Shown: positions 1 through 64,000 of the stretch, piece by piece | How positions within the stretch are numbered: the first letter of the stretch is position 1 | Layout: each line of letters starts with the position of its first letter | Position numbers and translations under genes: made by a program | Notes under the pieces: model-generated | What the model saw: only the letters and a program-made list of their open reading frames with translations | What the model was told of the DNA's origin: nothing | Databases searched by the model: none | Source of the DNA: Eledone cirrhosa | Taxonomy: Eukaryota | Length of the DNA stretch: 64,000 bases | Direction of reading: 5' to 3' | NCBI GenBank assembly: GCA_964016885.1 | Contig: OZ024741.1 | Span: 199,268,001-199,332,000 of the forward strand

Positions 1-13733: not shown

Positions 13734-15394
13734 TATGTTGTTTTTAGTACCAACTCATCTATAATTGAGCAGACCTGTGATCAAAAGAGTTCCAGCCATA
13801 GTCATTTTGAATTTTTCTATATCTATATTTAGGATTATTGTCCAGTCCTTCCTTTTAAAGTCCTTTGATACCAAGCCACCTGAAATTGCCACTAGTTCTA
13901 TGATGAAAAACTGTTTTTTCAAAGTGTTTGTGTTTAATTTTCTATTATGATTTTATGTAGGAACTTTTTCTTAAGTTATGTTTAAAAAATAATGGAAACT
14001 TGGTCATATAACTAAATCCCTCCAATAATCCTTGAATATTTAGAAAATTAATTGCAAATCTTATGTGATTATATATCATTAGAAATACCATAATGAAATG
14101 GTTAAGATGATAGGGTATAGTTTGATGGAAATTTTGCTGTTGCGTCAAGTAGATTGAGCAATTACATTGTTTCATGTACATACCATTGACAGTGTGTTAG
14201 GAATACAGCAACAAAAGTACCAAAGTGGTCTTGATATGAACAAATTATGCTGGACATTAACCCTATGATACATTCCTGCTCGAAACTAACTCTGGTTCTA
14301 TGACAGAAAACCACACATTTTAAAGGAATCCTATTTAAATTGAAATCTTCCAGCATAATAAGAGGGCTATGTTAAGTTGTTATTTTAGTAATAAAATAAT
14401 TAATAATTCTAATAAATCTAAAAGTTCTGCATTAATTAATTGAAATTGAGTATATTTCATTTAAAATATGGCAATGAAAGGGTTCAAATACTGGGCTTCA
14501 CACTTAAAAAACACAAAATTACAATGTATGTTAAATTGCTATATTATTGAGCTATCAGGCTAGTCCAGCAGTTATGTCCAGAATTAAAATCAGTTTTCTG
14601 TGGTCAGTGTCTCAATTTGACTGCTGACTTGGTCTATGAAGATCCATCTAACCTTTACTAATAGGGAAAATGATGTTAAAGAATGATGATAACATTCTAT
14701 TCACAATTAAAATGCTTTATAGGAATATTAAATCACTCCAGTATTTGACAGGTATTTTATTGACTCCAGAAGGATAAATATCAACAATCCCTTCAGCAAG
14801 ATTTGAACTCATAATATACATAATATACTCTATATATCGTTCTTATGTACCAATTAACTATTCTGGCTCATTAAACTAGTGATCATGGTTTGGGTAATGG
14901 CAAAGAAGGCAATCAAAGGTATTTATGAGAGAAAGAAGAGTAAATAAAGTATTAGATGCCAACTTCATTGAATAATGACTTCCTTAAAGAGAAAGGATGC
15001 TATGAAGTAGACTATGACAATGAAAGACCATCTGTTGAAATCAATGGAGCATAGTTTAAAACAGTAATCACATGATATTACTAACACTTCATTTCCTGTC
15101 AGTACATTTCCTGTCATAACATTTTGGGTCTTCAATTTTCTTGAGGATTCATGAATAATTTCAGCTTACTATAAAACTACCACCACTATGAGCTAGCTAA
15201 CCAGGCTTACTCTATGCAGTGACTAAACCTGCTAGAAATAGCAGCCAAGTTTCTTCAAATTACACCCTACCATTTTATAAAATAAAATGTTAAATGTGTT
15301 CTTAGAAATAAAAGAAAGAATGGCCATGATTAGAATGGTTTTTTTTTTTTTCATCATAGATCTACTCAATTAGGGTTCCACCAGATTCTAAATA

Positions 15395-15620
15395 GCTATC
15401 ACCACCACCATCCTCACAACGGCCCCCAATATCACCACCACCACCACCACTACAACCACTACCGCCATCACCACCACTACAACCACTACCGCCATCACCA
15501 CCACTACCACAATCACCACCACTACCGCCATCACCACCACCACCACCACTACCACCACTATCACCACCACCACCTACACCACCACTTATCACAGCTTCTT
15601 CCACCACTATCATCATCAAT
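15395..15620. repeat. (ACC)n/(ACCACT) low-complexity repeat
   Basis: Directly visible; explains the poly-Gly and poly-Val ORFs. Confidence 0.9.
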
Positions 15621-16564
15621 ACTAGCAGTAGTAGTGTTATGTTTTGAAAATAAATAAATAAAAGGCTGATTGAACCATTTAAATAAGAAAACAGAGTGAA
15701 ACAGCTACAGCCCCCAGAATTGATCTAGTAACAAATTTGGAAGAGGAATTTATCATCATCATCATTTCATAAATAAAAGAAACGTAATGTATAATATATA
15801 GAACACATATGCAAGTATACACATGTTACCAATAAACAAACCCTAATCATCATCACCATCATCATCTTATTACCACTGTCCTTCTCATTATAATCACATT
15901 AAGGACTGGCAGAATTGGTAGAGCATCATTTGTTTTTACCCTCCAACATTCATATGTTTCTTGCTTGCCTCTTGGTTAGTTGTCCAGAGTGTGCCAATTG
16001 CATATCTAGCCCTTCTCTATGGATTGCACTGCAAATCATGGTGGTTATACCTTCACTGAAATGTGGTAGCTTCAGGAAGTAGGTGCTTGTGGAGGTCATC
16101 TTGCAATGTGGGATTTCATATTCCTAAGATGGTTCAAGGTTGAGGCTGAGTAACCGTTGTTCCTCACCACTTCCAAGAGAGAGAGAGAGAGAAAGTCTCT
16201 GTACCTAGTGTTAATCTGGAGAAGACCTTTCACAGGATTCCCTACTTTGTTTTCTAGTGGGCACTAAGGAAGCTAGATGTAGATGAATGACTTGTGAGGG
16301 TCATGCATGCAATGTTGTGCGTCCATGACATCAAAACTTGTCATCTATCTTAGCTCCATTCTTCTAATTGCATTCCCAAATACGCCAGCCATGGTACAAA
16401 GCACCCTTCTCCTTCCTTCAGTTCAGATGCCACTTTGTACATTCTGTGAAGTGGGTGACACTCAAACAGTAGCAAAAGCACAATGACTGACAAACTCCAG
16501 ATTGCTGGTGCTATGATAAAATAAGTAGGCAAAGAAGAAGATATATATATATATATATATATAT

Positions 16565-17982
16565 ATTAGTAAAAGGAAAAGAAAATGCTGACAAATTTTT
16601 CCCAGTGAAAAATAGTTTAATTAGGAATAAGTATAAATTAGTAATAAGTATTGGTTAGTATTCAGTTTTAGTTTTAAGTTTTTACCGGTTGCGCATTTCT
16701 AATGCTTTTCAAAAATAATTTTGAGATAGAGCGGGCGTGATGTTTGCTCTAATCTGATCAGTTTTAGAAATTCTTTCTGTTTTATGTGGAAAAAGTGGCT
16801 CCAGAGGTATTAAGATTTGGTTGGTTGTTGAATGTCACGTGAATGAGTACTATAAAATTCGCGCCAATTTGTGTTGCAAAAATTCTTGTAGTCAAAACAA
16901 TTTTGATTGGTCGGTAGAGGTCACGTGAATGTTAAAAATTGATTTTGCGCCGAATGTAGGTTTGTCAAAGAGTCCTTTTCCGCCTGATTGAGAAGTCACT
17001 GAAAAATAAGTTTATTAAGACAAATATATGTGTGTGTGTGTGTGTAGTAAAGAGGTTCATTGTTGTGATAATGGTCAGTAGGGATGTGTGTGTGAATTGC
17101 AGTCATGTTGAAAGGTCAACAGTTCAGGTGTCTATTGAGACAAATATGTGTGTGTGTGTGTGTGTGTGTGTTTGTGTGTGTGGTTCGTGGTAGAGGAAAT
17201 AAATTTGGTCAGTAGGAATGTGTGTGTACGTGTGTGTGGGATATTTTAACATGCTGAAAGATATTTTTCAGCTCTTGTCTTATACAGAGAAGTGTGTGTG
17301 TGTGTGTGTGTCTGTTTGTATGTTAGTGTATGCGTGTGTATGTGTATGTGTATGTGTGGATGGACCAGTATTTTTGCGATATGGTAAAAATGGTGTACAT
17401 TATTCGATATTTTCAGTAATTTGCAAAAACGATTCTCTCAAAAGAACATCAAAATCATTAATAATAAAAGGGGTGAAATGATGTATAGTATTGTCATAAC
17501 ACCAAGGTGTGTGTGAGTGACCAGATTGTACATACTGCAAGGGGAATCCATTAGGCCCTGTCGCATGGGAATACTTGTGTACAAATATGTATGTGCCCAT
17601 CATTGTGCAATGCATGTGTGCGTATATGTATGTGTGTGTGTCGGCACGTTTATATTTATAAACATCAAAAGGTATGCAAATTTGTGTATATTTGTGTTGC
17701 ACCATAGAACATGTGTGTTTACGTATGTCATTGTGTTTATATATGGATAGAAATGTATGTAGGATGTATGCTGATGTAGGCATGTATGTTGACGTGTGTA
17801 TGTTGTGGGTTCATCTTAGGGAGAAGTGTTTAGACGGGGTCCGTATTTGTTAATAATGTGAGATTCCTTGTTGATGCGCTGAGTGTGGGTCGCATTATCT
17901 TTAAATTTGTAGAGGGGAAAGATTCTAAAGTTGGGATGATTTTGGGTGGCACAGGTATCATTGTGTTCACTCAGTGGTATTT
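16565..17982 (-). mobile_element. 5'-truncated Penelope-like element: endonuclease C-terminus plus long 3' region; second 3' copy at 38231-38795
   Basis: Minus-strand 17980-17816 translates IPLSEHNDTC...NFRIFPLYKFKD...RINKESHIINKYGPRLNTSP*, resembling a PLE GIY-YIG C-terminus; 16565-17150 is similar to 38231-38795; flanked by (TA)n. Confidence 0.7.
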
Positions 17983-17993
17983 ATATATATATA

Positions 17994-18060
<67 letters not shown>

Positions 18061-18100
18061 GATATTAAATAAATGGAAACTATATTTATAAAACCATATT

Positions 18101-18162
18101 TATTCTATTATATCTATTTCAAGGGTACCAAAAATTTTGGTACGCTATCATCAGATAAAATA
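18101..18162 (-). ncRNA. Minimal type I hammerhead ribozyme, same family as 13583
   Basis: TATTTTAT-CTGATGA-TAGCGTACCAAA...TTTGGTACCCTT-GAAA-TAGATA-TA^ATAGAATA; same C.C mismatch in stem II. Confidence 0.7.
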
Positions 18163-18313
18163 CAAAGTGTGTTTTATAAATTTTGACATAACCAAGGATA
18201 ATATACCTTAATGGTTCAAGTTATCCCTTATATATATATATATTTATTAAAATAACAGATTAAAGTTTAAGCAAAGAATCGCTGCTTTTAGTCTTCAAAT
18301 TTATTATTATTAC

Positions 18314-18349
<36 letters not shown>

Positions 18350-18522
18350 ATATATATATATATATATATGGCAGCGATAATGAGGGACAGAGACCGCTGG
18401 AGAGAATTCGTCCATGGATCTCTGGAATTTTAACCGCCCTAGATAGATAGATATAGATATATATGTATATGTATATATATATATATGTATATAGATATAT
18501 ATGTATATGTATATATATATAT

Positions 18523-18612
18523 AATTGTAATAAATGTTCGGTAAACCCATACGTACATATATATATATATATACATACTACTGTACGTCTGTATACATAT
18601 ATGCATGAACGT

Positions 18613-18662
<50 letters not shown>

Positions 18663-18758
18663 CATCATCATTTTACATCCGCTTTTCCCTACTTGCAAGG
18701 GTGGGATGGGAACTGATTCTGGCTTGTATGTGTATCTATATGTATATGTATGTATATG

Positions 18759-18791
<33 letters not shown>

Positions 18792-18919
18792 GTAAGTATG
18801 TATGTATACGTACATGCATATATGTATACAGACGTACAGTAGTATGTATATATGTACATACATGCACACATGTATATATATATATGTACATATGGGTTTA
18901 CCGAACATTTATTATAATT
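18523..18919. repeat. Inverted repeat pair flanking (TA)n and a SINE tail
   Basis: 18523-18551 vs 18891-18919 match 28/29 as reverse complements; inner arms about 18571-18623 vs 18797-18849. Confidence 0.8.
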
Positions 18920-18966
18920 TAAGTACCAGCCGTACTAAGAGTGAGAAATGAAATTTTGTTTCATTT

Positions 18967-19009
<43 letters not shown>

Positions 19010-19060
19010 TGTACATATATATATGTTTATATATATATGTATATATATGTATATACATAT

Positions 19061-19770
19061 TCAATACATTAACAGAGAAAGCCTTAAGCTATACTCTGAC
19101 TGGCTACCATCTCACTCAACAAACATTAGGATATACCTTAGTATGATCCCAATTTTATGTTTGGAGTGCTAACTATATGTATTTTGCGGAAAGCCAGTTG
19201 TAATATTTTATATGAGATATAATTAAAATTAAAATATATCTCCCTTTCCAAACAATTGTTTCATTATAAGTTTTCTACAAGTTGGGAGAATGTGTCCGGG
19301 TTATGTAGAAGCCTGCACATTTTTCTGTAAGAACATATGCAGGTGGGCACTTATAAATCATCAGTGGAGGCCCGTCAAACATTGATATAAGAAAAAATCT
19401 CTTACCGATGTCAGTTTTCGTGTCAGCAATTGTCCCTTCTCGCATCATAATGACCGCCAAATTTGAAATTCCAGCAGTCTCAGAATGAGGAATTTCACAG
19501 CGTCACGAAGCGGAAAAGGGAGGCAATCGCGAAACACAAGAAAGTAAACTAATTTACACGTGGGTCAATTAATTTTTTCAACAATTTTAACCCTGCGTGT
19601 TAAGAACTCAATTAGATTATTAAAAAATAAATGTATGCATGTATTAATTATACACGCATATAGGTATTTTCTTAGGCTAAAAACATAGATATGATACCAG
19701 AATAACAATCAATATTTCATAATAATAATAAATACGGAAAGTTACGCTTAAATGGTATCTGGAAATATTC
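19061..19770 (-). mobile_element. Non-coding ~700-bp hammerhead-bearing element (retrozyme-like), diverged copy
   Basis: Colinear similarity to 20296-21000 (ctcactcaacaaacattagga...taagaactcaatt); flanked by (TA)n. Confidence 0.7.
19247..19368 (-). ncRNA. Type I hammerhead ribozyme with extended, branched stem II
   Basis: TCCA-CTGATGA-T-TTATAAGT[CCTGCATAT/ATGTGCAGG and TTCTACA/TGTAGAA hairpins]ACTTATAA-T-GAAAC-AATT-GTT^TGGA. Confidence 0.8.
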
Positions 19771-19786
19771 ATATATATCATCATTT

Positions 19787-20118
19787 CATTTTTTCATTTT
19801 ACGTCCACTTTTCCCTGCTCGCAAGGGTGGGACGGGAACTGATCTGGCTTGATTTCTACAGCTGGATGCCCTTCCAAACACCTACCTCATTTACAGTGAG
19901 TGCTGGGCGCTTTTTTACCGTGGCACCTCCACGACCACTCTACAGTGGAATGATAGGAACCCCAGTCCCTATCATCTCATTTCTACAGCTGAGTAAACTG
20001 GAGCAATGTGAAATAAAGTGTCTTGCTCAAGGAAACAACACATCACCCGGTCTGAGAATTGAACTCACAACCTTTCGATTGCAAGGCCAATGCTCTAACC
20101 ACTAAGCCATGTGCTTCC
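19787..20118 (-). mobile_element. tRNA-derived SINE family 2 with RTE-derived tail; other copies at 36596-36922, 36971-37325 and 53659-53999
   Basis: Minus-strand A-box TGGCTTAGTGG and B-box GAGTTCAATTC; 3' part matches RTE 3'UTR; (GAT)n tail; four near-identical copies. Confidence 0.85.
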
Positions 20119-20169
20119 ATATATATATATATATATACATATATATATGTACATATATATGTGTATATA

Positions 20170-20208
<39 letters not shown>

Positions 20209-20295
20209 GTGTATATATATATATATATGTATATATATATGTGTATATATATATGTATATACATATATATATAAATATATATGTGTATATAAATA

Positions 20296-21168
20296 CAATA
20301 TCGGAGAAAGCTTTTTAGCGATACTCCGGCCAAATTCCAACTCACTCAACAAACATTAGGAAATAAGTGATTATATTCCCAATTATGTGTTCGGGGTGCT
20401 AACTAAAAGTATTGCGTGGAAAATTGGCTGTATTATTTCATATGAGATATATCTAATATATATCTTCCCAGACGGACGTCTCGTTTCATTATAGGATTCC
20501 TACAATTTGGGTGAAATTATACCAATTTATGTAGGAGCTTGTATACCATCAATAGATATATAATCAAGTGGGCTCCTATAATTCATCAGTGGGTGCCCCA
20601 ATAATACTAATATTGATAGTCTAACCAACATCAGCATTTAGCGATAATCACTTTCTGTGCCTGAGGTATCTGTCAGGTAGCCAGTCCAGCAGTTCTGAAA
20701 GAAGTGCTCGAACTGATTCAAAAAATGAGGAAGTGAATTACCGCCAAAAAAAAACAATACATGCGCGTGAAAATGAACTCTGAAAGGAATTCAGGCCACG
20801 TGCTAAGAACTCAATTGGAAATTGAAAAAATATCTATGTGTTTACAACATTTGATGACACACACAGATATTTTCTCGGGCAAAATAACAGAATGAGATAT
20901 AAGGAACAATCAATATTCATATATAAAAAATAAACAAAGAAATGCTGACCTTATACCGGGAATTTTTTCAAATCTGCTGCGCCAAGAGTAAGTAAATAAA
21001 TAAAATATCGGAGAAAGCTTTTTAGCGATACTCCGGCCAAATTCCAACTCACTCAACAAACATTAGGAAATAAGTGATTATATTCCCAATTATGTGTTCG
21101 GGGTGCTAACTAAAAGTATTGCGTGGAAAATTGGCTGTATTATTTCAAATGAGACATATCTAACATAT
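20296..21168 (-). mobile_element. Retrozyme-like element: 707-bp monomer plus ~165-bp terminal direct repeat
   Basis: 20301 and 21008 both begin tcggagaaagctttttagcgatactccggcc (offset 707); no ORF; embedded in (TA)n. Confidence 0.8.
20467..20593 (-). ncRNA. Type I hammerhead ribozyme with extended, branched stem II; GUC cleavage site predicted between 20471 and 20470
   Basis: CCCA-CTGATGA-ATTATAGGA[...TCCTACA/TGTAGGA...]TCCTATAAT-GAAACG-AGACGTC-CGTC^TGGG. Confidence 0.85.
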
Positions 21169-21321
21169 CTGTATGTGTATATATATATGTATATACATAT
21201 ATATATATAAATATATGTATATATGTATATACATATATATATAAATATATGTATATATATATATACGTATATATATATATGTATATATATATATGTATGT
21301 GTGTGTGTATATATATATATA

Positions 21322-23480
21322 ATCATGATCACCATTTAATATCCATTTTCCATCTAGCATGGGTTAAATGAGCTATCCCGTTGTGAGATAAGCCAGGGCA
21401 GATGACCATGTGTAGCTCATGCAGAACTGATTTTGGCTTGGTTTCTACTATTGAAGCCCTTCCTAATATGCCAACCACATTTACAGTGTGTGCTAGGTGC
21501 TTTTTGTTGTGACACCTTCACAACTGGGCCAGGCACTTTCTAGTGTGGGCTGGGCACATTTTGTTGTGACACCTATATGACCACTTTACAGTGTGGACTG
21601 GGTTCTCCTTGTCATGGTACCAAAAATGAGCACTTTACAGTGTGGACTGGGGACTTGGGTGCTGGAGGTGCATGAGGATTGGGGGAGGTAGATCTAGGGG
21701 CATCGGTGAAGTGTTAGGACTAGGGAGGTGCATTGAAAGGGGTGATGAAGGGGAAGGTGGCACATACTAGATGTATGCCTCAACCCATCTTTTCCTGTTC
21801 ATATATATTACTATTGCACATCCATCAAAGCATGGAAGCTTCATTTCTTTCCAGTCTTCGCAGGGCCTCTGCACACAGCTATTTATATATATGCATCATA
21901 CAATCTGCCCTTCATTTTGAGGAAAGAATCTTTTGTAATTAGCAACGGTAGTAGCTAACTGAACTTCCTCCAACCCTTTCTCACTCTGACTACTGTGCTT
22001 TCGGAACACCTACCTCCACTATTAATTTAGTCACCTAAGTAACAGAAACTATCAACTACTTCTACAGTGCCCTCTGGGCATTCAAAGGAGCTTGTATCCT
22101 GTGGGCTCTTGCTACTTACTGCACCTGTGCATCAGCCACAACATTTCTTGTGTACCCATGGTTTGCATTTGGGGCATAGAATGGAATTTTTATCTTCACC
22201 TTTTCGGCACACCGAGCAAGGCCATTTTCCCTGAGGGAATGTAGGCCATTTTCCTTTCTACATAACTAGAACTTTGGTCTTTGACAAGTTAACTTTAAGA
22301 CCTTTTGATTCTAGGCCATGCTTCTGGGTTTGGAATATCTTCTCTAATTCTGCCATAGATTTAGCTATATGGGTTAGGTCATTTGAATACAGAAGTTCCC
22401 AGGGGAAGCCAGCCTTAAACTCCTCCAATATAGCTTGCAGAATGATAATAAACAGAAGAGGATTGAGAACTGAGCCTTGATGGACACCAACTTACATGCT
22501 AAATTATTTACTATAGTCATTGTTAATTCTAATCTTGCTGACATGGATTGTATAGCTTTCATAAGCCACTCACCTACTCCTATTTTTGTAAGAGCCCACC
22601 AGATAATGGAATGAGGGACTCTGTCAAAAGTTTTCTCCATGTCTACAAAAGTCAGTTGGGGGGGGGGGGGGGGGGGGGCGGCGGTGTACCTTTAGCTAGG
22701 TACTTTTCCTGCAGTTGCCTCACAAGGAAGAGAACATCTGTGGTACTTCTACCTGGCACAATTTTAATTTGCATCTCATCTACGTTAACTCGATCTTTAA
22801 TCAGCTGGGATCTTCATAACTTGGTCGACCTATTTTATGCCTTCATAGTTTTCTCAGTGTAGAGCATGTTTGCCCTTGTAGCTGTTAACAGTGATACTGC
22901 TATGTCAGTCATTGGATATGACACCATTTTATATTACTTGGTTTACAATACAGGTGATTATGGTGTGACCCACCATTCCAGATGCTTTTAGCATCACAGC
23001 ACTATCCCGAAGGTCTAGCAGCCTTGTCTGTCTTCATATCTATGATTGCCTTACTTACTACTGCTGACTTTTACAGCCAGTTCCTCTGTTGGGTCAACTT
23101 GTGGCAAACTATTTTCTTCCCATGCATTCTCCTCATTCAGCAATCTTTCATAGTAGCATTTTCATGTTACCTTCTTTTTGGTATCAATGAGGGCAAGTTC
23201 ACCATTATCATCTGAGACACACATGTTCCCACCAACATCACAATTTTCCCTGAAACAGACACACTACCTTGCAATCCTGAACACCTCATGCTTTTGATCC
23301 TCATGCTGCAAATCATGCTTAAACTTTTTATTTTCTGTTTCCTTTCTTGCAAAGTATACTTGTCACTTAGCTTCTCTCCTAGCATTCTGGTAGACTTCTC
23401 TACTACCCCCATTTTACCAATTCTTCCAAATCTGTCTTTTGGCCTTAATTGTCTCATTGACTTTACTATTCCACACTAAG
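21322..23480 (-). mobile_element. Older degraded RTE LINE
   Basis: Broken RT fragments (EKTFDRVPHSIIWWAL) and an RTE-type 3'UTR. Confidence 0.8.
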
Positions 23481-23809
23481 TCACTCTCCGTCTCCCTAGA
23501 AATGTACTCCAACCACAGATCTCATTTGTCACCTTTAGTAGGTTATCTTTCAGGAACTCCCCTGCTCCCCTATATCATATGTCTCTATTTGCTCTTCCTT
23601 ACTTTCGAAAGCATGAATCACATACTTCGAAATTTGTTCCTGGTTGATGGGTCTTTTAATTTCCATATTCTTCTTCTCCAAGTTGCCAGCCTTAACTATA
23701 AGGTCACAAACAACTAAGTTATGTTGTGATGTGTATTCTTCACCAGGAAGGAGAGATAAACAGACATATAGATATATACATATGCATATCTACTTGTCAG
23801 TCCCTCTCT

Positions 23810-23995
23810 GTGCATGGATTGGCAGTATCGGTAGAGGGTCAAACGCCATGCTTTGCAGCAAAGAGTTACAGCCCTTTATGGTCTGAGTTCAAATCCCGCC
23901 GAGGTTAACTTTGCCTTTCATCCTTACGGGGTCGATAAAATAAAGTACCAGTAATACACTGGAATAATTGCTGGCCTTGTGCCAAAAGTATAAAC
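23810..23995 (+). mobile_element. tRNA-derived SINE family 1
   Basis: Matches 34592-34779. Confidence 0.8.
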
Positions 23996-24454
23996 AAAAA
24001 AAAAAAAAATTATAAATTTGAAGACTAAAATCCAAAGAGGGCTCGATAAGGATAAATATATATCAAATATATAAGAACCGTAGAGCAAATTTAATCCGTT
24101 ATTTTAATATATATATATATCATCATCATCATCATTTTACGTCCGCTTTTCCCTGCTTGCAAGATATATGATACTGAAATGAAGTCATCAGAAGCACCAT
24201 TATATCTTTGATCATTTTCTCATTCACTCAATAGTGCAGTTAAGCATTGTTAAGATACCAATCAAATGGAAAGCAGAGTGCACACTAATGTATTGAATAG
24301 TGAGAGAAACAATTTTAAGTGGGTAGAGAATTTGATTCTCTGACTCCGGACTAATGCAATAATTTCTGCTACTCTATCTGCTGGCAACAGTCCATATTAT
24401 CATCATCATCATCATCATCATTATTTTACATCTGCTTTTCCCTGCTGCAAGGGT

Positions 24455-27400
24455 TGCACATATAACTTCAGAGTTGGTACCATAAATGTAGGCACCTTAA
24501 AGGGTCGCGCTAACGAGGTTGTAGAAATGCTTGAACGTAAGGAGGTCGATGTTTGTTGTATTCAAGAGACCAGGTGGAGGGGTGGGTCTGCTAGATTCAT
24601 TGAGGGTAAAAAACAATGTTATAAGCTTTTCTGGGTGGGAAACGACGATGGGCTGGGGGGAGTAGGAATCATGGTAGCAGAAAAGTGGGCAGATAAGATA
24701 ATAGACGTAAATAGAGTGAACGACAGAATAATTAAAATAAGACTTGTCCTCAATAGAACTACGGTGACAGTAATATCTGCGTACGCACCCCAATCCGGAC
24801 TGCCCGGCACTATAAAAGACAGATTCTATGAGACACTGATGCTCACTACCTCCCAAATAACCGACAGTGACTATATAATTATTGCAGGCGACCTAAATGG
24901 TCACGTTGGACAACATTGTGACGGTTACGACGAAATCCATGGAGGCTATGGGTTTGGTACTAGAAATGAGGAAGGCTCTAGAATCCTGGAATTCTGTGAC
25001 GCAAATAACCTAACTATCTGTAACACTAACTTCAAAAAACGTGACAATCACCTGATCACCTATAGATCCGGGGAACACACAAGCCAGGTAGATTATATCC
25101 TTACCAGAAGACGTGACAGAGTGTCTGTTGTAAACACTAAATCCCTCCCCCATGAAGAATGCACCTCCCAACATAGACTGATAATTAGCGACCTCATAGT
25201 CAGGACGAGACGTACTCGACAGCAGAAGAGGACTATCCTCAGGAGAAAAATATGGAAGCTAAAGGACCCCACAGCCAGAAATAAATTTCAAAGCATATTA
25301 CTTGATGCTTTCGACAGTAAGGAAGAGCATTTAGAGTCGGACAATATAGCGGGACAGTGGGAATTTCTGAAAGCAAACCTGCTGATGGCGACAGACGAAG
25401 TCTGTGGCTGGAGCAGGCCTGTTGGCAGGAGGAGAGTAACATGGTGGTGGAACAGTAAGGTGGAGGGGTCAATTAAGGCCAAAAAGCAGGCTTGGAAAGT
25501 ATGGCGGGATGGGGGAAGTAGAGAAGACTATCAAGTGGCCAGGAGGGAAGCTAGGAGACAAGTGTACTTCGCAAGAAGGGAAGCAGAGGAAAGAAAGTTC
25601 AAGCATGTTCTACAACGCGAGGACCAAAAACGTGAGGTGTTCAGGATTGCTAGGCAATGTGTCAAGGAAAACCGTGATATTGTCGGGGAGAAGTGTGTAC
25701 TTAATGATGACGGCGTACTTGCCATCACCGACGCTGATAAGAAGGTAGCTTGGAAGTGTCACTATGAAAGGCTACTAAATGAGGAGAATAAATGGGAGAA
25801 AGACAGTCTCCCCCACATCGACCCAATAGAGGGACCAGCAGTGTTAGTCGAGGGGGAGTATAATAAGTAAGGCAATCAAGGATATGAAGACGGGTAAGGC
25901 GGCTGGGCCTTCGGAAATAGTTGCTGAGATGCTGAAGGCATCTGGCACGGTGGGACACACCATGGTCACCCGGATAGTTAACCAAGTCGTACAGAATGGG
26001 GTTGTTCCGAAGGACTGGCATAGCAGCATCATCGTTAACTGTTATAAGGGTAAAGGAGATGCCCTAGATAGGAGTAACTATAGAGGCATTAAATTAATCG
26101 ACCAGGTCATGAAGGTCACGGAAAAAGTAATAGCGCAACTAATCAGAGAGAGAATTGACCTAGATGAAATGCAGTTCGGGTTTGTGTGAGGCAAAAGTAC
26201 CACAGACGCTCTTTTCATTGTATGTCAACTACAGGAGAAGTACCTAGCTAAAGGTAAACCCCTCTACTTAGCTTTTGTCGACTTGGAGAAAGCCTTCGAC
26301 AGAGTTCCCCGTTCCATTATCTGGTGTGCCCTTAGAAAACTAGGTGTCGACGAATGGCTTGTGAGAGCTATAGAAGCCATGTATAAAGAAACAGTCAGCA
26401 AGGTTAGAATTAACAACGAATATAGTGAAGAGTTTCGCGTAAAAGTTGGCGTCCATCAGGGCTCTGTTCTCAGCCCCCTACTATTTATTATTGCCCTTCA
26501 GGCTATAACAGAGGAGTTCAAGACCGGCTGCCCATGGGAACTCCTATACGCAGACAACCTGACACTCATAGCTGAAGCAATGGCCGAGCTAGAGAAGAAA
26601 TTCCAAACATCGAAGCACGGCCTAGAATCAAAAGGCCTTAAAATTAACCTGGCTAAGACTAAAGTTCTAGTTTGTAGGAAAGAAAATAAGGCGGCGGTCC
26701 CTTCCGGGAAATGGCCATGCTCAGTGTGTAGGAAAGACGTAGGTAGAAACTCCATTTTATGTCCCAAATGCAAAGTATGGGTGCATAAAAGATGTAGTGG
26801 GATCACAGGTAAGCTAACTAAGAACATAGATTTTACATGTGGGCGGTGCTCTGGTGCAATAAGTAGCAGCAAGTGCCCACAAAATACTAGCTCTTACAAC
26901 TGCGCAGAGGGCTCTATAGAAATAGTGGACAGCTTCCGTTACCTGGGTGACGAAATCAGCAGAGTGAAAGTACAGTAGCTAGAGTCAGAACTGGATGGAA
27001 AAAGTTCAGAGAGCTTATACCACTATTAGTCGCTAAAGGGTTCTCCCTAAAAATGAAAGGCAGGTTGTATGATGCCTGCATACGAACAGCAATGTTGCAT
27101 GGCAGTGAGACCTGGGCATTGTGTGCAGAGGATATACGCAGACTAGAGAGGAACGAAGCTTGCATGCTCCGCTGGATGTGTAATAGTAATATACGTGAAC
27201 GGCAAAGCATAAACGAACTAAGGAAAAAATTAGAAATAAGAGAGATCAGATATTGTTTACTCGAGAGAAGGCTACGTTGGTATGGACACATGATGCGCAT
27301 GAAAGTCGATAGCTGTATAACAAAGTGCAGGGCAATAAAGATAGACGGTAGCCACGGAATAGGCAGACCTAGAAAAACCTGGGACGAGCTGATAAACTCC

Positions 27401-27872
27401 GACCTCACACACTTACACCTCTCCAAGACAATATCACTGGACTGAGACCTTTGGCGGTATTCAGTAATAGAGAAGACCCGCCTTACCTAAATACATAGTA
27501 AAACCTACTACAGCCAGTAGGCATCTCTAACAAAATACACCCCCGTCCCACCACCCCCACCCCATCCACACCACCCCTTCTATGTAAAGTTATGTTGGTG
27601 CCACACCATCCAGGCCGAAACAAATGAGATCGTGTAGGTGTCACGACAAAAAACACACAGTCCACGCTGTAATGTGGCCGTGTAGGCAACACGGTAAAAA
27701 CCTCCCAGACCCACACTGTAAATGTGGTTGGTGTTAGGAAGGGCATCCAACTGTAGAAAACCTGCCAGACAGTCCTATGCGAGCAAGACAATCACTCTTG
27801 CCTCAAGTGGGACTACCCCCGTCCAAACCCATGCAAGCGTGGAACACGGACGTTAAACGTTGATGATGATGA
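24455..27872 (+). mobile_element. Near full-length RTE LINE family B (APE plus RT), few disablements
   Basis: 447-aa ORF with CIQET, AYAPQ, GDLNGHVG and VDYIL; RT motifs downstream broken by frameshifts and stops; 3'UTR and (GAT)n tail. Confidence 0.95.
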
Positions 27873-27905
27873 TATATATACACACATATATATATTTACA
27901 TATAT

Positions 27906-27963
<58 letters not shown>

Positions 27964-27966
27964 ATA

Positions 27967-28694
27967 CAGGGTGCAGGCAATATTTGTTCGCAAGATTACT
28001 GTCTAGGAAAAAGTAACACAGTAGTTTGTCTTCATGACTTGCTCTTTCGATCTCACTCGATAAACCCGCCATTGGCTTTGATGACAGCCTCAAGGCGGCC
28101 TTGGATCTGGCTACAGGCCTTCGTCACTGTCCCCCGACTTAGCCCCCTAAAGGCACTTGTGATCCTGGCCTTCGGATGTCAGGTGAAGTGTAGTCGACGA
28201 AGTTCTCTGACAGCCAGGCTTGGGTCTTTCGGCTGGTATGGCAGGGCGGTGAGTCTTGCTGCCACACGTACGGCCTACCTGCAGCTACCTGGTCGATCCA
28301 GGGCTTTACTACCTCGCTCAGAACGCGGATGTAGCCATCGGTGTTCAGTTTGAGGCCCTCAGGGCAGAAGTGAGGTGGCATCACGTCACCTTGACTGCTG
28401 ACGACACCTAAGACCAATGTTGTCGCTCGAAACTTTGTCTGCATGACTCTGGGCACGGTTTTGGATGAGCCACCTGTTGTTCTGGGAGTTGATCTTCTGG
28501 TCTTATTTGTTCTCCCGGCACAGATTCTCTACCACAAATTTGGGGGTTCAAAATTATTCATAATCAATTATTCTGAAAATAAATAATGGAAATATAGTCA
28601 CTGTTTTTATGAAGAGAAGAGTGACAACGGAAGTAAAAAAAATTTGCATAAAATTAGCAGTTGAAAATTGTGAACAAATATCGTCCGCACCCTG
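27967..28694 (-). mobile_element. Internally deleted DD37D mariner (derivative of 35306-36591)
   Basis: TA-CAGGGTGC...GCACCCTG-TA TIRs; partial transposase VWQQDSPPCH. Confidence 0.9.
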
Positions 28695-28791
28695 TATATA
28701 TATATATCCATACATATATATATATATATAAACATATATATATATATATATATATCCATACATATATATATATATATATACATATATATCC

Positions 28792-28823
<32 letters not shown>

Positions 28824-28885
28824 ATATATATATATATCCATACTTATATATCCATACTTATATATCCATACATATATATATATAT

Positions 28886-29007
28886 ATAGGAACGAGTAGG
28901 ACCCCGACGGCTGAGCTCAAGCCGTTTCGACGGCTAATTCTGGATGCGTCCAGAATTAGCTGTCGAAACGGCTTGAGCTCAGCCGTCGGGGTCCTACTCG
29001 TTCCTAT
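28886..29007. repeat. 122-bp GC-rich palindrome containing the 3' half of a hammerhead ribozyme
   Basis: 61-bp arms; the only mismatches are two G.T pairs near the centre; right arm reads GAAA-CGGCT-tgagctc-AGCCG-TC^GGGG. Confidence 0.9.
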
Positions 29008-29083
29008 TACCCACTCTACTACCCTAAGTATTGAGTACTTTGGTGCGTTATGGTCCATTTGGTTCCTTACCACATTTCCTTCG

Positions 29084-29190
<107 letters not shown>

Positions 29191-29344
29191 TATATTTATT
29201 AAAATAACAGATTAAAGTTTAAGCAAGAATCGCTGCTTTCACCCTTAACGGGATCTTCTGAAACTAACAAAGTCAATCTGTAAACGCAGAAGTGAATATT
29301 TCAAAAAATGTTGCAACCGGAGGAAGACAGGAAGACGATACTTT

Positions 29345-29621
29345 GGTTCGTGGAAACGTTCCCTGGCAAAGAACGGGAAAAAACGAATATAGTACGTCAT
29401 TATTTGGAGCGGTGAAAAACAATTACATGCAAAGACAGAACCACGTTTATGGTATAAAAGAAGTCGTAGACTAATATTCTATTAGGTGGTTTGTAGAGAC
29501 GTTCTCTGGCAATGAACGGAAAAAACGAAGATAATACGTCATATGTGGAGCGTGGAGAACAATTGCACGCAAAGACAAAACCACGTAAATGGTATAGCTG
29601 AAGTCGTAGACTAAAATTCTA
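29345..29621. repeat. Diverged tandem duplication of ~140 bp
   Basis: Both units contain acgttc.ctggcaa...accacgt..atggtata...gaagtcgtagactaa. Confidence 0.75.
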
Positions 29622-30333
29622 ACTAGGAAACCGAATGATTCTCCACTTCAGAGTTGAGAATAAAGTAAATAAAATACAGAGGTAATTTCAATTAAATAAA
29701 TACATACACGCATCCAAATATGTACATACACAAGCATACGCGAAAACACTCACCATAGGTATACAAATACACGCACATATAAATATGTGTGTGTGTGTGT
29801 GCGTGTATACAAATAATTAAATAAACGTATATAAATAAATAAATATGTATATAGCAAGCGCACACACATACCTACATGTAAATACACAAATGTTCGGAGA
29901 CGTACGTCAACCAAAACACTAAGGGCCAAACACACTGAGATGATGGTTAAACAGATCATCTGCATAGCCAAAACAAATGACCAAGTAATTTGGGTCAAAC
30001 AATAAAAATATATGTGTTGATAATTTACCCGGACCCTGGACTGTTGGTAAAACCCAGTATTTGGTTTCTGCGACATCAAAATCAGGTACTGTCCGCTTAC
30101 ATAAAGAATGTTGGGCTTCTGGTAAGATGATTGAACAAGGAAGCCGTGTTATCAATGGGTTTTTGCTCCAAATGCTATACATAAGTGTGGCTATTACTGA
30201 CCCCACATGGAGTTCAGCAAGGGAGGCAACACTTATATTAGGCGAATGATTCAGTTGTGTATAATATTGCGAGAATGCAAAATATCACAAATCGAATAAA
30301 GCACTCGACAGAATGGTTAAATATAACAGAGCT

Positions 30334-30380
<47 letters not shown>

Positions 30381-30382
<2 letters not shown>

Positions 30383-31122
30383 CATCATCATCATCATCGT
30401 TTAACGTCCGTGTTCCACGCTTGCATGGGTTTGGACGGGGGTTTTCCCACTTGAGGCAAGAGTGATTGTCTTGCTCGCATAGGACTGTCTGGCGGGTTTT
30501 CTACAGCTGGATGCCCTTCCTAACACCAACCACATTTACAGTGTGGGGCTGGGAGGTTTTTACCGTGTTGCCTACATGGCCACATTACAGCGTGGACTGT
30601 CTGGTGGGTTTTCTACAGCTGGATGCCCTTCCTAACACCAACCACATTTACAGTGTGGGGCTGGGAGGTTTTTACCGTGTTGCCTACACGGCCACATTAC
30701 AGCGTGGACTGTGTGTTTTTTTGTCGTGACACCTACACGATCTCATTTGTTTCGGCCTGGATGTTGTGGCACCAACATAACTTTACGTTGAAAGGGGCGG
30801 TGTGGATGGGGTGGGGTGGTGGGACGGGGGTGTATTTTGTTAGAGACGCCTACTGACTGTAGTAGGTTTTACTTTGTATTTAGGTAAGGCGGGTCTTCTC
30901 TATTACTGAGTACCGCCAAAGGTCTCGGTCCAGTGACATTGTCTTGGAGAGGTGTAAGTGTGTGAGGTCGGAATTTATCAGCTCGTCCCAGGTTTTTCTA
31001 GGTCTGCCTACTCCGTAGCTACCGTCTATCTTTATTGCCCTGCACTTTGTTATACAGCTGTCGTCTTTCATGCGCATCACGTGACCATACCAACGTAGCC
31101 TTCTCTTGAGTAAACAACATCT
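30381..31122 (-). mobile_element. 3' fragment of RTE family B with an internal tandem duplication in the 3'UTR
   Basis: Reverse complement of about 27250-27872. Confidence 0.9.
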
Positions 31123-31141
31123 GCATATATATACATATATA

Positions 31142-32342
31142 CAGTGGCGTAGCTAGGATGTGGCAAGCAGGGCACATGCCACGGGCGCCATATTTAGGGG
31201 GGGGGGCGCAATTTAGACCTAGATCGATTTACATCCATGTCGTTTTTATCATTTTTAAAAATATAAGCCAAAAATGAAGCATGTGATTTGTTGATAACCG
31301 ACTTCCACGCCATGTCTAGTGCACTAGACAGAGCAGATGTCTGATTTGACTTCACCCCGGATAGCTTCTATTAGGAATTCAATTTGACTCCAGTTTAGAT
31401 GGTTCAATGTTTTCTTCTATAATACAGTTCGTCAGAATTTACTAAATCGTATCCAAAAAGCAAGATACTATGGTCTGCTGATTGATTCGACCCCTGATCA
31501 GGCGCACAGAGAACAATTGTCAAAAGTTGTGCGATATGTCGGTGTTGATTTCAATATGAAGACTGTCGTGAGGGAATCTTTTCTTGGATTCATTCAAGTA
31601 ATCAAAAAAGATGCCGCAAGCCTTGTTGAAACAATCGAGAAAGAGCTAGAAAAAGATGACCTACCACTGCAGAACTGTCGATCACAGTGCTACGACAATG
31701 CTGCCATAATGCTGGGCACCGCAGTGGGGTTCAGTAGAGAATGAGAGAGAAGAATAATTTGATTCACTTCGTTAACTGCGATTACCATTCACTTAATCTG
31801 GCTGGTCTTCATGCAGCCAAAAACGATTCTGCTATGATGAACTTTTTCAGTTGCATTGACTCGTTATACAACTTTTTTTCTCGTTCAACACGACAATGGG
31901 AAGCCCTTAAAGAAGTTGCTCCAGTGGTTGTTAAATATCCTTCCGACACGCAGTGGAGTGGTAGATGTACCGCAGTCAGACCGGTGGCGGATTATTTGAC
32001 GCTGATTGTTCAAGTTCTCTAAAAAATTAGTGATGATGAAACAGAGACATGCGAGAGTAGAAGTGATGCCATTAATCTCCATAATCAGATACTGAGTTAT
32101 GAATTCCTGAACTTGATTGGATTCTGGAACACGATTCTCTCACGAATTGACCGGGTTCAAAACAGACTTCAAGATCCAAGGATGAATTTTCATGATGCTG
32201 CAGCTGATATAGGAGCCCTTCAACTTTATTTTAAAGAAGGAACATCCTTAATCCACGAGTCTCTTGAAATGGGCTTGAAATGAGGGGGGGGGGGCAATTT
32301 TGATGCTTGCCCTGGGCGCCGTTTACCCTAGCTATGCCACTG
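31142..32342 (+). mobile_element. Deleted hAT transposon (ZMYM1/DUF4371-like transposase fragments)
   Basis: TIRs CAGTGGCGTAGCTAGG/CCTAGCTATGCCACTG; 8-bp TSD catatata; peptides DSTPD..HREQLS..VRYV, QCYDNAA and NCDYHSLNL. Confidence 0.9.
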
Positions 32343-32355
32343 CATATATATAAGA

Positions 32356-32530
32356 ATAGGGCTGATTTCACCCTTAACGGGATCTTCAGAAGGGTGAAAG
32401 CAGCGATTCTTTGCTTAAACTTTAATCTGTTATTTTAATAAATATTTGCTCTAGGGTTCTTATATATTTGATATATATTTATCCTTATCGAACTCTCTTT
32501 GGATTTTAGTGTTCACATTTATTATTACTA
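32356..32530. mobile_element. Short Penelope-type terminal fragment with a hammerhead-like core; related pieces at 18241-18320, 24011-24108 and 29193-29262
   Basis: Shared ttaaactttaatctgttattttaataaata and ggattttagt.ttca.attta; core CTGAAGA-TCCC-GTTAA-GGGT-GAAA is locally inverted. Confidence 0.55.
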
Positions 32531-32564
32531 CTATATATATATACATATACATACATATATATAT

Positions 32565-35231
<2,667 letters not shown>

Positions 35232-35305
35232 TATATATACATATATATATACACATATATATATATACATATATATATGCATGCATATATATATACATAT
35301 ATATA

Positions 35306-36591
35306 CAGGGTGCGGACGATATTTGTTTGCAAGATTACTTTCTAGGAAATAATAACACAGTGGGATTTATTTTTTAAGATACATTTATCAAACTTGGGTC
35401 AGTTTGTCATCGTGACTTGTTCTTTCGATCTCACTCGATAAACCCGCCATTGGCTTTGATGACGGCCTCAAGGCGGCCTTGGAACCGGCTACAGGCCTTC
35501 GTCACTGTCCCCCGACTTAGGCCCCTAAAGGCACTTGTGATCTTGCCCTTCAGATTGTCTTTCGTATTGCAGCTAGATCTGTTGGTGTCTCATTCCACTG
35601 CGCCCCACACAAAGAAGTCGAGGGGGTTGCAGTCAGGCGAGCTGGGAAGCCAGATGTCAGGTGAAGTGTGGTCGATAAAGTTCTCTGACAGCCAGGCTTG
35701 GGTCTTTCGGCTGGTATGGCAGGGCGGTGAGTCTTGCTGCCACACGTACGGCCTACCTGCAGCTACCTGGTTGATCCAGGGCTTTACTACCTCGCTCAGA
35801 ACGTGGATGTAGCCATCGGTGTTCAGCTTGAGGCCCTCAGGGAAGAAGTGAGGTGGCATGACCTCACCTTGACTGCTGACGACACCTAAGACCAATGTTG
35901 TCACTGGAAACTTTGTCGGCATGACTCTATCACGTCTTTGGATGAGACAGCAAGCCACCTGTTGTTCTGGGAGTTAATCTTCTGGTCTTGGCAGAAGTTT
36001 TTCTCGTCGGAGAAAAACCACAGCATGGCTGGCTCCAGTGCTTCTTTGCATGCTTCAGCCGCTTCTCTTGCATCGCCTTTAACAGAAATTGTCCTTTGCT
36101 CTTCTTGTATGAAACGTAGCAAATGTCTTCATGTACCACCAGCCTAATGAGCTTTTCATCCACGCCTTTCTCCCTTGCAATGGCATGTATCGACTTGCTA
36201 GGTTCATTGTTGATGATATCCTGAACTTCAGCGACGAACTCGGGCGTTCTGTAGGCGTCAGATCGTCGATCATGTGTTTTCCTCTCTGATGTTGCTTCGT
36301 AGTTGAATCCTGAATCTTCCAATTCCTTTCTGACCTTTCCCACCATTCTCCTGCTGACGCTGAGAAAGTCTGAAATTTCCTTATTTGTCCTCCCGGCGCG
36401 GATTCCAAGAAGAACTCCGTATCTCTTCCAAAAATTTGGAGGTTCAAAATTATTCATAATCAATTATTCTGAAAATAAATAATAGAAATATAGTCAGTGT
36501 TTTTATGAAGACAAGAGTGACAACGGAAGTAAAAAAAAAATTGCATAAAATTAGCAGTTGAAAATTGCGAACAAATATTGTTCGCACCCTG
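35306..36591 (-). mobile_element. Full-length Tc1/mariner of the DD37D (maT/mori) family, frameshifted transposase
   Basis: TA-flanked TIRs CAGGGTGCG...CGCACCCTG; FSDEK, QQD and NPLD, with 37 residues counted between the last two Asp. Confidence 0.93.
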
Positions 36592-36917
36592 TATATCATC
36601 ATTTCATTTTACGTCTGCTTTTTCCCTGCTTGGAGTGGGACGGGAACTGATTCTGGCTTGATTTCTCCAGCTGGATGCCCTTCCTAACACCAACCTCATT
36701 TACAGTGAGTGCTGGGTGGTTGTTTGCCGTGGCACCTCCACGACCACTTTGGAGTGGAATGATAGGGACCCCAGTCCCTATCATCTCATTTCTACAGCTG
36801 AGTAAACTGGAGCAATGGGAAATAAAGTGTCTTGCTCAAGGAAACAACACATCACCCGGTCTGAGAATTGAACTCACAACCTTTCAATTGCAAGGCCAAT
36901 GCTCTAACTACTAAACC

Positions 36918-36953
<36 letters not shown>

Positions 36954-36969
36954 GTATATATATATATGT

Positions 36970-37001
<32 letters not shown>

Positions 37002-37324
37002 TTTACGTCCGCTTTTTCCCTGCTTGCAAGGGTGGGACGGGAACTGATTCTGGCTTGATTTCTACATCTGGATGCCCTTCCTAACACCAACCTCATTTAC
37101 AGTGAGTGCTGGGTGCTTTTTTTCCGTGGCACCTCCACGACCACTTTACAGTGGAATGATATGGACCCCAGTCCCTATCATCTCATTTCTACAGCTGAGT
37201 AAACTGGAGCAATGTGAAATAAAGTGTCTTGCTCAAGGAAACAACACATCACCCGGTCTGAGAATTGAACTCACAACCTTTCGATTGCAAGGCCAATGCT
37301 CTAACCACTAAGCCATGTGCCTCC

Positions 37325-38235
<911 letters not shown>

Positions 38236-38719
38236 TAAAAGGAAAATAAAATGCTGACAAATTGTTCCCAGTGAAAAATAGTTTAATTAGGAATAAGTAA
38301 AAATTAGTAATAATATTGGTTAGTATTCAGTTTTGGTTTTAAGTTTTACTGGTTGCGCATTTCTAATGCTTCTCAAAAATAATTTTGAGATAGAGCGCCC
38401 GTGATGTTTGCTCTAATCTAGTTAGTTTTGGAAATTCTACCTGTTTTATGTAAAAAAAGTGGCTACAGATGTATGACAAAATTCTTGTGGTCAAAACAAT
38501 TTTGATTGGTCGGTAGAGGTCATGTGAATGTTAAAAATTGATTTTGCGCCAAATGTAGGTTTGTCTCGGCTGATTGAGAAGTCACTGAAAAATAAGTCTT
38601 TCAAGACAAATATCTGTGTGTGTGTGTAGTAGTAGTAAAGAGGTTCGTTGTTGTGATAATGGTCAGCAGGGATGTGTGTGCGAACCGCAGACTCTTGACA
38701 GTTCAAATGCCTATTAAGA

Positions 38720-38754
<35 letters not shown>

Positions 38755-38800
38755 CAGAGTAATTTGTGGTAGAGGGATGGTCAGTAGGAATGTGTCTCGA

Positions 38801-38858
38801 ATACCTGATGATATCACCGGATTCATGCGGAACCTGGTCATTCAAATGATCATAGTAT
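38801..38858 (+). ncRNA. Mutated hammerhead (GAAA changed to CAAA)
   Basis: ATAC-CTGATGA...ACCGG/CTGGT...CAAA-TGATCA-TA-GTAT; stems I and III intact, catalytic G12 missing. Confidence 0.5.
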
Positions 38859-39052
38859 AATAAACCTTTCAAGGATTTACACAAGTCCAGCCTCCTGTTA
38901 TTTTATTATAATAATTAACTCCGCACTCGCACCACCAACTACACAAACGAAGACGGGTGAGCTGCATTACGTTGAGTACTCTCCATAATATTACATCGAG
39001 ATTGACCATACGGAATGACCAATTCTATCCAGTGGTGAACCAACAAACCTAA

Positions 39053-39084
<32 letters not shown>

Positions 39085-40102
39085 CTATCTATCTATCTAG
39101 GGCGGATAAAATTCCCGAGATCCATGGACAAACTCTCTCTAGCGGTCTCTATCCGCCATTATCACTGCCATGTCCTGCGTCTCCAACAGACCAGTGTCTG
39201 TCCTTAGGGCATCAACATATGTCAACCTCGGTCTTCCTCTTCCAGTGTGTCCATACAGGAGCTCCCACAGGAGCACTGAGTGTAGTGTCAACTCTGAATG
39301 TCAGTGAGCATGTCCAGCTAACCTCAGTCTCCTCTGTGCTACTTTCGAGCTGACTTTTGGGTGCCTCTGAGTTCTTCATCCTCAGTGTATACTGATTAAT
39401 GTTCAGAGCCATTCTTGTGTAGCACCCATCCACCATCTGAGTGAGTTTCTTGGTCAGTGTCCAAGTCCCAGACCCATACAGCAGCACAGACTCCACTACA
39501 GGAACGAAGAGACGGATCTTCAAGTCTTTACGAAGGTCTGACTTCCACACTGATCTCAAACTGTGACACGCCACCCAGGCTTTGCTCTTCCTCTCGACCA
39601 CATCATCTTCTGTATTCACAATCTTTGTTCCCAGATATCGGAAGTCCTCAATCAATTCTAGCGGCTTCCCACATTAGTAATCTTCTCTGGCTTCTTAATA
39701 TTCTCTACTAGATACTTCGTCTTAATCTCAGCCTTATGGAATCCCCAAGAAGATAGTGGACCTCATATCACTGCTCTACACCAACACCAAAGCCCAAGTC
39801 ATTACACCTGATGGGATGACAGAGTTCTTTGAGATAATGGCTGGTGTGCTCCAGGGAGATACATTGGCTCCCTACCTTTTTATCATCGCAGTGGACTATT
39901 GTATGCGCCTTGCGCTGGAGAAACACCAGGAGTCTGGCTTTACTGTAACACTGGCTCAGAGCAGCAGAATTAAGGCGAAAAAGATATCGGTTGCTGAATT
40001 TGCTGACGACATATTTCTGGTGACAAACACAGTGAAGGAGGCAGAGGAGTTGATGCGGGAGGTGGAGACTGTGTTGATGAGTGTGGGGCTGAGAATGAAT
40101 GA
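39085..40102. mobile_element. RTE-like LINE with 5' inversion (3' part on - strand 39085-39730; inverted RT part on + strand 39727-40102)
   Basis: + strand GVLQGDTLAP...FADD...GLRMN; - strand continues (E)IKTKYL...DFRYLG; (AGAT)n tail; another 3' end at 18369-18455. Confidence 0.85.
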
Positions 40103-40122
40103 TATATATATATATATATATA

Positions 40123-40167
<45 letters not shown>

Positions 40168-40313
40168 TCATCATCATCATTTTACGTCTGCTTTTCCCTG
40201 CTTGCAAGGGTGGGACGGGTCTTATTCAGCACAGCACCTCTCCACTCGTCACGGTCCCTCGTCATCTCCGCCGTGAGCTTCAATGATCTGAGGTCTGTTC
40301 TCACCACCTCCGC

Positions 40314-40348
<35 letters not shown>

Positions 40349-41127
40349 GGTTCAGTATATTGCTTACTTAACAATCTGATGAGTGGATCTGATTGTAGTT
40401 TAGTCTATAGCATTTATTTGAAAACTTAGCCACCCATCTGTGAAACGGTTGTAACTGCATTATCAATAAATACCTTAATGCGAAACCTCGTTATGTTCTT
40501 AATATGCAGGACAAAACAGGGTGTGATTTGAAGGAAATTTGGGTGCAATTTCTATCAGGTCTAGGAACCACATCATAGTATCATTAATTGAATGAATTAG
40601 GACAAAATCTTTCAACCAGAAATGTCAAATAACAATAAATTCATTCAAGTGGAAAAGGACGGTGAAAGGGAGATAATTGGAAAGCAAAATGTTCAGCATA
40701 TTTATTTTTTTGTTTTTGTCTTCTTTTTATTTCAGTTGTAGAAAACTAATCCCAAAATTGAACAGACATGGTCACTTGACCTGTCTAGCCTCATAATGTG
40801 CCAGCCCATCTTATTTAGTCAAGTATTGAAAATAGACAGATGATGATGATGGTGGTGGCAGAGGAGACGTCATTGTTGTATGCATATTTAGCATATTGCT
40901 TTGCTTATCTCAGTTTGTTAGTGCACCAATAGCTATGACACCCACTTAGCAATTTAGCATTTAATAGTACTAATAAGAAATATTCAAACACCTTTTACTA
41001 ACAATAAACATATATAAGACTTCACAAAAACTGTCAGTAGAAGAATATAATTAGAAAGTATTTTATCAAGTTTGTAAATTTGATTTAGTTAGATATTTCA
41101 CCAAGCATTCTTGAAATCTCTTCACAG

Positions 41128-41234
41128 ATTATATGCGCCAGCGATATGCAGTTATTGTGCTTCAGACAAACTACCGATGCATTCGAGATCGCGTCAGGTT
41201 TGTTAAAAAGAAGAAAGCTGTCACTTTACTCCAG
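41128..41234 (+). CDS. Next myosin exon, IQ motifs 2-3 ((D)YMRQRYAVIVLQTNYRCIRDRVRFVKKKKAVTLLQ)
   Basis: ttcacag acceptor ending at 41127; CAG|gtaaga donor at 41235; G+AT reconstitutes an Asp codon in frame with exon 2288-2399; LQxxYR and LQ at 23-aa IQ spacing. Confidence 0.85.
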
Positions 41235-42573
41235 GTAAGACGTATTCATTTTAGTATCCTTATACCTTGTAAATATGAGGCCTAGTGGTTAAGGTTTTGG
41301 ACTTATGATCATAATTTCATGGGTTTGATTCCAGGACCAAGTGGCACATTGTGTTCTCAAACAAAAGAAATCATTTAGCGTTGCTCCAGTCTCCTCTGAT
41401 AAAATGAGTACCAACAGTAATGGACTGGCATCCTGTCCAAGGTTGGGAGTTGTGTGCCCTCAGTCAATGAAACCGAGATAAACACAAGCTTGCTCAGCAG
41501 CTTCGGAGAGACTAACTTTTTTAACTAGCCTTGTAAAAGACATGTTTGGTGTTTATTTTTGTCTTTATTTATAATAGTTCTTCACCTGACTTTTAACACA
41601 TGATTTTTTTGTTGTTGTTGCAATGCATCATAGTTGAGTAAAATATCCTGGTGGCAAATGTTGGGCATAGTTTATATGGTGTGAAGGGGCTTGGATCAGT
41701 TTCTGAGATCTAGTGATATGACTGACCAAGATAGCTAAGGGCTAGACTGAATATGGAAGCAACTTCCAGTAATTTCTTCTACAAGTATATACATTAACTT
41801 GAACTGATTACACCAAGATAATGATTTCTAATTTAGGCAAATTTGCGGGGAAAGATAAAGTTGACCCGCCCCTCCTCCAGTTCTTGACTGTTACTTTATT
41901 TTATTGACCCTGTGAGGATGAAAGGCAAAGTTACCATGATAGGATTTGAACTCAAAATGTAGAACTGGAACAAAAACTGGCATGGTATTTTATCCAACGG
42001 TTTAGTAATTCTGCCCATCCACCATTAAAATAATGAAACACTTCTTAAGTATACAGTATTCCCAACCCTTTGCAGAGATGGGCTGTGTTTATTCATAATA
42101 TCCATTTAGGTTTTGAGGATTAAACCATCATGAGTGGTTTGTCTTGGCAATAAATATCATGCTGTGTAAGTAATGGGAGAGAGATCTACCCACCATGCAG
42201 TAATCATATTCATAAACATCGTTTTTATGGTGACTTTGCCATGCTGACATGGGTTGGGCAGGACTTTTTGAGGAAGTGTTTTACAGCCAGATGCCCTCCT
42301 AATGCCACCAATTTAGTCACTTCTTATGACACACATGTGTACCTTTTCTAAACCAGATACACACAGCTTAGTAATCTTGAATGAAGATAATTTACTAAAT
42401 TGTTTTCATTGTATAAACTGAATATGAATTATTGGTAGTTCATTTTTTTGATATCTTCATTATTACAGATATGCCATTCATTATTGATTGTTTGATATTG
42501 GTTAATTCTTAGACTGATTACTGAATATTGAATATTTATTATTTAGAATAATGGGTATTCATTGCTTAGCTGG

Positions 42574-42979
42574 CTGATTGCTAAATATTGGTTAGTAGAC
42601 TGATTGCTAAATATTGGTTAGTAGACTGATAGCTAAGTATTAAGAGACTGATTGCTAAATATTGGTTAGTAGACTGATTGCTCAATATTGGTTAGTAGAG
42701 TGATTGCTCAATATTGGTTAGTAGAGTGATTGCTAAATATTGGTTAGTAGACTGATTGCTCAATATTGGTTAGTAGAGTGATTGCTAAATATTGGTTAGT
42801 AGAGTGATTACTAAATATTGGTTAGTAAACTGATTGCTAAATATTGGTTAATAGACTGATTGCTAAATATTGGTTAGTAGAGTGATTGCTAAATATTGGT
42901 TGATAGACTGATTGCTAAATATTGGTTAGTAGAGTGATTGCTAAACATTGGTTAGTAGACTGATTGCTAAATATTGGTT
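42574..42979. repeat. 26-bp minisatellite (ctgattgctaaatattggttagtaga), about 15 copies
   Basis: Directly visible period of 26. Confidence 0.93.
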
Positions 42980-43499
42980 TGTGCTGATTGATAAAACTGT
43001 ATGCCTTTAGTGTTTTTAGATGGTCAGTGTTAACTTATTTTGGTTATCTATTCTGCTAACAAATGAAGTTAGACATGGATTTTTATATGGAAACTATGAA
43101 ATATTGAAATATGATAAAATATATGGTGACCTTGAATATAGGGCAACAATTTTTCTAATGAAAATATAAAATATTCAAATATGTAATCTTTATAACATTG
43201 CCACTAAAATAAAATGGAAGAATTTGTAGGATTTCATATTTCATGTGACACATCACTCTGACAAATAATTTTTAAGCCTATATAATAAATAACACATAAT
43301 TTCTCATTATATGATGATAATACAGTAAATGATAATTATACAACAACAACAACAACAATAATAATGCTTTCTGATTTAGGCACACGGCCAGCAATTTTCG
43401 GGGAGGGAAAAGTCGATTAAATCGACCCCAATGCATTACTGGTACTTTATTTTATTGACCCCGTAAAGATGAAAGGCAAAACTATCCTCAGTGGGATAA

Positions 43500-43800
43500 T
43501 AATAAAAAGTTGATAGATACAACAGATTAGCTTGTGAGGTTAAGCAGTTGTAGTCATTGAAAAAGGTAGTAGCAATACCAATGATAATTGGCGCCTTAGG
43601 AACAGTAAATAAAGATTTTGAGAAGTTTATTGTAAAAACTGGGGTTGCAATGCTGTTGGAGCACTTTTGGAGAAAGCAGCACATAGGTCAACTACTCTGG
43701 AGGGTATTTGAAACATAAGGGGTTTTACCTCGGTTCACTAGCAGTGAACAGCTGATATCATAATACATCTCCAACATTAGAAGCTTAGCAAAGAAAACAT
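43500..43800 (+). mobile_element. 3' remnant of an RLE-type (R4/Dong-like) non-LTR element
   Basis: Translates KVDRYNRLACEVKQL*SLKKVVAIPMIIGALGTV; (TAA)n context. Confidence 0.6.
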
Positions 43801-45186
43801 AATAATTATTATATATACAATAAATACTAATTTCTCATTGTACGATGATAAGGAAGGTCTTGTTGTGGCTAGTTAGACACAATCTGATAAGAATCAGAAT
43901 TTGCGATTGATTATATACAGGGTGAACTATAACTAGCTTACTGGCAAGAAATGGAATAAAAAAAAATGAAGCCTAAGTGATATTAAACTTTGTTCCAAAA
44001 GTAATAAATACATAAAGGATTTCTGTTGAGTTTATTCAGTTACTTTAAATGTTAAAAATGTTGCCCATTTACAAGCATAGGATTTTTAATTTTCTTTGTA
44101 ATCAGTAAGCTAATTATGACCCACTCTGAATATGAAATATAAATATAGTATTATTTTTAAGAATCACTTTTATTGGAAGTATTGCTGTTACATAAGTTTG
44201 TTGTGTTATAAATAAATTCCTGAAAATGAAGCGCGTTTTTCAGTTTTAATTCTCCAGTACCATATGCGTGTTGCTATTCGTAATAAATTACTTTCATTAA
44301 ATACTTAATTATAAAATTACTGTAAGTTTTCTTTAAACACAAAATTATATGGAATCCATCTAAGCATTGAAAATTAATTACTTTTAAATTCAAAAATATT
44401 AATTTAAACGAGGCTAACATACCTGGTACAATGTTGATGTTTTGATCTTTTATAATGTGTTCCAGTATCTTGATTTTATTCTTTTTCTTTTGTTCTTTCT
44501 TAACTTAAACAAGCTAACATATTCCTTATGTCTCAAAGTTAAGATATCTTTGTATAAAGTGTTTTTTCTTGAAGTTTTAGAGAGTTTTTTTTTTTTGTTT
44601 TTCGACAACTAGAATTTCTGTGCTCTTTGATATAACTGCTTCAATTTAATATGTTATCCAAAATTTAAAAAAAAACAAAAAAACAAAACAAATCAAATAA
44701 AAAAAATTAAAATCTCAATGAATAAATGAATAAAAACATGTAATAATCATAAAACATGTTATAACGGAATGTATTGAGTTCTGATAAAGTAATTTCCAAT
44801 TTCTTGCAAAACAAATCTCTGAAGTTTATATTTCAATGGGAAAGGAATTAGTTTTACTATTGAAAAATATATTCACATGTAACATTAGCTGCTTTGAAAT
44901 TGGTCATTGTATCAGTTAGATTGGAGATAAATTTCTCTATAATATATTGCTTGCAAAATACCTGCAATTTGACACCTCACCTCCATCAGCTGCTATCCTT
45001 CTTCACTACTAGTTATGACACCTTCTGCTAAGTGAAATATGAAATTGGAAGCTACCTTCTGATTGGGTTTCATTGGCAGCTGACATTCTCAACACTGAAC
45101 CAATACTGTCTGGAAGCAGTTTTGCAGTTCTTTTATCAGGCTTCACACTTAAGTAATTTATATTCAGGCATGTTGGAAACTTACCA

Positions 45187-45480
45187 ATGGTACATGAAAA
45201 TGTTTCTGCATTCGGCTCTGTGCTGACCCAGTTGAATGACATGTTAAAGTGGGCGCTGCAGGCTGAGAGTGCCCGGCCAAAGCCAACTTTACCTTCTAAA
45301 GGATTATTGGTCAAAAAGAAATCTAAGAATGTCACTAGTGTCAACAAAGTGGTTACTTTTACTGAAACGTCTTTTATTAATGAAGATACCCCTTCAGTAA
45401 AGAAAGCTATTAGTTTTACTGAAACCTCATTTCTTAGTGAAAATGCTGACGACTCAAGTGAAGATTCTGCAGAAGAAGAG
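45187..45480 (+). CDS. Putative coding exon (98 aa from ATG); candidate alternative first exon or nested-gene exon
   Basis: Non-repetitive ORF with an upstream in-frame stop at 45154; ends GAG|gtaaga (phase 0); internal repeat KVVTFTETSF/KAISFTETSF and an acidic tail. Confidence 0.5.
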
Positions 45481-46514
45481 GTAAGACTTCTATAACATTT
45501 GAACCACTTACTACTGACCTACTTCTGTTCTGTGGTAAACAGAGATACCTGCCTCATCACATAAAAAACGATCAATGCCAATATTTATTTTGACAGAACA
45601 ATTAGGACGGTCTTTAAATGAGAATATTAAGTGAAAACATCAGTTTTATTCTATGCATAACTACAAAACATTTTAATGTTATATCTTTTTTTTTTTTTTC
45701 CATTTTCTATATTTCATAAATGGGGTGTAATTACCATGGCACCATAGTTGTTATGACATTAAATGCTTTCTAACATTCAGTTTTATAAACCATTATAGTT
45801 CTCATAAACTTATGCTGATATAGAAGCCAATATCATCCAGGTTATTAAAGTTTTCTACTATTATTATTTCACTTAAATGTTATCTTTTTTAAAGTTCCAC
45901 TCACAAAAAGAGCTTTAAACACAATATAAATATATTCTATACATGCCAAACTAACAATTGCACTATATCACAAATGGTGTAGAATACTTTATAATTTTAT
46001 TCTTTAAATAACAACCCACCCAAAACCATCTCTATAAAAGTGTTCAACTATATATTTAAACCTTAGATTGAACTATTATTACATATAAGATAATATTAGA
46101 TTTCAGTATTTAAATAGTTGTCTTTTGTTAAGTTGAAAGTTAATTATTTCACTAAACCTCTCAGAATTTTTGATTATTTTGATGTATAAGTATCTTCTTG
46201 TGAGACATATGGTTATGAAAGGGTTTGGAAAATATGGTATGTTAATTATTCAAAATTATATATTTTTTAAATGTGATTAATATTGTATCTCTATTGGTAT
46301 TAAAAGGAAAGGTGTGCTTAGGGTGCCTTAACAGTTTTAATATTTATTATTTATCTAAAGTAAACAGATGATAACATCTGTCTATATAAAGTTGCTAAAG
46401 GCTTCCAAATATTAAAGAAGATAGAATAGTTTATATCACAATAATACTCACATTTTATATATATATAAACACATACATATATAACATCACATATAGTATA
46501 CATACATACATAGG

Positions 46515-46574
<60 letters not shown>

Positions 46575-46640
46575 CATAGACACACACACACATACATATA
46601 TATATATTATACCGATGTGTTATTATATGTATATGCATAT

Positions 46641-47033
46641 ATAATAATAATAATAATGAAAATATTGTGTACAGTGCTCAGGTGCACTACAACTCATCAA
46701 AAGTGTATGTATAGTACATGGGGTAATGTACAAACATCAGGAAAAGGAACAGTGCATGAGTCATGATATACACATGTGTGCATGTGTATGGAAGAGGAAC
46801 ATCAGGTGTAGTTTTGGCAAATTTCGGGAAGCATGAGGGTTTTAAAGGATGCAGTGTCTCGGCAGCTAACAACTGACGCAGGCAGTTTGTTCCATGCTTC
46901 AGCAACTCTAAGCGTGAAAAAATGTTTCCGAAAGTCATGGGAGCTGTGCTGTTTTCTGACTTTGTAGGCATGTCCACGTGTGTTAGACACATGGAGATCA
47001 AAAAGGTACTCAGGGTTGTTGTTGGCGAGATGG
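46641..47033 (-). mobile_element. CR1-clade LINE 3' end
   Basis: TRGHAYKV...RKHFFTLRVAEAWNKLP...FK motif; (TTA)n tail. Confidence 0.85.
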
Positions 47034-47064
<31 letters not shown>

Positions 47065-47131
47065 ATATATAATAAGAAGTGCTCTACCAGTCAAAGTGTA
47101 TGATGAAGTTGTATCTGTATAAATTCAGAAT

Positions 47132-47681
47132 GTGTAACCAAGACTGCACCAATTTGTATAAATATATACACACATCTAATATGTAGGCATGTTAAAATGC
47201 CAGAAAATACAAATCTCCCAGTAAATTGAAAAAAATAACAAACTGCTTTAATCGATTTTCAGATCTAATTGGACCCTCATCAGAAGATGTATATATTATT
47301 CAATCAACCACAAGGAAACATGTATTTGCTGGGTATAGGTGTCCATTTGCTCTTAGTATCATTCCGAAATGGACATACTAATTTTCATATAATTAGTGCT
47401 CATGTTGGTAATTAATTAAGATATATATTAAGAAGTGCCCTAGCAGCTGAAGTGTATGATAAAGTTATATCTGTATAAATACAGAATGTAACTAACACTG
47501 TCGTTGATTGGATGATGTACAAGTTTTCTGAGGGTCCAATTAGATAAAAAAATCGATTAAAGCTGCTGATCATTTTTTTCAATTTACAGTACAGGAAAAT
47601 TTATATTTTCTGACATGTTTACATCCCTAAATATTAGATATATGCATTTCTTTATACATGTTAGTGCAGTCTCAGTTACAC
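47132..47681. repeat. Diverged inverted pair (about 47132-47308 vs 47503-47681) of Penelope-type termini
   Basis: For example atcgattttcagatctaattggaccctca vs tgagggtccaattagat...aatcgat; also a direct repeat at about 47075 and 47431. Confidence 0.7.
47246..47286 (-). ncRNA. Minimal type I hammerhead ribozyme
   Basis: CTT-CTGATGA-GGGTC-caatta-GATCT-GAAA-ATCGAT-TA^AAG with a palindromic stem III. Confidence 0.75.
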
Positions 47682-48077
47682 TGACACAACTTTATTATAT
47701 ATATATATATATATATGTGTGTCATCATCATCATCATCATCGATTAACATCTATCTTCCAGGCTATTAGAAGCAATTAGAAGCAAGTTGGGTCGGGTGAC
47801 TGTGTCTCGCTCATATAGGAGTGTTTCTAGCTGGTCTTCTACTGCTGGATGCCCTTCTTAACACCAACTACATTGACAGTGTGTGCTGGGTGCTTTTGGG
47901 GCTGGTTTGCTATGGCTGGATGCCTTTCCTAACGCCAACCACATTGACAGTGTGTGGTGGTTTGTTTTTGCCATGTCTTTTACACGTCCACTTTACAGTG
48001 TGGGTTGGGTGATTTTTGGCATGATACCTACACGATCACTTTACAGTATTGGCTGGATGTTTTGTGATACCAGCATA

Positions 48078-48122
<45 letters not shown>

Positions 48123-48328
48123 CATGCACATATCACGGTTTTCCTTGACACATTGCCTAGCAATCCTGAACACCTCACGTTTTTGGTCCTGGCGTTGTAG
48201 AACATGCTTGAACTTTCTTTCCTCTGCTTCCCTTCTTGCGAAGTACACTTGTCTCCTAGCTTCCCTCCTGGCCACTTGATAGTCTTCTCTACTTCATATA
48301 TATACACATATATATATATATATATATA

Positions 48329-50575
48329 TCATCAACCTCGTTGATTAGCGTCCATCATTTGTGGGTAGGGCGGATTGACCCTTAGAGAAAAAAACAGGTC
48401 AGAAGACCATGTTTAGCTCACCTGGGGCAGATTTTGGCTTGGTTTCTAAAAAAAGGGTGCCCTTCCTACCTCCAACCATATTGTGTGTGCTGGGTGCTTT
48501 TTGTCCTGTCATCTACACAACCACATTACAGTATGGATTGGGCACTTTTTGTCATGGCACCTATATGACCACTTTACAGTGTGGATTAGGTACCTTTATC
48601 ATGTCACTGACACGACAACTTTACAGTGGGGCCAGGGCACTTTTGTCTTAGGACAAGGAAGGGGGTGGAAGCTTGGGGGAATTGTGGACAGGGTAGTAGG
48701 GGAGGCATGGTTACTACTAAGGATGGTGAATGAGAGGGGAGAAGGTCAAGGAAGCTGTTGCCTACTAGGTATAACCCTCAGCCTGAAAATAATAGAGGGC
48801 GGGTTTTGTAACATTGCATAGCGCCAGAGTTTGCGGTCCTGCGTCATTGTCTTTGAGAGGTATAATTGTGCAAGGTCAGCTTTTATTACCTCATCCCAAG
48901 TTTTCCTACGCCTGCTCACACCACGGCTACCATCAACTTTGAGCACTCTGCACCTTATTATACAGCTGCCATCCTTCATATGCATCACATGTCCATACTA
49001 ATGTAATCTCCTCTCCTGCATGCAACAACTGATCCCTCTTATCCTTAATTTCTCATGCAGTAGATTTATACATGCTGTGAAGCATGGCGGTTTCATTTCT
49101 TTCCAATCTTCACAGTTCCTCAGCACACAGTGCCCAGGTCTTGCTGCTGTGCAACATTGTTGTTTGTATACATGCATCATACAGTCTGCCTTTCATTTTG
49201 AGGGAAGAACCTCTTGTAGTTAGTAACAATAGTAGCTCCCTGAAATTTCTCCAACCCGATCTCACTCTGGTTACTGTGCTTTCAGAACACCCTCTGCCAC
49301 TACTGATTTGGTCACCCAGGTAACGGAAACTATGTACCACTTCAACTGAGCCATCTGAGCATTTGAAGGTGGTTGTATCCCGAGCGTTCTTGCTACTTTC
49401 TGCCCTGTGCACCAGCCACGAGTAAAACCTACATTCTTTGTTAGCCTGTCTGAGATCCTACTATATCTCTTGTGTACCCATTGCTGGGATTTGGTACATA
49501 GAATGGAATTTCTACCTACTCCTTTTCTGCACCCTGAGCAGGGCCATTTCTCAGAGGAGATCTGGGCCCTGTTATCCCTTCTACTTACTAGGACTTTAGT
49601 CTTTGTCAGGTTGACTTTATGATTCTAGGCCTTGCTTCCAGGTTTGGAATTTCATCTCTAGTTCAGCTATAGATTTGGATATAAGGGTTAGGCTATCAGC
49701 ATACAGAAGTTCCCATGGGTAGTCGGTCTTAAATGCCTCTGTTATTGCCTGCAGAACGATAATAAACAGAAGAGGGCTAAGAACAGAGCCCTGATGAACA
49801 CCAATCTGCATGCTAAATTCTTCACTATAGGCATTGTTAATTCTAACCTTACTGGCCGTTCTTCTATACATTACTTGAATTGCCCTCACAAGCCATTCGT
49901 CAACTCCTAGTTTCCTAAGAGCCCACCAGATAATGGAACGGGGAACTCTGTCAAAAGCTTTCTCAAGGTCGACAAAAGCCAGGTAGAGGGGCTTACTCTT
50001 AGCTAGATACTTACAAGGAAGAGGGCATCTGTGGTACTCTTACCTGGGACAAATCTAAACTGCATCTCATCTATGTTAACATATTCTCTAATCAGCTGAG
50101 CTATGACTCTTTCAGTGACCGTCTTAATCTGGTCAACCAACTTAATGCCTCTATAGTTTTCTCTATCTAGAGCATCTACTTTGCCCTTGCAGCAGTGTAT
50201 GATGATGCTGCTACACCAGTCATTGGGTATGACACCATTTTGAATGACTTGGTTTACAATGTGGAAGACTATGATGTGGCCCACCATTCCTTAAGTTTTC
50301 AGCATGTCAGCAACTATCCCCGTGGAGCCGACTGCCCTGCCTGACTCCATATCCTTGATTGCCTTACTTACTATACTACCGCTAACTTGTACAGCCAGTC
50401 CCTCTGTTGGGTCAACATGTGACAGACTGTCTTTATCCCATGCATTCTCCTCATTCAGTAATCTTTCACAGTGGCACTTCCATGATACCTTCTTTTCAGC
50501 GTCAGTGAGGGCAAGTTCACCAAAATCTCTTTGGACACATTTCTCTCCACCAACATCACAATTTTCCCTGACACA
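48329..50575 (-). mobile_element. Degraded RTE LINE
   Basis: RT fragments GVHQGSVLSP and WELLYAD; RTE 3'UTR. Confidence 0.85.
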
Positions 50576-50734
50576 GTTTATGTTTATAAATATATTCTTT
50601 TATAATTTTACTGGTTTCAGTCATTCGGCTGCAGCCATGCTGAGGTACCACTTTGAAAGGATATAATCAAGCATATTTCCCAAGTACTTATTATACTGAT
50701 TGCTCTTTTTGAACTGGACATAGATACAGACAGA

Positions 50735-51115
50735 AATGTAAACATGGACATGAACACACATGCACACCCACACATACACACACATGTATATATACATGCA
50801 TGCATGCATACATACATACGTAAACATGGACATGAGCACACATGCACACCCACACATGTATATATACATGCATGCATGCATACATACATACGTAAACACG
50901 GACATGAGCACGCATGCACACCCACACATACACACACATGTATATATACATGCATGCATGCATACATACATACGTAAACACGGACATGAGCACACATACA
51001 CACATGTATATATACATGCATGCATGCATACATAAACACGGACATGAACACACATGCACACCCACACATACACACACATGTATATATACATGCATGCATG
51101 CATACATACATACAT
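50735..51115. repeat. ~80-bp CA/CATG-rich minisatellite
   Basis: Repeated taaaca.ggacatga.cacacatgcacacccacacat...catgcatgcatgcatacata. Confidence 0.85.
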
Positions 51116-51149
51116 AATATATATATACACACGCACATAGATATTAGAG

Positions 51150-51349
51150 CAGGCATGTCAAACTGAGGGTCCCCCAAAAGTCACATGGGTCACATATATG
51201 TTGTCTGAGGGCCACACATGACAACTAATTGCGCACATTACAACAAATATTTTTATTTTATGTCACAAAGATAAAACATGCTTGCGCTGTAAAAACCTTT
51301 GTGTGGGCCACAAGTGTGCTTGTAAAGGGCCACATGTTTGACATGCCTA
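51150..51349. mobile_element. hAT (Charlie-like) MITE
   Basis: TIRs CAGGCATGTCAAAC/GTTTGACATGCCTA; TSD tattagag/cattagag (7/8). Confidence 0.75.
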
Positions 51350-54053
51350 CATTAGAGGATGATCGTATGTATAATCTACAGATTTCACCTACTAAATTTC
51401 ATGTACAAGTTTTATTTATTTGACCACTTGACATTTTCTGTTTATTCTGATTTGTTTTTCCATATTTTCTCCCTGTACAATCTCCCATTTCATCTTCATT
51501 TCTTGTTCTTGTCTTCTGGCTCTGCATGTGGTAATTTCCATCTGTTATCATTTTCCTATCTGTTCAGGTCTGTTCCATTATCTGTTGTTTCTAATCATGT
51601 ATTAGTCCATAACTGATCTAATCACTTTTGTATCTCTACTAGTTAGTTTTTATTCTGGTCAAGTCACTATCATGTTATCCTTTCAGCTTCTTATTGATTT
51701 GTGCAAGCCATCTCCATCTATTTAACATCATTCTGTCACTGTATATTGTGTTATGACAAGTTTCACTTAGTACTGGACAGTTTGATCCAATTAACTCTTT
51801 CAATACCAATCTGCTTGAAACCCACCTTGGTTCTATGTTAAAACTAATCATATTAAAGTGTTCATATATAAATTTTATCATAATTTTATTACAACTTTGT
51901 CATCTTCTTAACATCAACTATATAAAAAAGTTATTTTACCAAAAGCTTTCGAATTCTAGATTTAATTTCAAGTATTTCTTGAAAGTGTTAAGGTACTATC
52001 TGTTCTCTTATATAATTTACTTTTTCATTTATATTTTCTATCACAACAACCTTAAAAATTAGTTTTAGTCAGGTTATATTTGGTCAGGTTATATTTGTTC
52101 CAGAGGATGATTTTTCAATTGTTTCAAGGGCACAACAACCTCTCTTGTGTTGGCGACACAATAGAATGCACCTAGTGTACTCTGTGTAGTGTGCAACCAT
52201 GAACAATTTGCCAAATAAAGGTTCAAGAAGACTCATCAGAAGTATTAAAGATATGACAACTTCCCTAGTGTTGATGTGACAATAAAAGGCACCAGTGCAC
52301 CATATTGAATGAGGAAATGTATGTGAGTGCTGGCCCTGGCCCGTCTTTGAGGTCAGTAGCTCTAATTAAATATTGACTTTGACTGCGAAGACCCATCCAA
52401 CTCTTGCGTGCAGGGAAAATGAACATCAAAGGATGATGATGATAAACTGTCCTTGACCTTTAACACACCTCATATTTTGCATATGAAGGCTTGTGTCACA
52501 TTGTGTCATGTTGAATATCCTGTTGAAAACTACATTAAGAGTACACATGCCTGCGGAAGGCTCTGTTACTTGCATGTTAATTTTACAAGCAGCTTGTCAC
52601 ATTGACCAGACAACTGGAACAATTGTCAGAAATCACTGAAGTGCATCACATACCTTGGACACATTATATTCTCTCTATATTCTTATCTCTATGCTCTCTA
52701 ATGTGCCCATAAAAGCCCTAATTAGTAAAACATACTCATTTCAAAGATCCCTCTGTACTGATAAGAAATACATAGTAAATAGCATAAGATGTACTGAGGG
52801 ACAGAAAACATGAGTGGAATAGCAACATCACAACTAGTAATTAAGGACAAAATGAAGACATACAGACATACACAAAACCAAACTTACAAAACAAATCAGA
52901 CACACACAGATAGAACAAACAACCAACCAACTAGTGACAAGTAAATAAATACATAAATAAATAAATAAAAACACACACACACCTAGATGTAATGCATGCA
53001 CCAACCAGGCTCACAACACACGAAAACAAGATGGTGTAGGACAGAACAAAGGAGAGACACAAAATAAAAAAAACCTAGTCACTGAGGAGGTCACAGAATA
53101 TGTGATGGAAGAGCTTTGTCAATATATAAACAACCATCCAGTTATCAAACCAAACAACCAACCAGAAATTTATAATAAATTGAAGGGAAAACCAATAGGC
53201 GCATGTGTTTTTATTGACCTTGAAAGGATGAAAGGCAAAATTGACTTTAGCAGGATTTGAACTAGAGAACAGAGAGCTGAAATAAATACTGTAAAGCACT
53301 CTATCCGATGATGTCCTAATGACTGCCAATTCACCTTCTATAAACTAAAGTAAAGACTTCAATCTTTAATCTGATGCAGTCATATCTTGCTAATACAGTT
53401 TCATTTGGTACAAGATGTTAAGAGTTAAATAAAAAGTGTGATTTGATCTTGTGTGAAATAGCTATGGCTATTTTGAAATGGAATATAAGATTGATAGGCA
53501 AAATCTATTTAAACTAATGTGACATACAAAGGAGAAGCAGTATATGAGTTGAGAATGTCGGAGATATGAACGAAAATAAATTTTGGTAAGTAAATGTGAG
53601 TAGAAAAACTTTTTGAAGTTTACATAGTAATATGAATGTATATATATATATATATATATCATCATCATTTCATCATCATTTCATTTTACGTCCGCTTTTT
53701 CCCTGCTTGCAAGGGTGGGACAGGAACTGATTCTGGCTTGATTTCTACAGCAGGATGCCCTTCCTAACACCAACCTCATTTACAGTGAGTGCTGGGTGCT
53801 TTTTTGCCGTGGCACCTCCACGACCACTTTGCAGTGGAATGATAGGGACCCCAGTCCCTATCATCTCATTTCTACAGCTGAGTAAACTGGAGCAATGTGA
53901 AATAAAGTGTCTTGCTCAAGGAAACAACACATCACCCGGTCTGAGAATTGAACTCACAACCTTTCGATTGCAAGGCCAATGCTCTAACCACTAAGCAATG
54001 TATATATATGTGATGGTGATAATAGCCATCCTCATCATCATACATGTGCATGC

Positions 54054-54090
<37 letters not shown>

Positions 54091-55583
54091 CCCACACATA
54101 CATACTGTTGTCCAAAGAATAAAACAAACACTAACTAACAATGGATATTCTCACAGACTAATTGACCAAGCCACATATGGATATAGACATAAATGCAGGG
54201 CAACAAATGCCTCAGATATTATTATACCCATTGAATATATGCAAATTACACATGTACTATATGAATTAATTGCATACTAACTATAGAACAGATTTTCACA
54301 TAATCAAAAACTCATAAAACAAAATGTGTAACATGAAACCATATATTAACACTCATTATCATTATCATCATCTAAGATCTGCTTTCCCTGATACCAAATG
54401 TTGGACAGGTCTACATAGACAGTGTTGAAACAGGGCTACTGACCTCCCAGACAGGCCAGGGATCTGCATCTTGCTTACGTATGATCTCACATTCTACAGA
54501 GTGCACAGGAGATGTTGTTCTGTCCTCCCAACCCTTTCTTTGGCAAGCTTTCTACAGCTGGATGCTCTCTATCACCAACCGCCTCACACAGTGTACTGGG
54601 TGCATTTATCCTGTAGATCACCAGCATTAGGGAGGTCGTCATGTCCTTGACATGATTGAAGGGTCCTTCCAACCTGTTGTTTAGCAAGCTTTCTACAGCT
54701 CAATGCCCTTCATACCACCAGCCACTTTACAGCAAAATTAACACTAATAACATACTACAAAAACTCTAAAATAAAAAAAAAACCTTTTTACCAATAAAAA
54801 CAGGAGCATTGAAACCTGAGAAAATGCTAGAAATGACCTATGTGATATAAATTTGATTGTAAAAATGGAAGTTGGGAATTTCATGATTCCAACTGTTACA
54901 TTGGCCATACAAGTACAATACTCTCTTGAAGATGCACCATGCATTTATGACAAGGTTGCAATTTCAAAATACTGCACAACAAACCACAAAACATAGCTGG
55001 ATAAGAAAATACTAACAGACAATGCAATTATATTATAGAATTCCCAACAAAAATAGATAATTAATTATGGTGGGGTACTCATATCAAAATAAAATGCTAA
55101 GATAAACACACAAGTTGCAAACAAACACCATAAACATATGACTGATGAAGTATAATCTAGTGGTCAAATTTCAAATTCTGGTAATAAAGAGGAGACAAAT
55201 ACTGGCAATGAACATTTTATCAATTACATTTGCTTACACCAGGAAACAGTAAAAAGCCAACAATACTCTACATCCTGATGATGAGACTGAAGACATCTAG
55301 AAACATTGATTATATATTTAGAAAGGTTATTGTTCCAAATGAGCTAGTCATAGAGACAGATTCTTTTATTTATTTATTTTATTTTATTTTTTTACTAATT
55401 TCATTTATTGAACTGCTACCATGCTTGGGCACTACTTCAAAGGAATATAGTTGATCATATTGAACCACTAAGTTATGGGACATATACACAGACACAAACA
55501 TAAACACAGACATTGACACATATGCGTGCACACACACACACATCTCTTTCAGTATCTGTCCCCCCCCCCCCCCCCCTGTGTGC

Positions 55584-55617
<34 letters not shown>

Positions 55618-55619
55618 GA

Positions 55620-56883
55620 AAACAAACACCTTTAATTGCCCAGAAGGCTCCATAGAAATAGTTGATAGTTTCTGTTACCTAGGGGACCAATTTAGCAGTT
55701 GAGGTGGGTGTTCTGAAAGTGTAGCAACCAGAGTGAGAATGGGATGGTAAACGTTCATGGAGGTACTACTGCTGCTAGCTACAAAAGGTTTTCCCCTTAA
55801 AATGAAAGGCAGATTGTGTGAAGCTTGTGAACAAATAAAAATGCTACATCAAAGTGAGACCTAGCTGCTGTGTGCAGAGGAACAATGAAGATTGGAAAGA
55901 AATGAAACTTACATGCTCTGATGGATGTGTAATAGTAGAATGCATGAATGACAAATCATCAGTGAACTGAGAGAGAAGCTAGGCACAAGAGGGGTTAGAT
56001 AGTGTATAGGAGAAGAGATTGCAGTGGTTTAGACATGTGATACATATGGAGGATGGCAGCTGTATAAAAAGGTGTAGGGCACCCAAAGTTGATGGTAACT
56101 ATGGTAGAAGAAGATCTAGGAAAATTTGAGATGGAGTGATAAAAGCTGACCTTATCCAATTAAACTTCAAAAAGGAAATGACACAGGCTGAAAATCTCTG
56201 GGTCATGCTGTCCTGCAGAAGATCTGCCATCCCATATGTTCATGATGAAATGAAGCAAACATGTAAAGAACACACTAGTCTACAACAATCCATTCTGTAC
56301 CCCTTCCCATTCACTTTTCCCAGTCTTAATACTCTGCTCTCATCTGCTAAATATTCAATGCACCTTGTCAATGTTGAACTTGCTTACCTATTCCCCTCCT
56401 CCAAACCCTTATTCTTGATACACCTCATCTGCCCAACCCACACACAAGCATAAAAGCTGGACATGCTCAACATTTGATCTCCCATAATGCTGTTTCCATG
56501 ACAAAAAGCACAAAGTTCACCCTGTATGCTGATCTTGTGTCACAACAAAAGCACCCAGTCCTTCTTGTCAGATGGTTGTGTGAGTGACACAAGAAAATGC
56601 ACCCAGTCCACCCTGTAAGGTGGTTGTGTTGGTGACATGACACAAAACACTCAGTTCACTCTGTAAGGTGGTTTTTTTCGATTTTACGATAAAAAGCACC
56701 CAGTTTACACTGTAATGTGGTTGGTGTTAGGAAGGGTATCCAACCGTAGAAACCAAGCCAAAATACAAATCCATATGAACATGACATGGTTGCCAGACCG
56801 GAATTGTCTCATAATATGACCACCCTTCTAAACCATGCAGGTGTATACAATGAATGTTAAACGATGATGATGATGATGATGAT
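55620..56883 (+). mobile_element. Old RTE 3' fragment
   Basis: Decayed DSFCYLGD and MKGRL coding sequence; RTE 3'UTR; (GAT)n tail. Confidence 0.8.
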
Positions 56884-57519
56884 GTGTGTGTGTTAGACAC
56901 TTGCTGAAGGTGTCATGCTGAGGGACTGACTCATAAACCATTTAGTTGTGAAGTGAACATTTTAATCATATAGTCATGCCTGCAGTATATGTAGACACAA
57001 AGAAAATTATGGATAAATTGATTGTTATAGATTTATAAACATGCCTTTCTTGCAATATGAAGTCAATTTCTTACAATTTTAATATTGTTCCATCATACCT
57101 GTTGAACTAGTAGGGTCCTATACAACTGCCACAGCTTAAATAGACTGTCACCTAATCAATATATTCAATATATCTAGGGGCTAGTGACAACATGAAATAA
57201 GGTCATCTGACTCAGAGCACTCACAGTTAGTGTTAACTGATTGAATAAGCTTCACAAGTTATTGATTTTCATTCCTTTTACCTTATCTTTTCATTTGAAA
57301 TGTTCATAGTCATCTTCAATAGAAAACAAACATAATTTATATTTGCACCAGTTTTAAACATGGGAAATAAATAAATGTTTCTGTTATTTAAGTATCTGAT
57401 AGATGAAATATTATAGTATTGAAGAATAATTATTTATCAATATTTCATCTATTTCTATATAGGACATTTGGAAACATTTTTTTATTTTCATTAAAATTTT
57501 TCTATATATATATATATAT

Positions 57520-57869
57520 ATAGAAATAAGATTTCGCTTCAAGCATAGCTTCATACAAATATGTATAGAAATTTCGTATTTCTAAAGAAACACGGTTTTA
57601 GGAAGCGATAGCTATGCAAACGCCCTCTGGTGGTATCCAGCAGAAGCAAGGGGGACAACCGTCTATGCATTTCAGGCTTGACTGGCCTTTTCAGGACGGT
57701 CTCTCCCACCGCTTGCAACTGCTGGACTTGAAAACAGGCGAGAATATATACATTTCTCGTCTGTGCAAATGAGGTGATTAATCTCATTTGCATATGAAGC
57801 TGCATAAGTTGGCTCAACTTACAATAGAATAGAAATAAGATTTCGCTTCAAGCATAGCTTTATACAAAT
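57520..57869 (-). mobile_element. Retrozyme-like 309-bp monomer with a 41-bp terminal direct repeat
   Basis: atagaaataagatttcgcttcaagcatagctt.atacaaat at 57520 and 57829; internal hammerhead-like fold. Confidence 0.7.
57658..57700 (-). ncRNA. Hammerhead-like fold with a variant core (CTGAAA(A))
   Basis: ACCGTC-CTGAAA-AGGC-cagtcaa-GCCT-GAAA-TGCA-TA^GACGGT; all three stems pair, G8 is absent. Confidence 0.6.
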
Positions 57870-57992
57870 CATCATCATCATTTTACGTCCGCTTTTCCCT
57901 GCTTGCAAGGGTTGGACGGGTCCTATTCAGCACAGCATCTCTCCACTTGTCACGGTCCTTCGTCATCTCTTCGGTGTATATGTATAGAAATA

Positions 57993-58045
<53 letters not shown>

Positions 58046-59027
58046 AATATATGCATATGTTCTTTTTTAGAAAATGTAGGAATACGAAATTCAGAAAATA
58101 ACTTTTAACACAGTCGATTGCAATAAATAATAATTTAGAAAACTGACTAAAATACCTTTTGGGGGGAAAAAAATCAGCAGAAGCCACTATGCTTCTCCAT
58201 AGTGGTTACTGACCACTAATTTCCATCCTATGGGGAATTTACCCACTTTTCTAAGCTATTATTTAGAGTAATTGACTGTAGCTATAGTTGTTTTCTACAT
58301 TTGGGATTCCTACATTTTCTAAGAATTTAAAAACTACCCAATGTTCCAATAGTTTATAAATAATGTTGTTTATATTCTTTGATAAATTATATATAACATT
58401 GTATATATTCTTGGATAGTTTATATATTCTTGGATAGTTTATATATAATGTTGTATATATTATTTTACTTATATAAAATTTATGATTTATTGAAGCACTG
58501 GGAACATTTGAAATTTGAAAATGTGAGAGTCCCAAATGTAGGAAATAACTAAAATGAGTTAATCACTAAAAATGATAGTTGAGAAAAATGGATAAATTAT
58601 CCTTAGAAACGGAAAAAAATTAGACAGAGGTGGTCTATGAGGAATTGAACCCATACCTTTCAGATGCCATTACACACCCACTAATGCACACATCCACACA
58701 CATCCACACACACACATGCATGCATGTAATAGAGTTGTGAAACAAAATCTAAATAACACTTAAAACATTTTACACATCAAAATACTATTATAAACATACT
58801 TATATTCATGAGAATTTCCAAACCACACCATCTAAACATGATGTGTTGTTTAGCTGCCTAAGCTTATAAACAAAGGTTCAGATTTTTGCCTATTTCTCAG
58901 ACATGAAATAGTGGGGTTGGCTTATATTTGAGTATATATGATATATTGAATGGCGAAGAAGAGTAGATTGAGAATTTATGGTGAGATAGAGAAGAATGGG
59001 TGACAACTAAAGTAATATATATATATT

Positions 59028-59333
59028 CTATGTAAAGTTATGTTGGTGCCACACCATCCAGGCCGAAACAAATGAGATCGTGTAGGTGTCACGACAAAAA
59101 AACACACAGTCCACGCTGTAATGTGGCCGTGTAGGCAACACGGTAAAAACCTCCCAGACCCACACTGTAAATGTGGTTGGTGTTAGGAAGGGCATCCAAT
59201 TGTAGAAAACCTGCCAGACAGTCCTATGCGAGCAAGACAATCACTCTTGCCTCAAGTGGGAAAACCCCCGTCCAAACCCATGCAAGCGTGGAACACGGAC
59301 GTTAAACGATGATGATGATGATGATGATGATGA
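59028..59333 (+). mobile_element. 3'UTR fragment of RTE family B
   Basis: Near-identical to 27579-27872. Confidence 0.9.
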
Positions 59334-59483
59334 TATAATAAGTTGACGGAACTAGCATGGGTATCACTGCTAGGACCGCTTGCATCTCAGTGTACTCAAT
59401 AGGTAATGTTAAATAAACTCCCAGAGTATACACATAGTTATTCACTTCAATACAACTCACGTAAACCGGTACCTTCAATTGTT

Positions 59484-59594
59484 CCCGAACTCGAGTTTCA
59501 GCCACACTTAATGCAGCATTAGAGGGCACTGCACCATCTGTCTGCATATATTATGCAACAATGCATAATCGCTGCATGTGGCTTCATCAGCGGG
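59484..59594 (-). ncRNA. Type I hammerhead ribozyme with extended, branched stem II, inside a ~500-bp non-coding insert (about 59334-59842)
   Basis: CCCG-CTGATGA-AGCCACA[ATTATGCA/TGCATAAT and GTGCAG/CTGCAT hairpins]TGTGGCT-GAAA-CTCGAG-TT^CGGG. Confidence 0.85.
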
Positions 59595-59839
59595 CTTCAC
59601 CTAATCAATAACCAATCAATCGACAGAATTCAACTCCAGTCTGTGTCAGCTATGACTGTTTGTGACGACCAACACAGTAAAATGTTGGTAACTGGAATCT
59701 CTACACAACACAATGCTGTCCCTGATTGGCTACTGATTTATAAATTTACGTGATGGCAGGAGACGAAAATTCAAATAGTTCCACTCCTGCCATAAGCACT
59801 CAGCCAACCTATCTCAAACACAAATTAACAAGTTAGTGA

Positions 59840-59877
<38 letters not shown>

Positions 59878-60806
59878 TAGCCTTAGATGAATAGACAGGC
59901 TGCAGACATACCAAGTCAGCAGTCTTGATCTAATTGCATATCTTGTGCACCCATAGTTTCCAGTTGGTACATAATGCAGAGTTCCTACCTACCCCTTCTC
60001 TGCATATTGAGCATGGTTATCTTTCTAATGGCAGTAGATCCCTATCCTTTTTTTTTCGTCAACCCAAATTCTTGTTTTTGCTATGTTTATTTTGAGAACT
60101 TGATTCTGAGCTTTACTTCTACATATGGAATTATTGCAACAAATTTAGCTTTGAAAGCTGTGTCACTGGCATATAGAACTTCCTACAGGTAGCTGGTTTC
60201 AAACTCCTCTGTTAGAGCCTGGATAACTAATAAACAGAAGGATGCCGAGAACTATGTTTTGATGGACTTCTATCTGCACAATAAATTCCTTGCTGAATCC
60301 ATTACTCTCATCTTGCTGTCAGCAATTTTGTACATAGCTTGCACAGCTCTCACCTTTTACAGAGCATGATACTCTGTTAAAAACCTTCTCCAGGCTGGTG
60401 AATGCTAGGTACAGATGCACTTCTCCTGTAGTTGTCTCACCAGGAAGAGAACATTGGTGATATACTGTCCTAACATAGACCCAAACATTGTATTAGTTAA
60501 CATGCTTTCTGGCCAGTTGTGCTTATAACTCTTGCTATTACTTTCATAACCTGATCTATTGGTTTAATGTCTTTGTAGATGCTTCTTTCTTGAATATCTC
60601 CTTTGTCCCTGTAGCAATTGGTGATGATAAAGCTACATCAGTGATTGGTTATGACACTTCCCTGAACTACTTGACAAGAGACACCTCTTGCTTCTGGCCC
60701 TCTCATCATAGAATATTACGAACCTTTTACTTTCAGCTTCTTACCTTACTGATATTATTCTTTGCTCCCCACATGCTTCTAATCTTTCCAGGTCTTTATA
60801 TTAGTT

Positions 60807-61438
60807 ACTAGCAGTGGTACCCGGCGTTGCACGGGATAAGGTATTTTGGAACGCGGGCCGCCAACAGACCTAATCGTGGAAAAACTGCATGCCTGGACAA
60901 TATGTAAAGAAAATAAACCGAATACTCTGATGACTGGATAATCTTTAAGATTGTCCTCGATGAAGCAGGAAAAATGCAGGTTTTCACCTAATGCGGGCCG
61001 TAGGGGATCAAGAAAATGAATTTTTTTATGTGCATAATATACCTTGAAATTTCGGGAAAAATTGGCTAGATGTAACGCCTCAAAAAAGCCCTAAAAAGCT
61101 GAAAAAATGAAGTTTTTCACCTAATGCGGGCCGTAGGCCATAAAAAGTTGGATTTTCTTTGCTCACGGTATGAAGAAGAGACTGACTAATACATAGTTAC
61201 AATTTCAAGGAAATCAGCCTGACGTAACACCTAAAAAAAAACCGTAAAAAAGCTGAAAAAACGCAGTTTTTCATCTAATGTAGGCCCTAGTAGATCAAAA
61301 AGTTGAATTTTTTGTGCATAACACTCCCTGAAACACATAAAGTTTGAAAAAAATCGGTTGGGTATTTCTCAAATTTTAGGGATTCAAACTCACAGACACA
61401 CACAGACAGACATCCTCAGTTTTATATATATATAGATT
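60807..61438 (+). mobile_element. Non-autonomous Helitron/Helentron-like element with internal subrepeats
   Basis: 5' ACTAGCAGT..ACCCGGCGTTGCACGGG hairpin; three repeats of aaaaatg.ag.ttttcacctaatgcgggccgtagg; (CAGA)n and TATATATAGATT 3' end. Confidence 0.65.
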
Positions 61439-61854
61439 ATAGGTCTATCTACTGTAGTATTATTCCTCCATCATATTGTCAATTTAAATCTGGCTGGAAC
61501 CTTACTTCATCCATAGATTTTGTATGTGGTTCTCAGTAGGTTCTCGCATAAAAGTCTCTATTTCCCCCTTTGACTTGTCACACATATCAAATAGTACTTC
61601 TTTAAATGTATATCTTTACAAAGCATTGGTCAACCTGAAGCTATAATAGAAGGCACTTGCCTAAGATACTATGCAGTAAGGCCTGAACCTGAAACTATGT
61701 GATTGTGAAGCCAACTCCTTAACCACACAGCCATATCTGCACCGATTTATCAATCAAATCAATCAATCAATATTTATTATTTCAAATGAAATAATAGAAC
61801 ACAGAAAATTATGTATACACACATAAACCATATTAAAATAATATTAAGATAAAA

Positions 61855-62880
61855 TAAGAGCTGCCCAAGCATTTCTATCATTGGCATTTTCCTGAATTGC
61901 AGTGACTTTTGCATTCAGTTCTTTTGTGACCATTCTTTGGAATGTGGTCTTCGGTCTTTGACTCTTGCGGCAACCTCCTGGTAGTTGATGTAGCAGAAGT
62001 CACTCAGCATGGAAGTTACTAATTGGATGCCGGATTTGATGACCAATCCATGACAATCACTGGTTTCGTACCTGATTGTGACTGCTCTGTGTGTGTAAAA
62101 ATTCATCGATTTCCAGAAGGCTTTTGATAGTGTGGACAGAACTGCAATCTATAAATCTTGCGAGGCACCAGCCTCCAAGAGAAAATCATTGCTGCAATTG
62201 AATGCCCATATGTTAATCAAACGGCTATAGTAAGTATCAATGGAAAACAATCTCCTGAATGTAATATAATGAAAGATATATTACAAAGAGAATCTTTAGC
62301 ACCATATATATTTGTCATCATTATCGACCACATTCTAAAAGCAGCAGCGCATCCTGAAGATGACATTGAGCTCACGTCTGGTATCAAGTTATCAAACCTC
62401 GCATTCGCAGATGACATTGCTTTAATTGTGCTTTCAATACGAAGCACACACACACACTGTTGGCCTGGAACTAAACGTCGCAAAAACTGAGGACGTGTTT
62501 AAACATTGATAATGATAATGGAATATTGTAAATAATGCTAAACTCAGAAGAACAGTTTGCTTTATCTACTTAGGCTCAAAGGTTGTCAGCTGTAATCGTA
62601 CTGGTGAGGAAAACATACTTCACAGAAGAGCATTAGCCTATAAGGAAATGAATGACCTTCAACAAATTTGGAAAGTGAGCATCATTATTATTCATTTGAA
62701 GTTACAGATGTATAATACACCATGTCTGCCAGTGTTTCTTTATGGCTGTGAGACATGGATTGTGCAAAAGCTAAAACAAAAGTGAGCAGTGAACACATTT
62801 CAAACAAATTGTCTGTGCATCATCTGTGACATAACATACCAATATCACATAACAAATCCAGACCTATTTATACAAATGTA
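61855..62880. mobile_element. Old RTE-like LINE with 5' inversion
   Basis: + strand FIDFQKAFDSVDR...LAFADDI; - strand 61855-62090 gives the C-terminus LSWIGH...RPKTTF...DRNAW. Confidence 0.7.
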
Positions 62881-64000
62881 AATTGATAATCTGGATACAG
62901 AGGGTGAAGATATCAAAACAGTTGTCTATAAATGTATTATTCCTCATTGATTTGAAATGGAACCTTTGCAATTGTTGGGCAGCTCACCACTATAATTATT
63001 TAAACCGGCCATATCTGGCCAGAATTCTCCGACCTCTTTTTGTTCAAACTGGCTGTAACTAGCCACTCATACTGATGTTAAGGTATTGTTCTCAAAATAA
63101 ATAATTGTTTCTATTTTAGGCACAAGGCCAGCAATACCCAGTACATTACTGGTACTTTACTTTATCGACCCCGTAAGGATGAAAGGCAAAGTTAACCTCG
63201 GCGAGTTCTCAAAATAAATAATATCAAAATCTCAGAGATTTGATAACATGTGAGATAGAAAATATAATAGTATATATAGGGTAAAGTAAATGCTAAAGGG
63301 TTGATCTTTGTTTTCTGTTGCAAACAAATATTATGGTATGGTATGGACGCATATTCCTGAGGGAGTTTTAGGGGTGCCATATTGACATACAGCATTTCTT
63401 AGGACATTTTAAAACCTGGTGTATCCCATCCCTTCTCCAGGCCTGAGTACAGCAGATTTCTTCCAGAGAAGGGTAGAGGGTGAGAGAAAGGAAGTGAGAA
63501 AGAGATACGAATGAAGAATCGACTGGTAGTTTTTTAATCGACCTCAAATAGATGAACGACAAAGTTGACCTTGGTGGAATTTGAACTGAGAGAGCAGAGA
63601 GCTGCAATTAATACTGCAAAGCACTCAGATGTTCTACCGACTCTGCTGATTCACTGCCTAAACAAATATAATAAGCCTCGGAAAATTTCACAGAGTTGCT
63701 TTCTGTATAAAGAACATCTAGTTAAGGCTGGGCACATAACTAGATATCTTGTTATGTTCTTTATCCCCAAGTCACACCTGATTGGACAGACCTATAAAGA
63801 AAGGCATTCTGGCTGTAACTACCTAGGACTCCATTTTTTAATATATCCTTCCCTTTTTTTTTTATTGTCATCAGTTGCTTCCCTTTACACCCATTCAGCT
63901 TTGCTTTTTTTTTTACCCACTCTGATGTTGAAAATAATAAGTGCAAAACAATATACCATATAATTGTTTCTACTTTTGGCACCAGGCCAGCAATTATCCC

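Follow-up and report, generated by a model that had tools for sequence, protein, structure and literature searches.

Insertion ends of a young hammerhead-bearing repeat family in Eledone cirrhosa point to cleaved RNA as a likely template of a Penelope-like reverse transcriptase

The stretch of Eledone cirrhosa DNA analysed here (64,000 nucleotides of contig OZ024741.1, assembly GCA_964016885.1), called the window below, contains an insertion somewhat longer than one repeat unit, beginning close to a position where a hammerhead ribozyme would cut. The question raised by this locus is whether such an end, together with the ends of its relatives elsewhere in the genome, records an RNA cleaved by its own ribozyme, and whether that RNA was linear or circular. 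Units are numbered from the first base past the predicted cut, u1, which is position 20470 and is equivalent to 21177. The insertion, its ribozyme and its target are the following.

20289..21170, minus strand: family A insertion spanning 1.23-1.25 monomers of 707 nt, without a coding frame (repeat comparison, alignment to the family)
20992..21170, minus strand: terminal redundancy, an upstream copy of the segment from the cut to the 3' end, with its 5' edge 7-9 nt inside the cut equivalent 21177
20467..20593, minus strand: type I hammerhead, stem II carrying a long insert, with the cut predicted at 20471|20470 (motif reading, fold, conservation)
20119..20295, no strand: (TA)n target, 3' side, overlapping the last element bases (repeat scan)
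21178..21321, no strand: (TA)n target, 5' side (repeat scan)

The structure proposed in the initial annotation, 1.23 units of a 707-bp monomer, is confirmed by a direct repeat of 177 nt between 20285-20461 and 20992-21168, 97.2% identical and with a period of 707. The minus-strand start, which had been placed at about 21168, near the cut equivalent, is found at u10 (21168), or at u8 (21170) if two bases matching the family majority are counted. The element also crosses the next hammerhead, as had been described with about 170 nt more, and ends 175 nt past the cut, with a further 7-nt AT-rich stretch common to element and flank (u175-182). The view that the redundancy begins at the cut stands in part, as the start does lie 7-9 nt inside it, but the extent of the redundancy depends mainly on the putative priming site, fixed some 180 nt beyond the cut, and not on the 5' end. 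The two redundancy segments differ from each other at 4 positions in 166 nt, two of them family-polymorphic sites. Only one complete ribozyme is present, and therefore this copy could not release a 707-nt monomer. A plus-strand frame resembling an endonuclease tail was dropped as a candidate, the family majority being without an open frame and a tblastn comparison giving no match to two Penelope-like element (PLE) proteins.

Regarding the family, a 39-nt pattern of the 3' junction has 277 exact matches genome-wide, compared to 0 for the control, and these 277 copies are a lower bound. A search of the 3.0-Gb genome returned 2716 candidates, 40 of them scored, with arrays reaching 4.7 units and seamless cut junctions; matches of the 875-nt query, which favours query-shaped copies, are excluded from all end statistics. 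The insertions are dispersed on many chromosomes, with a GC content of 35%, a longest stop-free frame of 50-52 codons in the family majority and a mean divergence from that majority of 2.2% (n=119), and the family is, to judge from its sequences, young. Its 3' end maps to the following position in the window.

20286..20293, minus strand: fixed 3' end of family A, u178-185, the putative internal start of reverse transcription (internally anchored matches)

This end is found at u178-185 in 30/30 internally anchored matches (the first 30 of 183, two from one array) and in 67 of the 85 records of the long-copy set, the other 18 breaking at scattered places, apparently by later insertions or deletions. 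A (TA)n run follows 36/36 of the 3' ends and precedes 96/123 of the 5' ends. Meanwhile, the 5' ends are variably truncated, with 76/99 copies shorter than one unit, 56/99 having at least one whole ribozyme and 7/99 having two. One fixed and one ragged end therefore indicate, by the logic of target-primed reverse transcription, that the ribozyme strand is the RNA and that u178-185 would be the priming site.

Some individual loci show further particularities. At L133 (family A) as well as at L438 (family B), a single (TA)n run contains two copies arranged tail-to-tail, separated by about 30 and 100 nt, as though priming had taken place on both strands of the target. Internal deletions within a unit occur at L077/L313, L386, L071 and L409, some at short direct matches, which suggests skipping of the reverse transcriptase (RT) along the template. 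In addition, (GA)n runs stand at 5' junctions beside the element's own GAGA stretch (L035, L099, L117, L414), possibly due to RT slippage at the RNA end.

A sister family, B, is also represented in the window, along with several repeats of other kinds.

19057..19772, minus strand: family B copy, 738-nt unit, 5'-truncated, about 71% identical to family A (comparison with family A)
19247..19368, minus strand: hammerhead of the family B copy, predicted cut between 19251 and 19250 (motif reading)
5883-6794, 12425-13213 and 24344-25867, no strand: LINE fragments (RT or AP-endonuclease Pfam matches)
19843-20142, 36652-36951, 37049-37348 and 53732-54031, no strand: dispersed repeat of about 300 nt, copies 91-96% alike (repeat scan)
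37325-38232, no strand: 908-bp (TA)n array (repeat scan)
42574-42995, no strand: 26-bp minisatellite (repeat scan)

Family B has a GUU triplet and 3810 search candidates, and its subfamily B' has a GUC triplet and a different palindrome. Both share the layout of family A, with a 3' end that is likewise fixed, some 190 nt beyond the cut (L214-L243, L340-L369, L410-L449). Comparison of the three lineages and folding of the RNA gave three additional features around the cut.

20471..20484, minus strand: short stem III capped by a palindromic loop (-14.9 kcal/mol as self-duplex, -0.7 kcal/mol as hairpin)
20444..20465, minus strand: AT-rich hairpin directly past the cut, u6-27, whose ATATAT is the usual (TA)n joining point of short copies (5'-end mapping)
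20291..20434, minus strand: conserved multibranch fold of the RNA, situated between cut and 3' end (covariation across A, B and B')

The hammerhead is composed of a 4-bp stem I, a CUGAUGA core, a 9-bp stem II with a long insert, GAAA, a 3-bp stem III with the palindromic loop and a GUC triplet. Its constrained fold has -26.5 kcal/mol, compared to -29.5 kcal/mol for the minimum free energy structure, forcing it thus costing 3 kcal/mol. The core columns are almost invariant among about 90-100 family A copies, and an Rfam scan gave 0 matches at gathering scores. A palindromic loop III recurs in A, B, B' and a Hydra-type PLE of the same genome (see below), in four different sequences, with self-duplexes from -6.6 to -14.9 kcal/mol against about 0 as hairpins, and the changes in stem II and the palindrome are compensatory between families. 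A palindromic loop III is expected of dimeric hammerhead cleavage, as described in PMC4209133, and here it is predicted to pair two ribozymes for cleavage in this manner. As for the multibranch domain, both partners have changed in 7/41 base pairs, and pairing is kept in 98% of cells, compared to 35-43% in slid controls, in a sample of 10 related sequences from three lineages. Its closing stem ends at the priming site, and the modelled domain is likely to be an RT-binding element. The body of the unit is structured as well, at u200-381 (z -4.9), with a hairpin at u302-354, and at u380-561 (z -2.0), corresponding to about 20650-20810 and 20825-20877 in the window.

In order to follow where copying ended, first-passage samples were chosen by their 3' end only, comprising the first 100 of the 277 pattern matches and 36 copies from a 105-nt query. 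The pattern sample has 99 copies after de-duplication. Eight of these, of 30-38 nt, lie at the limit of what the pattern detects and were left out of the hazard counts, leaving 91 copies of more than 40 nt; pooled sets include the window copy as one of the two second-passage events there. On the first passage, 15/79 copies of the junction-pattern set stop in the 17-nt cut window (u707-u16), compared to 2.5 expected, and 17/100 compared to 3.0 in the pooled set. This is the strongest stop window, at 8.3 times the local baseline, but others reach 5.7 and 4.1 times, so that the stops are over-dispersed and the P values overstate the case. Within it, 14 of the 17 stops fall at u6-16, the ATATAT patch able to pair with the target, and the majority of all stops in this window are at u8-13 rather than u1. 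Stops at other TA patches amount to 4/96, 0/41, 2/140 and 4/104 passages.

In addition, the first base of 25 copies, preceded by an AT flank, is precisely the cut base u1, 22 of them being 178-185 nt long, two interrupted and one of 887 nt. They belong to six haplotype classes; six of the 25 share private alleles, and part of the peak may therefore stem from one source copy. These six short copies (L159, L168, L169, L171, L178, L182) are possibly a 180-nt SINE-like sub-lineage of one source locus. A hand tally of the first 100 of 215 junction rows gave 30 loci, with 19 at u1 and 11 spread over u696-706. Mapped against the cut, as the initial annotation had suggested, the 5' ends are thus non-random on the first passage, while no significant enrichment is seen for copies longer than one unit, as described below. 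Family B repeats the 5' peak weakly, 6/60 copies stopping in its cut window u738-17 compared to 2.7 expected; its hand tally placed 16/42 loci at u1, with one locus verified, but the control pattern gave 14 chance rows. Further 5'-truncation hotspots of family A are located at u575, u348-364 and u136-148 (about 20603, 20830-20814 and 20335-20323 in the window). The first of these, at the 5' edge of the ribozyme region, collects 5 stops from several haplotypes, more than the exact cut base in the same sample.

The window copy belongs to the class of copies longer than one unit, for which the data were taken from 167 internal-continuity matches, with 30 loci, 40 regions and 16 earlier loci giving 91 records, the window copy being excluded. 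In the same 17-nt window, 5/55 second passages stop compared to 3.0 expected (P 0.18), and in the strict set of one record per array 3/39 compared to 2.2 (P 0.39). All three stops of the strict set fall at u707-u2, where 0.40 are expected in this window narrowed post hoc, and none falls at u6-16, the stop region of the window copy itself (0/39). The ATATAT patch thus ends 14/100 first passages but 0/39 second passages (Fisher P 0.011), so that its sequence alone does not explain the peak, which points to RNAs having their 5' end at the cut. Hammerhead cleavage in vivo is therefore likely to be recorded by the insertion ends of the family. For the window copy itself, we lean towards an ordinary truncation at the AT patch, while a linear multimer cut at the upstream ribozyme and trimmed to TA microhomology keeps a smaller, though considerable, chance of being the origin of its end.

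Regarding the enzyme, it had been proposed that a Penelope-like RT mobilises this element in trans, with (TA)n as the target, and the proposal fits both the fixed internal 3' end and an intact element of the Hydra clade with the same layout. This element has an 813-aa ORF with RWR (RWK-like) and DKT motifs, a CxCx5C linker and CxxC/CxH motifs around conserved E and N, and its assignment to the clade was made by reading these motifs against PMC8557442. A Pfam scan of a 492-aa fragment of the candidate gave no match. It is very young, with 131 scored matches at 99-100% identity, and possesses a palindromic hammerhead with a long stem II and (TA)n at its 3' ends, the latter target being common to family A and this autonomous element. 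Its 3' ends lie 201 nt (9/20) or 59-64 nt (10/20) past the cut, with one unresolved; among at least 11 copies examined for their 5' end, none stops at its own cut. Its tandem units measure 6.1-6.4 kb, much of this non-coding, and end at either of two 3' positions separated by 137 nt (L304, L305, L308, L450-L469); Hydra elements are described as generally under 3 kb by Craig et al. (2021, PMC8557442).

The monomer shares no sequence similarity with the Hydra-type element beyond low-complexity matches. The likeness is thus one of layout, by which alone the partner is assigned, and the RT is likely to be of the Hydra clade, not necessarily of this Hydra family. A profile search with the cut-to-primer domain found A/B-type copies only, among the loci examined. 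Another young PLE family, with open frames of about 1210 codons, 4.1-kb perfect tandems and a short hammerhead (L306, L307, L309, L274-L303), is presumably Neptune-like; it was judged the poorer partner, having a short stem II and no similarity to the monomer. When the monomer was compared with the pLTR of two young PLE families, no sequence similarity was found; fragments resembling further PLEs were encountered besides these two.

Taken together, the window copy is probably one insertion of a young non-coding family, whose RNA would be copied in trans by a Penelope-like RT, likely of the Hydra clade, from a start some 180 nt beyond a hammerhead for which cutting in vivo is predicted. The enzyme would nick a (TA)n run and bind the folded domain past the cut, then prime internally at the 3' edge of this domain and copy towards the 5' end of the RNA. 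Where the RNA had been cut at the nearest ribozyme, the RT would run off after about 180 nt, producing the short class, about one in seven of the copies reaching the first cut site. Most RNAs would be continuous across the site, as an uncut multimer or a re-ligated circle, and copying would then stop at scattered places up to 4.7 units in; the window copy would have crossed one cut site and ended at the next. By analogy with related elements, a circular intermediate for family A may or may not exist, the chances being evenly balanced.

A stronger version makes a 707-nt circle, formed by double cleavage and ligation, the main template, with arrays as laps of one circle, and we place it slightly short of an even chance. 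Arrays of up to 4.7 units with seamless cut junctions are consistent with it, as is the sharing of subfamily alleles by passages within an array, where 44/723 differ compared to 268 expected for random members (78 arrays); a homogeneous linear multimer predicts equal sharing, however, and these comparisons did not separate circle from multimer. Furthermore, in 32 of these 44 cases one common family allele is exchanged for the other, twice in the window copy, hinting at mixed templates, though hypermutable sites or gene conversion could do likewise. The 7/99 copies with two whole ribozymes could supply monomers, and since truncation shortens arrays in every round, some length-restoring step would be needed; circles have been demonstrated for coral, mussel and axolotl retrozymes, as reported in PMC7229834. 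Nevertheless, a closed circle has no 5' end and does not predict stops at the cut, which therefore point to linear cleaved RNA, and a circle would not by itself leave an end such as that of the window copy. Between 500 and 700 nt the stop rate has already reached about 0.003 per nt, and no step at 707 nt, as strand displacement on a circle would produce, was seen in the long copies. Contigs from 2 of 4 listed sequencing runs of unspecified kind showed that the sequence is present in them; as such contigs do not reveal RNA ends, they were given no weight here. Both the cut stops and the seamless read-through would also follow if the RT ran off a linear monomer at its cut 5' end and jumped to a cut 3' end, either its own or that of a different monomer, building seamless arrays without a ligated circle. 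End-to-end template jumping is a property of non-LTR RTs, and 21/32 of the allele swaps fall in the terminal 180-nt segment. Jumps between randomly drawn family RNAs are excluded for most arrays by the same 44 vs. 268 differences, and no junction scars were noticed in the aligned arrays, without this being a systematic count, so jumping seems an unlikely main route.

The ribozyme might instead be a passive inherited motif, the peak at the cut being due to TA microhomology and the u6-27 hairpin and amplified by a few short source copies. The 14/17 stops at u6-16, the presence of other hotspots and the short sub-lineage among the exact starts speak for this, as does the insertion of ribozyme mutants in vitro reported in PMC11167929. 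Such an origin does not account for exact starts on TGGG with at most 1 nt of target homology in six haplotype classes, for the 0/39 second-passage stops at the AT patch, for the longer TA patches elsewhere that are not hot, or for the compensatory changes in stem II and palindrome between families, and is considered quite improbable. Local duplication at the DNA level, as in a satellite with random ends, finds a trace in the array L018, whose two units are only 0.4% apart compared to 3-4% for most other pairs, so that some local duplication or conversion does occur; as an account of the family it is contradicted by the polar ends, one fixed and one ragged, of dispersed (TA)n insertions on many chromosomes, and is very improbable. 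Returning to the preferred reading, in which cleaved and continuous RNAs are both copied from the internal priming site, a tentative and rather doubtful extension can be drawn: one RNA would give rise both to a 180-nt SINE, from cut to primer, and to tandems copied off a 707-nt circle closed by ligation, with a Hydra-clade RT priming the two products on the conserved folded domain, the junctions being a fossil record of germ-line hammerhead cutting. If true, no earlier retrozyme would have had both its priming site defined and its partner enzyme named, the latter still being intact here.

What PLE hammerheads do in vivo is described as unclear in PMC8557442 and PMC7761336, and a circular template for PLE copies of more than one unit was proposed in 2014 (PMC4209133). 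In the literature searched, which included few subscription papers, no paper was found that relates the 5' junctions of retrozymes or PLEs to the position of the hammerhead cut; the family, or relatives of it, may figure in the supplements of PMC8557442 or of Li, Clavereau and Pollet (2026, bioRxiv 10.64898/2026.07.22.740005). Family A offers a test set for the movement of animal retrozymes: its cut base is predicted, its priming site fixed and its RNA domain covarying, and a candidate enzyme is present, intact, in copies that are nearly identical.

In all features tested, family A is, at the level of its DNA, a non-LTR retrozyme or non-autonomous PLE. The animal non-LTR retrozymes described by Cervera and de la Peña (2020, PMC7229834) and in bioRxiv 10.64898/2026.07.22.740005 are likewise non-coding head-to-tail repeats of low GC with one type I hammerhead per unit, and their mobilisation by Penelope-like elements, possibly via circles, is proposed in both. 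The 707-nt unit of family A is longer than the 170-400 nt given in the former and within the 51-972 bp given in the latter; most of its copies are shorter than one unit (76/99), unlike the retrozymes described in these reports, and it is known from genome sequence, whereas circles were shown in PMC7229834. Partial tandems, 5' truncation, a hammerhead in the repeat and (TA)n targets are also reported for Hydra-clade PLEs (PMC8557442), from which family A differs in lacking an ORF and any detectable similarity to the single Hydra family used for comparison. R2 and L1Tc, with 5' HDV-like ribozymes (PMC6765202, PMC7761336), involve another class of ribozyme and RT, and most family A copies, unlike these, run through the site into tandem units. 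The Poseidon element PAc of Anolis (Frangieh et al. 2024, PMC11167929) resembles family A in that RT starts inside the RNA downstream of the hammerhead, as shown there in vitro, in AT-rich DNA, with genomic 3' ends marking the start. In that study, cleavage was dispensable for insertion in vitro and the RNA-seq reads reported included none ending at the cut, while the genomic 5' ends of family A pile up at it. Thus, dozens of sampled insertion ends point to cut RNA serving as a template, where the only in vitro study found cleavage dispensable.

Follow-up and report, generated by a model that had tools for sequence, protein, structure and literature searches.

The window analyzed here, 64,000 nucleotides of the Eledone cirrhosa contig OZ024741.1, contains near its right end a 5'-truncated repeat copy that carries a hammerhead motif with an enlarged stem II, predicted to be branched (Table 1). 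The copy belongs to an abundant non-coding repeat with a tandem unit of about 850 nt, named family A in this study. A first-pass annotation of the sequence had delimited the element as 59334-59842, close to the true copy ends at 59844 and about 59335, and had placed a hammerhead at 59484-59594 (-), where its stems, core, palindrome, and two predicted hairpins were indeed found. Cleavage is predicted between 59488 and 59487 of the minus strand, at a GUU site. When folded, the whole hammerhead motif of this copy weakly beats its shuffles (z of -1.1, 24/200), and the insert alone reaches a z of -2.3 (5/300 shuffles as good). Its second hairpin is mis-registered by mutations and differs from the consensus fold, and its leader-junction pairing (GGUG/GCAGCG) is broken. 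The window copy is a dead, decayed repeat without sign of host function. An abundant short repeat headed by (ATC)n, at ~59040-59334, abuts its 3' end and occurs at many other sites.

Table 1. Layout of the family A copy, in window positions; strands are read as RNA from the minus strand where motifs are given.
Feature	Position	Strand	Evidence
5'-truncated family A copy (unit positions 345-850 of the ~850-nt unit plus short TAT tail)	59335..59844	-	93.3% to family consensus over 59341-59844; ends common to other copies
Stretch of (TA)n bordering the 5' end, probable target microsatellite	59844..59874	.	Sequence; 43/49 copies with full 3' end have TA repeats <=25 nt away
5' leader, GGUG in window copy, GGCG in consensus; predicted pseudoknot strand	59598..59601	-	
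Stem I 5' strand CCCG	59591..59594	-	Paired in 221/240 cells (60 copies)
CUGAUGA (59590-59584) plus extra unpaired A (N10)	59583..59590	-	
5' strand of proximal stem II (GCCACA and U)	59576..59582	-	Two double compensatory changes between subfamilies
Unpaired junction strand, GCAGCG in window copy, GCGCCG in consensus; predicted leader partner	59570..59575	-	
Inner hairpin P2a, predicted, 8 bp plus 4-nt loop	59550..59569	-	466/480 cells paired; one A-U/G-U wobble, zero double changes
Inner hairpin P2b, predicted, ~15 bp in consensus; three broken pairs in window copy	59511..59547	-	
3' strand of proximal stem II (UGUGGC) and additional base N11 (window U; consensus C or A)	59500..59506	-	
GAAA (59499-59496), palindromic stem III ACUCGAGU (59496-59489), and H17	59488..59499	-	Hairpin +2.9 vs intermolecular duplex -10.7 kcal/mol
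Stem I 3' strand CGGG	59484..59487	-	
~150-nt 3' region up to fixed 3' terminus; inferred RT start region	59335..59483	-	49/58 copies stop here; analogy with PMC11167929 (available part)

The complete genome assembly (3.0 Gb in 1,796 contigs) was searched for relatives of this copy. A DNA search with the window copy gave 2,328 candidates at first look; 40 of them were scored, and the best 39 besides the window copy were 86-91% identical to it. A search with the core pattern gave 908 matches, where the reversed control gave four, an excess over chance; 96 of the 100 matches listed were assigned to family A by eye. Among 58 distinct copies, all chosen for containing the hammerhead, 49 stopped at one common 3' end, and 43 of these 49 had TA repeats within 25 nt of it. 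The 5' ends were scattered over positions 1-595 of the 850-nt unit. In four of the 58 copies, the end of a preceding unit was found upstream, forming a partial tandem. In locus L124, two family A hammerheads lie 839 nt apart, the first unit being partial; most copies elsewhere are shorter than one unit. A comparison of L124 with three runs from a single sample, whose kind is not recorded, provided short contigs only, which say nothing about cleavage. Just past the tandem junction at the start of the unit, GAGTAAGT (for example at loci L003, L008, and L013) resembles a 5' splice site; Penelope-like elements (PLEs) can hold introns near their pLTR.

No similarity was found between the family A unit and two PLE proteins (best E of 0.72), and no coding remnant was found in the unit, whose longest open frame spans 139 codons. 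Family A hence combines a partial tandem (pLTR), a fixed 3' end, variable 5' truncation, and a lack of reverse transcriptase (RT) or endonuclease coding, in line with the layout described for PLEs, whose copies share one 3' end, vary at their 5' ends, form partial tandems, and sit in microsatellites (PMC8557442, available part). It is very probably a non-autonomous PLE-type element with a hammerhead. Non-CpG divergence among its copies was 0.051 in the insert, 0.044 in the flanks, and 0.010 in the core, the last being biased low because 30 of the 60 copies came from the core-pattern search. As the insert diverges like the flanks, the copies decay neutrally, and any selection was on master elements.

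On a tree of 60 copies, six subfamilies were distinguished by eye. All six consensuses kept the core and stem I, with the CUGAnGA and GAAA boxes, A15.1-U16.1, H17, and the opening at stem I of a type I hammerhead. Additionally, a helix I of 4-5 bp, G10.1-C11.1, the extra N10, and a palindromic helix III correspond to a minimal PLE hammerhead, here with a helix II of 6-7 bp. The first-pass annotation had given stem II as AGCCACA/TGTGGCT; the GCCACA/UGUGGC stem stood, whereas the closing A-U pair is a minority state, the consensuses having additional unpaired bases, A10 on one side and C or A at position 11 on the other. Similarly, the GUU site described earlier holds for the window copy and is one of three subfamily triplets (GUU, GUC, or GUA). 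Two compensated pair changes separate subfamilies in stem II, and 2/7 of its pairs changed on both sides in a test of 14 copies. Stem III is an 8-nt palindrome that is far more stable as an intermolecular duplex (-10.7 kcal/mol) than as a hairpin (+2.9 kcal/mol), which fits a dimer model (PMC4209133, available part). The core pattern was kept in 21 of 30 family A copies found by BLAST. Stem I was absent from the minimum-energy folds of all six consensuses, and a search of the 64-kb window with the Rfam hammerhead families at the gathering threshold gave no matches. Self-cleavage at H17 is predicted. Dimeric PLE hammerheads are also said to be the subject of work by Lunse et al. in 2017.

Between the core boxes, family A holds 83-84 nt, with a loop II of ~70 nt. 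The same three-way junction was predicted for all six consensuses (z of -2.7 to -5.5, 300 shuffles), in the order of a 7-bp stem, a 6-nt free strand, an 8-bp hairpin (P2a), 1-2 nt, and a long hairpin (P2b). Among 14 hand-picked copies, 0/8 pairs of P2a and 2/16 pairs of P2b changed on both sides, each of the latter in one copy; for the whole fold the count was 5/41, equaled in 16/500 shuffles. At the subfamily level, double compensatory change was observed in stem II only, and the inner hairpins varied mostly by wobble pairs. On these folds, a three-way structure of the stem II insert can be predicted with good confidence.

Long-arm hammerheads were found to be widespread in the genome. Family B, located at 19-21 kb in the window, has a 707-nt tandem unit and a TA-anchored layout like that of A, and a pattern for inserts of 86-116 nt gave 4,138 matches compared with 15 in controls, mostly B among the matches listed. 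The statement in the earlier annotation that the two families lack primary similarity was upheld: no homology outside the core was detected between A and B (613/1,000 shuffles equal for the 3' flank and 565/1,000 for the 5' flank; best profile E of 0.06). In the family B fold, 11/37 pairs changed on both sides, six in the first hairpin and two in the second, and 3/500 shuffles were equal, for 14 hand-picked copies and shuffles that ignore relatedness. A third, older family, I, was predicted to have the branched topology of A and B (z of -6.4), and the junction spacing is identical in all three. Similarity of A and of B to I was nominal at best (38 and 29 of 1,000 shuffles, among eight tests). 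Convergence and remote common descent of the branched arm in A and B are both compatible with these comparisons.

Several other repeats occur in the window. A young B copy at 20268-21170 (-), with a branched hammerhead at 20467-20593, is 97.5% identical to locus L032 and consists of a full 707-nt unit after a 178-nt partial unit. A diverged B subfamily with compensated hairpins lies at ~19040-19740 (-), with its core at 19364 and ~71% identity to the 20-kb copy. An inverted pair of type I hammerheads at 13406-13471 (-) and 13583-13648 (+) ends at (TA)n, has a 7-bp stem I, a 33-nt stem II region, and a GUA-like UA site, and represents a typical inverted PLE fragment. A LINE-like coding repeat occurs in both orientations at ~11750-13210, 21870-22610, 25850-27560, 32880-34590, and 48800-50380.

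A pattern for inserts of 52-80 nt gave 530 matches and 12 in controls, and included families with a single distal hairpin past an internal loop. Across families, the insert contains either one or two hairpins, and its length varies between about 35 and 107 nt. In family K (4,642 matches, zero in controls), the core is of the U3-A8 type and stem II is interrupted, with 54-56 nt. Locus L319 of this family has hammerheads at 3303 and 6421, in both pLTRs, flanking a 786-codon frame, with an inverted copy upstream; an enlarged stem II therefore belongs to at least one autonomous PLE in this genome. Inverted 3' fragments of family K, which is of Hydra type, lie at 28805-29090 in the window.

The first-pass annotation had proposed the two-hairpin stem II as a conserved structural module. 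The insert is kept across A subfamilies and its predicted topology recurs in A, B, and I, but in many families there is a single distal hairpin, or the stem is irregular, so that a pair of hairpins does not constitute the conserved unit. The inner hairpins themselves gave a divided result: both carry compensatory changes in B, but changes in A were of the wobble type at the subfamily level. Neutral evolution of the insert, together with a deletion of the insert without effect, had been named as grounds for rejecting the module; the inserts of genomic copies diverge as their flanks do.

More constant than the two hairpins is an unpaired, leader-complementary strand past the proximal stem II. 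In families A, B, I, and E, this free strand is complementary to the bases immediately 5' of stem I (leader/junction GGCG/CGCC in A, GGGC/GCCC in B, GGACU/AGUCC in I, and GAGAAGA/UCUUCUC in E). Over 19 sequence clusters, own-family pairing reached -4.0 kcal/mol compared with -2.2 +/- 0.4 kcal/mol after permutation (1/20,000 permutations), in windows picked after the pattern had been seen and with family I represented by one decayed copy. The test set comprised 133 distinct matches, chance ones included, with L091-L126 and L207-L226 left out. With 24 clusters the result was 0/20,000, and control windows gave 227/20,000 (raised) and 2,101/20,000. About half of the groups showed no pairing. A single covarying event was observed in family E, in two matches from one inverted insertion. 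The helix in A has 4 bp, or 3 bp in two subfamilies, and no covariation of it was seen among the six subfamilies. Two families found later behaved differently from each other. In family J, the leader pairs over ~10-15 bp with the stem II 5' arm (-5.8 to -12.8 kcal/mol at 25 loci, without shuffle control). In family K, the predicted leader covariation failed (-1.4 to -3.0 kcal/mol in 30/30 loci), and the leader extends stem I instead of pairing with the junction. At the family J loci (L227-L256, match at 1501), the leader has two potential partners, the 5' arm of stem II and the 3' tail, and might thus act as a switch.

Taken as a structural model, the leader-junction helix is fairly probably real, and it is likely the known stem I-II pseudoknot moved from a loop to the junction. 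Helices that join stems I and II occur in ~40% of hammerhead representatives, and cleavage is slower when they are disrupted (Perreault et al., 2011; PMC3088659, available part), which makes a pseudoknot the simplest reading. In these pseudoknotted hammerheads a Watson-Crick helix keeps stems I and II parallel, as proposed for A; the partner there is a loop or tail, whereas in A a single strand within an internal loop or three-way junction would take this part. A contact between loops I and II had been among the roles suggested earlier for the insert. Of those roles, a tertiary contact that joins stem I to stem II is the best supported, but it maps to the unpaired junction strand and not to the hairpins.

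The traits of family A point to a particular group of PLEs. It is inserted in (TA)n, and its hammerhead has N10, N11, and a palindromic stem III. In the Hydra rows of File S2 of PMC8557442 (available part), the extra N10/N11 and the palindromic stem III are common and loop 2 spans 3-10 nt, and Hydra elements target (TA)n. Since Naiads also use (TA)n, the target alone is not diagnostic. By this analogy, the mobiliser of family A is likely a Hydra-clade PLE. The Hydra motifs RW(K/R), DKT, and CxCx5C were found by eye in the proteins of L121 and L319, the latter with an RWR variant. L121 (779-3559, +), together with L122 and L123, represents an autonomous PLE that is very young, with frames open over 927 codons and a hammerhead that is short and of the U3-A8 type; its endonuclease as query gave 59,435 first-look candidates. 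A Pfam search identified no family in L121 and one sub-threshold RT match in L040. Relatives of the L319 protein were mostly unnamed, many with precomputed PF26215/PF28514. Autonomous PLEs in this genome show an end layout like that of A; those of the L058 type have short-loop hammerheads and end ~150-200 nt past them, and a 3' fragment of this type, ~77% identical and with a C-terminal endonuclease with a CxxC linker, lies at ~52670-53216 (+) in the window. No blastn match at E<1e-6 was found between the window copy and the three autonomous elements (K/L319, L121, and L058), a sample of a few of the genome's PLE families for a 3' end in common with A, so that we can only infer the mobiliser. 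An ORF beside family E in L148 was rejected as a partner, the neighbor being joined via a rearranged piece. The abundant, Hydra-like ORF family of this type (L257-L286, 30 loci) had no canonical hammerhead in its downstream consensus, while the Hydra clade is reported always to carry one. In the available part of an octopus repeat annotation (PMC13282606), no hammerhead or ribozyme is mentioned.

Together, it is moderately probable that family A is a decayed non-coding repeat, likely copied into (TA)n by a Hydra PLE, whose stem II three-way junction pairs with the leader to dock stems I and II. A tandem master would be transcribed, and two hammerheads one unit apart would pair via the palindromic stem III and cleave at a slow rate, probably aided by protein. 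In place of the usual loop contact there would be the leader-junction helix, and the distal hairpins would be a tolerated extension that stays folded and leaves the junction strand free. Reverse transcription would start ~150 nt beyond the cut site, with an uncleaved multimer or a re-joined circle as template; this would explain why copies extend across the site and can be longer than one unit. At the cut site, 5' ends did not accumulate: five truncated copies were found among 13 matches, compared with 13 in the first 24 distinct loci from the 143 rows of a control covering the following ~10 nt, a test that is weak either way because the control window is inflated by TA microhomology. Given the read-through copies, some longer than one unit, and this lack of a pile-up, the template was likely an uncleaved multimer or re-joined circle. 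This agrees with an anole PLE, in which the RT initiates at an internal position downstream of the hammerhead, cleavage depends on protein, and insertion in vitro persists in catalytic mutants (PMC11167929, available part).

A bolder version of this docking model, which we regard as unlikely, is that a PLE lineage and its non-coding parasites turned stem II into a multi-domain arm, whose free strand would switch between a trap helix and the docking pseudoknot under the element's own protein. If true, it would constitute a natural protein-gated hammerhead with about ten thousand copies in one animal genome, overlooked by current models. A gated ribozyme is a further reading: the leader helix would be an early-forming trap that blocks stem II and the core until a PLE protein on the branched arm releases it, which would restrict cutting to the transposition complex. 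Subfamilies A1a and A1b have minimum-energy folds in which the core lies within the leader helix and stem II does not form, the family J leader pairs extensively with the stem II 5' arm, and the anole hammerhead cuts only with protein (PMC11167929, available part). However, the folding software cannot score pseudoknots, the leader-paired strand in A, B, E, and I is centered on bases that are single in the ribozyme fold, so that both structures can form, and the distal hairpins have no common sequence between families. A gate of this kind is improbable.

A similarly low probability is given to the insert as a passenger. Stem II would tolerate nearly anything past 6-8 bp, duplications would be kept if foldable, the leader match would be incidental, and cleavage may not matter for mobility. 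The range of insert lengths and hairpin numbers is consistent with this, as are the short-loop hammerheads of other autonomous PLEs in this genome, the decay of copies at the flank rate, the lack of a 5'-end excess at the cut site, and the catalytic mutants without effect on in vitro insertion (PMC11167929, available part). Against it, the core is invariant in six A consensuses while stem II changes in compensated pairs, the hairpins of B covary, junction spacing is identical in three families, and the leader-junction permutation result would be left as coincidence. RT recruitment, with the branched arm as a handle by which a non-autonomous RNA captures its partner protein, fits the high copy number of all three two-hairpin families without an adjacent PLE ORF at the loci examined, but is very improbable, as the arm lies >150 nt from the fixed 3' end, autonomous K also has an enlarged stem II, and in the anole element, whose ORF starts at stem II, RNA 5' of ORF position +20 was dispensable (PMC11167929, available part); evidence for neither this role nor ligand regulation, both suggested in the first-pass annotation, was found in the present analysis.

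Family A resembles several described systems in part. Hydra-clade PLE hammerheads are likewise of type I and lie close to the 3' end, with a short stem I, extra base(s) flanking stem II on one side or both, insertion into (TA)n, and a palindromic stem III, of the form ACUC-N-GAGU in several rows; their loop 2 spans 3-10 nt in every row, whereas that of A is ~70 nt and predicted to be branched, and family A has no ORF (Craig et al., 2021; PMC8557442, available part). Minimal PLE hammerheads share with A a helix I of 4-5 bp, a long helix II, N10, G10.1-C11.1, a palindromic helix III with proposed dimer action, and mostly single truncated copies (Cervera and de la Pena, 2014; PMC4209133, available part). 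Their descriptor limits loop 2 to 3-10 nt and therefore excludes long-arm motifs; in the available part of that paper, loop 1 is called poorly defined and no leader pseudoknot is reported. Animal non-LTR retrozymes also consist of tandem units that do not code for protein and contain a single type I hammerhead, with a proposed PLE dependence (PMC7229834, available part), and the unit length of A falls within the retrozyme range of 51-972 bp (bioRxiv 10.64898/2026.07.22.740005, available part). Classical retrozymes, in contrast, form circles of 170-400 nt and multimer arrays with canonical loop-loop hammerheads, while A consists mostly of dispersed sub-unit fragments in TA repeats and is known from genomic DNA. 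Non-autonomous Chlamys elements such as MRC1 are non-coding, form pLTRs, and insert head-to-tail as A does, but they resemble autonomous partners at the 3' end, and no such partner was found for A (PMC8557442, available part). Over-long but shorter loops are present in PLE-X1 of spike mosses (loop 2 of ~30-35 nt) and in 'HHR_half_core' Naiads (35-50 nt, eight cases including two cephalopods); both are listed as deviating, with branching or leader pairing not described in the available part of PMC8557442. PLE hammerheads, dimer action, retrozymes, and pseudoknots are hence already known, and a branched stem II appears to be the element not found described. No description of it in PLE hammerheads was met in the literature searched; Lunse et al. 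(2017), Repbase/Dfam, and further supplements may already hold these families.

Hammerheads of PLEs show poor in vitro cutting, no recognized tertiary contacts, and dispensability for insertion in the one reconstituted system. The partly overlapping searches for long-arm motifs in this genome (908 + 4,138 + 530 + 4,642 matches) indicate that Rfam and loop-limited descriptors miss thousands of motifs, and censuses of PLEs and retrozymes may therefore be too low. Hammerheads of the Eledone cirrhosa genome form a natural series, with short loops at one end, interrupted stems in between, and predicted three-way junctions at the other end, and with a testable Watson-Crick contact that varies in sequence by family.
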